DNA from: Candidatus Marinacidobacterales bacterium
Lineage (GTDB): Bacteria > Acidobacteriota > Vicinamibacteria > Marinacidobacterales > DATDRI01
Assembly (NCBI GenBank): GCA_965219415.1
Contig: CBDCNP010000002.1
Location: 4,096,001 to 4,160,000 of the forward strand
Direction of reading: 5' to 3'
Length of the DNA stretch: 64,000 nucleotides
Positions 1 to 64,000 of this stretch are shown here, one piece after another. The position numbers were made by a program, and so were the translations under genes. The notes below the pieces were generated by a model. It was not told the origin of the DNA. It did no database searches and was given only the letters and a program-made list of their open reading frames with translations. Position 1 is the first letter of the stretch. Each line of letters opens with the position of its first letter.

Positions 1-1093
1 GGTGCAGCTCTTTGAGCTCCCACGACACGGTCTCCGGGGCGTTCCGGCGGAGGTACTCCGAAAGCTGCTCATAGACCTCGCCGCTGTCCTGGTTGGGGAC
101 GAGCCGCGTCGAGATCTTCGCCAGCGCCCGTGCCGGGATCACCGTTTTCGCACCTTCGCCAGTGAATCCACCGGTTACTCCGCAAATTTCGAGCGTCGGG
201 CGCGCACCGACTCTCTCCAGGGTCGAATAGCCTTTTTCGCCCCAAAGCGCGGAGACGCCGGTCTCCTCTTTCCATTCTTGGTCGGAATACGGGACTCGGA
301 GAATCGCCTCCCGCTCTTTCGCGGTCAAGTCCCGAACTTTGTCGTAAAAGCCCGGCAAGTTTACATGCCCATCCTCGTCGTGCATCCCGGCGATGAGATC
401 GCAGAGTACCTGGAGAGGGTTGTGAACCGCACCGCCGAAGACACCAGAATGTAGATCTTTCTTTGGGCCTCTTACTTCGAGCTCGTAGAACGCATTGCCT
501 CGCAACGAAACATCTAAGGCGGGGAGCTCTGGATTTTCAATAGGCGAATCGCAAACCAAGACCGCATCGCAGTCGAGTCTCTTCCGGTGATTGTCTAGAA
601 ACCCGGGAAGCCCCGGCGAGCCGATTTCTTCCTCCCCTTCCCAAAGGAGCTTCAAGTTCACCGGCAGCCCGCCGTGTGTCATCAAGGCCTCTACCGCCTG
701 GAGGAACGAGATGATCTGCCCTTTCATGTCCGCGGCCCCGCGCGCGAAGATGTCGTCGCCGCGAATCGTCGGTTGAAACGGATCGCTCGTCCATTCGTCG
801 ATGGGATCGACGGGTTGTACGTCGTAGTGGCCGTAGACGACCACCGTCGGCTTGCCGGGAGATTTCAAACACTCGCCATAGACTACCGGGTGGCGCTCCG
901 TCGGCACGAGCTCGACGCCGTCGAAGCCAAGAGTGCGCAGGCGGTTCGCGAGCCAATCGGCGGCGCGTTGAACGTCTGGTTGATGCTCGGTCAACGTCGA
1001 GATGCTCGGTATCGCAAGAAATTCCTTCAGCTTCGAGAGATGCGCCCCCCGGTTGAACTTGGCTGAGGCGATCGCGGCGTCGATGTCGGTCAT
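1..1093 (-). CDS. M20 family metallo-dipeptidase (ArgE/DapE-like), runs off window edge
   Basis: Not in the ORF track because it has no stop in the window. Manual translation from ATG 1093 gives MTDIDAAIASAK...YGHYDVQP...ARGAADMKG...WEGEEEIGS...DLHSGVFGG...GFTGEGAKTVIP, which are M20 zinc-binding motifs. Confidence 0.9.
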   Translation of the reverse strand, partial: MTDIDAAIASAKFNRGAHLSKLKEFLAIPSISTLTEHQPDVQRAADWLANRLRTLGFDGVELVPTERHPVVYGECLKSPGKPTVVVYGHYDVQPVDPIDEWTSDPFQPTIRGDDIFARGAADMKGQIISFLQAVEALMTHGGLPVNLKLLWEGEEEIGSPGLPGFLDNHRKRLDCDAVLVCDSPIENPELPALDVSLRGNAFYELEVRGPKKDLHSGVFGGAVHNPLQVLCDLIAGMHDEDGHVNLPGFYDKVRDLTAKEREAILRVPYSDQEWKEETGVSALWGEKGYSTLERVGARPTLEICGVTGGFTGEGAKTVIPARALAKISTRLVPNQDSGEVYEQLSEYLRRNAPETVSWELKELH

Positions 1094-1101
1094 TTTCCAC
1101 T

Positions 1102-2973
1102 CTACTCCACGAAGGCCGGGCTCGACCACGCGACGCCACCGTCTTCTTGAACGACCCGTACGTAGACGTACTCACCCGTGGTGAGCCCGTCTAGCGCCAG
1201 AGGCCCGCCCCAGTCGCGCCGTCCTTCGCCGGGCAGGCTTTCGACAACCGTACCGCTCCGAATCACGTCCACGCGATCGATGGGCGCGGTGCCGGCGACG
1301 GCAAAGCGAGACCCTTCATCGAGCCAGAAGCGAAGCCAGATGCGGGGTCCGTTCGTCGCATAGACGCGGCGCGCTCGCAGCGCTTCGAGAACACTTTCAC
1401 GCGTGAGGTTCTCGGAAAAGATAGCCGCCAGGCCGCCGCTCGGTGCGGCGAGATGAGCGAGCCCGGGATGGCCGTCGTGGCTGTCGCCGCTCCCAATGAA
1501 GCCGAACTGAACGCCACGGTCGAGAACGTCCCGCACGAAGTTCCCCGGCACCGCAGTGTAGATCTTGCCCGGCGAGTCCGCGGCTTCGCTGCTTCCGTGC
1601 ACCGATACGACTTCGGTCACCGGCTCCAACACCGGATCCGGCACGAAATCCCAATTGGTCGAGACCGGACCGCCCGCCGAGTGATGCGCGATGGTAATCG
1701 CCGCACGTCCTGAAAGGGCCTCCCATAGCTGGGCCGGCGTCTCGTAGGCGGGATCGAGCGAGCTCAGGATCTCCCCACCCTCTTCGAAATAGAGCACGTG
1801 GCGGTGGCCGTGAAGCCAATTGGTCCACTCGTAGCCGTCGATTACGATGAACCGGCCTGGTTCGTCGTACCGGCGCCCCACTTCTCGGATCTGCTCCCAT
1901 AGGTCCGGGCTCTGATCGAGAAAGCGCATCCCCCAGTGGTCGTGGTCGGTGAGCGAGACGACGTCGAGCGCCGCGACGTCGCGGGCATACCAGAAGTAGT
2001 CGTCCGGCGTTCCCGTGCCGTCCGAAAGCTGTGAGTGCCCGTGAAGATCCCCCCACAAGATGCGCGGAATGCCCTCGCGTACGACCAGCGGGTTGCTCTC
2101 GGAAACCATTTCACCGGCTGCCCCCATGACGCGATACACTCCCGGCTCTCCGACCATGAAGTCCAAATCACCCACTCCCCGATCGGAGAGCGCAAGCTCT
2201 CCCGGTAGCTCCAGGGTGGATGGACCGACCAGCTCGACGCGCCCTTCGAAGTCGACTCCAGCGTTTCCGAGGCCATCGAGGATTGCGATGGTCAATCGAA
2301 CCCGATCGCCCGGGCGCGCGGTGCTCGGCAGCGTGAGCACGAGCAGCGCTGCCGGACCCGCCGCGACATCCACCGCCGGGACATTCTTTATTAATGAACG
2401 CACACCGTCGCCGTCCCCATCCACGGCAAGCCAGATGGGTGCGCGCGACTCCGCGTAGCGATCCACTCGAGCACCGGCGGGACCCGCGCCGTACACGATC
2501 CGGACGCGCTCGCCCTCTGCGAGAGCCCGCCCGCGAATCGCTATCGCGAGAAGATCATCGCCCGGTGCCGTGGTCTCGAGCTCGACCCCGGGAGCGTCGG
2601 TTTCGACCTCGGTGTAGCCCGGCGCATCGCTGATTCGGATCTGCGGCGGATCCCAGCCCCAAAACGGCGAAGGCAGAAGAAAGAGCGTGCCTCCTTCCGC
2701 GATCCCGTGAGGCCCGGCTTCGTAGACGATCTCGAAGCGGTGCCGGCTCCCGACCATGACCGGTGCGCGCAGCTCCTCGTCAAGAAACGCTCGGCCCCCG
2801 CCGTCCGACGCATGACGTACCCTCTCGAGATCCTCGCGCAATTCTTCGTGTATCGAGGTCTTCGCGTCCGGCGATAACGTCTCGGCCTTCTCCGAAGCGC
2901 AGGAGGCGAGGGTGAGGGCCAAGAGTGCGAATCGAAAACGGTGCATCTTCGCGTATGTGTCGTCCGCCCTCAC
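1102..2973 (-). CDS. DUF3604 / CehA-McbA-like PHP-fold metallohydrolase, probable lipoprotein
   Basis: Motifs WGDLHGHSQLSDG, LTDHD, GYEWT, GHRHV, GFIGSGDSHDGHPG and ARRVYATNG; N-terminal LASC lipobox. Confidence 0.8.
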   Translation of the reverse strand: MRADDTYAKMHRFRFALLALTLASCASEKAETLSPDAKTSIHEELREDLERVRHASDGGGRAFLDEELRAPVMVGSRHRFEIVYEAGPHGIAEGGTLFLLPSPFWGWDPPQIRISDAPGYTEVETDAPGVELETTAPGDDLLAIAIRGRALAEGERVRIVYGAGPAGARVDRYAESRAPIWLAVDGDGDGVRSLIKNVPAVDVAAGPAALLVLTLPSTARPGDRVRLTIAILDGLGNAGVDFEGRVELVGPSTLELPGELALSDRGVGDLDFMVGEPGVYRVMGAAGEMVSESNPLVVREGIPRILWGDLHGHSQLSDGTGTPDDYFWYARDVAALDVVSLTDHDHWGMRFLDQSPDLWEQIREVGRRYDEPGRFIVIDGYEWTNWLHGHRHVLYFEEGGEILSSLDPAYETPAQLWEALSGRAAITIAHHSAGGPVSTNWDFVPDPVLEPVTEVVSVHGSSEAADSPGKIYTAVPGNFVRDVLDRGVQFGFIGSGDSHDGHPGLAHLAAPSGGLAAIFSENLTRESVLEALRARRVYATNGPRIWLRFWLDEGSRFAVAGTAPIDRVDVIRSGTVVESLPGEGRRDWGGPLALDGLTTGEYVYVRVVQEDGGVAWSSPAFVE

Positions 2974-3530
2974 TGCACGTAGCCGAGGCTGCGCAAACGC
3001 TCTAGCTCTTCGCTACTCACCCCCTCGGTGAGCTCGGCATCGCTGTGCAGGCGACGTGCGCCCACCCATCGCCCCCACGCCTCGAGGTGTCCCTTGAGCT
3101 CCTCTACTTTGTCGGGATGCTCGGACGCGAGGTTGACGAAATTGAGTGGGTCGTCGCGCTGGTCAAAGAGCTCGTACTCTGGGCGATCCTCGGGACGTTC
3201 CTTATTGTGGATCAACTTCCAGCCTTCCCAGACCATCGCGGTGCCGTTAGCCGTGTCCGGGTCACGCATGGCCTCGTTCCTCGTACGCTCCGAGACGGCA
3301 GGCCGGCGCCGCCATCCCTGGGCCCGGCCCCGATCCTCGGCGGACATGAGGGGCATCAGACTCTGCCCTTGCATGGCGTCGGGAATCGGAAGCCCGGAAA
3401 GCGCGATGAGCGTGGGTGCAAGGTCGATGGACTGCACCGTCTCTTCGATGACTTTCCCGGACGGCACACGATCGGGGCCCCACAGGATCAGCGGGACATT
3501 GGTCATCTCACCGTAGATATTGTTCGAGTT
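2970..3530 (-). pseudogene. C-terminal fragment of a sulfatase
   Basis: IYGEMTNVPLI...DLAPTL...MQGQSL...WKLI...ELFD...DP...NLA...LRSLGYV. The N-terminal catalytic CxPxR half is absent; homology stops at about 3525. Confidence 0.8.
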
Positions 3531-3564
3531 GAAGCAACTTGTTTCGGCCGTCATTTTTCCGCCC

Positions 3565-3593
3565 TTGACTACTATCTGGGCATAACATATTAC
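3565..3593 (+). promoter_or_regulatory. possible sigma70-type promoter of the proline racemase operon
   Basis: TTGACT-N17-TATTAC upstream of the GGAG RBS and ATG 3608. Confidence 0.3.
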
Positions 3594-3607
3594 TCGTTCG
3601 GAGCATC

Positions 3608-4609
3608 ATGGCGAAAGACACGCTCATCACCACCGTCGACTCTCACACCGCGGGAGAGCCCACGCGGGTCATCACCGAAGGCCTGCCGGCGATTCCAGGC
3701 GACACCGTCGGTCAACAGATGACTTATTTCCGGGAGAATTTGGACCACATCCGCACCGCTCTTCTCCACGAGCCCAGGGGCAATCGACACTTGGTGGGCG
3801 CGGTCGTCTTACCATCGACTCGTCCAGACGCCGACTTCGGAGCCTTTTATCTGGATCACAGCCGTTGTTTCAGCATGTGCGGTCACGCCACGATTGGGAT
3901 AGGGGTGACGCTCGTCAAGACTGGTCGTATCGAGGCCGTCGAGCCCGAGACCAAGGTGGTCCTCGACACCCCCGCCGGCCTGGTGACCATACGTCTCGGG
4001 GTCGAGGACGGACGCGCCGTGAGCGGCACTCTGACCAACGTGCCCTGCTTTCTCCATACGAAAGATATTCCGGTGAGTCTCGAAAACCGGAGCCTATCCG
4101 TTGATATGGCCTACGGCGGAAGCTTCTTCGTGGTGGCGCGAGCCGAAGATCTGGATGTAGAGATTCGACCGAAGAACATTCCGAAGCTCGCGCGCTTTTC
4201 GAGCCTCATCGCGGGTGAGGTTTCAAAGACAATGACTCCGACTCATCCGGAGTATGACGGGCCCGGTTTCGAAAACCTTGTCTACTTCCACGGCGATGCG
4301 CGTGGCTCGAGCGCCGACTACCGAAGCCTCGCTGTGGGAGGTAGCGGGAACTTCGACCGCTCTCCGTGCGGGACCGGAACCTCCGCTCGTCTCGCTGCGC
4401 TTTACGCCCGCGGTGAGCTCGGCCCAGGGGAAGTGCTGCGCGTCGAGAGCGTCATCGGCACATCGTTCGAAGCCAAGATTGCCGAGGTGTGCAAAGTGGG
4501 AGACTTCCCTGCTGTCGTCCCGGAGATCACAACCTCTGCCTTCGTCACCGGGTACCATCAATTCCTCATCGATCCCGAAGACCCCCTGAAAGACGGGTTC
4601 CTCCTATAG
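3608..4609 (+). CDS. proline racemase / 4-hydroxyproline epimerase family protein
   Basis: Motifs DSHTAGEPTR, EPRG, SMCGH, YGG and DRSPCGTGTSA with both catalytic cysteines. Confidence 0.92.
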   Translation: MAKDTLITTVDSHTAGEPTRVITEGLPAIPGDTVGQQMTYFRENLDHIRTALLHEPRGNRHLVGAVVLPSTRPDADFGAFYLDHSRCFSMCGHATIGIGVTLVKTGRIEAVEPETKVVLDTPAGLVTIRLGVEDGRAVSGTLTNVPCFLHTKDIPVSLENRSLSVDMAYGGSFFVVARAEDLDVEIRPKNIPKLARFSSLIAGEVSKTMTPTHPEYDGPGFENLVYFHGDARGSSADYRSLAVGGSGNFDRSPCGTGTSARLAALYARGELGPGEVLRVESVIGTSFEAKIAEVCKVGDFPAVVPEITTSAFVTGYHQFLIDPEDPLKDGFLL

Positions 4610-4611
4610 AT

Positions 4612-4725
4612 GTGAACGAGCTCGTTTCCATCATCTTTAGCCTCACCCCCATCGCTCTTGCGATTGGCATCGGGATCTGGCGCCGTCGACAAATCCTCCG
4701 CCAAGAAGAACGAGACGGCCATTGA
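4612..4725 (+). CDS. 37-aa single-TM small protein, probable symporter accessory subunit
   Basis: GTG start 2 nt after the racemase stop; MNELVSIIFSLTPIALAIGIGIWRRRQILRQEERDGH; its stop overlaps the symporter start. Confidence 0.6.
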   Translation: MNELVSIIFSLTPIALAIGIGIWRRRQILRQEERDGH

Positions 4726-6188
4726 GCATCGAGCTCGCCGTTTTCTTGGCCTATCTCCTAGGCCTCCTGGCCTTCGGGTTCTATTTCTACGGCAAGACCA
4801 AAGGCGTCGATGACTACTACGTCGCCGGCCGCGGGCTCGGCCGATGGGTGCTGGCTTTTACGCACGAAGCGAGTGATCTCTCCGGCTTTCTGCTCCTGGC
4901 ACTCCCCGGATTCGCTTACCTCTTTGGGATGGCGGGCGCTTGGATGGTCTGGACCGGAACCACGGGCGTGCTCTTCGTTTTCGCCATCAACTCGGTTGCG
5001 GTGCGCCGTTTCGGCCTGCGCTACGGCGCGATTACCGTCCCCGACATTCTCGAGACCCGCTATTACGATGAAGAGAAGAAACACCTTCGCATCGTCAGCG
5101 TAGTCTTCATCGTCACCTGCACGTTTCTCTACGTGAGCGCCCAATGCATGGCCGCGGGCAAGATTCTCGAGCTCGCCTTCGGGCTCGACTACACGATGGG
5201 TGTCTTGCTGGGCGGGAGCGTGATTCTGATCTACACCGCCATGGGAGGCATGCGCGCCGTTGCTTGGACCGATTTCGTGCAGGGGATCCTCATGATCGTG
5301 GGCGTCGTTCTCGCCTGCGTCCTGGCGGTTCGCGCAGCAGGAGGCATCAGTGGCGTCTTCGCCGGGCTTCGAGCGATCGACCCAAGCCTGACGACGCCTT
5401 TTCCCGATTCCACGATGGTGCTGATGGGGATAGGGTTCATTCTCGGCGGAGGTTCCTTCTCGTATCTCGGCCAGCCGCACCTTCAAATGCGTTATCTCTC
5501 CGCTCGCTCCAACCGAGATCTAGCCGACGCGCTGGTCGTCTCTCTCGTCATCGTCTCGATCTTCGCCTTCGGCGCGTTCGTGGCAGGCGCCGCGGGAAGA
5601 GTGATCTATCCCGAGTTGAGCATGCTACCCGGCGCGAGCAACGAGAACATTCTTCTTCACCTCTTCAGCGATCAGTTTCCCGGTCTCCTGAGCGGGCTCT
5701 TGCTGGCGGCGACGATGGCCGCCCTGATGTCGAGCGCCGACTCGTGGCTTCTCGTCTCCTCGAGTGGAGTGGCACGAGATCTCTACCAAAAAGTCCTGAG
5801 ACCCGACGCGAGCGAAGAGACGATGCTTCGTGTCAGCCGCTACGCGACTGCGGGTATCGCCGTGCTTGGAATCCTCACCGCACTCATCCCGCGCTCGATC
5901 ATGTGGGCGGTCTGGCTTCCGTGGGGTGGGCTGGCCCAGTTCGGACCCGTGCTCGTCTTGGGTATGTACTGGAAACGAGCGACGCGGAAGGCCGCTTTGG
6001 CGAGTCTCGTGTCTGGATTCGCGGTGAACATGGGCTGGTACCTGCTGGGCTGGCACGAGATCCTGAACCAGGCGGTGCCGGGAATGATCGTGGGGGTTAC
6101 TGTCTTGATCGCAGTCTCGCTCGCGGACGAGCCGCCGCCGAAGGAGATTGATGGCCTGGTCGAGTACGTGCGCAGCGGCCGAAGTTGA
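4722..6188 (+). CDS. putP: sodium:proline (solute) symporter, SSS family
   Basis: About 13 TM segments; DYYVAGRGLG, ASDLSG, GGMRAVAWTDFVQG, GQPH, AALMSSADS. Confidence 0.85.
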   Translation: MSIELAVFLAYLLGLLAFGFYFYGKTKGVDDYYVAGRGLGRWVLAFTHEASDLSGFLLLALPGFAYLFGMAGAWMVWTGTTGVLFVFAINSVAVRRFGLRYGAITVPDILETRYYDEEKKHLRIVSVVFIVTCTFLYVSAQCMAAGKILELAFGLDYTMGVLLGGSVILIYTAMGGMRAVAWTDFVQGILMIVGVVLACVLAVRAAGGISGVFAGLRAIDPSLTTPFPDSTMVLMGIGFILGGGSFSYLGQPHLQMRYLSARSNRDLADALVVSLVIVSIFAFGAFVAGAAGRVIYPELSMLPGASNENILLHLFSDQFPGLLSGLLLAATMAALMSSADSWLLVSSSGVARDLYQKVLRPDASEETMLRVSRYATAGIAVLGILTALIPRSIMWAVWLPWGGLAQFGPVLVLGMYWKRATRKAALASLVSGFAVNMGWYLLGWHEILNQAVPGMIVGVTVLIAVSLADEPPPKEIDGLVEYVRSGRS

Positions 6189-6781
6189 AACTTTGTCCGG
6201 ACGAGGTTTGCTCGAAGTTATTGGTCGGAACGAGACGCTTCAGCTCTTCGAACCAGTTGACCACCACTTGAACGCTGCCGCCAGCGGTGGACTCTTCCTT
6301 GATCATCACGAATCGCTGGCCGTCATTCGTGACGTCGTAGTTGGGGATCGTCAGGTTCGTCGCGAAGGCGTAGTTCCCCTCGAAGACGAGCACCGGCCTC
6401 GATGCTGCTAGCCCCGCTTCGCTTCCGACCGAGGCGCTCAACACGCGCGTACCGTTGCGGTAAAAGAGCTCCCCCCCGCGTTGAAAACGATGTGCTTGCC
6501 GTCCGAGGCACACCTGGTAGAGGACGTCCACGTGCTCGGACGTGAGCGGTGTGAAGACGCCCCGTCTCAGATCCAGAGTCCAGAGGAGTCCGCCGACCCT
6601 GACCGATAGATGGTGGCCGTCCGGGGAGAGCCTTGGGTTTTCGTACGCCCGCGTGATATCCGTGATGGCTTCTTCTCGTCCCTCCCGATCGACCCAGACC
6701 AGCCGGGCCGGGCGTCCCGCTGCGTAGACCGGGTTCGAGGATTTCGTAGGGTCCGAAACGGCTACCAGCGCTGAGAGCCAC
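6189..6781 (-). pseudogene. collapsed Ser/Thr kinase-TolB-like propeller gene (internal deletions)
   Basis: Kinase start MALSAGSRFGPYEILEP joined to propeller pieces (LVWVDREG...PRLSPDG; ELFYRNG...YDVTNDGQRF...VVVNWFEELKRLVPT) in shifting frames. Confidence 0.75.
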
Positions 6782-6784
6782 GAG

Positions 6785-6843
6785 CCCTCACCCTACCCTC
6801 TCCCAGAGGGAGAGGGTTTTAAGGAAGGAAGCCAGCATCATTA
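6785..6843. repeat. REP-like palindrome, copy 1
   Basis: CCCTCACCCTACCCTCTCCCAGAGGGAGAGGG (hairpin CCCTCTCCC-AGA-GGGAGAGGG), identical at 34045, followed by a conserved GGAAGCCA(G/A)CATCA tail. Confidence 0.8.
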
Positions 6844-6900
6844 TGCTGAAAATAGCCCTTCACACGCTGTGAAGTCAAAGGGGGCGCTTACGCGCAAAGG

Positions 6901-7330
6901 CTACTTTGATTCGAGATGCTTGCGGCCCTCGGCAATCAGCGGGAGGACGTCATTCTTACCCACGAACTCGTAGACCGTCAGTCCTTTTCGCAGCAAAGCA
7001 ACCTCGCCCTTCATCGTTCTCAACTTTGTCATCAATTTGTCGGCATTCGCTTGGTCCGGGGTGATGATGACGTTGAGCTGGAACGCTTTTTCCGTTCACG
7101 TCATAGAGAGTGTTTCGGAGGCTACTGAGCTTCACACCCAGGTTTCGAGCGATTGGCTTGGCCTGCTCCGCAGGGACATCAAAGTCCGAGACGACCTTCC
7201 ACTCGGCGGGCATTTCCGGAGCCGGTGGCGCGCTCTTTATTGCTTCGCTGCCATCGGCCGAACATGCCGCAAAACCAAAGAGAATCCCTAAGTGCCGCGA
7301 GCCACAACATTTTGGTTCTTTTGTACACAA
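6901..7330 (-). CDS. hypothetical exported/lipoprotein, frameshifted near 7085
   Basis: ORF 6956-7330 (FAAC lipobox-like) continues in another frame as QLNVIITPDQANADKLM...YEFVGKNDVLPLIAEGRKHLESK* ending at 6901. Confidence 0.55.
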
Positions 7331-7348
7331 CTCACCTCCCTCTAATGT

Positions 7349-10300
7349 CTACGACGATGGTTTCTGGTCCGCGAATGAGTGCCGGAGCTGCGCCACATAC
7401 GCCTTCCCGTGACGGGCCGCGAGAGCTAGGCCGACGAGCACTGAGACCACCATGGGGAGCGTGGCGCTCACATGGTAGAAACCGATGGTGATGAGCAAAA
7501 TGACCGCACCGACGCCGGCGAGCGCCAGGGCACGCCGCGGTTCCACGCGCGCGTCTCCGCGTCGCGAGAGCCAGATGCCGGTCCAGAAGAGCCCGATGCC
7601 CAACAGGTTCACGGGCTGCCCGGTGAACGCCCCCCCGGCGGACGCGTAGGGCACGGAAAACCATGCATCATGGTCCGCTTGGTTGGCGTAGAGTTTTTCG
7701 AAAGCGTAGTGCACGCCCGATGTGGGAACCGTGATACGAAGCGGCTCCAGCGTTTGCTGCACCCCAGCCGCGTCCCCGAGCTTGGCGAACTCCGCCTCGA
7801 GCTCGCTCGCGGAGACCAGCGCCCCGACCCTCACGATATCCATGTTCGTTGACGGGGCTCCATAGCGCATCTCGGCCGGGAGAAACGCGTCCCAACGAGA
7901 TTCGGTCACCAGGATGTCTGGGCGCGGCAGGGAGGCCGTGACTTTGCCGAGGCGACGGATCCCAGAGCCCTCGGTGGCATAGACGATCTGGACCGGGAAA
8001 CCTCGGGTCGAGTTGACGATCTTGATAAGAACGCTCGACGACTCCTCTTCATCCTCACCGTCGGAGCGAGCGGGGTTCTCCGGCTTTCCGTTTACGAAGA
8101 CCGACCAGATCTGCGATCCCTCCGGAAGCCGTACACGCAGGAATTGCTTGCGGCTGTTTCGCACGACGAAGTGCGCGGTCGTTACGAAGAGTCCGTCTCG
8201 TGTAAAGAGCGTTCGGTACTCGGCACGGTCGATGACCGCTTCTTGCGTACCGAGGACGCGATGGCGGGTCACGCTGAGCGCCAAGCGGTGAGGTGGATCG
8301 GCATGGACGTACTTGTAGGCCAAGAGGATAGGGTTGGTGGTCCGTAGAACAAGCTGCTGAGGAAGCTCTTTGATGTCGAGCGCGGAGAGTTGCTCGGTTG
8401 TGGCAGGCTGGACCTCCACCGCACTCAAGGCCTCGACGGCGATGCGGCCTTGTTCCACCTCGGCGCCCCGAACCGTCAACGTCGGGACCTCGACTTCGGA
8501 CGCATCATCGACCAGGATACGTTCGTAAGTAAGCTCGATACGGAATTGCCCTTCCATTTCTTGCGTGAACTCGATGCTGACGAGCTGCGCGTTGTCTTGC
8601 GGATTGACCGCGTAGGTGCGTAGCGACGGGGCGGTGAGACTCAAGAGGTTGATCCCCTGCGGAAGCTCGAGCTCGAGCGTGCTGACTCGACCCGACTTCA
8701 AGTGAATCTCCAAACTCGCCGCCCCCGTCAAGGTCACCTCACCGAGAGAGATCAGCGTGTCGACCTGAGCATCGAACTTACCTTGCACCACTTCCGGGGT
8801 CGACGTTTCGACCATGACCCGAGGGAGCGCATCGGCGTACTTGAACGTGTGGGCGACGGTCATCGTCACTTCGTCTCGGACGAAAGCGGGAAGTTGGTTC
8901 TCGCCCACCCGCGTCGCTTGAGTCTCGTCCGGCTCGCCCACTGGTCTCAAGGCGAGGTCGTGACTGGCCAGAAGTGCCAGCATCCCCTTTTGCCGCTGCA
9001 CACCCAACGCCTGGAAGAGTGGTGCCTGGATGCCGGCTTGCTCGGCACTGGGCGCTAGCGAGCGGTCGTAGAAAATGTCGAACAGAAGCTGTCCTTTCAG
9101 CTGGCGGTCGAGAAAAACCGTCACCGTCCGGGCGGCGCCCCGGCGAACCGGGTTGAGCCGCCAGTCTGCCACCGCGCCCGACTCTGCGCTGATGCGATTG
9201 ATCTGAACGTCATTCGGTACCGCGAGCTCGATCACATGCGTCTCGCCGCGATTGACCTCGTACTGCACCGTAACCCTACCGTTGAGCACGCCTTCTTCCG
9301 CATGAAGAACATGATAGAGAGAGGCATTCGAACGCACCTCGGCCTTGATGTCCTCCGGCACCGCTTCCGACCAGGCGAAAGACACCTGGCCGGTGAGAGG
9401 CACATGAACCGTGGCTATCGTGGATCCACCCCGGATCCGGCTTCTGATGCTGGCGGCCGGCGTTACGGTGAGCTCCTTTTTTCCGGGAAGCGTCAGGTCG
9501 AAGCGTGAGACGGGTACCGGAGGAACCTGGAGATTCACGCGCAGGGGGGCCATCCCCGCTTAGCACCGACACCTGAAACTCAACGACGACACTGTGTACG
9601 CCGCGTCCTCTCACCAGAGTCACGAAACGATCGCCTTCTACCAAAATAGGAGCGTCCTTCCCGTCAACCTTCAGGTTGCTCATCGTGACGCTTCGCGGCA
9701 GAAGAGAGAGCGTCGCCGTCTCGTCGCTGAAGAGCTCGACGCTGAGTTTTCCTGACCAGTCCACGGCGTTTCCGACCAGACGGCCGGAATAGCTCGCTCG
9801 GCTGACGGTGTGTCCTCTCCGAGCGGGGGTGCGCCAGGAAATCTGCACACCGGACGTCGTGGGGATCGTCGCGCTGACTCTCGTGGTCTGGCCGCTTTGG
9901 GAGAACTTGACTCCCGCTGCCGGGATGACAGCCACGTCGAGCCCGCTGCCGGGAAGACTCGCCGTCAACTGAGTGGCTGCCGCCTGGGGCAACGGCACCG
10001 CCAAGGTAAAACCATTGTCGGAGCGCATCGCATCGACTCGGTACAAGAGGTTCATGTTGTAGGAACCTGATTTCTTGGTGCTCCAGGCGAGTCCGTCGGG
10101 CGTCGCAAGCAATTGGATAGGGTTTCCGCCTATCGTGGCGGCTTCGACCGGAGTGCCGGCGGGCAAGACCGGTACCAGGACCCAATCGTCCTCGAGGACG
10201 TCGATCGCAAGATCCACGCGAATCTGCCCGCTGACGCGCGGCTCGGTGGCGGCGACTTGAACGGTGACTCGCGCGTTACCGAGCGCGTAGCTAGCGGGCG

Positions 10301-10496
10301 CCGGACGCGGCAGTCGCGACGGGTCGCGCGACTTCTCGAGCAAAGCCTTGTAGACCTCCAACGGAAGCTGAACCTGCCCTGTCTTGTCATCCTTAGTTGG
10401 TTCGGCTTGCTCGGCTCCCGCAGCTTCCTTTGCCGGGCTCAGCGGAAGCAAGAGCAACAAGAGAGCCAGCAAGAGTGTTTGGATCTTCATCGTCAA
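7349..10496 (-). CDS. giant (~1050 aa) exported, C-terminally membrane-anchored hypothetical protein; frameshift in a G-run at about 9545
   Basis: ORFs 9276-10496 (signal peptide) and 7349-9553 join at VLSGDGPP/LRVNLQVPP; repeated beta-rich modules; about 3 C-terminal TM helices. Confidence 0.75.
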
Positions 10497-10534
10497 TACC
10501 TCGCGTCTTTAGTCGCTTGCCGTAGCATTCGACA

Positions 10535-13066
10535 TCATCGTGCCAGTTGATCGGTAGTTGGGGGCTGTACCTTCAATCGGGCTGCATAACGCAGCGAGTC
10601 CGACAGATAATTCCTGAGTCCTGGCTGCTCTACGACCTGCGTGCCGAGGAGCGTCCGATATTCGTTTAGCATCGCGATGTCCCGAGCCAGATCTCCGTTT
10701 TGAAGTCCCGGGAGCTCCAGACGGAGTCCCGTCAATAAGTCGTGAAACTCGGTCAAAAGGCGCGTGGCTTCGGCTGGATTTGCACCAGCGAGCACAACCC
10801 CTGCCTCTTCGAGGACCTCGGACAGGCGCTGCGCCAGGAAGTTCTTCAGCACGTTGAACTCGAGAGGTCCGGGTACCCGTTGCTGCCGTTCGAGTGCGAG
10901 ACGGGCTCGCGCCACCCCGTTTCGCAGGAAGGCCAGGTCTTTGTATCGCACCGTCACATCGGCGATGGCCCCCGGCCCGGAAGCCACGACGTCCAGGACG
11001 ACGGCATGCTCATCTCCGGCGTAGAAATTGGGGATCACGATTTGGATGCCTTCTTCATCCTCACCGCGATCGGCTTCGATACCGAGGTTTCGGGACAGAC
11101 GGAGGTCGACACTCTGTTCGGCTTCTCGAACTTTTTGCGCCCGGACCTCGTCCAGCCGCTCCGAGCCAAGGACGTCCACCAACTTGACGCCGCCCGCCAA
11201 TCGGATGCGCACGCGAACGGCTCGCGCGACAACGCGACTCGCGGCAGAAAGCTCCTGGTCGACGAGGCCCGCCGCCTCCGAACCGAGCTCTAACAAGCGG
11301 CGATGTCCCTGACCGGCAAGCGCTACGCGCTCTAGCTCCTTCGGGACGACGTTGCCTCCCACTCCCACGACACTCACGGGAATCCCAGCTACCGCGCTCT
11401 GATGGGCGAGATCCGAGAGCGTCCTGGTCGCGTTGCCGAGGGGCTGGCTCGTGACCAAGAGCACCAGGCTGCTCCCCAGAACGGCAGTGGGGTCGTCGTC
11501 TTGGTTGACGCTCTGGATCGCTTTCGCGGCGGCCCCGGCGAGCGTCAGCGTTTCATCGTCGAAAGGCGCGACGTCCTCTGCTGGTCCGAAGAATCGGTTC
11601 CATGCGACGGCGAGCGTCCCGTGACGATAGGCGTCCGGCTCCAACACCAGGCCGCCCGGTCGGCCGGCGACGACGAGACGGAATGGGTCTCCGAGCTCCT
11701 TCGCCTCGTTCAATGCCCATAGAAGAGCGCGCATGCTCGCCGCGACGTCCACGGGAATTTCACCGCGCAAATCGAGAACGACTCCGACGTTCATCGCGGG
11801 ACGGCGACCCGCCTGCCGCTCGATGCCCTTGAGGCCCACTTGAACCAGGAAGCGGCTCTCCTCGGAAAGTCCTTGCCGATCGGCGTGCAGGTAGACGGCT
11901 ACCGCCGCATTGTCCGGGGAGTCGAAGGGCTGCGGCGTCGGCCGAACCGCATCGTGAAGGCGAAGCGGTGTCGTGGCGTAGCCGGCGAGCGCCAAGGGGT
12001 CGTACTGCCGTAGACGCGCCTCGAGAAACCGCGTTGCAGGATCGCCAGGCAGGTAGGAGTTGGCCCAGTAGCCCTTGGCGTCCTTGAATGTGAGCCCCTC
12101 GAGCGAAGCGCGCTCGGCAAGAAAGGCCCGCGCTGCCTCGCGTGGCGCCGCCACACGGAAACCAAACTGGTCGTCGCCTCGAGCGCTTTGGCCGGCGCCG
12201 GCGGTGTCTCCAGCCTTGAGTCGACTCTTCTTACCGTTGGTTTCAATGAGAAGGGCCTCTTCCGTTATAGTGCCGAGCTCGTTTTTCTTCGAGCCGTTGG
12301 TGGGGACGTTTTCAAACCCGCCGCGATAGTAGGAGCGCGACTTTCGGTCAGCAAGTTCGTCGATTCGACCTGCGACTTCCGCAAAATCGGAATCGCGTTT
12401 GTCAAAGAGCTCTCGTTCCTCGTCGGAGCTTTCGAAAGTGGCGTTGGAATCGCTTGGCTTCCTAGCCGGAGTCGGGATCGAGTTCGAGGGTTCCCTGTTT
12501 CGCCTCTGTCCTTCGGCCGCGGGAGGAGGTGGCGGAGTGGCCGGAAGGCTCTTAGGTGCTTCAACCTTCCCCTCACGGCTCCCGCCTTCGCGCTGAGTTT
12601 CTTGCTCGGTCGGTGCCGTGCTGTAGAGCAGACGGTCTTTCTCTTGCTCTTGACGGCGCAGTTGGACCATGTCAGCGATTTCCGGTTCCCTCGAAAAACT
12701 AGATTGCCCCCTTGTAAGCAAGCTCAACACGACGGCGACCGCCACGCCCGTTACGACGGCAGCCGCGGCTACGCCGGCCCAGCGAAACTGGCCGAAGAAA
12801 TGGGTTCGGTCGGGGCCCGTCGGAGTTACGCTTACCTCCGCGTTTCCGTGAAGCTCCGGCCTTGCTAGGAGTTTCTCAACCACGTCGTCTGGAGCATCGA
12901 CCGCAGGCATTTCCCGCAGCTGCTCGTTCAGCTCACTAAGCGTCTCGAGAAAGGAGAAACACTCAGCGCATTCCTCGAGGTGCTGCTGTGCCCCCTCGTT
13001 CTCACGGACGGCCTGCGGCCCCTCGGCAGCGAGCAGGTCCTGCAATTCTTTGCAGATGGATTTCAT
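10535..13066 (-). CDS. zinc-binding anti-sigma (ZAS) + TM + extracytoplasmic vWA-like domain, 843 aa
   Basis: ATG 13066 overlaps the sigma stop (ATGA); HLEECAEC ZAS motif; TM WAGVAAAAVVTGVAVAVVLSLL; vWA-like MNVGVVLDL...LVLLVTS...VSVVGVG...LAGQG. Confidence 0.75.
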   Translation of the reverse strand: MKSICKELQDLLAAEGPQAVRENEGAQQHLEECAECFSFLETLSELNEQLREMPAVDAPDDVVEKLLARPELHGNAEVSVTPTGPDRTHFFGQFRWAGVAAAAVVTGVAVAVVLSLLTRGQSSFSREPEIADMVQLRRQEQEKDRLLYSTAPTEQETQREGGSREGKVEAPKSLPATPPPPPAAEGQRRNREPSNSIPTPARKPSDSNATFESSDEERELFDKRDSDFAEVAGRIDELADRKSRSYYRGGFENVPTNGSKKNELGTITEEALLIETNGKKSRLKAGDTAGAGQSARGDDQFGFRVAAPREAARAFLAERASLEGLTFKDAKGYWANSYLPGDPATRFLEARLRQYDPLALAGYATTPLRLHDAVRPTPQPFDSPDNAAVAVYLHADRQGLSEESRFLVQVGLKGIERQAGRRPAMNVGVVLDLRGEIPVDVAASMRALLWALNEAKELGDPFRLVVAGRPGGLVLEPDAYRHGTLAVAWNRFFGPAEDVAPFDDETLTLAGAAAKAIQSVNQDDDPTAVLGSSLVLLVTSQPLGNATRTLSDLAHQSAVAGIPVSVVGVGGNVVPKELERVALAGQGHRRLLELGSEAAGLVDQELSAASRVVARAVRVRIRLAGGVKLVDVLGSERLDEVRAQKVREAEQSVDLRLSRNLGIEADRGEDEEGIQIVIPNFYAGDEHAVVLDVVASGPGAIADVTVRYKDLAFLRNGVARARLALERQQRVPGPLEFNVLKNFLAQRLSEVLEEAGVVLAGANPAEATRLLTEFHDLLTGLRLELPGLQNGDLARDIAMLNEYRTLLGTQVVEQPGLRNYLSDSLRYAARLKVQPPTTDQLAR

Positions 13067-13668
13067 GAGGATTCCCTTTGCAATACGCCGTTGCGCCGCG
13101 CCAACTTGCGGACGAGCGCGAGGCGGGCACGTCTCAAGTGGGTCTTGACGGTGTTGGTTGGCAATTCCAAAGCCGCCGCGATGTCTTTTTGCGCCAAGTT
13201 CTCGATGCATGCGAGAACGAGCACCTCACGCTGCATGAGAGGAAGCTTGCAGATCTCTTCCTCGAGCCACGTCGCCGTTTGTCTTGCTACTGCAACCCGC
13301 TCGCCATCGGGCGCCGGATCCTGAACCTCTCGCCGCGACTCCATGAAAACAAGCTCTTGGACTCGCTGCTTGCGGTGATGGGTGCGCACCGTGTTGGCCA
13401 CGATCGTGAAAAGCCAAGGATGGAGGGGACGCTCGCTCTGAAATTGCGCCGCCGCACGATGCACCTTGATGAAAATGTCCTGAAACACGTCGTCTCGATC
13501 CGATTCCCTAACCCCGCACCGAACGAGGTAGGAGTAAACGGGCACTCGGTACCTGGCCACGAGTTTCGGGAAGGCGGAGGCATCGCCGTCACGGTGACGT
13601 AGCAAGAGCTCTCGCTCGTCCGTTAGACCGTGCTCGCTCCGCGTCGCCGCGTTTGCTTCCTGGATCAT
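13063..13668 (-). CDS. ECF RNA polymerase sigma factor
   Basis: Region 2 DDVFQDIFIKV...WLFTIVAN and region 4 LPLMQREVLVL...DIAAALELPTNTVKTHLRRAR; GGGGAGG RBS before ATG 13668. Confidence 0.92.
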   Translation of the reverse strand: MIQEANAATRSEHGLTDERELLLRHRDGDASAFPKLVARYRVPVYSYLVRCGVRESDRDDVFQDIFIKVHRAAAQFQSERPLHPWLFTIVANTVRTHHRKQRVQELVFMESRREVQDPAPDGERVAVARQTATWLEEEICKLPLMQREVLVLACIENLAQKDIAAALELPTNTVKTHLRRARLALVRKLARRNGVLQRESS

Positions 13669-13732
13669 CGCCTCCCCATCGGTCTCAACAGTCTCGACAG
13701 TCTCAGTAGGCCCCCGCATATCTACTGAGGCA

Positions 13733-13758
13733 TACAAACGAAAGCCGGAAAGGTTTCA
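13733..13758 (-). promoter_or_regulatory. putative ECF-dependent autoregulatory promoter
   Basis: Minus strand TGAAAC-N16-TGTA, one mismatch from the SigW-type TGAAAC-N16-CGTA, about 65 nt upstream of the sigma start. Confidence 0.5.
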
Positions 13759-13884
13759 GGAAAAACCGGTTTTTCTGGGATTTCTTCTATGGTAACACGT
13801 TACCGGAACGGGCTATAGGCTTGTAAGGTATTGAAGAAAAACGCCTTATAAAGAATCGTGCCGGCTTCGCTTTGAACGCCGGAT

Positions 13885-14311
13885 TTATCTACCAGCGAAT
13901 TGGGGACCTAACACGGAGTCAAGCAGGCTTAGGAGCTCCCGGCTGCTGCCCACATAGAGGACGATGACCTTGCCGGATTTGTAGAAGTGCGGAGTGGAAA
14001 CCCAATTGATGATCGTCGTACCCACAGAGGAACCGTCCGGTGAGACACGAGCCCCTTCTCCCTGAGCCGCCCGCCGCGTTCTCATACTCGAACACTTGCA
14101 CATCTTCTCCATTGACTCTAAGGACCTGACCGGAAGCGGAGAAAAAAGGCTGTGAGACCGACCCGACGATGTTGACCGTGGCGCCCTCGTTCCGCAGTTC
14201 ACGTATCAAGGCGTCCAGATCGTCCACCACTGCTTCCGGAGAGGCGTTCCCATTACAGCAAGCGAGCATAAGGAGTAGAAGAACGACGGAAGAGCGCAGG
14301 GAGGAAACCAT
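13885..14311 (-). CDS. hypothetical lipoprotein, frameshifted near 14070
   Basis: MLACC lipobox; ORF 13919-14311 N-half (QPFFSASG...VQVFEYE) joins ORF 13885-14202 C-half (VSPDGSSVG...WVSTPHFYKSGKVIVLYVG). Confidence 0.7.
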
Positions 14312-14329
14312 CTGACAACCTCCTTATTC

Positions 14330-14483
14330 TAGTTCATCGGAACGAGACGCCGTAACGTTTCTCGACGAGGCTGAACGCCAAGCGCTCAACGCCGCTATTG
14401 CGAGGACATTGGAATCTGCAAAGGCGGGCAAGGGTCGCCCTGCGGACGCCATCGTCGATGAGCTGCGCGCACGGCGGAAGTGA
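14330..14483 (+). pseudogene. C-terminal fragment of a probable type II antitoxin
   Basis: ...FLDEAERQALNAAIARTLESAKAGKGRPADAIVDELRARRK* with a GTGA overlap but no toxin following; family assignment is from memory of similar proteins. Confidence 0.35.
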
Positions 14484-14741
14484 CTTCTCTCCCGTCCGGA
14501 CGGACGACGTGGCCCTGCAAGAATGAAGATCGTTGAGAAAAATAATTCATTTTTTGCTTGACAGCCTTTTCGAAGCGACATGAAAAACATGGGAGGTCCG
14601 ATCTAGAGTGGGTCTATAGGCGCGATAAATAAACGACAGTCACACTCGTTTGCTTGGGTAGACTTCGAAAGTGTCTCGAGGCGTTCGCGTGCAACACGGG
14701 CGTGCACAGAGCGTCGAAAAAGTCCATGCTATAAATGGCGT

Positions 14742-15911
14742 ATGAACAAAAAAGACGAATTGAAATCGCTTTCCCAACTATCGGATGACGAGCTTCTTGT
14801 TCGACTGTCGAACGTTTTGAAACAGTCGCAGCGTGTCGAGTCGGTTCTCGTTGTGCATATCGCCGAAGCCGATGCACGCCGACTGTATGCTCGTGAAGCA
14901 TCGTCATCGATGTTTAGATACGCCACCGATGTGTTGCACTTGTCCGAGGCAGAGGCCTGCCTACGCATAGCCGCCGCACGGGCGTCGCGCCGACATCCGG
15001 TGCTGCTGACGATGCTCGACGATGGGCGTCTTCACTTGAGCGGCATCGCGGTGCTGGCGCCGCACCTTACCGGCGCCAATTGCGAGGAGCTCTTGGCTCG
15101 AGCAACCCACAAGACCAAGCGCGAGCTTCTGGTGCTGGTGGCGGAGATTGCCCCGAAACCGGATGTCTCGCCCTCCATCCGGAAGCTTCCGAAGCGGCGA
15201 CAGAAGCCGGCAAGCGAACACCGTACGTCAGGCGCCGAAAGTACTCCGTCCGGAAAGAGTCTTGCCCCTGAACCTGAGCCCGCCCCGGCTCCCGAAGCGG
15301 CTGACAAGCCGCTGGTCGTCGAGCCGCTGACGCCAGCGCGGTACCGCGTGCAGTTCACAGCGAGCGCCGAGCTTCACGACAAGCTCCAACGGCTCGCGGC
15401 GCTCATGCCGGGTGCCGACCTCGCTTCCATGCTAGAAGCGTCGGTGACGGAGAAACTCGAACGGCTCGAGGCCAAGCGCCTCGGCAAAGTCAAAAATCCG
15501 AGAAAGAGCTTCGAAGATGCCGACACGTCGCCGGGAGTGCGCGGAATCCCCGCTCCGGTGAGACGTTTCGTGTGGGCGCGCGATCGGGCTCAATGCACGT
15601 TTCAGAGCAGCGGCGGTAGACGATGTCCTGAGCGGCTAGGGCTGCAGTTCCATCACGACGATCCCTACGGGGTCGGCGGCGATCGAAGTGCCGACAATGT
15701 CAGACTCTTGTGTCGTCCTCACAATCTCTACATGGCGGAGATGGACTACGGCAAAGACAAAATGGAGGAGTACCGGCGTTCCGCCGACCGGGTCGGTGAA
15801 CCGAAGCCGTCGTTTCCACTCTTTCCGGACAGAGCTCAAGAAACGCCGCCCCTTCGTACTGTCCTGCAACTCGCAACGAAGGACGGCACTACACCCCGGG
15901 CTGCTTTCTAG
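14742..15911 (+). CDS. DUF222-like N-terminus + HNH endonuclease
   Basis: RRFVWARDRAQCTF...RRC...FHHDDP...GG...DNVRLLCRPHN; N-terminal SSMFRYATDVLHLSEAEA...RIAAAR. Confidence 0.85.
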   Translation: MNKKDELKSLSQLSDDELLVRLSNVLKQSQRVESVLVVHIAEADARRLYAREASSSMFRYATDVLHLSEAEACLRIAAARASRRHPVLLTMLDDGRLHLSGIAVLAPHLTGANCEELLARATHKTKRELLVLVAEIAPKPDVSPSIRKLPKRRQKPASEHRTSGAESTPSGKSLAPEPEPAPAPEAADKPLVVEPLTPARYRVQFTASAELHDKLQRLAALMPGADLASMLEASVTEKLERLEAKRLGKVKNPRKSFEDADTSPGVRGIPAPVRRFVWARDRAQCTFQSSGGRRCPERLGLQFHHDDPYGVGGDRSADNVRLLCRPHNLYMAEMDYGKDKMEEYRRSADRVGEPKPSFPLFPDRAQETPPLRTVLQLATKDGTTPRAAF

Positions 15912-16046
15912 CCCCCGCCCGCCTCCGCCAACGGGAGTTTTTTTCTCACATCCCCCGTCTGGAACGCGATTCGAGGGGCCGGTCCTGATCTGACGTCGCC
16001 CCGACCTTGACGTTGCCACCCAGCGAGTGAGTACGGAAGGAAGCCA

Positions 16047-18083
16047 TCATCTCGTCGGGACGAGCCGCTTCAGCTCCCCGAACCAGTTAAGGACGACGTT
16101 GATTTGTTGCGTTCCGGCCGCACCCTCTTCCGTTCGGACCATCACGAACCGGCCATCCGGCGCGACGTCGTAGCCGGTGGCGGGATTTCCACCCGTCGAG
16201 CCCGATACATAACGGCCCTCGAAAAGCAACGTGGGGCTCCCCGGAGCAAGCTGCGGCTCCGTCGCGATGGCAACCGCCATCATCTTGTCGCCAATCCGGT
16301 AGAAGAGCTCCCCGCCGTCTCGGGACCACATGGGTTCCGCGCCGCCATCGGTCGATATCTGTAGCTTGCCTCCGGGGTCGGGAAAGGCAGTGACGTAGAC
16401 TTCTTCGCGACCGGACTCGTTGGAGACATAAGCCAGCCAGCGATCGTCGGGTGAGAGCATCCCGGTGTGCTCTTCGAAAGGGGTTTGAAGGAGCATCTCC
16501 GGCTCCCGCTCACCCTCCAGGCGCACCATCCCGATGTCGCGGCCCGTGGTGTTGTTATGTTGTCTGAAGACGATCGTCTTCCCATCCGATGAGATCGATG
16601 TGGGTATGCGGTAGGCGTCCCCGGTCAGTTGCTCGGCGGTGCCGCTTCCGTCCGCGGCCTTGGAGAAAATGCTGAAGGTACCCTCTCGCCTCGAAGCAAA
16701 GATGACCCGCTCACCGTCTGGAGACCACAAGGGCCTTCGACCCTCTCCGAAGGTCAGTCGCGTCAAGGTGCCGCGCCCCAGCTCGAGCAGCCAGGTGTCA
16801 TACCGGCCCGCGCCCGCCTCCGGCGGAGCGACGGCGAGGCGCCGGCCGTCCGGTGAGAGGCGAGGGTGTAAATAATCCCGCAAGGCTTCCACCACGGGCT
16901 GCTCCACTCCTCGACGATCGACCCAGACCAGCTTCCCCTCGCCCGCAGCACCGACCCCGGGCACATAGACGAGCGTTCCATCGTCAGCCACCGCGAAGAG
17001 CACCCCGCGGGTGCTGGGGTTGACTCCAACACCTTCGAGGACAGGATTGAGCTCTCCGGTCGACTCGATGCGGTCGGCATCGAATGGCATGGCAAAGAGC
17101 GTAGCCTCGCGGGCATAGAGCAGGTGACCCGAGGAAGCGTAGCGCGGATAGGTCCCGCCCCGGTAAACCACTTTCCTTTCGCCCGTCTCGAGGAGAACCG
17201 CTTCGATAGTCGAGTCGTCGTTGTCTAGTGCCCCGGCTATGAAAAGCACCGCCTTCCCGTTCGGGAGAAACCACGGCCAGCGGTGGCTGAACTCGCCTTC
17301 GTTCAACTGCGTGAGCTCTACCGGAGTCCCGCCGGAAGCGGGCACACGATAGAGCCCGGTCGAGGTGCTCGGGGTAAAAACGATCGTATCGTCGGGTCCC
17401 CAGGTGCCGCCGAGGAAATTCCCCACCTCTGCAATGGTGAGCGCCGCGCCACCACTGACCGACACCTTCTTCAGAGCACCGGAGGTGAAAAACGCCAGCC
17501 AGCGACCGTCAGGCGAGAAGAAAGAGACGAGGGCGCCTTCCGTGCCGCTGAGGGGTGTGGCTTCTAGACTGTCGAGGGACCGGATGTTAGAGCTGTCTAT
17601 TCCCATCGGGCATTTGGCCCACGAAGGCCAGCATTTTACCGTCCGGAGAAAGCACCGGCGTCCCGCCCGGTCCCGTGAATAGTTGACTATCGCCGGCCCC
17701 GAGATTCACCGAAAACCGCACGAGGGACCTTTCCGGTGGCCACAAGATCCACAGTGTTGCCAACAATATGATGGTGAGGACACCGGCAATGACCTGCCAT
17801 AGCATAGAGGCTTTAGGTTTTGCTTCCTCGGACGGCGCGACAACGGGCTCGGCGAGGAACTCTTGAATCTCGACACGAACATCCCCGATCGATTGGCGGC
17901 GGTCTTTGCGATCCTTCCGGAGACACCGGCGCACCAGGTTCTGAATCCGCGGGTCGAGATCAGAAACCGTGTTCCAATCAGGCTCCGTCTTGATGATGCT
18001 CGCCAGAACATCCGAGACATCCTCGCCGCCGAAAGCCTTCTTTCCCGTCAACATCTCGTAGAGCACGATACCGAAAGAAAAGA
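16047..18083 (-). pseudogene. 5'-truncated Ser/Thr kinase with TM and TolB/PD40 beta-propeller
   Basis: Starts at kinase subdomain IX (FSFGIVLYEMLTG) directly at the ISL3 end; +1 frameshift at about 17587; repeated SPDG motifs; ends VVLNWFGELKRLVPTR. Confidence 0.85.
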
Positions 18084-19466
18084 GGGTCTACGCGGATTCG
18101 TGTGGGTTGAAAACTGCATTTCTGGGTAATGGCGGAAGGAAAGCCGCCACGATCTTCAGCTTGAGATATTCCTCGTCGCGATAGCCGTAGGCGCGTCGTT
18201 GCAGAACACGGATTTTGTTGTTGACCCCTTCAACTAGGCCGAGACTGACTTTGTTCTCCGGATGACAGTAGGAGGCGATACCATCCCAATGGGACTCAAT
18301 CATACCGGCGAACTTCTGGTACGGATGCAGGCGTTGCCATTTGAGGCTGTCTTTCCAACGGGTGAAAAAGGCGCGAGCGCCGCGTTCGGTGCGGTAATCC
18401 CAGAGTTGCCCGAAGGCCTCCTTCAAAATATAGGCGGTGTTCAGGCGCCGGTTGGCCTGGAGCAACTTTTTGAGTGCGCGGCGACCGTCTAGGCTCAGGT
18501 TCTCCCGCCGGGAAAGCAAAGTGTAACGCTGCCCCTTGATGTACGACCGGTCCTTGCCGCTGAGGCGTTTGTACTCACCGCGCCGGACCTCATCGAGGGC
18601 CTTTGACAGATGACGCATGATATGAAACTTGTCGAAGATGATCCGCGCATTAGGCGCGTTGTGAATCACCGAGTTCCGGAAGGGCTTCCACATATCCATG
18701 GCGGCCAGCTTGATACGGGCGCTTTTCTTTCCGCCCGGCGCCTTGAAGAACAAATCGATGTCGGTTTCTTTGCGACCCTCACCGCCCACCCAGATGGGAC
18801 GCGCCCGCTCCAGGTCGCTGACAATGACGCGATAGTTATGTCCCTTGCGGATGGAGATTTCATCGACACCGATGGCCCGAGGCGCCGGTAGCCCCGCCCG
18901 GTCGACCTACTCTTGCATGTAGAGCGTATCCAGAGCCTTCACCGTACCGTGGTGCAGACGTTCCATCTCGGCCACCGCCTTGTTCGGCATATCCCGGCAC
19001 AGCTTGCCCACATGCGTCGCAAAACGCTGGGTGTAGCGCGAGTTGTTCGCCAGCCAGTCTAGGTGTTCTACATGCACACCGCCGCACCCAGAACAGTTGA
19101 CGCGCCAACGCTCGTATTCCAGATAGATCCGCCAGCCTGCCAACGACAGGTCGCGGACCCGGCACACTTGCTTGTCATAGCGCCCCCGGCACCGTTGCCC
19201 ACAGTAAGAGCACACAGCTGTTTTTTTCGCCTCTTGAGCTGGATGACGCGGGCGTATCGGTCACCGAATAGACCCTTCAATCCGGCACCAACCACGAAAC
19301 CTGGCAGCGCAAACAGCGAGCGGATCGACTGGGAATTTTTCACTCGGTTAGCCTATCCTAAAATGGACCACTTTTCAGCACCTGATGAAGTACTCGATAC
19401 CTTTTCCACACAATGAGTTACACTGTTTTTCCGTCAGAACTTACCCACACGAATCCGCGTAAACCC
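18084..19466 (-). mobile_element. ISL3 family insertion sequence (inactivated)
   Basis: 24-bp TIRs GGGT(C/T)TACGCGGATTCGTGTGGGT; transposase with zinc finger, GVDEIS, MDMW, FDKFH and EGVNNKI; frameshift at an A8 run (about 19220) and in-frame TAG at 18907; no target duplication. Confidence 0.92.
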
Positions 19467-19473
19467 GTTCTTT

Positions 19474-19707
19474 ATGCCGATATTCGAGTATGCCTGCTTG
19501 GAATGCGACAAGCGGTTCGGGACGCTCGTCTTGGGCTCGAGCGCCGACGCGCCTCGGTGTCCTTCCTGCGAGAGCGAGAGGTTAGAAAAGCAACTCTCGG
19601 TGTTTGCAGTGAATACGGGAAACGGGTCGTCCGCAGCTCGTGAGGTCCCCGGGTCCTGTGGGTCGTGCGGTGACCCCCGCGGTCCGGGCTCGTGCTCGAT
19701 GAACTGA
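19474..19707 (+). CDS. FmdB-family zinc-ribbon protein
   Basis: MPIFEYACLECDKRF...CPSCES...LEKQLS and a C-terminal CGSCG...C. Confidence 0.88.
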   Translation: MPIFEYACLECDKRFGTLVLGSSADAPRCPSCESERLEKQLSVFAVNTGNGSSAAREVPGSCGSCGDPRGPGSCSMN

Positions 19708-19881
19708 GCTCTCCCCCGAATCGTCGGCGCCTAGGATCTCGAACGTCCCGGCTCCGTGCGCCATGTCTCCACTGGACTCGTCCGTGGTGACGCCGATCTT
19801 GACCACTCGATGGGTAAATCGCGACTGGAAGGGAGGGGTGCGGCCGGGGCAAAGTTTCCCCAGCCGCACCTCTCTTGGTGC

Positions 19882-22800
19882 TTAGAACGGAGAGTAACGG
19901 AACGTGTCCACGAAGAGTTGTAGGTTTGGGGAGAAGGCCGGTGGAGTTGGAAAGGCGTCGCTCCCCAAAACTGCCGTCTGTCCAGAAAGGCCGAGCCCAC
20001 CGCTCTTGCTGACATAGAGGTGCTCGTCGCGGTGGTAAAGCCCGGTCACTTTCCCGGCACCCAAGTCGACTGTGCCCTGGGTCCCGACCGCCGAACTCAA
20101 ATCGAAGGAGCCGAGTCCAGCAGTGACGCCCGCCGCCGTGAGACTGCTAGAGAACTCTTGGATACAAAGGACGGGCTCGAAGTCCCTGGAGGTCGAGGCG
20201 AAGAAGACCACTCCATTGGTATTGAGCCCGGTGCCTCTGGCCGCCACCGGCGGGACCAGGACCCGATGGCCTTCCTCTAGATCGAAGAAAAAGGGATCTC
20301 CGCCATCGGTAAGGACTAGGTTTCCGGGAAAGGCCGCGTCGCCGACAGGGACGGTACTAATTTTATCGGCGTCTTCGATGCCCACCATCTTGAACCGGTC
20401 CGGTTCCGTGAGCTCGACTCGCCGATCGCCTCCCGTCCCTAAGAAAATTAGAATCCGGTCGGTATTGGCGAGCTTCAGAATCGCGGCTCGAGAGGAGATC
20501 GGCTGATTGTGCAGTCCTTGCCCAGGAGCTTGGTCGGCTTCGCTGGTCACCTCGAAGAACACGCCGAACTCCCAGTTCGCCGGATTGGGGTCGGTGCAAT
20601 CCAACTTGTGCACCAACCCTTGGAGGTCCCCGATATAGACCCGAGTCACGTAGTCCCTCCCGTCGTTCACCCCGGGTTCGTGTGGGTTGAACAGAGCGGG
20701 AGTCGCCACCAAAGCATTTTGATCGACCCCGACTTCGCCTGCGCTACCATCCACCACGTCCGGAATCGGTCCCAATTTCTGGTATACGACGCCGTCCTCG
20801 AGAGCGAGCACATAGAGAAATCTTCCCTCTTCAGTTCCCTCGCAGCCGTAGCCCGACGCGGCGAAGAGCACCCATTGCCCTTGGGGAGTGCCGTTTTGCA
20901 CTCTCCCCATGGACGCAACCGCCCAGGTTTCACCCAAGCCATCGTAGTTTTCTCCGTTCACGTCCAGATCGACGGCTCCATCATTATTGCCGACGGTGAA
21001 GAGGCGAGTGGGGGGTTGAAAGCCGGCGGGGAGACTGTTGGTCGAAGTCCCATCCCAATCACCAACCTCTGTAACGTCCAGGGCGGTCAAGAATTTGCCC
21101 CCCGGCCCTCGTCCGAAGGAAACGACGGTGCGCCATTCGGGGCTGCCACTCGGTGCATCCTGGAGATAGACATCCTCGACGTTGGGTGAGGATGCGACGA
21201 AGTACCGATGGTTGGCAACTCCGTTGTTGCCGGCCACGAGATTTGTCACCAGGTCCTTCAGCTTGGGGATGAGGTCATGAGGAACGTAACCGTAGAGCTC
21301 GTAGCCGGTATCGGCACGAAAAGCGTGCAGCATTCCACCGTTGCTTCCCATGTAGACCACGGTCAACCGATTGATGTGCGTGTCGTAAAAGGCGCGGTAT
21401 TCCGCCGACGGCTCTTGCACATCTGATTCGGGGGCCCGTGGCGGCGCGAGCACCACGGCTGGAGACGACAGCGTCGATTCACGGAGTTTCCACATGCGCG
21501 TCGCTCCGTCCTCCTCGAACTCCGAAAAGTTCAGCGTGACACCATCGCTCTTATAGAATCCATCCGTTACGTCGATGACCAGCCGCCAGCCTTGGATGAC
21601 TTTTTCGACGATCTCAACCGCATCCGCGGCGGTCTTGGCTCCGACTGCGGTAGGATCGAGACCACTCAGAAATCCGATACCCACACCCAGATCGGCCGCG
21701 GCGAGAGTCGTCGAACCCAACGTAGAGTTCAGTTGGCCCCCCGTTCCGTCTGAGCGATTGAAATAGATCCTTCGTGGATCGGTAAGGAGCACCCGATCTC
21801 TGAGCAGCTTACCCGCATCCCAAAGCTCGGTGAAATCGGCAATGCGGGTATCGTCTGGCTGAACTTCGAAGGTGTTGAGGGCCTTAACGGATCCGTCGAA
21901 CCCAGGGGTCGTGAATTGCGTCGTGAACAGAACATTGTTGCGATGGGCTGCCCTTTGCCCTCGGGCGGCGGTGTCGCCGATCCCACTGGCGAGCAGGTCA
22001 GCTGCGGTCAGGGCCGGATTACTCGTGGGTACCGTTTCCTTCACCGAACCGACGACCGAGGCGGCCAGGCTAAGCGTTGCCTCCGGCACGCCCACTTGAG
22101 CGAGAACACTGAGCAGCTGGGCGGCCATCTCGTCGGCGTCATCGGAAATGAAGGCCGGTCGAGAGCAGCCGAACCCTCCCTCGACAGGACACTCTGGACG
22201 AGCCGTCCAGCCGAAGCCGGAAGCCTGCCAACTCCAGTGGTTGGCCGCTTTCCGGGACCGTGTGCTCGGATCGAACATGTACCCGATGAAGATGTCCCCT
22301 TCGCTGCCGTCGAAAGTAGGATCGATGCGGGAGAGCGCATGCCGGGCCATGACGCCCGAGCTAAAGGCGGCCCGGAATCCGCTGGTGCTGCCAAAGGTAG
22401 CGAAGTCCTCGAACACGGGGCTTCCTGGTGTGCCGTCCACTCTCAAAACCGCGGTGCTCTGCGTTGGCGAAGGCGAGAAGCCGACGTGGGTGGGTGGCAA
22501 CTCGATGAAGTCGGGTAGTGTGTCGACAGGGCCCACGGGATCGCTTTCGCAAGTGCAGTCTTCCGCACCGTCGGAAATATAGATGATGATGTTCTTTTGT
22601 CCGGCGGGCCGGGTGGGTCCCATGAAACCATTGGCGATCATATTGGCGATCTGATCGAGTGCGACGACGTTCACCGTACCCGAGTGGTGTCCGATTCCTC
22701 CTTCAGAATCCGGTCGGAGCCTCAACAGGATTTGTTCTCTGTTGTCGTTGGTTCCGCAGGCGACGGGAATGGTCAAATCCTTCATCTCGAGACCCACACA

Positions 22801-23241
22801 GTTGTCTTGCCTCACACCGATGCCGAGCCCAAAATCGTATGTGTTACCAACCGCCGTCTGGAGCGAACCATCGGGGTTTAAGAGTTGCGGAACCAGGCAG
22901 CCGGGCTCTCCCGGGTCGGGGGGGCCATCGTCTTGCCGAGCGGTATAGAAGAAACCCCAGTTGACCGCATCGCCGACGCCGCCAATCACCACTTCCAATA
23001 CATCCTTGGCGACATCCAAACGATCCCTCCCGAGCGGATCGCCAGGAACGGAGCTGGACATCGAGCCCGAGTTGTCGATGCCGATCCAGACGTTGTGCCT
23101 GACTTGCGTCGCCAAGACTTCCAGCGGATCGTCACCGCGCAGGACGAGGCAACCCACCGCGCGCCCACTTTGTGACCACGTAAGCGCCAATCCGCAGGCC
23201 ACGAGTGTCAGCACACTTCTCTTCCAGACAGTCTTCCACAT
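19882..23241 (-). CDS. PilY1/PilC-like adhesin (vWA + C-terminal beta-propeller)
   Basis: Signal peptide; IDNSGSM MIDAS motif; YMGSNGGMLHAF...ELYGYVP, EWRTV, LGETWA, YIGDLQG, FLGTG; RBS before ATG 23241. Confidence 0.8.
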   Translation of the reverse strand: MWKTVWKRSVLTLVACGLALTWSQSGRAVGCLVLRGDDPLEVLATQVRHNVWIGIDNSGSMSSSVPGDPLGRDRLDVAKDVLEVVIGGVGDAVNWGFFYTARQDDGPPDPGEPGCLVPQLLNPDGSLQTAVGNTYDFGLGIGVRQDNCVGLEMKDLTIPVACGTNDNREQILLRLRPDSEGGIGHHSGTVNVVALDQIANMIANGFMGPTRPAGQKNIIIYISDGAEDCTCESDPVGPVDTLPDFIELPPTHVGFSPSPTQSTAVLRVDGTPGSPVFEDFATFGSTSGFRAAFSSGVMARHALSRIDPTFDGSEGDIFIGYMFDPSTRSRKAANHWSWQASGFGWTARPECPVEGGFGCSRPAFISDDADEMAAQLLSVLAQVGVPEATLSLAASVVGSVKETVPTSNPALTAADLLASGIGDTAARGQRAAHRNNVLFTTQFTTPGFDGSVKALNTFEVQPDDTRIADFTELWDAGKLLRDRVLLTDPRRIYFNRSDGTGGQLNSTLGSTTLAAADLGVGIGFLSGLDPTAVGAKTAADAVEIVEKVIQGWRLVIDVTDGFYKSDGVTLNFSEFEEDGATRMWKLRESTLSSPAVVLAPPRAPESDVQEPSAEYRAFYDTHINRLTVVYMGSNGGMLHAFRADTGYELYGYVPHDLIPKLKDLVTNLVAGNNGVANHRYFVASSPNVEDVYLQDAPSGSPEWRTVVSFGRGPGGKFLTALDVTEVGDWDGTSTNSLPAGFQPPTRLFTVGNNDGAVDLDVNGENYDGLGETWAVASMGRVQNGTPQGQWVLFAASGYGCEGTEEGRFLYVLALEDGVVYQKLGPIPDVVDGSAGEVGVDQNALVATPALFNPHEPGVNDGRDYVTRVYIGDLQGLVHKLDCTDPNPANWEFGVFFEVTSEADQAPGQGLHNQPISSRAAILKLANTDRILIFLGTGGDRRVELTEPDRFKMVGIEDADKISTVPVGDAAFPGNLVLTDGGDPFFFDLEEGHRVLVPPVAARGTGLNTNGVVFFASTSRDFEPVLCIQEFSSSLTAAGVTAGLGSFDLSSAVGTQGTVDLGAGKVTGLYHRDEHLYVSKSGGLGLSGQTAVLGSDAFPTPPAFSPNLQLFVDTFRYSPF

Positions 23242-23920
23242 GACTTCCTCTCTTCTTGATCCCCAGTTCAGCAAAAACGATTCGGCGAGGATCTCGGCCG
23301 GGGCAGACGAATCACCGACGATCTGTTCTGGAGTTGTGGAGCCTAGGTGGGTCGCGAAGCGAGGTTGAATGAGTGCTTTTTGAGCGTCTCAGCTAGAACG
23401 GGGGACCTTGAGAAAAACGAATTAAACGGCGGTCTCCGGAAAACAACGGCTTCAGCCACGCCCTCTCGATCTGCATCACCGCGGGCTCGATTTGGAATTA
23501 CATTGGCACACTCCTTCTACAAGGACCCGAAAAAGCAAGTATCGAGCCAGCGGACGCGGTCTGTATGTAAATAGTTTAAACAGAATGAGTTAGCTTGCCA
23601 TCTCGGTCCTCCGCGCGGCCCCCAAGGGTCCGGGGGGTGTTACTTTTGGTGACATCTTCGGAAGCGGGGAGGAAGCCGCGGCAACCGATCCTGGCGGTGG
23701 CATGAGCACGTAATCGCGCTTGATGTTGGCATGCCAGCGCGTGAAGTACCGGTTCGCCGGGAGGGGTCGGACGGTTCGAAACTTCAATAAGTACCAGGGG
23801 CAGGTGGGGTCGATGTGATGGTGGACATGACGGTTCAAGTTAAAATGTCGAGCTGCCGGAGTATCGGCCGGACGCGTTGCCGCAAACCGAAGCGGATGAT
23901 TCGAGGCAAGATCGTCGACC

Positions 23921-24862
23921 TCACACGAAATCGAGGAGTCTGAAAGGCTCGCCCCTAGTGGCAATCGGATCCCCACCCAGCCAACGGGCAAGCACCGTGG
24001 AGTAGACACTTCGAAAATCCACGGTGTGAACCATATCGCCCACCAGATCGGTTTCATCCTTCCCCAGCCCGGGATGCTTCCCATGAAAGCCGGGCTTCAC
24101 CGAGCCTCCGATGAGGAACATTTGGTTGGCAGTTCCGTGATCGGTTCCGGCGGTGGCGTTTTCCCGAACCCGACGCCCGAATTCGCTCAGCGTCATGACC
24201 AGCACTTCGTTCTGTTTCCGGAGCGCTCGAACGTCGTCCCAGAAGGCCTTGATTTCCCAGGCTAGTCTAGCGAGAAGATTGGCGTGTATACCCCGCTCGG
24301 GATTTTCCGTCTCCGCCTGGTTTGCGTGAGTATCGAACCCCTTCATCCTCACGTGGAAGATCTTTGCCGGCGAGTCGGCGCGCAGGGCGCCAACCACGTG
24401 ACTCAACGTGGCTCCTAGCGTCTGGTTCGTGCGGACCGCCGCACTCGGAAAGTCCTGGAACCAGTCACTGTTCCCATTACTGCCGTCGAGACATCCGGTG
24501 TGCCAGATCGATCCCGATCTCACATGACAGCGGCTTGGGTTGGGGTAGCCGACTCCATGGACGATCGCCACATCGCCCCGGTCGTAAAGCTCCCGCAGAG
24601 GTGCCAGAGCAGGGTGGAACCCGAACATGTCTGTCAATTTGAGCACTTTCTTAGCCGGGATAGCCAGCTTGGGGCGGGCGGCGTAATAGTCGGGGTTCGT
24701 GTAGGGGACGACCGTATTCAAACCGTCCGAGCCTCCAACGAGCTCGATCGCCACCAAGCTTTTGGACGATCCAAGAGCCTCCGCGCTGCGACTGAGAGCT
24801 GACGGTGCCGACAAGGCGGTGGAGAAGACGGCCGCTTCTTTCAAGAACGTCCTTCGGTCCAT
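23921..24862 (-). CDS. DUF1501 family protein, Tat-exported
   Basis: MDRRTFLK twin-Arg signal; GGSDGLNTVVPY, GVGYPNP, GFDTHANQ, SEFGRRV.EN...GTDHG, DFRSVY. Confidence 0.88.
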   Translation of the reverse strand: MDRRTFLKEAAVFSTALSAPSALSRSAEALGSSKSLVAIELVGGSDGLNTVVPYTNPDYYAARPKLAIPAKKVLKLTDMFGFHPALAPLRELYDRGDVAIVHGVGYPNPSRCHVRSGSIWHTGCLDGSNGNSDWFQDFPSAAVRTNQTLGATLSHVVGALRADSPAKIFHVRMKGFDTHANQAETENPERGIHANLLARLAWEIKAFWDDVRALRKQNEVLVMTLSEFGRRVRENATAGTDHGTANQMFLIGGSVKPGFHGKHPGLGKDETDLVGDMVHTVDFRSVYSTVLARWLGGDPIATRGEPFRLLDFV

Positions 24863-24876
24863 CGGATCGCCTCTCG

Positions 24877-26160
24877 CTATTTGATACGGAAGTCTGACAC
24901 TTTGGGTGGGATCACCGGATCTTCCGAGTGCGGCGTCCCTTCCGGCACCCAATCATAAGGCACGGGCTGGGCCCGGAAGACCCAGTTGACCATCATCTGC
25001 GCTTCCTCTTGATGGCGGATACCGGTGTGTCTCCCGAAGTGAGGGTTGACGTACTCCCAAACGATCTCGCCGTCAGGAGTGACCTGAAAGACTCTCCCGT
25101 GAATGCCCTCGTCGATCAGGGTGTTCCCGTTGGGTAGTCTCCTCGCGCTACTGATGATGGGGCTGAAGAAGTTCCAGTAGGGTTGTTGGGAAGACGATGC
25201 GTCGTACTGCCAGACGATCTCCTTGGTGATGGGATCGAGCTCCAACACCCTCGAGCCTTGAAAGAGCTCTAAATAAAACGGCGGAACCCCACCCGGCCCC
25301 TCGTTATCGAAGACGAGCACGTTTCCTGCTCCCGGCGATCCTTCGGGAATCAAGTGCACGTCATGCTGAAAGGAAAGCTGGTCCACCGGCCGGGGCAGCT
25401 TTCCGCTGAAGCTGCTCTGGGAATAATCGTGAGCGCCGGGGTAGTCGGGACCCATGCTCCAGACGAAGTCTCCCGTTTTTTTCTCGATGATCCCAATGAA
25501 ATTCCACCCCGGAGAGCACACGAAGATATTGTCCGGATGAAACCGCTCGTCGCCCTCCCGGTACCATTTGTTCTGGCCAAGAGGAGATATCGTATTGAAA
25601 CCCAGGAACAAGGATCTCGCCCGTACCCGACCATTCTGGACCAGTTCTTTCGCCTCATTGGAAAGCACCGCCCAATCCGGATGCTCAGACGGGAGCCACT
25701 GCCACACCACGTCTCCGTCCGGGTTGACCTCGTAGATGGCCTGGCCGCGAATTCGGGTCTGGCCGAGCTCGGCCTCTGGTCCGCCCAGGCTAATGTAGGA
25801 GAGAACGAGCGTGTTGCCATTGGGCAGTCGGGCCAGGTCGTGGTTCTGGAGAGCCAACCCCCCGGGCGCCTTCTTCCCCCACTCCCACACGATGTTGCCG
25901 TCCCAATCCACTTCCAACAACGTCTTGTTTCTACTTCTCTCGGGCTCCTTTTGAAGAAGTACGTGACCACGCTCACCCTTGGCGAGTCGGGGCTCTATCA
26001 TCTCCGCCGGGAAGCCAGGATAGTCGAAGACTTTGACGTCGTTCCCGTTCATGTCGATGAGATACGACCTCGCGTCTCGTCCTTCGTGCAACACGAAACA
26101 GTTGTAGGCTTTCTCGGGCCGGTAGATGGTGACCCCGGTGGGGAAGACCGATGGTGGCAT
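24877..26160 (-). CDS. arylsulfotransferase (ASST) family protein
   Basis: MPPSVFPTGVTIY, QNHDLARLPNGNTL, QHDVH, LVFDN, SRVLELDP, FFSPIISSARRLPNGNTLIDEG. Confidence 0.85.
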   Translation of the reverse strand: MPPSVFPTGVTIYRPEKAYNCFVLHEGRDARSYLIDMNGNDVKVFDYPGFPAEMIEPRLAKGERGHVLLQKEPERSRNKTLLEVDWDGNIVWEWGKKAPGGLALQNHDLARLPNGNTLVLSYISLGGPEAELGQTRIRGQAIYEVNPDGDVVWQWLPSEHPDWAVLSNEAKELVQNGRVRARSLFLGFNTISPLGQNKWYREGDERFHPDNIFVCSPGWNFIGIIEKKTGDFVWSMGPDYPGAHDYSQSSFSGKLPRPVDQLSFQHDVHLIPEGSPGAGNVLVFDNEGPGGVPPFYLELFQGSRVLELDPITKEIVWQYDASSSQQPYWNFFSPIISSARRLPNGNTLIDEGIHGRVFQVTPDGEIVWEYVNPHFGRHTGIRHQEEAQMMVNWVFRAQPVPYDWVPEGTPHSEDPVIPPKVSDFRIK

Positions 26161-26280
26161 AGATCCCTCCCGTATTAACTAAGTAGCCGATTAGTTCCAG
26201 ACTAGGGTGTGTTGTCAAACGTCAATGGAAAGTTGGTGAGTAAAGCCTAGCGGGCGTCGTTCAAGTAATCCCAGGCCACA

Positions 26281-28376
26281 CCCCGTCCTGTGCCAAAACT
26301 CGGCCCTTTTGAAATAGGCCATAAATCAGCCACTTAGAGTCTGTGTTTTGCGACTAGGTCAAGGGCCGTGGGCTTTACAATCGTCTGGCCCGAGGGTGTT
26401 ATCTTCAGCTCCATGATGACCTACCATGTGCAATTCTTACTGCTCGTTCTGGCTATGTCAACCGCCAGCAGCAGGACGTGATTGACTAACTGCGAGAGGA
26501 GAACCGTGTGCTCCGAGCCGGGTTCGGGGCAAACGTCTCAGGTTCTCCGACGACGACCGGCGTAGGCTCGCCGTCAAGGCCCAGGCCTTGGGCCGCTGGG
26601 TGCTGGCCGAGATTGCGTCCGTTGCCACACCTGCTACGCTGCTGCGCTGGTACCGCTACCTCATCGCAGCCAAGTACGATGGCACCAAGAATCGGAGTCC
26701 AGGCCGACCTCCCACGGCGAAAGACGTCCGTGAGCTCATGGTACGTGTGGCACGGGAGAACCCGACATGCGGATATACGCGCCTGCAGGGCGCACTCAAG
26801 AACCTCGGATATGAACTTGGGCGCAACACCATCAAGGGGGCCCTCGCCGAGCACGGTATCGCGCCTGCCCCGGAGCGGAGCAAGAGTATGCCGTAGAGCA
26901 CCTTCATCAAGGCTCATTGGGGCGCTATCGCTGCGACAGATTCAGGAACACGCTTGGATATTCGCTCTCGCCTACGTGGTCTTCTGCATGGTGACGACCC
27001 GTCCGCCCAAGACGATTGTGAAGTGACCCCGCTTTCGTGGACAGGTTAAGAGTTAGGGATCAAGCGTCGCGATAGTACCTCCTTTCGAATTGGATAGGCG
27101 AGCAATAGTCGATGGCGGAGTGTCGTCGTCGCGGGTTGTACCAGCCTTCGATGAAATCGAAGGTCGCCATGCGCGCCTCAGCGTGGTAGCGAAACGACCG
27201 GCGCTCGATCAGCTCGCACTCGAGCGTCGCGAAGAAGCTCTCGCACATCGCATTGTCGTAACAGTCCCCGACCGAACCCATCGACGGTCGCACCCCGGCC
27301 TCCCGGCATCGCTGGCCGAACGCTAGTGACGTGTACTGCGTGCCCTGGTCCGAGTGATGGATGACGTCGCCGGGCTTGCGTTGGAACAGCGCCATGTCGA
27401 GGGCGCTCAAGACGAGCGACGTCCGCAGGTGGGTAGCCATTGCCCATCCGACGATGCGTCGGCTGAAGGCGTCCAGCACGACGGCGAGGAACAAGAAGCC
27501 CGACCACGTGGGCACGTAGGTGATATCGGCGACCCACAGGCGGTCGGGCCGGTCCACCTCGAAATTCCTGTCGACGAGATCGGGGGCGGGACGGGCGTCG
27601 TCACAGCGAATCGTAGTGTGCGCCCTCTTGCGCCGGTGAACACCTTGAATGCCAGCCTCGCGCATCAGCCGCGCTACACGCTTGCGTGAGACGTGGAGCT
27701 CGTGTGTCTCTCGTAGCTCGTGGAGGATCCTCGGCGCGCCGTACGTGCTCCGCGACGCGGTGTGAATCGCCCGGATCTTCTCAAGCAACTCCGCATCCGA
27801 CACCGCGCGGGCCGACGGGGCACGCTCAAGCCACGCATAGTAGCCGCTGGCGGAGACGTCCAGCAGTCGGCACATCGTGGCAACCGGTAGTGAATCCTGG
27901 TTCGCCCTCACGAATCGGAAGGCTTCGGTGGTACCGACTCGGTCTCCCGAGCGAACCAGGCCGCGGCTTTTGAGAGGATCTCCCGCTCCAACCGTAGTTG
28001 ACGGTTCTCCCGTCGCAGGCGGCGGAGCTCCGCACGCTCCTCACTCGTCAGACCGTCCTGCCTGCGACCCTCGTCGAGATCCGCCTGGTTCACCCAGTTC
28101 CGGATCGTCTGGCCCGAGGGCTCAAACTCTCGCGCCAGCTCTTCGGAGCCGCGGCCAGCTCGCACCAGCTCTACCATTTGGCGCCGGAACTCGGCCGCGT
28201 ATCTGTTTCCCTGCTTTGACATCGTGGACTCCTGTCTCCCAAAGGATTAGGTGTCCACGAAAGCGGGTCAAGTCCAATTGTAGAGCCTGCGGCCCTTGGC
28301 ACGGTCGCAAACACAAACACTAAGCTGCTGATTTATGGCCTATTTCAAAAGGGCCGAGTTTTGGCACAGGACGGGG
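26281..28376 (+). mobile_element. degenerate rve-integrase element with ~100-bp inverted ends, carrying a nested IS3
   Basis: Ends CCCCGTCCTGTGCCAAAACTCGGCCCTTTTGAAATAGG at 26281 and inverted at 28376; the transposase relic 26413-26940 has stops and is internally deleted relative to the 32448 copy. Confidence 0.8.
27019..28276 (-). mobile_element. IS3 family insertion sequence (orfA 27908-28222, orfB 27060-27911)
   Basis: TG...CA ends with TIR TGACCC(C)GCTTTCGTGGACA; 4-bp TSD ATTG; DDE motifs WVADIT, HSDQG, DNAMCESFF. Confidence 0.95.
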
Positions 28377-31229
28377 TCCGCTACGAGCGCAATTCGGCCG
28401 GCGGCCCCGTGATCTGGCACAATGGCAGTAACACGATGTGGTACGCGCTGCTCATGCTCCTGCCTACGAGGAGCATGGTGCTGGCGTTCGCGACCAACGA
28501 CGGCGCGTGTTTTTGTCCATCCGGTCTGGCCCACTTTGATCATTTCATTTGGCCCACCCTAAGTTATTGATTACACACGAAGAGAAGTAATAAGTGCCCC
28601 TTTCCTCTGTTGCGGCCGGAGCTAAGTGAAGGCCGCCTCGAGTGAAACCGGAGCAAAGCGTGTTCTGTCATGATGTTGCCGTCTTTTTCCGGGTTTTGAG
28701 CGAGCGACGGAAGCGATAGGACTCGGTACCGGTTTCGAGGATGTGAGCCTGGTCGGTGAGCCGGTCCAGTAGCGCTTTGCACAGCCGGGCGTTTGTGAAC
28801 ACTTGCGTCCATTCCGAGAACGGCAAGTTAGTGGTGATGACGGTCGCGGCGCGCTCACATCGTTCGGAGACGACCTGAAACAACAGTTCGGCACCGACCT
28901 CGGCGAGCGGTACGTAGCCGAGTTCGTCGATGCACAGCAGTTCGAAGCGGGCGTGCTTGCGAATAGCCTTAGAAAGCTGGAGCTCCTCCTTGGCCTCGAC
29001 GAGTTCGTTGACGAGCCTCGACGCGGTCGTGAACCGCACTCGACGACGCTGCTGGCAGGCCTCTACACACAGCGCGGTGGCGAGATGGGTTTTGCCAGTG
29101 CCGGCATCGCCGAGAAAAAATCACCGGCTCTGCCCGCTCGAGGTATCTACCCTCAGTGAGTTGGCGGATTCGCTGAGCGGACAGCTTCGGTGACAGCGAG
29201 AAGTCGAACTCGTCGAGCGTCTTCGCTCTCGGCAGCTGTGCTTCCTTCAGCCGTCTCTGAACCGTTCGGTGTTCTCGCTCTTCGACTTCAGAGCTGAGCA
29301 GAACCTCCAGATAACCCACGTGGGTTTGTTTTTCGCGGCTAGCTTGTTCTGCGAGCTTGTGGAACTGAGCTGACACCGTTGGCATCCGAAGCGTCTTGCA
29401 ATGCTGCTGGATCGTCTGAATCTCGACGGGTTGTCTCATCGACTTACCTCGTGTGCCTGCTCATCCACGAGTCGGTCGTAGTGACCCACGTGAGGTAGAG
29501 GACGTTCGTAGCGCGCCAGCTCACCGAGTTGAGATTGGACTAGCTCTGACGATGCCGCGCGCGAAAGCGATGGAGACTCGACAAGGTGCCGAATCGCGTC
29601 TGCATCGATACAGCCGATCTCAAGCGCCACACGCAACGTATCTCTTAGCTGGTCGTAACCGTGTCGGCGTCCAAGCTGCACGAGTTCGATCATCTGACGC
29701 GTGCCTTCTTGCTTGCCCGTGACGACGATTCAATCGCTTCCACACTTCATCGTAGCTCGCTGGCCACCGTCCTTGCTCGCGCCACTGCGCCAGAGGCGTC
29801 GACCCGGCTAAGGCTCCGGGTTTGCGCTCGAGGACGTCCAAGTAGTGTTCAAGATCTAGTACTTGTTTCATGCGGTCGTAGCAGCGTTCGTGACGCGCCA
29901 CCCGGCGTCCCTCGTGCCAGACCTCAACTTCAAGCGGCATCAGCTTGGCCACCGCACGTTGGCCGCGCTTGAGCGGCGTCGAGTACCAGTTCGTGCCCGC
30001 ACGGACGCAACCCTTCTTATCCACCAGACCGATTCGTCTTTCTTCGAGCTCGAAACCCTGCGTCGCCAGTGGCAACAGGTGCTCGCGTTCGTACTCCATC
30101 CCAACACCAACCGTATGTGCTTTGCCGGAGATGTGACGTTTCTCCTCCTTGCGGCAACACGTCAGCAGGTAGTCGTTCAGCTCTTCCCAATCCGTGAACT
30201 CAGGGACCGGCGTCCAGTGATTGCGGCGGAAGTAGCCGACCTCGCTTTCCACACCGCCTTTCTCGTTTCCACGGCTCGGATTGCAAAATTCCGACTCAAA
30301 ACTCCAATGCGAGCGAAACATGATGAACCGTTCTGTTTGCTCACGTTGGTGACCCCGAAGGATCTTCCTCACCGCCAGCGATAGGTTGTCGTAACGCAGC
30401 CGGTGGAACACCCCGCCGAAAAACTCGAACGCCTTCTCGTGCGCTTCGAAAAACGCTTGCTGCGTCGGACGCGGATACCCTCGATGCAACGCCCCTCCGC
30501 TTGCCATGCTCCGAACCACCAGCACGTAGACCTTCTGCTCTCGCCCTCCGATCCGTGAGTGAGCCTCGTACCAGTCCACTTGGCCTTCACCGCCCCACTC
30601 GTAACTCTGGGGCACGAACACTTCGGCGTCCTTCAACCCCAGCTCTCGCCTCCGACGACCTACGTAGCGACGTATCGTTGGTTCCGCTATCTCATGTCCC
30701 GGATACTCCTCAATCACACGACTCCAGATTCGATGAGCCGTGTGACGCTGTTTGCGCGGGGCTCGCTTGTCTCCTTCCAGAATCCCGTCGATGAACTCGA
30801 CCACTGGACCCAGTTTCGGTGACGCCCGTTCTGGACATTTACGCTCCCGTGGCACAGCCTTCTCCAGGGCCTGTCGCACCATTCGTCGGTGAACACCGTA
30901 CTTCGTTGCAACTCCTTGAATCGTTCCAACTCCGCGTTCGTACTCTCGCCTCATCTGCTCGAACAGTCGCACTTTGGCACCCCTTTCCAACCGACACCTC
31001 CTTCCCGGGACTTCGCCCCGGGAAGACTAACGGTTCGATACGGGTGGGCCAAATCAGACGATCAATATGGGCCAAAACAGAGTAGCAAACACAGGCGCGG
31101 TACGGGCAGCCGAGACCGCGTTCATGGAGCTGGCCCAGGAGCTGACTGCGCTGGTGCCGGAATCCTGCTCGGGAGGATCACGTCTGGCCAGACGACAATC
31201 AACAGTGCGTGAGGCGCGCCGGGCCTGAG
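28377..31229 (+). pseudogene. C-terminal fragment of a serine hydrolase/beta-lactamase, split by IS21
   Basis: IWHNGSNTMWYA...FATNDGA at 28377-28507 continues in frame as VRAAETAFMELAQEL after 31099 once IS21 and one GGCGCG are removed. Confidence 0.65.
28508..31093 (-). mobile_element. IS21 family insertion sequence (istA 29436-30990, istB 28668-29439, each with one frameshift)
   Basis: TG...CA ends with repeated TGGCCCA boxes; 6-bp TSD GGCGCG; IstA QVDW/YDN/EKGGVE; IstB Walker A GTGKTH and IDELGY. Confidence 0.93.
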
Positions 31230-31319
31230 TTCGTTTGTGTTTTTGGACACGACGCCCGAGCAAGATCAGAGAATTTCTTGACTTGTACAGGCTAGGAACA
31301 CGTACAAAGGCTACTTTTT

Positions 31320-31800
31320 CTATTCTCCTTCGTTTTCTTCCTCGGGCCTCTGCAGTACGTCGAACGGCACCCTCAAGTAATTGTCCTTTAATCTCTTCAC
31401 TGAGTCCGACTCAAGTCTTCTGATCCGTGCGGCACGATGCTCAGCGACGCCATCGTAAACGCAATGTCGCAGGTAGTTTACTACCGAGTTCTCGCCTTCG
31501 AGCATCCGCCAGTGAGGGTGCTGCTTGTTTACAACTATCGCTAGTTTGTTTTCGTCAATATTCTCGTTGACGAAATAGGGATCGTTCGGTGAGCCGATCG
31601 TGTCTATGTAGACGTGGATACTCATATCATTGAAAGCGACTACGAACACGGGATCTTGGGTCCTGGCGTTCTCCGCTACGTGTTGATTGCTCGCTTGAAT
31701 CTGGTCCAATGGTGGAAGCGTCTCCTCTAGCCGTAAGGCTTCAAGAAACTCGGGTGTAGAGAGCTCCTCCTCTACGGTCTGAACAGCTGCATCGACATGG
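31320..31800 (-). pseudogene. C-terminal fragment of a hypothetical protein, possibly a GHKL/MORC-like ATPase
   Basis: SPNDPYF...IVVNKQHPHW...NYLRHCVYDGVAEH; lower GC; the upstream part of ORF 31320-32009 is antisense to another fragment. Confidence 0.4.
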
Positions 31801-32028
31801 AGGAGACCCGAGGGCGTTGAGATCCCTCGCAAGCTCAAGCCCGAGATCGGCGCGATCAATAACACCATCGCAGCGATCATCATGGTAAACAAGGCCATCG
31901 CGAAGAACGTCGGTGACAGCCGCAAGAGGCCCGAGTGGTCCTTAGAGGAGTTCGTCGCCGCGACGGAAGCTCTTCCCGGCATCCTCAACAACCTCGTTCG
32001 GCAGATCAAGAGAGCGCAGAATGGCTAA
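31800..32028 (+). pseudogene. C-terminal fragment of an unknown protein
   Basis: Manual translation RPEGVEIPRKLKPEIGAINNTIAAIIMVNKAI...EWSLEEF...LNNLVRQIKRAQNG*; the stop overlaps ATG 32021. Confidence 0.45.
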
Positions 32029-32260
32029 GGGGAAGACGCCGTCGTTGATCGGCTCGGCTCTTGGGCGGCCCAGCAAGAAGACCTGCGGCCGAGAGACACC
32101 GTGCAGCCGGTGTGCGGAAGGCATCGCCAAGGGCAAGGATTGCTACGACATTCCGCAGCCGAAGAAGCCGCACTCATCGACACGGCGATTCTGCGCGGAC
32201 TGTTTCGAGGACGTGCTCGGACAGACCAAACGCGATCTTGAGAGGTTGAAGGCGCTGTGA
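32021..32260 (+). CDS. small Cys-rich (zinc-finger-like) hypothetical protein
   Basis: 79 aa with CSRC and CADC pairs; translationally coupled to the upstream fragment. Confidence 0.65.
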   Translation: MAKGKTPSLIGSALGRPSKKTCGRETPCSRCAEGIAKGKDCYDIPQPKKPHSSTRRFCADCFEDVLGQTKRDLERLKAL

Positions 32261-32280
32261 CGAGAACAGACGCAGCGCAC

Positions 32281-32343
32281 TGTCCCTTCCATTTAATCGA
32301 TCAGAATGGATTTAGAGCCTGACCTTCTACTGTCGGAGGGACA
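32281..32343. repeat. 63-bp mini-element
   Basis: TGTCCCTTCC...GGAGGGACA inverted ends; the left end matches the element end at 59920. Confidence 0.5.
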
Positions 32344-32447
32344 CCAATAAAAGCCAGCTCAGTCTAGCTGTGCTCCGCAAAAAGTCGATCCGGCGTTGAT
32401 TGCGCGGTTTTAGACCTGCCGCAATCGGCTGCTTCGTACCGGTCGAC

Positions 32448-33881
32448 CCCGTCCTGGTGCCAAAACTCAGCCCTTTTGAAATAGGCCATAAATCAGCAGC
32501 TTAGTGTCTGTGTTTGCGCCGGGGCCAAGGGCCGTAGGCTTTACAATCGTCTGGCCCGAGGGTGTTATCTTCAGCTCCATGATGACGTACCACGTGCAAT
32601 TCCTACTGCTCGTTCTAGCTGGCTGGGTCAACCGCCAGCAGCAGGATGTGATCGACTACCAGCAAGAGGAGAACCGTGTGCTCCGAGCCGGGCTTCGGGG
32701 CAAGCGTCTCAGTCTCTCGGACGACGACCGGCGCAGGCTCGCGGTCAAGGCCCAGGCTTTGGGCCGCGAGGCGTTGGCCCAGATTGCGTCCGTTGCCACA
32801 CCCGCTACGCTTGTGCGCTGGTACCGCCACCTCATCGCAGCCAGGTACGATGGCAGCAAGAACCGGAGCCCAGGCCGACCTCCGACGGCGAAGGACATCC
32901 GTGAGCTCATTGTGCGCGTGGCGCAGGAGAACCCGACGTGGGGATATACGCGCCTGCGGGGTGCACTCAAGAACCTCGGACATGAACTCGGACGCAACAC
33001 CATCAAGAGGCTCCTCGCCGAGCACGGTATCGCGCCGGCTCCGGAGCGGGGCAAGAGCATGTCGTGGAGCACTTTCCTCAAGGCTCATTGGGGCGCTATC
33101 GCTGCGACAGACCTGTTCACCGTCGAGGTTGTGAACCCGTTCGGGCTCGTCCGCTACCATGTCCTGTTTGTCATCGATATCGCCACTCGCTGCGTGTGCA
33201 TCGGTGGGATGACCTCGGACCCAAACGGGGAGTGGATGAAGCAGGCGGCAAGAAACCTCACTGACCTGTGGGATGGTTTCCTCCTTGGCAAGCGGTACCT
33301 CATCCACGACCGGGAACCCGCTATTCACCGAGGCGGTACGTGGGCTCTTGAGAGATTCAGGTGTGAAGCCCCTCCGCCTTCCAGCGAACAGTCCGAATCT
33401 GAACGCATACGCGGAAAGATTCGTTCTCTCCATACGTCGAGAGTGTCTCGACCGCTTCGTACCTCTCAGTGAGCGACACCTGCGGACAGCGGTAACCGAA
33501 TACGTAGTGCACTATCACACAGAACGGAACCACCAAGGTCTCGGCAACGAGCTCCTCACACCTCTGCCGGCAAGCGCGAATGACACTGGCCCCATCGTGT
33601 CGCGAGAGCGACTTGGGGGCATTCTCAACTACTACTACCGTGCCGCGTAGATTGTCGCCGGCGACGGTAGCCCCTTGGTGGGCCCGCTCGGCGTAGCGTG
33701 AAAACAGCTTCAGGCACACGCTTCGATATTCGCTCTCGACTAGGTGGTTATCTGCATGGTGACGACCCGCCCGCCCAAGACGATTGTAAAGCCCACGGCC
33801 CTTGGCCCGGTCGCAAACACAGACACTAAGTTGCTGATTTATGGCCTATTTCAAAAGGGCCGAGTTTTGGCACAGGACGGG
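32448..33881 (+). mobile_element. rve-integrase (DDE) element with ~100-bp inverted ends; transposase 32579-33650 frameshifted at about 33315
   Basis: [36 protein letters not shown](D), [13 protein letters not shown]; long IRs at both ends. Confidence 0.85.
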
Positions 33882-34037
33882 ACGGTAGGACCGGTCCGGA
33901 TCATCCGAAGCCTCGACCGCGGCCTGGATCTCAAAGCGATCGAGGCGGTGAGACAGTGGAAGTTCAAGCCGGGCCTGTTTCAGAGCAAGCCGGTGGACGT
34001 CCTTGCCGTGATCACCGTCGACTTTACGCTGCTGTAA
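33882..34037 (+). pseudogene. C-terminal fragment of TonB
   Basis: DGTVGPVRIIRSLDRGLDLKAIEAVRQWKFKPG...PVDVLAVITVDFTL, cut by the element end. Confidence 0.75.
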
Positions 34038-34044
34038 TAGGGTA

Positions 34045-34103
34045 CCCTCACCCTACCCTCTCCCAGAGGGAGAGGGATAAAGGATGGAAGCCAACATCAA
34101 TTA
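34045..34103. repeat. REP-like palindrome, copy 2
   Basis: 32 nt identical to 6785-6816 plus a similar tail; lies between convergent gene ends. Confidence 0.8.
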
Positions 34104-34172
34104 CCATCGTGCTGAGCAGCGGCGCCCGGACGAGTCTCACCGGCGCCGTCTGCTCCAGCACGATTTCCTTAG

Positions 34173-35738
34173 CTATTTGTAGCGCACACCCCCCTTTACC
34201 ACGACGAACACGCGCTTCATCGCGCTCATGTCGAGGAGCGGATTTCCAGCGACCACGATGACGTCGGCCAGTTTTCCGACCTCGAGCGTACCCAGCTGAT
34301 CGGTTAGTCCAAGAGCTTCTGCTCCGATGCGCGTGGAGGCTTCGATCATCCGCATGGGGCTCATACCCAGCTCGACCATGTACTGCATCTCATTAGCGTT
34401 CGGATCTTCTTGCTGAAAGTTCAGGTAGGCGGGGGTGTCGGTTCCCATCGAGAACTTCGCTCCCGCGCGGATGAAGCGGCGCATGTTCTCGCGCGAGGTC
34501 GATCGCCGCTTTATCATCTCGTTGTAGGACGGTCCGCGGAGACCAAACGCATCGTCGCCCGACTCATCGGACGGTCGAGCGCGACGCTCGTAGGTAGGAA
34601 GGCCGGACTGATCCGGGTGCCGCTGGTTGTAGACGAGCTTGTCCCGGTAGCGCATCAGGGTGCGGTACTCCTTGGGCTCCATCGACATGATGTAGAGCGT
34701 CTCGTCCCAGCGATGTGGATCCTCGGCCCGGTTCGCGCCCGCCACCATGACCTCGAGAAGGGTGTCGACGATGACTCCTTTCTTGACGTAGGCATCGATG
34801 ATGTCCTCTTCGATGAGCTCACTTCCATAAAAAGGGTGCTCGAGAGTATCGATATCGAACGCCGTCATGCGCCTCAAGCCCTCGTTGTGCCCACCGCAAT
34901 GGACGTCGATGATCTTCCCGTTCTTGTGCGCCTTGTCGATGATGAAGCGGAGCTGCTCGTCGGTGAAGTCGTTCTTGCCGTCATAGACCTCGCCGGACAT
35001 ATAAAGCTTCCAATAGTTGAAGTCCGGACCGAGGAACTTGTCGGTATCTTCTTCGAGGTCGTCGATGACGTTATAGGCGAACTCGTTGCGCATCCAATCG
35101 ATGGCATCGGCCGGCGTCTTGGCGATCTTGGTGTAATGTGCGAAGTGCTCCGGACTCGTGAACAAAGCTCCGCCGAGGAAGATTCGAGGTCCGGCCATCT
35201 CACCACGGTCGATGGCTTGCTTGATGGGCAGCAACCTTTTCCAGGGTCCGCTGGTTTGTCTTTGGCTGGTGATGCCTTGCATGAGGTAGACCCAGGCTCG
35301 AAACGGCATCCGCGCGAACGTTTCCTCCCACCTTGCCCGGATCTCGTCCATGGGGAGATCGGCAGTGGGGGCCGGATAAATAGGGTTCAATTGAATGTGC
35401 TGATTAGAATTGATGAGTCCCGGCATGATGGTCATGCCGGAGGCATCGATGACCTCGGCGCCTTCCGGAATCTGAACATCTTTCATGGGGCCCACCCACT
35501 TGATGTGCTCCCCTCCGATGACGATCGCATAGTCTTGCTTGGGCGGCGCGCCGGTGGCATCGATGAAAGTCCCTCCCTGAATGACAATGGACCGCTCCGG
35601 ACGAAACGGTGGCTCTTGCGGACCGAAGAAGACGGGGGTCTGCTGGGCACTGAGAATCATCGGCAGCAATAGACAACTCGCTATGAGCCAAAGCAGAGGC
35701 AACAAAGCGGTGATCGAATAAGAAGTTTTCTCCATCAT
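34173..35738 (-). CDS. exported amidohydrolase family protein
   Basis: Signal peptide; IDASGMTIMPGLIN, DVH, LEH, GTD, LGTLEVGKLADVIVVAGNP. Confidence 0.88.
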   Translation of the reverse strand: MMEKTSYSITALLPLLWLIASCLLLPMILSAQQTPVFFGPQEPPFRPERSIVIQGGTFIDATGAPPKQDYAIVIGGEHIKWVGPMKDVQIPEGAEVIDASGMTIMPGLINSNQHIQLNPIYPAPTADLPMDEIRARWEETFARMPFRAWVYLMQGITSQRQTSGPWKRLLPIKQAIDRGEMAGPRIFLGGALFTSPEHFAHYTKIAKTPADAIDWMRNEFAYNVIDDLEEDTDKFLGPDFNYWKLYMSGEVYDGKNDFTDEQLRFIIDKAHKNGKIIDVHCGGHNEGLRRMTAFDIDTLEHPFYGSELIEEDIIDAYVKKGVIVDTLLEVMVAGANRAEDPHRWDETLYIMSMEPKEYRTLMRYRDKLVYNQRHPDQSGLPTYERRARPSDESGDDAFGLRGPSYNEMIKRRSTSRENMRRFIRAGAKFSMGTDTPAYLNFQQEDPNANEMQYMVELGMSPMRMIEASTRIGAEALGLTDQLGTLEVGKLADVIVVAGNPLLDMSAMKRVFVVVKGGVRYK

Positions 35739-36210
35739 CCTCCTCCTCGCGACATAGACAAACCGCCATGGACTATCTCAAAACTTGGCGGCTCGGGCAA
35801 CTCGAGAATTCGTGTGGTTGGATCCACATCCAACCGGTTGGATTAAAACCCCCCAATTGTATACCGAGGTTTCCGCCAGATGATGCGAAGCCGTTTGAAC
35901 GCAGCAGCTTATCCCGAGCCGGACTTCCGGGTTCTGCTGGCATTAGAATTGCTCTATGTCACGCGTGCGGGGTATGGGTGCCACGCAACCTCGGACAACC
36001 CGCCCCGCGAGCGACGCTTCTAGGGGCATTGAGCCGAGCCGAGAAACTGACAAGCCCCCAACTTTTTTGACTCCTAGGCCCATTCTGGGTCACAAAGGTC
36101 GCGGGAGTAAGTGTACACCGTGTACCATCCGTCATATCTAGTCACAAACGCAAGGTATTAGGAGGGTATGAGCCTTGATTAGTATTGCCCCGAACACAAG
36201 GAGGAAGATC

Positions 36211-39147
36211 ATGAGAGCTTTGTGGGTCTCTTCTCTAATGTTAGCTCTATTTTTGACACTTTTGGCGGTTCCCGCGTCGACGCAGGTCGGAGACACCGGT
36301 CTGACAGGAACCGTTTCCGACGGGACGGGGGCTGTCTTACCCGGAGTGACCGTCACCGCAACCCTCACCGCAATGAATATCGTTCGCACCGCGGTAACCG
36401 GTGCCGACGGGAGATACACCCTTAACCAGATTCCTGTGGGTACCTACGAGATCGTCTTCGAGCTCGACGGGTTCGATACCGCCAGGTTGGAGGGCCTAGA
36501 GCTGAACGTCGGTCAGAGACCTACGATCAACGTCACGATGCAGGTGGCTGGAGTCGCGGAGACGATTACCGTGCAAGCCGAGTCGCCGATCATCGAGACG
36601 ACTCGCTCCGAGCTTTCACACACGATCGAAGACATCCAGGTCGAGGAGCTCCCGCTCCTCGGCAGGAATTGGCTGGATCTCGCCGTTTTGGCGGCGGGCG
36701 TGAAATCCGATGGCGGCTCGGCCGACGACGCTCCCACGGCGGGCATCGGCGTCGGCCGCCAGGATAAGGTCCTCATCGATGGATCGGACGTCAACAACCG
36801 CTCCACCCACCGGACGGTCGACATCAAGCTTTCCAGAGAGTCCATCGCCGAGTTCGAGATCAAGACCAACCAGTTCGACGCCCAGCTCGGTCAAAGCGGT
36901 ACCTCGGTGACCCAGGCGGTCACCAAGTCGGGAACCGACACCTTCCATGGAAGCGGTTTTTACTACCGACGCGACGGTGACTGGGCAGCTGCGGACTTCT
37001 TCACCGGCACAAAGAACTCAGACTTCTCCAATACGCAGGTTGGTGGAACGATCGGTGGTCCCGTCATGCAGGGTAAAGCCTTCTTCTTCTTCAGCTACGA
37101 GTGGCAAAACACGCCGCAGACCTGTTCATCCAATATAGGAATCGCCGCCATCGACTCCCAACAAGTCGATTGCAGCGATAAGCGGAATCTCTGGTTCATC
37201 CGAGGCGACGCCACGATCAACCAGAACCATCGAACCGCGATTCGATACAATCGAACCACTCGCATACAACCACACGCACGCGTCGGCGGGAGCACGCCAC
37301 CGGGGGGGGGGGGCAATAACGACTTCTGGTTCAACCGCTTCAACTGGTCCTTGAACTCGGTCTTCGGAGACAGCGTGGTGAACCGGTTCATCTTCAACTA
37401 CCTCGACGCGAACCGCTTGTTCGGCAAGGTGGGTGAAGAAATTATCGGACCCTCGATCAGCCCGAGGTTGACGTCCGCCGGCCCGAGCTTCCAGTTTCCT
37501 AGCGCCATCCTGGGTGGCTCACGAGGCGGGGGCTTCGAGAACCCCGACTATTGGTCCATCCGCGATGATATCTCCACCTTCTTCGAGAAGGGCGGGGACC
37601 ACAACTTGAAGCTCGGCGGCTACCTAGAGCGGGCGCAGCTTCAGGGGTTCTTCCTCTTCCAGACCAACGGGGTCTTCTTCTTCGACCAGGACCCGGCGAA
37701 TATCCAGACCTGCTGCATCTCGGAAGACTTCCGGGAGTGGGACACGTCCCAGTTTCCCCCCGCCCTCCGGTACTCCCAAAACCTGGGTGTACCCGAGATC
37801 CTGACCCCTCAGAACGTCTACTCGGCCTATGTCCAGGACGATTGGTCAGTCAACGAAAAGCTCACGCTGAACCTGGGTTTGCGCTGGGACTTAGAGACCG
37901 GCTCTCTCTTCAATAATGAGGAGAACCTCACACGCCAAGAGCAGTTCGGTAACGACTTAAACAACTTCCAGCCGCGGCTGGGTTTCGCCTACGATATCAA
38001 GGGTGACGCCAAGACCATCATTCGGGGAGGCGCAGGACAGTTCTACTCCCAAGCCTTCTTGAACATTGCCCTGTTCGTCCAGCGCTCGAATAGAACTCAA
38101 GAGATCAACGTCACCGTCACTAACGATGACCTGGATCCCGGTTTCAACCAGGATCCGCTGGGCGGGCGCGGCTTCGACGACTTCAGTAATCTGATTGGTA
38201 CGGTTCCTTTCGACGTTTCCATTTTCGACCCGAGCGCGGTGATCCCGAGCCTCTGGACGTTCACCGGTGGCGTGGCACACCAGATTACGCCATCGATGGC
38301 TGTCGAAGTCGACTATATCTACCAGAGGACCGACAATCAGTACCGCTCGCGGGATACCAACCTCTTCTTCGACAGCGCCAATAACCGCCCCTTCCCGGTC
38401 AACGATGGATTCTTCCCCGAGCTCGGCGGTCAAGTGGTCGGCAGGGGACGGCCCGAATCGGCCTTCGCGGTAATCCGAAGTTTCGTGAACGAGGGCAGGG
38501 CCCGTTACAACGCCCTTTCGGTGGCTCTCCAGAAGAAATTCCAAAACAACTACTCCTTCGGCCTGACCTACCTGCTTTCCAAAAACGAAGACAGCTACAA
38601 CGACGTCTTCGACTACCCTAGCAACATGTTCGATCTCGAAGACGAATTCGGCACTTCGCAGCTCAGTCAGACACACCGCTTGACGGCGAACTGGGTGTGG
38701 GTCATGCCGCACGACTTCGTCTTCAGTGGACTACTCTACACGGCGTCGGGATTAGCGCGGCGGACGGTGGCCAATGGACAGGACCTCTTCGGCATCGCTC
38801 CCGAGCAGCGCGGCCTGAGCCCGCGGCCGATCTGCGGTCTCGACCCGCAATTCAACGCAGCCTGCGCCGCCCTCGGAATCGCCGATGGGACACGCATACC
38901 CCGCAATGCCTTCCAGACCGACAGCGTCTTCCGTCTCGACGTCCGCGTCGGGTGGCGTGGTTACGTCTCAGAGGAAATCTTCATCGAGCCGACCCTCGAG
39001 GTCTTCAACTTGTTCAACCGGCAGAACAACGACCCCCGGCGCTTCAACACGAACCTGGCGAGTGGCGGCTTTGGCGCACCCGGTCGCTCGACCAACCTGC
39101 CCTACCTGCCACGCACGCTTCAACTGGGTGTGCTCCTGCGTTTCTAG
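36211..39147 (+). CDS. Oar-like TonB-dependent receptor with carboxypeptidase-regulatory-like domain
   Basis: AGGAGG RBS before ATG 36211; GTVSDGTGAVLPGVTV, LPLLGRNW, TKSGT, YVQDDW, QPRLGFAYD; C-terminal Phe. Confidence 0.92.
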   Translation: MRALWVSSLMLALFLTLLAVPASTQVGDTGLTGTVSDGTGAVLPGVTVTATLTAMNIVRTAVTGADGRYTLNQIPVGTYEIVFELDGFDTARLEGLELNVGQRPTINVTMQVAGVAETITVQAESPIIETTRSELSHTIEDIQVEELPLLGRNWLDLAVLAAGVKSDGGSADDAPTAGIGVGRQDKVLIDGSDVNNRSTHRTVDIKLSRESIAEFEIKTNQFDAQLGQSGTSVTQAVTKSGTDTFHGSGFYYRRDGDWAAADFFTGTKNSDFSNTQVGGTIGGPVMQGKAFFFFSYEWQNTPQTCSSNIGIAAIDSQQVDCSDKRNLWFIRGDATINQNHRTAIRYNRTTRIQPHARVGGSTPPGGGGNNDFWFNRFNWSLNSVFGDSVVNRFIFNYLDANRLFGKVGEEIIGPSISPRLTSAGPSFQFPSAILGGSRGGGFENPDYWSIRDDISTFFEKGGDHNLKLGGYLERAQLQGFFLFQTNGVFFFDQDPANIQTCCISEDFREWDTSQFPPALRYSQNLGVPEILTPQNVYSAYVQDDWSVNEKLTLNLGLRWDLETGSLFNNEENLTRQEQFGNDLNNFQPRLGFAYDIKGDAKTIIRGGAGQFYSQAFLNIALFVQRSNRTQEINVTVTNDDLDPGFNQDPLGGRGFDDFSNLIGTVPFDVSIFDPSAVIPSLWTFTGGVAHQITPSMAVEVDYIYQRTDNQYRSRDTNLFFDSANNRPFPVNDGFFPELGGQVVGRGRPESAFAVIRSFVNEGRARYNALSVALQKKFQNNYSFGLTYLLSKNEDSYNDVFDYPSNMFDLEDEFGTSQLSQTHRLTANWVWVMPHDFVFSGLLYTASGLARRTVANGQDLFGIAPEQRGLSPRPICGLDPQFNAACAALGIADGTRIPRNAFQTDSVFRLDVRVGWRGYVSEEIFIEPTLEVFNLFNRQNNDPRRFNTNLASGGFGAPGRSTNLPYLPRTLQLGVLLRF

Positions 39148-39168
39148 GCCTCCGAATCCGCGCGAACC

Positions 39169-39203
39169 AAAGCCCCGGCCCTCACGGGCCGGGGCTTTTT
39201 TTT
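39169..39203 (+). terminator. Rho-independent terminator of the TBDR gene
   Basis: AAAGCCCCGGCCC-TCAC-GGGCCGGGGCTTTTTTT. Confidence 0.9.
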
Positions 39204-39514
39204 CCTACTTCTTGCTCAGATACTGAAAGCGCACGACCTGATCGTTGAAGTGGACGCGGCCGTGTACGTTCCGCTTGGCCGCGAGCTGACTCTCTTCGTG
39301 TGTCTGAATGAGCAGAGCCCGCCCGCAAGCCCGCGAGCACAGCACCAGCTTTCCCTCTCTGGCTCGACATGCTATTCTTTCGCTTCTAAAGGAGGGGAGA
39401 AAGCACCCACGGGGGGGTGAAAATGCACCGGTATCGGAGGGGCACCCGCCGTCAAAATCCCTATCCTTTTAGGAGAGTGTAGGCTCTGTTTGGCACTGCC
39501 CAACATTCAAGGAG

Positions 39515-40973
39515 GGGATGTCCCGCCGGATGTTGAATTTGGGGTAGCGGCGGCTCCTTGGCCGGCCTAAGAATAGGTCTGCCAATAAACCGTCTCCAGA
39601 GGGGGACAAGGAGCCACCAATGCCTAGGAAATCGAAGAAGCCAGTAAGAAAGCAAACGCACTCGCCTACGAGCAAGGTAGTTGGCCAAGTCGGTCAGATA
39701 CTGCTACCGATGATAGCTGGGATCGCGGCCACGAAGGCGGAACTGACGGAATGGGTGTACGAGCAAGGACTGACAGCTCTGCACCTACTGCTCAGAGAGG
39801 ACGCCGAGGAGATCGCGGGGCTCAAGGGCAAGCACGAGAAGGAGCGAACTCATAACCACTGGGGGAGCACGAACGGAGAGCTGAGCTTCGGTGGTCGTCG
39901 CATCCAAGTGTCGCGACCTCGAGTTCGCTCGAAGTCGGGCGAGGAGGCGTCGCTTCCACACTTCGAAGCCTTCTGCGAAGAAGACCCGCTTCCAGAGCGA
40001 GTGTTGAATCAGATCTTGGTGGGGGTATCGACCCGAAATTACGAATCGAGTCTGAACAAACCCGCGGCCAAGTTGAAGTCTCGTGGCACGAGTAAGAGTG
40101 CCGCCAGCCGTCACCTCGTGAGCCAGACGACTAAGAAGCTCGAGGAATACCTGTCTCGGCGGCTAGAGGAGTTCGAGCTTGCGGCACTGATGCTGGATGG
40201 CCTTGAGGTGGCCGGACAGACCGTCGTCGTAACTCTAGGTATCACAATAGATGGAACGAAGGTGCCCCTGGGTATATGGCTGGGCTCGACGGAGAACTCT
40301 CGGGTGTGCACCGCGATGTTGCAGGACCTTCTCGAGCGGGGCTTGCGCGTCGATGAGTCGATTCTCTGCGTAGTGGACGGAGGCAAAGGCATCCGCAAGG
40401 CACTCGTCGACGTTTTGGGGGACCTCGCGGTCATCCAAAGGTGCCAGATCCCATAAACTCCGAAATCTTCGCTCGTACCTTCCCAAGTCTCGTCACGCCT
40501 ACGTGCTCCAGACGATGAAGGAAGCCTACAAGTGCAAGAGTGCCGACAAGGCGCGCAAGCGACTTCAGGCATTGGTGTCGTGGCTCGAGCGAAACGGCTA
40601 CGACGAAGCTGCCGGAAGCCTTCGTGAAGGGATGGAAGAGACACTCACGGTCGTGAAGCTCGCGCTGCCCGCCTTACTTCGCCAGTCTCTTGCCACGACG
40701 AACGCCATTGAGAATCTCAACGGAACCATTCGCAGAGTATCGAGAAACCTCAAGCGTTGGAAGAGTCCTTCCATGGTTCGCCGATGGACCGCTCTTGGCG
40801 TCGTCACCGCGCAGAAAGAGTTCCGGCGTATCAAAGGCTATCGCCATATGGGCGCTCTCGTTCACGCGCTTAGAAGCAAACAGAAATCTCTTGACAGCGA
40901 TGAGTTTGCTGCCTAAGAGTATTCACAGGTGCCGTCGCTACCCGACCAAATTCAACAGCGGCCGGGACATCCC
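39515..40973 (+). mobile_element. IS256 family insertion sequence (transposase 39620-40916, frameshift at about 40450)
   Basis: TIR GGGATGTCCCG...TGTTGAATTTGG; GVSTR, LMLDG, VDGGKG, QRCQ(I)HK, TTNAIE; no TSD seen. Confidence 0.9.
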
Positions 40974-41002
40974 CGGAATTACACTATTGATTTGCACCAG
41001 CC

Positions 41003-41090
41003 TACGACCTTTGGTCCGGTCGCAAACACAGGCACTGAGCTGCTGATTTGTGGTCTACTTCAAAAGGGCCGAGTTTTGGCACAGGACGGG
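41003..41090. repeat. isolated end of the CCGTCCTGTGCCAAAACTC element family
   Basis: Near-identical to 33795-33881. Confidence 0.8.
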
Positions 41091-41106
41091 TGTCTCTTAG
41101 GTAGCG

Positions 41107-41350
41107 CTACTCGCGGTCGGGGCACTCGGACTCGGGCTCACGGTGCACCCACTCAGTACCGTTGGCGGTTAGGACGATGACGTCGACTGGTCCACCGACC
41201 TTGGTAGGCATGCGCTCCGCTTGGCGATCAATGATCGCTACAAGCACCGCGGCTATGTCCTGCCTAGACGGCCTCTCTAGGTCCCCCACAAGACGAGCTT
41301 CGCCAAGGCCAGCTGGTTTTCGCTTTTGGGAGTCCGCTCGGACTGACGCA
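41107..41350 (-). pseudogene. C-terminal fragment of a possible proteasome-beta/Ntn-fold-like protein
   Basis: DIAAVLVAIIDRQAERMPTKVGGPVDVIVLTANGTEWV; the family is inferred from the VGGP(V/I)D motif only. Confidence 0.35.
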
Positions 41351-41351
41351 C

Positions 41352-42156
41352 CCATAAAACCCTGGCAATAGCGGGGGCCCGCTGGTGGATGCAAGCGGCC
41401 GGTTGATGGGCATCAATACCCTCATCTATTCCCAGTCCGGAGGGAGCGAGGGGTTGGGCTTCGCCGCTCCGAGCAACATCGTTCGCAACATCTACGAACA
41501 GATCCGGAAGTCGGGTCGAGTACGGAGAGGCGAGATCGGAGTGCTGGCCCAAACGATCACCCCCAATCTAGCTCGGGGTTTGAATCTACCGCGTGAGTGG
41601 GGAGTGATCCTGGGAGACGTCTACCCCGGTGGACCGGGCGCCGATGCCGGGCTCGAAATAGGGAGACGTCGTCCTAACTCTCGATGGCAAGGCGAGGGAG
41701 AACGGTCGCCAGTTCCAGGTCAACCTCTATCGACGGACCGTCGGAGAAAGGGTCACCCTTCGCGTGCAACGCGGCTCGGACATTACCAACTTCGAGGTCA
41801 GAGTCGTGGAGCGTCCCGACGATCCGGACCGATTCCGTGACATGGTTCACCCCGATCGAAACCTGGTCGACGAGCTTGGAATACTCGGAGTCGACTACGA
41901 ACGGGCGCTCGCCTCGAAGCTTCCTCGCCTGCGAAAGCGTTCGGGCGTCGTCGTAGCGGCCCGGTCCGTCGAGACGGTGTCCTTTCGGGACGGCGGCCTT
42001 TTGCCCGGCGACGTAATCCAAGCGGTAAACCGCCCATCGATTGCTACGCTGTCCGAGTTGCGGGCGACCCTCGCGAGGCTCCGTCCCGGCGATCCCCTCG
42101 TGCTTCAGACAGACCGACAAGGGCGCATCTTGTTCGTCGGCATGGTGGTGGAGTGA
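41352..42156 (+). pseudogene. 5'-truncated HtrA/DegP protease with two PDZ domains
   Basis: NPGNSGGPLVDASGRLMGINT...GLGFA then PDZ domains; frameshift at about 41660; catalytic His/Asp region missing. Confidence 0.85.
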
Positions 42157-42158
42157 TA

Positions 42159-43580
42159 TTAGTAGACCGCCAAATACCGGTCCAACTCCCACTCGTGGAC
42201 TTGGGCAATGTAGTCGCGCCACTCCGCCCGCTTGGCCTCGATAAAGTTAGCCAGGATGTGGGGAGTCAATGCTTCTTGGACGACCTTGTCCTTCTCGAGG
42301 GCGTCCACCGCCTCTCGGAGATCACCGGGCAGCTCGTAGATCTTCAACCGACGCCTCTCCCGTTGACTCATGTTGTAGATGTTCTTGTTCACTGGAGGGC
42401 CGGGCTCGATCCGGTTCTTGATCCCGTCCAGGCCCGCTTTCAACATCGCCGCCAACGCTAGATACGGATTCGCCGAAGGATCCGGCATGCGCACTTCGAT
42501 GCGGGTGCCCGAACCCCGTTTCTCTGGGACCCTCACCAGTGGGCTTCGGTTGCGCATGGACCACGCCACGTTTGTGGGTGCTTCGAAGCCCGGGACCAGC
42601 CGTTTGTAAGAATTGACCAAGGGATTGGTGATGGCGCAAAAGCCTCGCGCGTGACGAAGGATGCCGCCGATGTAGTGGAGTCCGGTGTCTGAAAGCTCGT
42701 GCTCCCCCCGTGGGTCATAGAAGGCGTTTTCCTCTCCGCGGAACAACGACTGGTGGGTATGCATGCCGGAGCCGTTGATTCCGAAAATCGGCTTCGGCAT
42801 GAACGTCGCGTGGAGCCCATGTTCGAGGGCCACATGTCTCACAATGAAGCGGAATGTGGCGACATTATCCGCAGTCGTAACCGCTTCCGCGTACTTGAAA
42901 TTAATCTCGTGCTGCGCGGGAGCCACCTCGTGATGGGCAGCCTCGACTTCGCAACCCATTGCTTCGAGAGCGTTCACGATGTCACGCCGCGCATCCTCGC
43001 CCCGATCCACAGGAGTGAGGTCGAAGTAGCTCCCCGCATCATGTGACTCGGTGGTGGGGCCATTCGCCCCTCTCTGAAAAAGGAAGAACTCGGCTTCCGG
43101 CCCAGCCATCATCGTAAAGCCCAAGGCCTTCGCCTCCTCGGTCATCCTTTGCAACGCCAGGCGGGGACAACCTTCGAACGGAGTGCCATCGGGGTGGTAG
43201 ATGTCGCAAATGAGTCGGGCCACCCGATTGCCAGACCCGTCCGATACATTGGCCAATACATCGACTCCATTCGAGGACCCGTTGGTGCCCGAAAAGGGAA
43301 GGATTCGGAAGGTCCCGAGATCGGGACGCAACACCATGTCCGACTCCTCGATGCGCACGAAGCCCTTGATCGACGAGCCGTCGAACGCGATCTCGCCATC
43401 GAGGGCCTTTTCGAATTGCTGAAAGGGGACCTCCACGTTCTTGTTCACGCCAAGCATGTCAATGAACTGGAGCCTCATGAAACGAACCCCCAACCCGCGG
43501 GTCGTGTCGAGAATCTCTTGCCTCGTCCAATCCGACTTGGGCTCGTACTCCACGGTTCCCGGCGGGGCGGAAGCTACCAT
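42159..43580 (-). CDS. glnA: glutamine synthetase type I
   Basis: FDGSSI, GPEAEFF, HHEVAPAQHE, TFMPKP...NGSGMH, NSYKRLVPGFEAP, RIEVRMPD. Confidence 0.96.
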   Translation of the reverse strand: MVASAPPGTVEYEPKSDWTRQEILDTTRGLGVRFMRLQFIDMLGVNKNVEVPFQQFEKALDGEIAFDGSSIKGFVRIEESDMVLRPDLGTFRILPFSGTNGSSNGVDVLANVSDGSGNRVARLICDIYHPDGTPFEGCPRLALQRMTEEAKALGFTMMAGPEAEFFLFQRGANGPTTESHDAGSYFDLTPVDRGEDARRDIVNALEAMGCEVEAAHHEVAPAQHEINFKYAEAVTTADNVATFRFIVRHVALEHGLHATFMPKPIFGINGSGMHTHQSLFRGEENAFYDPRGEHELSDTGLHYIGGILRHARGFCAITNPLVNSYKRLVPGFEAPTNVAWSMRNRSPLVRVPEKRGSGTRIEVRMPDPSANPYLALAAMLKAGLDGIKNRIEPGPPVNKNIYNMSQRERRRLKIYELPGDLREAVDALEKDKVVQEALTPHILANFIEAKRAEWRDYIAQVHEWELDRYLAVY

Positions 43581-43684
43581 AATGTCCTGTCCTTTCGGTT
43601 TTGGGTTAAAAACGACGGGGTTTGCGTTCCCCAGCCGTGAGAGTACACAGATGATGTCTGTTTGTCAACCAAAAGCTACCTCAA

Positions 43685-43700
43685 TGGCAATTGTTTGCCA
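43685..43700. promoter_or_regulatory. palindromic operator candidate upstream of glnA
   Basis: TGGCAA-N4-TTGCCA in an AT-rich segment about 105 nt upstream of the start. Confidence 0.35.
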
Positions 43701-43807
43701 ATTTATTGTTGTTTCGCCTATCTAAATTGCAAAATTGTATTGCCTTGGTGCACAACTCGCGATCTCGGTCCACAATTGTCCTGTACTCGCGGATACGAGG
43801 TTCCCCA

Positions 43808-44212
43808 TGAGCATTTTCAAACCCACTCAGCGGAAGTATGTGAAGAAGGCCTATCGCGTGAGGAATTGGCGTGAATATGAGGCGGGTCTACGCAACCGCG
43901 GGAGCCTGACCGTCTGGATCTCGCTCACCGCCGGCAAGCTTGTGAACTGGGACGCGCCCCGGCCAAGGAGGAGGAAACCGGGCCGTCAACACAAGTACTC
44001 GAACCACGCCATCGAGACGGCTGTCACCCTGGGCATGGTGTTTCATCTGTCATCTAGGCAGAGCGAGGGATGGTAGTGGGGTCTTTTGAAATTTCAAAAG
44101 ACCCCACTACCCGAGGGATTGCTGCGGTCGTTGTTCGCTCTGATGAAGCTAGACAATGATGTGCCCGATCACACCACGATCTCGAGGCGCAAGCCGAAGC
44201 TGGGTAAGGTCC
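43808..44212 (+). pseudogene. IS5 family (IS903-like) transposase N-terminal relic
   Basis: YRVRNWREYEAGLRNRGSLTVW...YSNHAIE...RQSEG|LLRSLF...VPDHTTISRR; interrupted at 44072 and cut at about 44212. Confidence 0.85.
44072..44111. mobile_element. 40-bp perfect palindromic insertion with an 8-bp TSD
   Basis: GGTAGTGGGGTCTTTTGAAA+TTTCAAAAGACCCCACTACC flanked by CGAGGGAT on both sides. Confidence 0.85.
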
Positions 44213-44420
44213 TGTGCCTTCTGTTTATTCATCCGCGCGCACCGAACTGGATTAGTCTCCGGTCTGCCGGCACCATGCCTACATGATTTCGTCGTTTGTT
44301 CGTGCTCTCATCTCTGCCTTCAAGGCTCGTCGCGAGCTGGCTCTCGAGAAAGTCGCTATTGGCAGCAGCTCTCTGGATCCGATTTCGAGGAACTCGATTC
44401 TCGGCCACAAGATACTCGTT
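44213..44420 (+). mobile_element. left-end relic of the rve element found at 59920-61172
   Basis: TGTGCCTTCTGTTTATTCATCCGCGCGCACC plus a degraded MISSFVRALISAFKARRELALE. Confidence 0.7.
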
Positions 44421-44741
44421 GTGAGCAACTCCTCATCCATGGATCCTGAGATGTAGCTCAGTATGGTCTTCCAGCCATTGCGGCTCCTTCCGCTGAACTG
44501 GAATACGTATCCGACCGCCATGGCGGATTCAAGCAGCCTTTGGGAAGGTGCAAACTGCTGACCCGCTGGGCCTTCGAGTATTTTGACCAGACGCGTTCAA
44601 GTTTTTGGACACGACGGCAACCCACGGCGCGGCTCGGACAGCACTCGAACGTATCTACTCAGGCAGCCGCACGATGGTAATAACGAAGTAGGCCGCCCGA
44701 GTCGCTCGCGGCACTCGACGCTGGGCCCATCCGCGTCCTGG

Positions 44742-44834
44742 GGTGCTTGCGCTGTTTACTGTTGGTGATGTGTACGCATCCCATTACAAACAAAGCGCTT
44801 ACGCTCCATTTAGCGCGCAGCGAAGTTCGTGAAC
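44742..44834. repeat. truncated copy of the 166-bp GGTGCTT MITE
   Basis: Matches 53333-53425; cuts off tcuA. Confidence 0.75.
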
Positions 44835-45157
44835 CGCATCATCCACTCCTGGCAGCTTGCCGACTCCCGAACGGTCATGCGGGCGAGCCCTTCATCGGTA
44901 TGCCCATCCGTTACGTCGAGCAGATCCTTCTCCAATAGTCCGATTCCGAGTAGGAGTCGGTCAGCACGTCGGTGGGAGCGTCATGCATGCATCGCAGGTT
45001 ACGGGTGTGCCTGCTGTTACCGCCGCGAGAATGGCGAGGGGCGGCCTCGAGAACGAGAACGCTGGCGCCGGCCGGCGAGGCGTGCGCTGGGGGCGGCGCA
45101 AAGGGCCGCGTTGCCGCCACCTACGACTAGTACGTCATAGCTCCCGCCGGCCTCCAT
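44835..45157 (-). pseudogene. tcuA: N-terminal fragment of FAD-dependent tricarballylate dehydrogenase
   Basis: YDVLVVGGGNAALCAA...VLVLEAAP...RGGNSRHTRNLRCMH...DYW with two frameshifts; truncated. Confidence 0.75.
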
Positions 45158-45223
45158 CACCCAACGCTCCCCGTTTGTCTCCTCGCCACCAAAACAACTC
45201 AATCTGAAGGCTGTCCCCCCGAC

Positions 45224-45970
45224 TCAAGTCATGAACCGGCCACCGTTCACGTGCAAGGTTTGGCCGGTAACGTAGGTGTCCCGCGGATCCGCCAGAGGGA
45301 GCGCGGCCCGCGCCACATCCTCAAGAGTGCCCCGCGGGCGGTCCTTCTCGTCGCCGGCAAAGTGAGGTTCCGTCTGGCCGGGTGTTCGCGTCGTCTCGAT
45401 CACGCCCGGAACGAGACAGTTCGCTCGAATGTGACCGAGCCCCTCTTCGGCAAGTGCACGGGTGAGCCCAACCAGACCCGACTTGGCGGCGATGACGTGA
45501 GCTCGCTCCCTGGCGGGGCGATGAGCGCTCAGACCTCCGATGTTGACGATGGCGCCGCGCCGATCGGCGGGAAGCCGCCGGAACATCTCTCGGGAGGTGA
45601 GAAAGGCACCGGTGAGAATAACGTCGACCACTTGTGACCATTGCTGGCGTGTAATGCTGGTGAATGATTGGTGGATGCGGTGAGCGGCACCGTTGATCAG
45701 TATGGAAACTTTGCCCAGCTCGGACTCGACACGATCGAAGGCATCGATGACGGCTGTCTCGTCGGCCACCTGGGCCAGTATTCCCATCGCCTCGCTTCCA
45801 TTTGCGGCCAGGCGGTGGACGGCTTCATCGAGCGCGTTCTGATCGGAAACACCGATGACGCAGACGCGGGCCCCGGCGGCGCGCAACGCCTCGGCAATCG
45901 CCAGGCCGATGTTGCGGGTCCCGCCGGTAACCAGCGCCGTCTCCGCATGAAGGTCAACATTCCATTCCAT
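45224..45970 (-). CDS. SDR family oxidoreductase (atypical active site)
   Basis: VTGGTRNIG, LINGAA, HVIAAK in place of YxxxK, TGQTLHVNGG; RBS before ATG 45970. Confidence 0.85.
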   Translation of the reverse strand: MEWNVDLHAETALVTGGTRNIGLAIAEALRAAGARVCVIGVSDQNALDEAVHRLAANGSEAMGILAQVADETAVIDAFDRVESELGKVSILINGAAHRIHQSFTSITRQQWSQVVDVILTGAFLTSREMFRRLPADRRGAIVNIGGLSAHRPARERAHVIAAKSGLVGLTRALAEEGLGHIRANCLVPGVIETTRTPGQTEPHFAGDEKDRPRGTLEDVARAALPLADPRDTYVTGQTLHVNGGRFMT

Positions 45971-45993
45971 AAGATCCCCTTGCTCGGCTACGG

Positions 45994-47436
45994 CTAATGC
46001 GACGTCAGAAGAGAGGTGAGCTCGCGCACTGAAGCGAGCGCCTCCAGTTTGCGAACCCTCTCGATAATCCGATCGGAGTGAGAGCCGTCCCAGCCCGCGA
46101 ACGAGGCGCACTCACGGAACTTGTCCGCCGCCTCGTCATAGCTCATGGGGTCGGACGGGCTGCCTTTTCCGAAATCCGAACGGCCCGAGATCGTACGGCC
46201 ATCGTTCAGGTGGATGTCGATGATGGTGGTCATCTTGTCATAGCCGGCCTCCTCCGCTTCGGGATGGACGCCGAAATGCACTTTGCCGATCATTTCCTGC
46301 ACATCGGCACGGTTGACGACTCCGTCCGTGAACTCCGGCAGGCCGCCCCGTCGCTCCAAGAGCAGGATGGCCATGCAAAACTCCATCGAGAACTTCGCCT
46401 GAAGCTCGTTGGTGGGGCGGTGGTGGATGAGAGCGTTGGGCATGTTGTGGTTCGTGCCCACCTCGACGCGGCTGACCTGATCCGATTTGATGTCGTGCTC
46501 GCGTATCAGCTCGAGCATCTTCGTCATGCCCGGATGCGTTAGGGATCCGGAGGGGTGCGGCTTAATGGATACGCCGGGATCGACGAAGGTCCAAGGGTTT
46601 CCCAGTTTACCCTGAATGGCCTCTAACTGGTAACCACCTCCGTGTGCCTGGAAGAAGCCGCGCGGCGATTCGAGGATTCGGTCGGTGGCGGTCCAGCCGC
46701 TGCGGGCGAACTCGGCGGCCACCAGACCCGATTCGGCGGCTCGGCCAGCGTGGAACGGCTTGGTCATGGTGCCGAAGTTCTCGCGTAGTCCAGCCGACTG
46801 GCTCGCCGCGATGGCGAGGGCTCGCAACGTTTTCTCCAAGTCGAGCTGATAAAGCTTCGCGGTTGCTGAAGCCGAGGCGAGCGTTCCGCAGGTGGCCGTG
46901 GAGTGGAATCCGTGCTGGTAGTGACGCGGCGACATGGCTTCCGAGATCTTGGTCTCGACCTCGACTCCTATGTGATAGGCAAGCATGAGTTCGCGACCAG
47001 AAAGATCTTGACACTCGGCGATCGCCAGCGCGGCCGGCAGACAAGGTGCGGTGGGATGGGTCAGCAAGCCGTACACCCGGTCCGACCCCACCGCGAGCTG
47101 CGTATCGTCGTAGTCGTCGGCATGCATGGCCACACCGTTCGCGAATGCCGCAAACCGCTCTCGGGCCTGGAAATTCGTACCGATGACGGTTGCCTGCCCA
47201 CCGAGTTTCTGCGATCGCAGGTACTCTTGAACGATACGCCCACTTTCCGCGACCGAACCCGATAAGGCGAGCCCCAAACCGTCCAAGATAGATTTCTTGC
47301 CGCGGTCGACCAGTTCGACTGGCAGAGCGTTATAGCCGGTCTGGACGATGAAAGAACCCACTTCTCGCGTCAGGCCTTCGCCACGACGCGAATCGATGTC
47401 GGGGGTAAAGCGCTCAAACCTTGGGTCGGCGGTCAT
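45994..47436 (-). CDS. MmgE/PrpD family protein
   Basis: NGVAMHADDYDD, HP, GFHSTAT, TMTKPFHAG, AKFS, KGSP. Confidence 0.9.
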   Translation of the reverse strand: MTADPRFERFTPDIDSRRGEGLTREVGSFIVQTGYNALPVELVDRGKKSILDGLGLALSGSVAESGRIVQEYLRSQKLGGQATVIGTNFQARERFAAFANGVAMHADDYDDTQLAVGSDRVYGLLTHPTAPCLPAALAIAECQDLSGRELMLAYHIGVEVETKISEAMSPRHYQHGFHSTATCGTLASASATAKLYQLDLEKTLRALAIAASQSAGLRENFGTMTKPFHAGRAAESGLVAAEFARSGWTATDRILESPRGFFQAHGGGYQLEAIQGKLGNPWTFVDPGVSIKPHPSGSLTHPGMTKMLELIREHDIKSDQVSRVEVGTNHNMPNALIHHRPTNELQAKFSMEFCMAILLLERRGGLPEFTDGVVNRADVQEMIGKVHFGVHPEAEEAGYDKMTTIIDIHLNDGRTISGRSDFGKGSPSDPMSYDEAADKFRECASFAGWDGSHSDRIIERVRKLEALASVRELTSLLTSH

Positions 47437-47448
47437 AGATGATTTTCC

Positions 47449-48954
47449 TCATCGGTCTGTAGCACGGAATCGTTTCAGCGACGCCTCGAGAAAAGCGCGC
47501 AGGGGAGAGTATAAGACGCTGGCCGCAGCGAATGCGAAGAACGTGAGCGCAACGGGTCGGCCTAGAAACCCGGTCCACTTCTGATCGAAGATGATCATGG
47601 ATTGAGCGAGCGATGTCTCGACTAGCCCACCGAGCACCAATCCCATGATGATGGGTGCGGGACCGAATCCGTGCCGTTTGAGGCCGAATCCCGCCAAGCC
47701 CGCTGCCAGCATGACCCAGACATCGACCATCGATTGTTTGAGACCATAGGAGCCTACGAAGCAGAGCACGAACACCGTGGGCCATAACAGAGTCTTGGGA
47801 ACGAGGCTGATGCGGGAGAAGATCTTGGCCCCAGCCAGCCCGACGAAGAGAAAAAGGAGGTTGGCTAGGAACATCGCGAAGAAAATGGAATACAGCAACG
47901 CGGGCTGTTCTTGAAAGAGATGAGGCCCGGGGTGCAGCCCGTGGACCTGCAGTCCCGCCAGGATCACCGCAGCGGTTGCACTACCGGGGATGCCGAGGGC
48001 GAGTGTGGGCACCATGGAACCGCCGGTGGCAGCGTTGTTCGCGGTCTCGGGACCGGCGATACCTTCGATGGCTCCATGACCGAACTCTTCCGGCGACTTG
48101 GACCAGCGTTTGGCTTCGCTGTATCCAATCATGGCCGCCATGGTGCTGCCTTCCACCGGCAGGATGCCGACGAACGTGCCGATCACGCACGAGCGCAGCA
48201 TGGTACCCCGCACTTTCCGGAAGTCTTCGCGAGAGGGAAGCTTGAGGGCGGAGAGACCGACGCTTTTGACCTCGAGTCCCAGCTTTTGCGCTTGTTCCAA
48301 CAACTCGGTCACGGCGAAGAGGCCGATGAGGACGGGGATGAAGTCGATGCCCTCGTAGAGCTCGGGGAAGCCGAAGGTGAACCGCTCCACACCGGTTGTG
48401 AGATCCACGCCCACCGTGGCGATCATCAATCCCAGGCAGCCGCCGATGAGGTTCTTGAGCGGAACCTCTCCGCTCAGGGAAGCGAGCATGGAGAGCCCAA
48501 AGATTGCCAGCGCGAAGTATTCAGGCGGTCCAAAGCTATAGGCGATGCGGGCCAGTGGGGGGGCAGCGACCAGAAGGACGAAAATGCTGAAGATACCGCC
48601 GACCACGGATGAAACCGCGGCCATACCCAGCGCTCGTCCGGCCTCACCCTTGACCGCCATCGGATACCCGTCGAACGCAGTGGCGGCAGCGGGAGGCGCT
48701 CCCGGCGCGTTGATCAAAATGGCCGTGATCGAGCCCCCGAACGTTCCGGCGCAGTACAGTGCCGAGAGCAATGCGATGGCGGGGACGGGGTCCAAGTACA
48801 GGGAGAACGGGAGAAGGAGGGCCACCGCCATCGACGAGGACAATCCGGGCAGCGCACCCACCAGGACGCCACCGATGGTTCCGGCGACGATCAGAAAGAT
48901 GACAAAAGGATCTGCCACCATCCGTAAAGCGATTTCTAGCCCGGACGCCTCCAT
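47449..48954 (-). CDS. tctA: tripartite tricarboxylate transporter large membrane subunit
   Basis: GALPGL, GGSITAILINAPG, DGYPMA, GPPEYF, ETANNA, LGIPGS. Confidence 0.93.
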   Translation of the reverse strand: MEASGLEIALRMVADPFVIFLIVAGTIGGVLVGALPGLSSSMAVALLLPFSLYLDPVPAIALLSALYCAGTFGGSITAILINAPGAPPAAATAFDGYPMAVKGEAGRALGMAAVSSVVGGIFSIFVLLVAAPPLARIAYSFGPPEYFALAIFGLSMLASLSGEVPLKNLIGGCLGLMIATVGVDLTTGVERFTFGFPELYEGIDFIPVLIGLFAVTELLEQAQKLGLEVKSVGLSALKLPSREDFRKVRGTMLRSCVIGTFVGILPVEGSTMAAMIGYSEAKRWSKSPEEFGHGAIEGIAGPETANNAATGGSMVPTLALGIPGSATAAVILAGLQVHGLHPGPHLFQEQPALLYSIFFAMFLANLLFLFVGLAGAKIFSRISLVPKTLLWPTVFVLCFVGSYGLKQSMVDVWVMLAAGLAGFGLKRHGFGPAPIIMGLVLGGLVETSLAQSMIIFDQKWTGFLGRPVALTFFAFAAASVLYSPLRAFLEASLKRFRATDR

Positions 48955-48960
48955 CGTTTC

Positions 48961-49449
48961 TCAGGAGAACAACGCTGCTAGCACGCCGAGGGGAAAGCGT
49001 ATGCCCAGCGCCAGCGTGAAGATCGCATGAATGGCCAAGGGCAGTACGACCGCCAGGATGGCGATCCGGTGGAACCGCCTCTCGCCCCAAGACAGCGGCA
49101 TGAGGATCGCCAAAAGCGCAACGGTGAGCAGCATGCCGAGTGGTCGCACCAGGAGCACCGAAAGCGTGATGATGCCGGCGGTCAGAAAAACGGTTGGTCC
49201 TATTCTTTCTTTGGCGCGATGGGTCTTGGTTAGCCCCTTGGCGATGAGGCCCATGCTCAAGAGAGTGATGCACCCCAGGACCAGCCGTGGAAAGAACGTG
49301 GGAGGCACGTTCTGAGAAAGCATCGCGGGCACTTCGGGAAAACCCCTCGTTAGCCAGAACAGGACGCCGCAGATGGCCACCAATCCGACGCCGACGAGCG
49401 CGTCCGGGTACGCCGCCAGGACGTTCCACCTTCGAGTTGTGGGTGCCAC
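48961..49449 (-). CDS. tctB: tripartite tricarboxylate transporter small subunit
   Basis: 4-5 TM segments, PPTFFPR motif, located between tctC and tctA. Confidence 0.85.
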   Translation of the reverse strand: MAPTTRRWNVLAAYPDALVGVGLVAICGVLFWLTRGFPEVPAMLSQNVPPTFFPRLVLGCITLLSMGLIAKGLTKTHRAKERIGPTVFLTAGIITLSVLLVRPLGMLLTVALLAILMPLSWGERRFHRIAILAVVLPLAIHAIFTLALGIRFPLGVLAALFS

Positions 49450-49465
49450 GATGCCCGACCGAGCC

Positions 49466-50449
49466 CTACTCTTTAATGATGCCCAGGTCGATCATCGCTT
49501 GGCGGGCGTCACGATACAGGCGCGCGATTTGCGCATTCCAGATCTCGCTGCCCGCAACGGATCGGATGTCGAGCCCCGAGCCTTTGAGGTAATTCTGATA
49601 ACGGGGGTGCCGCATCCCCTCAAGCAGGCCCTGTTCCAGGATGCGAATGCGATCCTCGGGTGTGCCTTTGAGGACGACGTATCCACGAACCGTCGAGAAC
49701 GTGACATCGTATCCGAGCTCCACGGTGGTTGGGACGTCCTGGATCGCATCCATTCGCTGTTCGGCCATGACGGCCAGGGCTCGGAAATCACCGCGTCGGA
49801 TTCGATCGAGCCCCTCGGTCAGATTGAGCCCCGCGGCATCGATGCTTCCGCCCATGAGGTTGGTGACCACCTCGCCGCCGCCGCCGAAGGGTACGACGCT
49901 TAACTGGGTATGGGCCACCCGAGCGAGCGTCGCCCCCGCCACGTGGTCAACGCCACCGATTTGCGTCGCGCCCCACTTGATGGGTCGCTGCTGGCCAAGG
50001 GCAATGAGATTGGCTAGCGTCTTGGTGTCGCTGGACGCGCGGACCATCACCACGATTGGGTCGTCCGCCGCGCGTGCGACTCCGACCAAGTCTTCGATGC
50101 GGAGCGGACCCTGGCTGCGAGCGAGCGCAAAAAGGTGGGTCGGTGTAATGCCCATCATGCTGTAGCCGTCTCGAGGCTGCGTGGCAAAGTAGCTCATGGA
50201 CACCATCCCCCCGCCGCCGACTTTTGGAACCACCGCCATGTCGACGCCGAATGCCAGCTCTGCACCTACCAACATAGCCCGCGCCGTGGTATCGGTTCCG
50301 CCTCCCGGAGACGCGTGGGTAATCACATCGATCGGTCGGGACGGGAAACTTTCCTGGCCCCCTGTGGCACATGAGGTGAAGCTAACCGCGGCGAGGACCC
50401 CGACGGCGGTCGAGCTTTTTAGGTATGGGTACGCGTGCGGAAGGAACAT
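49466..50449 (-). CDS. tctC: tripartite tricarboxylate transporter substrate-binding protein (possibly lipid-anchored)
   Basis: FPSRPI, PGGGTD, GGGG, DGY, VPFGGG, VPTTVELG; FTSC lipobox-like. Confidence 0.9.
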   Translation of the reverse strand: MFLPHAYPYLKSSTAVGVLAAVSFTSCATGGQESFPSRPIDVITHASPGGGTDTTARAMLVGAELAFGVDMAVVPKVGGGGMVSMSYFATQPRDGYSMMGITPTHLFALARSQGPLRIEDLVGVARAADDPIVVMVRASSDTKTLANLIALGQQRPIKWGATQIGGVDHVAGATLARVAHTQLSVVPFGGGGEVVTNLMGGSIDAAGLNLTEGLDRIRRGDFRALAVMAEQRMDAIQDVPTTVELGYDVTFSTVRGYVVLKGTPEDRIRILEQGLLEGMRHPRYQNYLKGSGLDIRSVAGSEIWNAQIARLYRDARQAMIDLGIIKE

Positions 50450-50637
50450 TCGATAACCTCACTATCCGCTACTATCCTAGCGGCATTCTACACTCCCACT
50501 GTGCCTTGACGACTAGGGATAACTGAAGGCATTGTGTTTTGCGCCTTTCTTGCCTCTCCACAATCGCTCATGATACGCTCCCATTCGTCTGAACGGGCAA
50601 CTACACAACCTTCGAGGCAGTCCGCCACACACGGCTC

Positions 50638-51852
50638 ATGAAATTTCCAATCGTTGGCCGGCGACAGGTCCTGAAGCTCTTCGGCGGGGTCGCAGTGAGC
50701 GCGCTTTCGGGGCTCCGTGTCCCGCAAAGGCGCCGCGATTGTATCGGCATCGTCGGAGGAGGGATTCTGGGGAGCTCCATCGCCTACCATCTCGCGAAGC
50801 GCGGCGCAGAAGTTACCCTCTTCGAAAAGATAGGTCCGGCAAGCGGCGCCACTGGAAATTCCTTCGCGTGGATCAATGCGGGGTTCTCGAAAAAACCCTA
50901 TTCGTACTACCAGCTCAATCGGCTCGGCGCCCTCGGCTATCGCCACTTGGAGCGCGAGCTCCACGGCGAGCTTCGTGTGAAGTGGGGCGGAAGCCTCGAG
51001 TGGTTCGGGGATGTCGAGAGGGCCCGAAAGCTTCGGGAGCAGGTGTCGCACCATCAAGCCTGGGGCTATCCCGTCCACCTCGTCGACGAGAAGGAATTTC
51101 GGTCTCTCGAGCCCGAGGTCGAGCCGGGGCCAGTCTTGGCGGCGGCTCACTCCCGAACACGAGGGGAGCATCGACCCGGTGGCGGCGACTCGAGCGCTTT
51201 GGAATAAGGCGCGCGAGCTCGGTGCCCGCATGGAGTCTCCCTGTCAGGTTCGTGAGCTCGACTTGCGTTGGGGTGAGCTGCGCGGCGTCAAGACCTCGAT
51301 CGGTAACTTCGAGCTCGACGTACTCGTCGTGGCGGCGGGGGTCGACACGCCGAAGGTAGCGGCGATGGCCGGGCTCCGCGTGCCGCTGAAAGATTCTCCC
51401 GGCCTCCTCGCCCACACGAAGCCCACCGCTGAGCTCATCGGCCGGGTCGTCTCGCTCCCGGCGCCCATATGAAGCAGAAACTCAACGGACGCGTCGTCAC
51501 CGGGAGCGGCTTCGGGGGCAGCCCTACTACGGATACCTCGAGAGAGCAGGGCGAGCGGATGCTCGAAGAGGCCGAGCAGTTCCTCCCCCGGCTTGGCGGA
51601 GCGGAGCTCAAGCGGGTCACCCTCGGATGGCGCCCACTTCCCGAGGATGATCGTCCGATCGTCGGCTTCAGCGACGGCGCTCCCGACGTCTACATCGTCG
51701 TCATGCACAGCGGGGTCACGCAAGCGCCAATCATGATGGGCCGGCTCGTCGCCATGGAGGTCCTGGACGACGTGCGTGTGGATTTACTGAAGGACTTCCG
51801 GCTCTCCCGTTTCGAGGGGAAACGAGAGACCGGCGTCTCCTTGCTCCGATGA
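50638..51852 (+). CDS. FAD-dependent D-amino acid oxidase/glycine oxidase family protein, Tat-like signal, two frameshifts (about 51155 and 51460)
   Basis: GRRQVLK; IVGGGILG; ASGATGNSFAWIN; EGSIDP; GWRPLPEDDRPIVG; MHSGVT across three ORFs. Confidence 0.8.
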
Positions 51853-51978
51853 ACTTCAGCCAGCCACCCGTTAGGGGATCTAATTGTGAGCAACCGGCGC
51901 ATCTGCGCCGCCCTAATCGGTTCGCCCTTTGTCACACAGCCCAGGGTGATTCAGAGATTTCTTCAGTCGATTCGCATC

Positions 51979-52035
51979 CCCCGTCCTGTGCCAAAACTCG
52001 GCCCTTTTGAAATAGACCGCAAATCAGCAGCTTAG
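51979..52035. repeat. end of the CCGTCCTGTGCCAAAACTC element family
   Basis: Matches 26281-26336; a shorter inverted partner lies at 53521-53542 and another copy at 55880-55901. Confidence 0.8.
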
Positions 52036-52062
52036 ACGCCCTTGGAATCCGCGCAGAATCCA

Positions 52063-53319
52063 TGGGCTTGATCCGGTTTCGTAGACGGTTTAGTTAAGCT
52101 GGCGAAGTCCTCATCCGTCGTTCAAACTCGGCCGGACTGACCTGGCCGAGGGTCGAGTGTCGTCGTCTCTGGTTGTAGAATACCTCGATGAAGTCGAAGA
52201 GGGCCATCTTGGCCTCGCCGCAACTGAGGAAATGCTCCCCAAGCTCGTGCTTGACCGTGGAGAACCAGCTCTCGATGACGGCGTTGTCGTAGCAGTTGCC
52301 CCGTCGGCTCATGCTCCCGGTCATGCCATGCGTCTCAAGGAGACGTTGGTAGTCTTTGCTGGCATACGGACTGCCCTGATCGGAGTGATGCAAGAGCCCC
52401 GCGGCCGGTTGGCGACGTTTCAGTGCCATCCGCAACGCCTTGATAACCAGGTGACGGTCGTTAATAGCACTTACGGCCCACCCAACGAGGAATCGCGAGT
52501 AGAGGTCGAGGAGCGCCGCGAGATAAAGCTTCCCGCCGCTGCCGATCACGAACTCGGTCGTGTCCCCGACCCACCGTTGGTTCGGCGCATCGGCGACGAA
52601 GTCTTGCCCGAGCACATTGGCCGCGACGGGCTGGCCATGACCGCTTACCGTCGTGCGCTTGAAGCGTTTGCGTACTCGAGCAATGAGGCCTTCTGCCTGT
52701 TTCAACCGAATCACCCGCTTCCGACTCACTCGATACCCCTGCTCGTGCAGGTCGTGATAAATCCGCGGACTCCCATAGGTGCGGCGACTCGCCTCATGGG
52801 AGGCACGAATCAACACGCGCAACTGGCGGTCCCGGCGCGCGTGGGCCGACGGCGGCCGACGTACCCAGGCATAAAAGCCACTCCGAGAGACGTTGAGAAT
52901 CTGACACAGGTGAACGACCGGTACGGTGGCCTTCTCCGCCTGGATGAACGCGAATCTTACTCGCTCTCCTTCGCGAAGAAGGCCGCGGCTTTTTTTAAAA
53001 CGTCGCGCTCCACCCGCAACCGCCGATTCTCTTTGCGGAGCCGCCGAAGCTCCTCGCGTTCCACGCCCGTCAAGCCCGTCCGGCCCTTCGTCCGATCGGC
53101 CCGGGCCTGACGGACCCAGTTGCGAAACGCCGATTCGGTGAGGTCAAGCTCCCGGGCCACCCGACCCACGCTCTGGCCCTCATCAAGCACCAGCCGGACC
53201 GCGCCTGCCTTAAACTCGTCATCAAACTCCCGGCGGGGTCGCCGGGGCTGCGTTGTCTTTGCCATTGTGGACATCGTATCCGCCTTTCAGAAAGTGTCCA
53301 CGAAACTGGATCAAGCCCA
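52063..53319 (-). mobile_element. IS3 family insertion sequence (orfA 52957-53274; orfB ends at 52094)
   Basis: TIR TGGGCTTGATCC(G/A)GTTTCGT; 4-bp TSD TCCA; A7G slippery site; WVGDTT, HSDQG, DNAVIESWF. Confidence 0.95.
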
Positions 53320-53332
53320 TCCAGGGTATGTC

Positions 53333-53498
53333 GGTGCTTGCGCTGTTTGCTGTTGGTGATGTGTACGTATCCCTTTGCAAAAGAGGCGCTTAAGCTCCAT
53401 TTAGCGCGCGGCGAAGGTCGTGAGCGCTATTTTGGCTGTAACTTAATGCAGCGTAAAGTCTTAGTGTCATCTCACCAACACTTAATGGCGGAAGCACC
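53333..53498. repeat. 166-bp MITE-like element
   Basis: Inverted ends GGTGCTT(G/C)CGC...TGTTGGTGA; a same-length inverted copy lies at 56403-56568. Confidence 0.8.
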
Positions 53499-53695
53499 GA
53501 TGAATAAATAGAAGGCACAGCCGAGTTTTGGCACAGGACGGGGACGGATCCGCCGTCAGCCCCGCCAACGTGTTGGATAAGGTTGGTATCGTGCTCGAAT
53601 GACGAGGACTGAGTTGGTGAGGAGCAATGGACGCCGTAGACGTGACGCTCGCCGGCTACCGTGGGGCCAGATAGGACGGACGAGGTAGCCTGCGG

Positions 53696-55570
53696 TCAAG
53701 GCGTGGCACGCCAACTCCGGTACATACCGTTGATTCCGTCCCGCCACTCGAAAAGCTCCTTACGCCAACTCTCCAGCTCCTCGCCCCGCCCTCCGGCCAG
53801 GTTTGTTTGCTCCTCCGGGTCGGTCGATAGGTCAAAGAGCTCGTCCGCCTGATTTTCATAATGATAGATGTATTTTTCGAAGTCCGTCAGTCTCACCAGA
53901 CAGGTGCGCTCTTCGAAACAGCTCATCATCAATGTTCTTTTACGGGGCAGCGCGAACATCGACGTCCCGGCCAACTGGCCATCGTCGATGGCGTACCCCA
54001 ACAAATCGGCGATCGAAGCTGGCAGATCCAGCAACGATACGGGCCCCTCGATGCGTGTGCCGTTCTGGAATCGCTGAGGATCATGGATGATTAGAGGAAC
54101 CTTCAAAACTTCCTCGTAAGGGACGGCGTCGTGGTGGTTGCGCCCGTGCTCCCCGAACGCCTCTCCGTGGTCTCCTAGAATCAGGAAGATAGAGTCTTCA
54201 TATACGCCGAGCCGTTTGTATTGATAAAAGACGTTCTTGATGAAAAAATCCACATAGCGCACGCTGTTCAAGTAATCATTGTGCCTTTCCTTGGGGTACA
54301 ACGAGTTGTGCGCGGCGCGGAACTCGATATAGCCGTACCGCCGTGGCGCTCCATACCAGTGGTGCGGGGTGTGGGTTAGGTAAACTGCGAAGAACGGCCC
54401 GTTCCTGTGGGACCTCACCCAGCGGCGGCTACTCTCGAGCACGATATTGTCTTCAAAGCCGAAATAGTTGACCTTTTCGAAGCCGTGGCTCGGCATTGTG
54501 TCGCCCGGATAGAAGTGCTCGAATCCGAAGTTTGTCACTAGGCCGCGCCGCGACTCGAAATGTTCCTTCGACGCTTGGAAGAACACCGTGCGGTACCCCT
54601 GTTCCTTCAGCAACTCTGGCAAGCAGCGACCGGGGATTCCGTTTGGCTCCGCCTCGGTGATCTCCATGACCAAGTGGGGCTCGATTCCGCACATGATAGG
54701 TACCAGTGCCTTCGATGTGTGGGGCACAACGGTGTAGACTCTCTCAACCAGTAGACTCCTTTTCTCCGCTAGCTCGGCTAGGTGAGGTGTGGTCGGCAAT
54801 CCCGGATTATATGGATTGACGACGTTGGCTCCCGTAGACTCAAGAATGATGAGCACCACGTTACGATCGGTGGTAAGCGGTGTTCTATCGAGCCTTGCAT
54901 TCGTGGCGGGCCGCGGCCGAGCACGAACGGGCTCGTTATGCCGCCAGCCGCCCACCGCCGTGGCAAGCAAGTTGACGAAAGGGTCTCTGGCGAACGGACG
55001 GCTGACACCCTCTCCTCTGGGGATGAGCGAGAGAAGGCCGAACCCCACCGCGGTAAGTCCTGCAAGGTACGTGAGCCGGTAATCCCGAACTTCGTGGCTC
55101 GGGCTCCTGCCATCTGGTGAACAAACCAACACCCGCGACAAGAGCCATGGCCCCATCGCAAAGTAGGCCAACACGACAAACCAGGAGGTGAAGCTTGCCT
55201 CACTTGCGATAATCGGTCGCACCTCGTCGAGTCCCGAGATGGAGAAAGCAAGGACCTGATAACTGAGGGCCACGCCGGTAACCGAGAAGTACTGGTGAGC
55301 AATGGTGGTGGTGAGGGCGAGGAGCGCAGAAACTGCTGGGAGCAACACGAGCAAAACTTTCCGCGCACCGGATCCTCTTCTTGTTAAAGCGAAGAGCCCT
55401 AGCCATAGCGAGATATAAGCGAGGGCGAAGGCAAGATCCGACCCAATGAGACGAAAGAAATCGATCAATCCCGGATCGACGTGGGAGAGGATCCGGGCCG
55501 TTTTGAGGGTGAGGTTGTAGCCGATCAGCGGACCAAGGACGCTGAGCAAGAAGACCCGTGGGTCCATCAT
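53696..55570 (-). CDS. LTA-synthase-like membrane sulfatase/phosphotransferase
   Basis: About 5 N-terminal TM segments; NVVLIILES, VPHTSK (Thr nucleophile position), TPHHWY, GDHGE, VPLII. Confidence 0.8.
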   Translation of the reverse strand: MMDPRVFLLSVLGPLIGYNLTLKTARILSHVDPGLIDFFRLIGSDLAFALAYISLWLGLFALTRRGSGARKVLLVLLPAVSALLALTTTIAHQYFSVTGVALSYQVLAFSISGLDEVRPIIASEASFTSWFVVLAYFAMGPWLLSRVLVCSPDGRSPSHEVRDYRLTYLAGLTAVGFGLLSLIPRGEGVSRPFARDPFVNLLATAVGGWRHNEPVRARPRPATNARLDRTPLTTDRNVVLIILESTGANVVNPYNPGLPTTPHLAELAEKRSLLVERVYTVVPHTSKALVPIMCGIEPHLVMEITEAEPNGIPGRCLPELLKEQGYRTVFFQASKEHFESRRGLVTNFGFEHFYPGDTMPSHGFEKVNYFGFEDNIVLESSRRWVRSHRNGPFFAVYLTHTPHHWYGAPRRYGYIEFRAAHNSLYPKERHNDYLNSVRYVDFFIKNVFYQYKRLGVYEDSIFLILGDHGEAFGEHGRNHHDAVPYEEVLKVPLIIHDPQRFQNGTRIEGPVSLLDLPASIADLLGYAIDDGQLAGTSMFALPRKRTLMMSCFEERTCLVRLTDFEKYIYHYENQADELFDLSTDPEEQTNLAGGRGEELESWRKELFEWRDGINGMYRSWRATP

Positions 55571-56402
55571 AGACGGACTCGTTCCGTGACGGATGGTAAT
55601 GGATACAAAAGTGCCTCGAGAAGCGACTCATAGTAATGCGTTCCGATATTTTCTAACATACGTCTGCCCTTGGAACTAAGGCAGCTTAGAGGCGCTGTTG
55701 CACGATTTAACCCCGGCGCGAGTAGAGCCGCTTCCCCAACCCCTCGTTCACGACACTGGCTAGGCCAAAGTTTTGTACCAGTCCTTGTGAGAGATATTAC
55801 ATCACAACTTGAAGCCATGAAACTGGGTTTCAGGCAGGTGTATAAGTCCCCCGGGGTGCTTCTGCCATCAAGTGTTGCTCGTCCTGTGCCAAAACTCGGC
55901 CCAGCCGGCATTGACGAAAGAACTGCGCCTCTCGAAATCAGGCTAAAACTCTAGCACGCGAACAGGTTACGCGGCGGCCGCCAACACTTGACTGCGGAAG
56001 CACCCATCGGTGCATCGGTTGCGTGACCTTCATCATTAATTGTGGTCGGCACCCTGAGCATCAGCGGGGGAACCGTCCAGCGCAGCGGGCTTCTGGTCAG
56101 GCTCCATCGTTGTCCTCCGCCGTGATTCGGCCACGGGTGCTCCGCGATAGGCGGGGCGGACACGGACTCTATGCAGTCGGACGCGAATGCCCGAACTCGT
56201 CTACTGGATGACCCGCCGCCAATAGCGCCTTCTGAATACTCCGCAGAAAATCGGGTGCTTTCAGCATTTTGCTACTAAAGTGAGGATCGGAGGGGAGCAC
56301 CAAGTCGCATACACGTCCATTTTTATCCAGTTTGTAGAATATGACAGTGGCTTGTCTATCGGGAGCCTTTCCTTCGTGAGCTGCTCCTTTTGCTTGTGGC
56401 CC

Positions 56403-56568
56403 GGTGCTTCCGCCATCAAGTGTTGGTGAGATGACGCTAAGACTTTACAGTGCATTAAGTTACAGTCAAAATAGCGCTTGTGACCTTCCGCGCGCGCTAA
56501 ATGGAGCGTAAGTGCCTCTTTTGCAAAGGGATGCGTACATATCACCAACAGTAAACAGCGGAAGCACC
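56403..56568. repeat. 166-bp MITE-like element (inverted copy)
   Basis: Reverse complement of 53333-53498 with scattered mismatches. Confidence 0.8.
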
Positions 56569-56589
56569 TCGCGTTCCAGAACCTAGCGC

Positions 56590-56880
56590 TTTACGCGCAG
56601 CGCCTCGGCAAACACCTGGTACAAGATGATCCGGGAGTGCGGGTGGAAGCGTCCCCGGAGGCACGTGCATCCGGCGAAGCCCAAGGAAGGCCTCAGAACA
56701 ACGCGCCCCAACGAGTATTGGCAAATCGACGCAACCGTGATCCGGCTGACAACCGGCATCCGAATCTACCTCCAAGCTGTCATCGACAATTTCAGCCGAA
56801 GGATTCTCGATCCTTCGACAGTACGGTGGCGGTGCGGCGTCTCGTCGCCTTCTACGTCGGTGAGTACAATGAAAAGATCC
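56590..56880 (+). pseudogene. DDE/rve transposase internal fragment
   Basis: GLRTTRPNEYWQIDATVIRL...YLQAVIDNFSRRIL, then a deletion. Confidence 0.7.
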
Positions 56881-57071
56881 CGCGCCCTGCGCCCCCACGA
56901 TGCGCGTCGGGAAAACGTTGCTGGTCGGCTTCGACGAAAGCTCTTACGCGGACGTTCTGGGATAGCTTCTAGGCACTTGATGTCTCGAAACTCGCGGGCT
57001 GCACGACTTCCAAGAATTCCAAATCCGGCGAGCGCATAGGGCGTCCGGCCGACCGCCTCTGCTCACCGCCC

Positions 57072-57340
57072 TTACGGATGCCGCGGGCGTGTGGTGACCT
57101 TCGCCCGCGGATACTTCGCCTTGATCTCCTTCGCGTAGGCTTCCCGCCTTCGGCGCTGAGCTTCAGGCCGATGGGCTTCGTACCAGCGGTGCGACCGCAC
57201 CATCTGAGAACAGCTCGACGAACAGTACCGCTGACGCCGCGTCTTTACGATTAGGCGTTGACACGCTGGCCGGAGACAACGGGCGAGCCGGTGGCCACTG
57301 TTCTCGAGGGTCTCGACCACCGTGAGCCAGAACGAGTCGG
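57072..57340 (-). pseudogene. fragment with a CGNR-like zinc finger
   Basis: LARCLRPACQRLIVKTRRQRYCSSSC; 5' end abuts a 94-bp mini-element. Confidence 0.45.
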
Positions 57341-57343
57341 GCC

Positions 57344-57437
57344 TGTGCCCCGCAAAAAATCGATCCGGCGTTGATTGCGCGTTTTAGACCTGCTATATTC
57401 GGCTGCTTCTGGCCGATCTTCTTTTTTGCGGATCACA
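57344..57437. repeat. 94-bp TGT...ACA mini-element, copy 1
   Basis: TGTGCCCCGCAAAAAA...TTTTTTGCGGATCACA; the left part recurs at 32369, 59423 and 62000. Confidence 0.8.
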
Positions 57438-57538
57438 GGAGTGGATTGAAACTCTGTAGGCACGAAGATACGCGGCGAGCTGTAGGGCGTCTCCCCTCGC
57501 TTCGGCGGGGGGAGTGGATTGAAACTCCGCTCAGGAGC
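57438..57538 (+). CRISPR. orphan CRISPR array fragment (partial repeat, 36-nt spacer, full 37-nt repeat, partial spacer)
   Basis: GGAGTGGATTGAAAC (57438-57452) and GTCTCCCCTCGCTTCGGCGGGGGGAGTGGATTGAAAC (57489-57525); hairpin and ATTGAAAC end; no cas genes in the window. Confidence 0.65.
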
Positions 57539-57560
57539 TGCGGATCACAGGCTCAACCGC

Positions 57561-57654
57561 TGTGCTCCGCAAGAAGTCGATCCGGCGTTGATTGCGCGGG
57601 TTAGACCTACCATAGTCGGCTGCTTCTGGCCGGTTTTCTTTTTTGCGGATCACG
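57561..57654. repeat. 94-bp mini-element, copy 2
   Basis: Same length as 57344-57437 and highly similar. Confidence 0.8.
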
Positions 57655-57799
57655 GGCCTTCTTTCGCGAGCTGCGCCTTCGTTTGGTAGTACTCTTGTTT
57701 CGGCCTTACCCGGGTTCGCGCGGCGCGCGGAGCTCCGGCGCGTGTATGCCAGCCAGCCGCAGACGCTTGCCCCAGAGTTCCACGGTTTCACTGTCGATA

Positions 57800-57960
57800 A
57801 CACATGCGGTGCCAAAGTTGATTCAGGGCTTTCGTCCAACCCGTTCCACGGATGGTGCACGCTTGCCTGCTGTAAGCCAGCAATCGGCGGAAGGCTTGCC
57901 CAGGAAACTGGATCGTCGAGATCACTACAACTAAGAGCAACACAAAATGGACGACGAAGA
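57800..57960 (+). pseudogene. Nmad2-like (nucleotide modification associated domain 2) fragment
   Basis: DSGLSSNPFHGWCTLACCKPAI, then after a frameshift RKACPGNWIV; resembles the DxGFAPNPFxGxCTLAxCKPxIR...GDW signature. Confidence 0.55.
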
Positions 57961-57989
57961 GATTAGGAGAGTGTCGGAAGGGCTGAAGC

Positions 57990-58267
57990 GGTCGTGCCGG
58001 TCGACCCGACGATGCCACCGGCGTCTTGGGAACGTGGAGAGGTTCGCTCGTGCGACTGTTTTCGAATATTCGATCTATTGTTCTGGACGCCATCGCGTTC
58101 GCTCGCAACCTATGCCGCTCGCGCAGCGCCCTCGCCGCAGAGAACCTTTTCCTTCGGAAGCAGCTTACGTTCTTCGTCGAGCGTAAGCAGCTATCGGTCG
58201 CAGGAAGGCTCGCTATAGATGGCGAGACTCAACTAAAACAGTCTCCGGGAAAACCCGGGGCGGTTCA
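57990..58267 (+). mobile_element. rve-transposase 5' relic followed by an IS3-type end
   Basis: RSRSALAAENLFLRKQL; CTCCGGGAAAACCCGGGGCGGTTCA. Confidence 0.55.
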
Positions 58268-58382
58268 CGCCATGGGAATCACTGTAACGCGAGTTACCTG
58301 CCTACCTCTTTCTGGTTCCCCGTGCGCCAGATACAATACTTAGGCGGTAGAACGTTAGAACGACCCGAAGTCTCAGCAAATC

Positions 58383-58694
58383 ATGAACCGACAGAAGATC
58401 GAATACGGCCAACCCATTGAAGTCGCCATTACACCACGGCAAAGGAGTCTCATACTGGAGCATGCGATGGTTGGGCCCGAGGTCACTGGCCTTCTACGGA
58501 TGGCGGTGGTCAAAGGTAAGAAACTCATCGTTAAGCTGACTCTGGATGATCTGGATGAGATAATTGGCTACATCGCGGCGGAAGCAAATCACACGGATGA
58601 CAAAAAGCTCCAAAAGGAATTCGACCATCTCTATGAGCGGCTAAAAACCACGATGGAGTCATATGACGACGGCATGTGGCAGGGGGCATTCTAA
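58383..58694 (+). CDS. hypothetical protein (103 aa) in an integron-like cassette
   Basis: LTLDDLDEIIGYIAAEANHTDDKKLQKEFD; lower GC; the stop codon lies inside TTCTAAC. Confidence 0.7.
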   Translation: MNRQKIEYGQPIEVAITPRQRSLILEHAMVGPEVTGLLRMAVVKGKKLIVKLTLDDLDEIIGYIAAEANHTDDKKLQKEFDHLYERLKTTMESYDDGMWQGAF

Positions 58695-58787
58695 CGCGCC
58701 ATTGAAGCTGACGGCCGGTCGCACTGCATTAGCTGTAGTCTGTGTCTTTTGCCCGGCCCCCGGCCGCAACTCCCCGGTTCGTTATTT
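58689..58787 (+). other. attC-like recombination site (degenerate)
   Basis: TTCTAAC...TGAAGCTGACGGCCGG...CCGGCCGCAACT...GTTATTT; the inverse core exactly complements GTTAGAA at 58354. Confidence 0.55.
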
Positions 58788-58874
58788 GGATGCTGTTCAT
58801 GCCAGTCGGAGCGCAAGAGGACGAATGAGGGGTCCGAGTCGGGAGCTCCGAGCGGCGACTGCGCGGTACATGGA

Positions 58875-59306
58875 ATGAGATGGATTAAGAAAGGTTTGAG
58901 ATTCGAGTGCCAACCAGACTGCGGTCACTGCTGCTCACAGTCAATGTTCGGCAAGGGTGACGTCGAGGGCGTCTTTTTGAGTAAGCGCGATGTGGGTCGG
59001 TTGCAGAAGGCTGGGGTTGCGTGGGCGATTGAGGAACGTGGCGACCATCGCGTTCTATCGGAGGCTTCGGGCACCTGCGTATTGCTGGATCCGAGAACGA
59101 AGGGCTGTGGGATCTACGACGTGCGGCCGACGCAGTGCCGGAACTTCCCCTTCACGCCGGGCAAAGACTCGCCAATCGCTACTCGTTCACAGTGGAACAC
59201 GGCGCGAGAGCACTGTCCTGGTATCGGTATCGGACGATACTACGACAAGCGACACATTCGAAAGTTAGTTCGGGGTCGCGCCCAGCATGGTAGCTTCCAA
59301 GTCTGA
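58875..59306 (+). CDS. YkgJ-family cysteine cluster (Zn/Fe-chelating) protein
   Basis: FECQPDCGHCC, CVLLD, CGIYDVRPTQCRNFPF, CPGIG. Confidence 0.85.
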   Translation: MRWIKKGLRFECQPDCGHCCSQSMFGKGDVEGVFLSKRDVGRLQKAGVAWAIEERGDHRVLSEASGTCVLLDPRTKGCGIYDVRPTQCRNFPFTPGKDSPIATRSQWNTAREHCPGIGIGRYYDKRHIRKLVRGRAQHGSFQV

Positions 59307-59422
59307 GGACCGTGGTAGGGTCGAGGGCTGGCGCGGTGCTCCGTAGGCGCGGCCTATCTGTTTCTCCCCGTTTCCTGTGGGAGTGGCTCACTAGCCACAC
59401 CGTAAGTCCGTTTCCAGCCCCC

Positions 59423-59915
59423 TGTGCTCCGCAAAAAGTCGATCCGGCGTTGATTGCGCGTTTTAGACCTGCCATGCTCGGCTGCTTCGTGCCGGTCGAC
59501 CTGACGACGCCACCGGCGTCTTAGGAACGTGGAGAGGCTCGCTCGTGTGACTGTTTTCGAATATCCGGTCTATTGTTCTGGACACGACGAGGTTGGTCGG
59601 AATCTCGTCGACCCACTCGACGGCTTTCTGCGCGGCAAGCGATGGCTCATCCTGGACCGCGACCAGAAGTTCACCACGGAGTTTCGGAACTTGCTCGAGC
59701 ACGCCGAAACGGACGTCTTGCGGCTGCCGCACCGTTCGCCGAATCTGAACGCTTACGTCGAAAGGTTTGTTTTGTCGATCAAGAGCGAGTGCCTGGAACG
59801 GATGATCTTCTTCAGTGAGCCATCGCTGCGCCGTACCGTCGCTGAGTTCATCCATCATTATCACGGAGAGCGCAACCATCAAGGGAACGGGTTGCTCGAA
59901 GCGGAAGAATGCGGT
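59423..59915 (+). mobile_element. composite relic: TGTGCTCCGCA end plus rve C-terminal fragment
   Basis: LILDRDQKF...[20 protein letters not shown]...ERNHQG. Confidence 0.7.
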
Positions 59916-59919
59916 CGGT

Positions 59920-61172
59920 TGTCCCTTCCATAAACTCGAGCTGTATAAGATTGGCGAACTTCCTGCAACCGGAATGCTTTGGTCGTCTTCATGTAGGACG
60001 TTTTAAGAGCCGGCGTCGGCTCTACTCAGGGGTAGAGGTGTAAGCTGGTGCGAAGTCCGGCAGCCGTTCCGAGCGGATCGGACTCAAGCAGCGCGTCGAG
60101 TGTAATAATGATGGAGACCACCGACCTTTGGAATGACTCTCACTTTGCCCATCGCCGGTGACTCTACCCGGCGAGGCTCAGGCGCGTCCTTCTCAAGCGA
60201 CAAATGAGTCCGGCACGAATGATAGTAGTCGACGTATTTGCGTAGGATTCGCTTCAGGTGCCGCTCATCAAGGACGATCACGTGGTCGAGACACTCACGT
60301 CGAATGGAGCCGATCATCCTTTCGACAAATGGATTCTGCCACGGGGAGCGCGGTGCGGTAAGGACCTGCTCCATCCCGAGACCGTCGACGCGAGTATCGA
60401 AGTACGCTCCGTAGGTCTGGTCTCGATCCCGTACCAGGTACCGAGGCGCCGTGTCCCATGGAAAAGCATCGACCATTTGCTGCGCCGTCCACTCGGCAGA
60501 AGGATGTTCGGTGACATTGAAATGAACGATACGGCGACGGTCGTGGCGAAGGACGATGAAGACGAACAGAACTCTGAAGGTTGCGGTCGGCAAAGTGAAA
60601 AAGTCGAGCGACACCAAGTCGTTTGCATGATTATCGAGAAAGCTCCGCCAAGTATGGGACGGTGGGGTGCGATGGCGAACCCTATACTTGGAGACGGCGG
60701 CCTGGGAAATGGAGATGCCTAGCTTCGCCAGCTCGCCATGCACGCGGGGAGCTCCCCAGAGAGGGTTGGCCCTGCTCATGTTCCGTATCAGCTCACATAT
60801 TTCGGGAGCGACGCCTGGTCGTCCAGGCCTACGCCGTCGGCTCTTCCAAGTCCAATATCGTCTGAACCCACAACGGTGCCAGTGGATGACCGTCTCAGGT
60901 TTCACGATGACGAGGACGCTCTCCCAGTCAGTCCAGATTCTGCGCAACAGCACCCAAAACCCGCGGTCGACATTCGAGAGCCGTGCCGTTTCACGGAACG
61001 GCGGAGGACGGCGAGCTGCTGCCGAAGAGCGACATTCTCGAGAGCCAGCTCGCGACGAGCCTTGAAGGCGGAGATGAGAGCGGGAACCAACGACGAAATC
61101 ATGCCGGCATGGTGCTGGCAGACCGGAGATTATTCAAGTTTGGTGCGCGCGGATAAATAAATAGAAGGCACA
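59920..61172 (-). mobile_element. rve-integrase (IS481-like DDE) element; transposase 60084-61102 with a frameshift/deletion at about 60985
   Basis: Ends TGTCCCTTCCAT and TGTGCCTTCTAT; LALENVALRQQL, NPLWGAPR, SLDFF, RDRD, NPFVER. Confidence 0.8.
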
Positions 61173-61280
61173 AGACGATAGCCGCCTGTTGGTCACGGTG
61201 GCCCCAACACCAACCATGTCAAAGGCTGGATCGGCGTCCTCATGAGGACGGGCACGAAACCGGAATCTAGAGCGTTTCGG

Positions 61281-61739
61281 TCACTCGGAGCTTGCCTTCG
61301 GATAGATCTTCTCCCCGTCGTAGTCTCTCATCCCGCAGAAACCGATGACCTCGAACCCATTTTCTTTCAGCAAGGCCGCGGCACGCGCGGCTCGTCCTCC
61401 GCCGTTTCAGGCGGTGAGGATGGGTTTATCCTGTGGTAGCTCGTCGAGCCGATCGGCAAGTTGGCCGATGGGAATGTTAGTGTAGCCTTCGACCGTACCC
61501 AACTCCTCCAACTCTTCGGGGTTTCGTACATCGAGGAGAAAGACCTTCGCATCATTCAGCGCTGCCGCGAGCTCCTCGCCTTTGAGCTGTGGTGCTTCGT
61601 CGATCGCGTTGGTCGCTGATTCAGCCGGCTCAACCGGCGCCGATGAGGAAGCGGGCTCCTCTTGTCCCCCGCCGTCCCCACCACCGCAGGCGAACAGCGC
61701 CGCCGCGGCTGTCGCGGGGAGCCAATAGAGTCGTTTCAT
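61281..61739 (-). CDS. rhodanese-like lipoprotein with an in-frame TGA at the active site (probable selenoprotein, 152 aa)
   Basis: GGAGG RBS; LFAC lipobox; LLDVRNPEE...NIPI...LPQDKPILTA-TGA(61407-61409)-NGGGRAARAAALLKENGF; SECIS-like hairpin follows. Confidence 0.8.
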
Positions 61740-61839
61740 GGTCACCTCCACCGCAACCTATAGCACATCTAGGCGTTCGGCTGCCGCTGGCACCGCGGGC
61801 ACAGATACCGTGAGGAATAGACGCTTGAGATCCAGACCC

Positions 61840-62052
61840 GGATATTCGAAAACAGTCGCACGAGCGAGCCCGTCGTGTCCAAAAATACAAACGAACTCAA
61901 GCTTCGCGCACCGGGCTTTCGGTTACCACCCTTCTGAGGGTGTGCCTCCTATTTATTCATCCGCGCGCACCGAACTTGATTAGTCTCCGGTCTGCCGGCT
62001 GTGCTCCGCAAAAACTCGATCCGTCGTTGATTTTGCAGTTTAGACCTGCCAG
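61840..62052. repeat. stack of mobile-element ends
   Basis: CGTCGTGTCCAAAAA (about 61872; also at 31243 and 44605), TGTGCCTCCTATTTATTCATCCGCGCGCACC (61941) and TGTGCTCCGCAAAAA (62000). Confidence 0.7.
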
Positions 62053-62225
62053 GATTGGCCGTTTCGCGGCGAACGGATGAAGTGACCCAATCGGTATGGT
62101 ATGGTCAAGTTATTGAAAACCTGGCTGACCGGCCCTCAAGATGATGGGCTTGAGTTCTGTCGTGAACCGGCCATGTTGGGGATCGGCCAGCCCGGTTCTG
62201 CTTAACTTTAACAATACCCCTGACT

Positions 62226-63452
62226 ATGCTCTGCCATATAGTCCTGCTGAGCCATTTGGCCCTTGTTCCTGCAGTATCCAGGACCCTCGAAGCCAACGAC
62301 GACTGGCCTCAATGGCGCGGTCGACAGCGCGACGGTCTTTCCCGTGATTCGAATCTACTCGACCAGTGGCCGGCCGGCGGACCGGAGCTCGTCTGGAAGG
62401 CCAGCGGGCTCGGCAATGGCTATTCGACTGTGTCGGTCGCGCGAGGCCGCATCTACACTCAGGGAGCCAGAGGTTCCCGCGAGTACGTGATCGCCCTGGA
62501 AGCGATCATGGGACGTGAGGTCTGGGCGAAGCCACATGGGCGGCGCTATCGCAACAGCCGAGGAGACGGACCGCGCGGTGCGCCGACGGTGGACGGCAAC
62601 CGGGTCTACGCACTCAGTGGAAGTGGCGATCTATCGTGCCTCGAAGCGGATACCGGAAAGATCGTCTGGTCGGTGAACCTTCTTGAGACCTTCCGCGGGC
62701 GCAATATCAACTGGGGCATCAGCGAGTCTCCCCTCGTTCTCGAGGACCGTGTCCTCGTCAACGCCGGAGCACGAAATGCCTCGATCGTGGCACTCGACAA
62801 GAGGGATGGCTCCCTACTCTGGAAAACGGCCAGCGACGAGGCAGGGTACTCCTCTGCGGTCCGAGCCAACATCAACGGTGTCGATCAGGCGGTTTTCTTC
62901 ACGGGCCAGCGTGGGGTGGGCGTTCGCATCAGTGATGGGCAAGTGCTCTGGTCATACCAACGCGTCTCCAACCGAACCGCCAACGTTGCCACACCGGTGG
63001 TGCGAGGCAACTACGTTTTCCTGTCTTCCGACTACGGTACGGGCTGTGCCCTGCTCGAGATCTCCGGGGGCGCGGAGCAAATAACAGCCCGTGAGGTCTA
63101 CTTCACCCGTGACATGCGCAACCACCACAGCAGCTCCGTTCTGGTCGGCGATACGCTCTATGGTTTCTCGAGCAGCCGTCTCCACGCTCTGAACTTTTGG
63201 ACGGGCGAGCTGGCGTGGCGTGACCGCAGCATCGGGAAGGGCTCTCTGGTCTTTGCGGACGGGCATTTGTACATCTTCAGCGAGAACGGAGTGGTGGGGC
63301 TCGTAGAGGCGACGCCGGTGGGGTACCGAGAGAAAGGTCGCTTCGAGATCCGAACCTCCAACAAGCCCACGTGGGCGCATCCGGTCGTGGCAAACGGCAC
63401 ACTCTACCTGCGCGACCAGGATACGCTTTACGCCTACGCCATCCGCAAGTGA
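62226..63452 (+). CDS. PQQ-binding-like (BamB-like) beta-propeller protein
   Basis: DWPQWRG, ELVWK...GYS, GPRGAPTV, SESPLV, YSS, TWAHPVVANGTLYLRD. Confidence 0.88.
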   Translation: MLCHIVLLSHLALVPAVSRTLEANDDWPQWRGRQRDGLSRDSNLLDQWPAGGPELVWKASGLGNGYSTVSVARGRIYTQGARGSREYVIALEAIMGREVWAKPHGRRYRNSRGDGPRGAPTVDGNRVYALSGSGDLSCLEADTGKIVWSVNLLETFRGRNINWGISESPLVLEDRVLVNAGARNASIVALDKRDGSLLWKTASDEAGYSSAVRANINGVDQAVFFTGQRGVGVRISDGQVLWSYQRVSNRTANVATPVVRGNYVFLSSDYGTGCALLEISGGAEQITAREVYFTRDMRNHHSSSVLVGDTLYGFSSSRLHALNFWTGELAWRDRSIGKGSLVFADGHLYIFSENGVVGLVEATPVGYREKGRFEIRTSNKPTWAHPVVANGTLYLRDQDTLYAYAIRK

Positions 63453-63479
63453 CTTGCTGGCACGGGTCGATATTCCTAA

Positions 63480-63689
63480 AGGTCGGTGGTCTCCATCATC
63501 ATCACACTCGACGCGCTGCTTGAGTCTGATCCGCTCGGAACGGCTGCGGGACTCCGCACCAGGTTACACCTCTGGCCCCTGAGTAGAGCCGACGCCGGCT
63601 CTTAAAACGTCCTACATGAAGACGACCAAAGCATCCTGGTTGCAGGCAGTTCGCCAATCTCATACAGATCGAGTTTATGGAAGGGACCA
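63480..63689 (+). mobile_element. right-end relic of the 59920-61172 element family
   Basis: VGGLHHHHTRRAA* plus about 165 nt matching the reverse complement of 59920-60085. Confidence 0.8.
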
Positions 63690-64000
63690 TCGGTAATCGT
63701 GATGGAGTGCACCAGGGATCGGCCTCGAGGCAACGGTGCACTAGGCAGCGTTTTGGTCTACCCGGATCGTCTCCGATCACCCCGGGCTGCGGCGCCTCGG
63801 CCGCTGAGTTCACGGGGTGAGACAAGGAAGGCTAGCCATGAAAATGGTTGTGACGGTATCTCTGTTGTTTCTTCTCGTTGCTGATGCGTTGATTGCCCAA
63901 GCTCAATCCAAAGGGGACGAGACGGACCCCTTCGTGGGGGCAACCATCATCGGTGAGAAGCAAGTGACCGCAGAGATCAGAGTTACCGACATTCCCGAGG

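What the first reader, a model, noticed from the sequence alone, without database searches (positions are those of the whole stretch)
61281..61739. Hidden selenoprotein: lipid-anchored rhodanese with UGA at the catalytic position and a SECIS-like hairpin
Seen: the ORF track stops at TGA 61407-61409, but the same frame stays open for 41 more codons that complete the rhodanese fold (ILTA-*-NGGGRAARAAALLKENGF...). Seen: 21 nt after the UGA is the loop of a GC stem, GCCGCG-CGUGC-CGCGGC, with GU near the start of the loop. Established: the TGA falls where the rhodanese active-loop Cys (CxxGxR) sits, the hairpin geometry fits bacterial SECIS elements, and Sec-containing rhodaneses are known. Inference: this is a Sec sulfur/selenium-transferase exported as a lipoprotein (LFAC lipobox, then an acidic Pro/Ser/Ala linker). 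An extracytoplasmic lipid-anchored selenoenzyme in this lineage would be unusual, and standard gene callers would truncate it.
Basis: partly seen in the sequence, partly recalled or inferred. Interest (0 to 1): 0.88.

Follow-up and report, generated by a model that had tools for sequence, protein, structure and literature searches.

The report
Lipid-anchored selenocysteine rhodanese on mobile cassette
This is a real but mis-called gene for a small exported, lipid-anchored sulfur-transfer enzyme that uses selenocysteine at its active site; it belongs to a selenoprotein class already catalogued, and this copy sits between two insertion-sequence ends and recurs nearly unchanged in related genomes.

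Summary
On the minus strand, 61739-61281 encodes a 152-aa rhodanese with an in-frame TGA (61409-61407) at the catalytic-Cys column, 41 more codons, and a GC hairpin with loop CGUGC 21 nt downstream.

It is a selenoprotein.
- The genome has tRNA-Sec, SelA, SelB and a Sec-containing SelD.
- All 82 homologous sites examined carry TGA there, and so do 23 of 23 strong matches in a 301-genome phylum sample.
- Cys-form homologues exist.
- dN/dS after the TGA is 0.06-0.22.
- Synonymous sites in the hairpin codons are frozen.
- Contigs from three RNA libraries span the TGA unchanged.
- A lipoprotein signal is kept in the aligned orthologues.

Sec-rhodaneses with a UxxG motif are already catalogued, so this is a new member of a known kind.

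Three details appear new:
- the lipid anchor;
- a conserved second Cys, 24 residues after Sec;
- the carriage: a ~0.7-kb cassette between two IS ends, 98.4% identical in a genome of another family and present in at least six full-length copies in a third.

The biochemical role is inferred, not shown.

The parts
61281..61739 (-). Complete CDS of the selenoprotein: 152 codons including Sec111, plus the terminal TGA at 61283-61281
   Evidence: Pfam Rhodanese 48.7 bits.
61745..61749 (-). Shine-Dalgarno-like GGAGG, 5 nt before the ATG
   Evidence: Read directly. Function is inferred.
61686..61739 (-). Lipoprotein signal peptide MKRLYWLPATAAAALFA-C, with lipobox LFAC and the lipidated Cys18
   Evidence: The lipobox Cys is present in all 11 aligned orthologues; one is misaligned by two columns. 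LspA and Lgt are in the genome.
61593..61685 (-). Gly/Pro/Ser/Ala/Glu-rich tether, residues 19-49, predicted disordered
   Evidence: AF2 pLDDT 42-60 over residues 1-50. Length and sequence vary between orthologues.
61299..61592 (-). Single rhodanese domain, about residues 50-147
   Evidence: pLDDT 90-97 for residues 51-140, including the helix at 115-126 and the strand at 131-136 that follow Sec111. Foldseek matches to rhodanese domains.
61407..61409 (-). UGA read as selenocysteine (Sec111), first residue of the active-site loop U-N-G-G-G-R
   Evidence: Aligned to the catalytic Cys of the rhodanese domain of 5ve3. TGA at 82 of 82 homologous sites. Cys in P0012, P0013, P0019 and P0023.
61375..61391 (-). 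SECIS-like hairpin: 6-bp GC stem and loop CGUGC, stem starting 16 nt after the UGA
   Evidence: Synonymous-site freeze. RNAalifold consensus of a 5-bp core. CG/UG/UA at pair 27:39. Same geometry and loop in a second Sec-rhodanese of the genome.
61335..61337 (-). Conserved Cys135 in the GFCG motif, at the end of the last beta-strand
   Evidence: Invariant in the 11 aligned lipoprotein orthologues. Present in 12 of 15 more distant exported Cys-form homologues read. A role as partner of Sec111 is inferred.
61174..61940 (.). 767-bp segment between two inward-facing IS ends. Positions 61173-61874 recur as a cassette in other genomes.
   Evidence: 98.4% nucleotide identity over 702 bp in G022; 94% over 616 bp in G026. 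Single full copy in the own genome, plus a 112-bp relic on C2.
59919..61173 (-). IS element, with many full and partial copies in the genome. Its transposase has an rve_3 integrase core.
61114..61172 (.). Inner IS end; left arm of a 59-nt inverted repeat, 90% complementary
61941..61999 (.). Right arm of the same inverted repeat; start of the IS-derived element at 61941-63687

Best explanation
The locus encodes a genuine selenoprotein: a 152-residue single-domain rhodanese (sulfurtransferase fold) made as a lipoprotein precursor.

How it is made:
- Translation starts at 61739.
- When the ribosome reaches UGA 61409-61407, the hairpin at 61391-61375 (6-bp GC stem, loop CGUGC) is taken to recruit SelB carrying Sec-tRNA(Sec). 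Selenocysteine is then inserted, and the last 41 codons are translated. These encode the active-site loop U-N-G-G-G-R, the following helix and the last beta-strand.
- The signal peptide directs export. Cys18 of the LFAC lipobox is lipidated by Lgt and LspA.
- The domain then hangs on a roughly 30-residue flexible tether at a membrane facing the periplasm.

What it probably does (inferred):
- Sec111 acts as the acceptor of sulfane sulfur, or of selenium, forming a Se-S or Se-Se intermediate that is passed on.
- The conserved Cys135 is a possible resolving partner.

This particular copy:
- It is an intact cassette of about 0.7 kb lying between two inward-facing ends of an IS family.
- It was probably acquired horizontally from another family of the same order.

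What is shown: the gene structure, Sec decoding capacity, conservation, fold and exported character.
What is inferred: SelB binding, lipidation, the chemistry, and the direction of transfer.
For: Sec machinery in the genome:
- tRNA-Sec at 69.7 bits, above Rfam's cut-off; ARAGORN calls SeC with anticodon tca.
- SelB wing domain 58.5 bits.
- SelA 475.8 bits.
- SelD 328 bits, itself with one in-frame TGA in the motif CAGU.

Conservation of the TGA:
- In 41 order-level genomes, 55 matches reach E<=1e-20. Of these, 53 contain TGA. The other 2 are N-terminal fragments that stop before the column.
- 54 of 54 sites in 36 of 39 named MAG loci carry TGA.
- 23 of 23 matches in 22 of 301 phylum-wide genomes carry TGA.

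Sec/Cys pair:
- P0012, P0013, P0019 and P0023 are full-length homologues, 43-59% identical. They have Cys in ILTAC-N-x-x-x-R and the same C-terminus.

The downstream frame is translated:
- dN/dS is 0.06-0.22 over the 36 codons after the UGA. Upstream it is 0.07-0.35.

RNA element:
- Synonymous freeze at codons +6 to +10.
- RNAalifold consensus hairpin.
- Pair 27:39 is CG in 42, UG in 2 and UA in 2 sequences.
- The second Sec-rhodanese of this genome (29% identical; YCTU motif) has a different 6-bp stem, the same CGUGC loop and the same 15-nt spacer. Three stem pairs are exchanged on both sides.

Fold:
- pLDDT is 90-97 across residues 51-140.
- Best Foldseek matches are rhodanese domains.
- The catalytic Cys aligns with the U.

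Lipoprotein:
- All 11 aligned orthologues have a basic n-region, a hydrophobic stretch and [AG]-C followed by Gly-rich sequence, although the signal sequences themselves differ.
- LspA 148.6 bits and Lgt 183.9 bits are present.

Reads:
- RNA-library contigs from two studies cover 61257-61733 (X17), 61257-61736 (X18) and 61286-61674 (X19). A DNA run also covers the site.
- All bridge the TGA, with no difference listed at 61407-61409.

Gene callers do truncate it:
- Many database proteins of this family, including the six closest hits (107-110 aa), cover only the N-terminal 40-70% of the query. The five such proteins read (P0002, P0058, P0150, P0172, P0221) all end at ...LTA.
Against: - No direct evidence of selenium in the protein.
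- Thermodynamic folding of the single sequence does not single out the hairpin (z = +1.08; pair probability 0.03 in a 63-nt context).
- Covariation is thin. Four of 7 pairs never vary, the 7th pair is unpaired in 32 of 46 sequences, and 84 of 500 shuffles reach the observed number of doubly changed pairs.
- No Rfam family matches.
- The RNA-library contigs are a 9-nt-shorter variant about 95% alike, so they come from a relative's copy. Contigs in RNA libraries do not prove transcription.
- Some copies of the cassette elsewhere are decayed: P0008 and P0009 are frameshifted, and there are fragments in G026 and on C2. This copy could therefore be a recent passenger that is not used.
- No promoter-like or terminator-like site was found in 61150-61960.
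- No gene neighbourhood is conserved across lineages that would fix the substrate.
Confidence: 0.88

Rival explanations
1. The TGA is a true stop. The gene is a truncated 110-residue rhodanese remnant (pseudogene), and the downstream frame is open by chance or belongs to something else.
For: - Table-11 ORF calling stops at 61407.
- Public gene calls of the family are truncated there.
- The copy lies in an IS-dense region.
Against: - The truncated product would lack the active-site loop, a helix and a strand of the fold.
- The TGA and the downstream frame are kept in 82 of 82 sites. These span sequences only about 50% identical and other classes of the phylum.
- dN/dS downstream is 0.06-0.22.
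- Cys-form homologues run through the same column.
Confidence: 0.03
2. UGA is read through as a standard amino acid. This could be reassignment of TGA, or near-cognate or Cys insertion, without selenocysteine.
For: - Read-through of some kind is required by the conservation data.
- The data do not by themselves identify the residue inserted.
Against: - The same gene ends with TGA here and in many orthologues (rows with '2 TGA'), so TGA is still a stop in these genomes.
- A complete selABCD set is present, and SelD itself has TGA at its known Sec/Cys position.
- A conserved hairpin sits at the distance expected of a bacterial SECIS.
Confidence: 0.04
3. The family is a real selenoprotein, but this window's copy is an unused passenger. 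It would be a recently transposed cassette, not expressed or not useful in this host, on its way to decay.
For: - It is bracketed by IS ends.
- It was not found in the two same-genus genomes, and was found in only 1 of 5 other same-family genomes searched.
- Decayed copies exist elsewhere.
- No promoter-like site was found.
Against: - The ORF, UGA, hairpin and lipobox are all intact.
- Between cassette copies 6% apart in nucleotides, there are 0 non-synonymous and 2 synonymous changes downstream of the UGA. Upstream dN/dS is 0.17-0.21.
- About 130 bp upstream of the ATG travel with the cassette.
- Near-identical variants appear in RNA libraries of two studies.
Confidence: 0.15
4. On function: it handles selenium rather than sulfur. 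It would be a periplasmic perselenide carrier that captures or detoxifies selenite-derived selenium and feeds the cell's selenium pathways (Sec, selenoneine).
For: - In one family of relatives, a tandem pair of genes (a signal-less Sec-rhodanese paralogue followed by the lipoprotein orthologue) lies beside senA (485.6 bits, cut-off 420) and senB (403.7 bits, cut-off 300).
- The own genome has senA and senB (491 and 371 bits).
- A selenium-substituted rhodanese as a selenium-delivery protein, and a rhodanese-like lipoprotein ExtH linked to selenite uptake, are in the literature. I saw these only as reference titles.
Against: - The sen adjacency is confined to one closely related clade, where SenA is 77-100% identical, and the genes are convergent rather than co-oriented.
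- It was not found in 14 of 14 loci from the other lineages, in 15 of 15 mobile-cassette loci, or in the window.
- The nearest solved relatives all handle sulfur: persulfide reductases, PRF, Sud.
Confidence: 0.3

Closest known systems
Sec-containing 'rhodanese-related sulfurtransferase' selenoproteins: forms 2 and 4 with motif UxxG in the 2026 review PMC13188914. They were first found by bSECISearch (Zhang & Gladyshev 2005) and in the Sargasso Sea metagenome (PMC1088965).
   Same: - PF00581 single domain.
- Sec replaces the catalytic Cys.
- Motif U-x-x-G, here U-N-G-G.
- Predicted by the same logic of a Sec/Cys pair plus a SECIS.
   Different: - I could not fetch the exemplar sequences (MBM9537886.1, MCY3690685.1), so identity with either form is untested.
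- Neither review mentions a lipoprotein, a signal peptide or Acidobacteria for these forms. 'lipoprotein' and 'acidobacteri' have 0 occurrences in both. 'signal peptide' has 0 in both. 'periplasm' has 0 in the 2026 review and occurs twice in the 2022 review, in passages about selenite reduction.
- I read only the passages found by term search.
NCBIfam NF041203 rhodanese_LYCAU, a 'rhodanese-related (seleno)protein' (CxU form)
   Same: - Rhodanese selenoprotein.
- A gene with that form's CxU motif (YCTU) is also in this genome (C1, near 1155999-1156325). I did not score it against NF041203.
- That gene also has a lipoprotein-type signal (...LLLAAAC) and a hairpin with the same spacing and loop.
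   Different: - The window protein scores 27 bits against a cut-off of 115.
- Sec is at the catalytic column itself, not two residues after a Cys.
Periplasmic single-domain rhodaneses: PspE (E. coli) and Sud, the polysulfide-sulfur transferase of Wolinella (1qxn)
   Same: - Exported, roughly 100-residue rhodanese domain with a 6-residue active-site loop.
- Weak sequence or fold matches: PspE 26.5 bits, 2jtq and 1qxn.
   Different: - Cys rather than Sec.
- Soluble rather than lipid-anchored (recalled).
- Below the PspE cut-off of 102.
- From my reading of the alignments, they lack the GFCG...YPK C-terminus.
Rhodanese domains of CoA-disulfide reductase-RHD (3icr), NADH-dependent persulfide reductase (3nta, 4ocg) and persulfide dioxygenase-rhodanese fusion PRF (5ve3)
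   Same: Best sequence and fold matches: phmmer E 2.7e-11 to 1.4e-10; Foldseek E about 1e-6, rmsd 1.3-1.7 Å over 74-98 alignment columns, 35-43% identity. The active-site Cys aligns with the U in the 5ve3 alignment.
   Different: - Those are cytoplasmic fusion domains with Cys.
- This is a stand-alone exported lipoprotein with Sec.
ExtH, the 'rhodanese-like lipoprotein' of Geobacter sulfurreducens (Jahan et al. 2019). I saw it only as a reference title, and as a '49-kDa rhodanese-like protein' in PMC5877670.
   Same: A rhodanese-like lipoprotein linked in its title to selenite uptake.
   Different: - 49 kDa, against 16 kDa here.
- Not stated to contain Sec in the passages I read.
- No sequence comparison was made.

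Membership tests
Bacterial selenoprotein gene (Sec decoded at UGA) | In-frame UGA conserved in homologues, with conserved coding sequence downstream | tested here: met
   TGA at 82 of 82 sites and in 23 of 23 phylum-sample matches. dN/dS downstream is 0.06-0.22.
Bacterial selenoprotein gene (Sec decoded at UGA) | Homologues with Cys at the same column (Sec/Cys pair) | tested here: met
   P0012, P0013, P0019 and P0023 read ...ILTAC-N-x-x-x-R... and have the same C-terminus.
Bacterial selenoprotein gene (Sec decoded at UGA) | SECIS stem-loop just downstream of the UGA. The bSECISearch criteria as I recall them: loop 16-37 nt from the UGA, G among the first loop bases, stable stem. | tested here: met
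   The loop CGUGC starts 21 nt after the UGA and the hairpin energy is -10.9 kcal/mol. It is conserved at synonymous sites and is the RNAalifold consensus. Covariation is weak, there is no Rfam hit, and bSECISearch itself was not available.
Bacterial selenoprotein gene (Sec decoded at UGA) | Genome encodes selA, selB, selC and selD | tested here: met
   all above the curated cut-offs.
Bacterial selenoprotein gene (Sec decoded at UGA) | Selenium actually incorporated | not testable with these tools
   Needs 75Se labelling or mass spectrometry.
Rhodanese / sulfurtransferase (PF00581) | Domain match above the gathering score, and the rhodanese alpha/beta fold | tested here: met
   48.7 bits against 22.2. 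AF2 pLDDT 90-97. Foldseek probability 1.00 to rhodanese domains.
Rhodanese / sulfurtransferase (PF00581) | Six-residue active-site loop C-x4-R after the central strand. By recall, this is the sulfurtransferase type, not the 7-residue Cdc25 type. | tested here: met
   U-N-G-G-G-R at the end of strand 107-111, aligned to C-R-A-G-G-R of 5ve3.
Rhodanese / sulfurtransferase (PF00581) | Sulfane-sulfur transfer activity | not testable with these tools
   Needs an enzyme assay.
Catalogued Sec-rhodanese 'UxxG' forms 2 and 4 | Motif UxxG in a PF00581 protein | tested here: met
   U-N-G-G; definition taken from the table in PMC13188914.
Catalogued Sec-rhodanese 'UxxG' forms 2 and 4 | Sequence relatedness to the exemplar records | not tested
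NCBIfam NF041203 rhodanese_LYCAU | Score above 115 bits; CxU motif | tested here: not met
   27 bits; the motif here is A-U-N.
PspE (NF007627 / TIGR02981) | Score above the curated cut-off | tested here: not met
   26.5 against 102 bits, and 18.1 against 126.3 bits.
Bacterial lipoprotein | Basic n-region, hydrophobic h-region, and a lipobox ending in an invariant Cys near residues 15-25 | tested here: met
   MKR / LYWLPATAAAALF / LFA-C18. The equivalent Cys is in all 11 aligned orthologues despite divergent signal sequences. No dedicated predictor was available; the lipobox rule was applied from recall.
Bacterial lipoprotein | Lgt and LspA present | tested here: met
Bacterial lipoprotein | N-terminal acylation, and which membrane it sits in | not testable with these tools
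   Needs labelling, globomycin treatment or fractionation.
Composite transposon / IS-borne cassette | Passenger flanked by two copies of one IS family | tested here: met
   59-nt inverted arms, 90% complementary, at 61114-61172 and 61941-61999. The outer ends at 59919 and 63687 are also inverted copies of each other.
Composite transposon / IS-borne cassette | Target-site duplication at the outer ends; movement as one unit | tested here: inconclusive
   No clear direct repeat at 59918/63688. In other genomes the shared block is the 0.6-0.7-kb cassette with only one or other IS end attached.

The most novel reading that the evidence does not exclude
A self-contained selenoprotein cassette, with promoter region, lipoprotein signal, Sec codon and SECIS all within about 0.7 kb, is being moved and amplified by an IS family among marine or sponge-associated Vicinamibacteria. 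One 10-Mb genome holds at least six full-length copies.

The product would be a periplasmic selenol/thiol enzyme (Sec111 with Cys135) that traffics selenium or sulfane sulfur at the cell envelope, feeding or protecting a selenium-rich metabolism (Sec-SelD, selenoneine genes senA and senB). This would be a first case of IS-driven spread and dosage increase of a selenoprotein gene, and a new two-residue U...C chemistry within the rhodanese fold.
Probability: 0.2. Interest if true: 0.65.

Novelty: new member of a known kind. Interest (0 to 1): 0.42.

Why it matters
- Annotation. Standard gene callers cut this family at the UGA. The six closest database entries are 107-110 aa and cover only the first 70% of the protein, and the truncated entries I read stop at ...LTA. 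No NCBIfam model reaches its cut-off. An exported selenoenzyme found in 22 of 301 sampled Acidobacteriota genomes is therefore largely invisible in annotation.
- Biochemistry. It offers a compact natural Sec/Cys pair in the rhodanese fold with a very small, well-defined SECIS. That is useful for comparing selenol and thiol persulfide chemistry, and for testing what a minimal SelB-binding hairpin needs.
- Evolution. The IS-flanked, multi-copy cassette shows that a selenoprotein gene can travel as a unit between hosts that already decode Sec.

Tried and rejected
- Rfam scan of 61150-61850 at E<=10 gave only a chance miRNA hit (E = 9.1) and no SECIS family.
- Folding 73 nt around the UGA gave no signal (z = +1.08).
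- Promoter and terminator scans of 61150-61960 found nothing.
- A search for a gene neighbourhood shared between divergent lineages found none beyond sub-clades. The senA/senB adjacency is confined to one family, so I did not use it as the main functional argument.
- A target-site duplication at the outer IS ends was not found.
- The HMM search of 1.84 billion representatives was dominated by multi-domain rhodaneses. I used it only to pick single-domain hits, reading 18 of the 150 listed.
- I considered genetic-code reassignment of TGA. I rejected it because the gene's own terminator is TGA.
- I considered sequencing error at the TGA. I rejected it because of 82 of 82 conserved sites in independent assemblies and the laid contigs.
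- I could not measure the Sec111-Cys135 distance, because the model's coordinates are not returned. Their proximity is inferred from strand topology only.
- I could not compare with the catalogue exemplars MBM9537886.1 and MCY3690685.1.
- Supplementary files of the papers were not requested. They may list Sec-rhodanese sequences and their taxa.
- The count of 39 of 41 genomes with any match includes weak generic rhodanese hits. The family proper (E<=1e-20) is in 29 of 41. The unpublished genome G007 enters only this tally, as one of the 12 without the family; no other claim rests on it.
Full report
**1. What is in the sequence**

The gene is on the minus strand.
- ATG is at 61739-61737, preceded by GGAGG five bases upstream.
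- Codon 111 is TGA (61409-61407).
- The frame stays open for exactly 41 more codons and ends at a second TGA (61283-61281).
- Read through, the product is 152 residues: a signal peptide MKRLYWLPATAAAALFA-C18, a Gly/Pro/Ser/Ala/Glu-rich stretch to about residue 49, then one rhodanese domain.
- Pfam's Rhodanese model matches at 48.7 bits (cut-off 22.2) across the TGA.
- In phmmer alignments to solved structures, the TGA position falls on the catalytic Cys of the rhodanese domain of the persulfide dioxygenase-rhodanese fusion 5ve3.
- The hairpin GCCGCG-CGUGC-CGCGGC is at 61391-61375, with its loop 21 nt after the UGA.

**2. Can the organism decode Sec?**

Yes. The 8.05-Mb assembly that holds the window has all four components.
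- tRNA-Sec: Rfam 69.7 bits, over the cut-off. ARAGORN calls SeC with anticodon tca.
- SelB with its wing-3 domain (58.5 bits).
- SelA (475.8 bits).
- SelD (328.3 bits), which itself carries one in-frame TGA in the motif CAGU.

TGA is still a stop in this genome. The rhodanese gene itself ends in TGA here and in many orthologues.

**3. Comparative evidence**

Order-level relatives (41 genomes):
- 29 have a match at E<=1e-20.
- Of the 55 such matches, 53 contain an in-frame TGA.
- The other two are N-terminal fragments that end before the column.

Named MAG records:
- A pattern scan of 185,579 species genomes returned 39 loci.
- 37 are labelled Acidobacteriota or Acidobacteria, or one of its groups (Vicinamibacteria, Vicinamibacteraceae, 'Candidatus Marinacidobacterales', Luteitalea, Bryobacterales). 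The other two are labelled only 'Candidatus Marinacidobacterium sp.' and 'Candidatus Spongiisocius variivorans'.
- 36 of the 39 hold the active-site region. All 54 sites there are TGA and none is Cys.

Totals and phylum sample:
- Over all loci I counted 82 sites, 46 of them distinct over 60 nt, and all are TGA.
- In an even sample of 301 genomes of the phylum, 22 genomes in 12 of 186 genera have a match at E<=1e-20. All 23 matches carry TGA.

Cys forms exist outside this set.
- P0012, P0013, P0019 and P0023 are full-length proteins, 43-59% identical.
- They read ...ILTAC-N-x-x-x-R-A-A-R... and share the C-terminus GFCGL..Y.G.K.YPK.
- They have ordinary cleavable-type signal peptides.
- A wider set of exported single-domain Cys-rhodaneses shares the ...CG...YPK ending (I read 18 of the 150 listed hits).

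The frame after the UGA is under purifying selection as strong as before it. dN/dS is 0.06-0.22 over 36 codons downstream, against 0.07-0.35 over 57 codons upstream, in the pairs where dS could be estimated.

**4. The RNA element**

Synonymous-site freeze (27 sequences):
- Codons +6 to +10 after the UGA (Ala-Ala-Arg-Ala-Ala) are almost fixed at the nucleotide level. The counts are GCC 26/27, GCG 27/27, CGU 24/26, GCC 27/27 and GCG 27/27.
- Other invariant Gly, Arg, Leu, Val and Pro codons of the same gene use three to six synonymous codons (entropy 1.3-2.1 bit).
- This freeze coincides exactly with the hairpin.

Consensus structure:
- RNAalifold on 46 distinct sequences returns the 5-bp core and the 5-nt loop as the only consensus structure.

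Covariation is thin and I do not overstate it.
- One core pair shows CG 42, UG 2, UA 2.
- The 7th pair shows GC 8, AU 4, CG 2 and is unpaired in 32 sequences.
- Four of 7 pairs never vary.
- The covariation score (0.051 against 0.035 ± 0.006) is reached by 5 of 500 shuffles.
- The count of doubly changed pairs is reached by 84 of 500 shuffles.

A stronger comparison comes from inside the genome.
- A second Sec-rhodanese on contig C1 is only 29% identical. It has motif YCTU and also a lipoprotein-type signal.
- It has a hairpin with the same 15-nt spacer, a 6-bp stem and the same loop CGUGC.
- Its stem sequence is different: three pairs are exchanged on both sides.

Single-sequence thermodynamics is not decisive.
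- The hairpin is not in the MFE of 73 nt (z = +1.08).
- Its pair probability is 0.03 in 63 nt, because the bases next to the UGA compete for pairing.
- With the 12 nt next to the UGA left out, the probability is 0.95-1.0 here, and above 0.5 in 40 of 46 sequences. The ribosome would cover those bases while paused at the UGA; that point is my inference.
- Rfam has no matching family.

**5. Protein anatomy**

- The AlphaFold2 model, built with the 11-sequence alignment, gives pLDDT 90-97 for residues 51-140.
- It has strand 107-111 ending at Sec111, helix 115-126 and strand 131-136. The N-terminal 49 residues are disordered.
- The 41 codons after the UGA therefore supply the active-site loop, a helix and a strand. 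A product stopped at the UGA could not fold as a rhodanese.
- Foldseek's best PDB matches are rhodanese domains of CoADR-RHD (3icr), persulfide reductase (3nta, 4ocg) and PRF (5ve3), plus small stand-alone rhodaneses. Sud (1qxn) ranks lower.
- The loop U-N-G-G-G-R has the six-residue length of sulfurtransferases. That classification is recalled, not tested.
- Cys135 (GFCG) is invariant in the 11 aligned lipoprotein orthologues. It is present in 12 of 15 more distant exported homologues I read.
- Cys135 ends the strand next to the one that ends in Sec111, so a Sec-Cys pair is plausible. I could not measure the distance.

**6. Export and anchoring**

- All 11 orthologues aligned begin with a basic n-region, a hydrophobic run and [A/G]-C followed by Gly-rich sequence, although the signal sequences are otherwise dissimilar.
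- LspA and Lgt are present and adjacent in the genome.
- In one family of relatives, a 113-residue paralogue without a signal peptide, also with TGA, sits directly upstream.

**7. Reads**

- Contigs from RNA libraries of two studies cover 61257-61733 (X17), 61257-61736 (X18) and 61286-61674 (X19). A DNA run (X1) covers 61174-61592.
- All bridge the TGA, and no difference is listed at 61407-61409.
- They are a 9-nt-shorter variant of the cassette, so they come from a relative's copy.
- Contigs in an RNA library do not prove transcription.

**8. Genomic setting**

- The gene lies in an IS-dense region.
- 59919-61173 is an IS with several full-length and many partial copies in the genome. Its transposase has an rve_3 core.
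- Its inner end (61114-61172) is repeated in inverted orientation at 61941-61999: 59 nt, 90% complementary.
- That repeat opens a second IS-derived element (61941-63687). Its outer end mirrors 59919 onward, and its interior encodes a BamB-like PQQ propeller instead of a transposase. The stretch 61941-63999 is duplicated at 99.3% elsewhere in the genome.
- The 767 bp between the two ends hold only the rhodanese gene.
- The block 61173-61874 is 98.4% identical in G022, a genome of another family. G022 also has its own 63%-identical orthologue, while its congener G008 has only the native one.
- G026 has six full-length copies plus fragments. G003 and G018 have two each.
- The two same-genus genomes, and four of the five other same-family genomes searched, gave no match at E<=1e-20.
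- Decayed copies exist.
- This pattern points to horizontal spread of a small cassette along with this IS family. Whether the whole IS-cassette-IS unit transposes is open, because no target duplication was seen.

**9. Function**

- No neighbourhood is conserved across lineages.
- In one family, the tandem pair of the signal-less paralogue and the lipoprotein orthologue is flanked by a CehA/McbA-TolB-like gene and by convergent senA and senB. These are the selenoneine genes, and both are above NCBIfam's cut-offs.
- The own genome has senA and senB elsewhere.
- This is a lead towards selenium trafficking and no more.
- My best reading is a periplasm-facing, membrane-tethered carrier or transferase of sulfane sulfur. 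I give about 0.3 to selenium as the substrate. Sec is the nucleophile, and Cys135 may act as a resolving residue.

**10. What is known**

- Sec-containing rhodanese-related sulfurtransferases have been catalogued since 2005 (PMC1088965, table passage; PMC1976440, passages).
- The 2026 review lists five forms, two with motif UxxG (PMC13188914, table passages).
- The two reviews have no occurrence of 'lipoprotein', 'Acidobacteri' or 'signal peptide' in their main text. 'periplasm' is absent from the 2026 review and occurs only in selenite-reduction passages of the 2022 one.
- My two further searches found no description of this lipoprotein form: selenoprotein + Acidobacteria + sponge gave 1 unrelated paper, and selenocysteine + rhodanese + lipoprotein gave 8 papers, none on it by title or abstract.
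- Supplements were not seen.

Verdict: a real selenoprotein, correctly spotted. It is a new member of a known kind, with an undescribed lipid-anchored architecture and an unusual mobile, multi-copy carriage.

Noticed in passing
window 61941-63687 (ORF 62226-63452, + strand): An element with the same terminal sequences as the neighbouring IS, but carrying a 408-aa BamB-like PQQ beta-propeller gene (PF13360, 119.5 bits) instead of a transposase. The stretch 61941-63999 is duplicated at 99.3% at G000:C3:763409-765467. It looks like an IS-derived passenger-carrying element.
   Followed up: partly
G000:C1:1155999-1156325 (locus L021): A second Sec-rhodanese in the same genome, with a lipoprotein-type signal (...LLLAAAC) and motif YCTU (the CxU motif of the LYCAU form). 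Its downstream hairpin has the same spacer, stem length and CGUGC loop as the window gene, but a different stem sequence.
   Followed up: partly
G000:C3:3889655-3890587 (locus L013): SelD is itself a selenoprotein (in-frame TGA in ...TCAGUASK...). The hairpins downstream of its UGA look different from the rhodanese type.
   Followed up: partly
G000:C1:227973-230190 (L080, L088); L060:3439-5708 and the related loci L034-L040 and L057-L078: senA and senB (selenoneine synthase and selenosugar synthase), above NCBIfam cut-offs, are present in the own genome. In one family of relatives they lie directly beside the tandem pair of Sec-rhodaneses.
   Followed up: partly
G000:C2:35425-35553 (L019); proteins P0008 and P0009: Relics of the cassette. 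On contig C2 a 112-bp stretch is 90% identical at the nucleotide level and matches the linker and domain start (residues 28-70 of P0001). Frameshifted full-length copies appear in public gene calls.
   Followed up: no
window 59298-61173: A dense mosaic of repeats: at least three different repeat families, each with tens of partial copies across contigs C2 and C3.
   Followed up: no
L029:1257-1316 region, L053:3595 and the short paralogues in L034-L040: Signal-less Sec-rhodanese paralogues of 113-115 aa lie next to the lipoprotein form. Most have Ser in place of the conserved Cys135 (GFSG); a few have Cys.
   Followed up: partly
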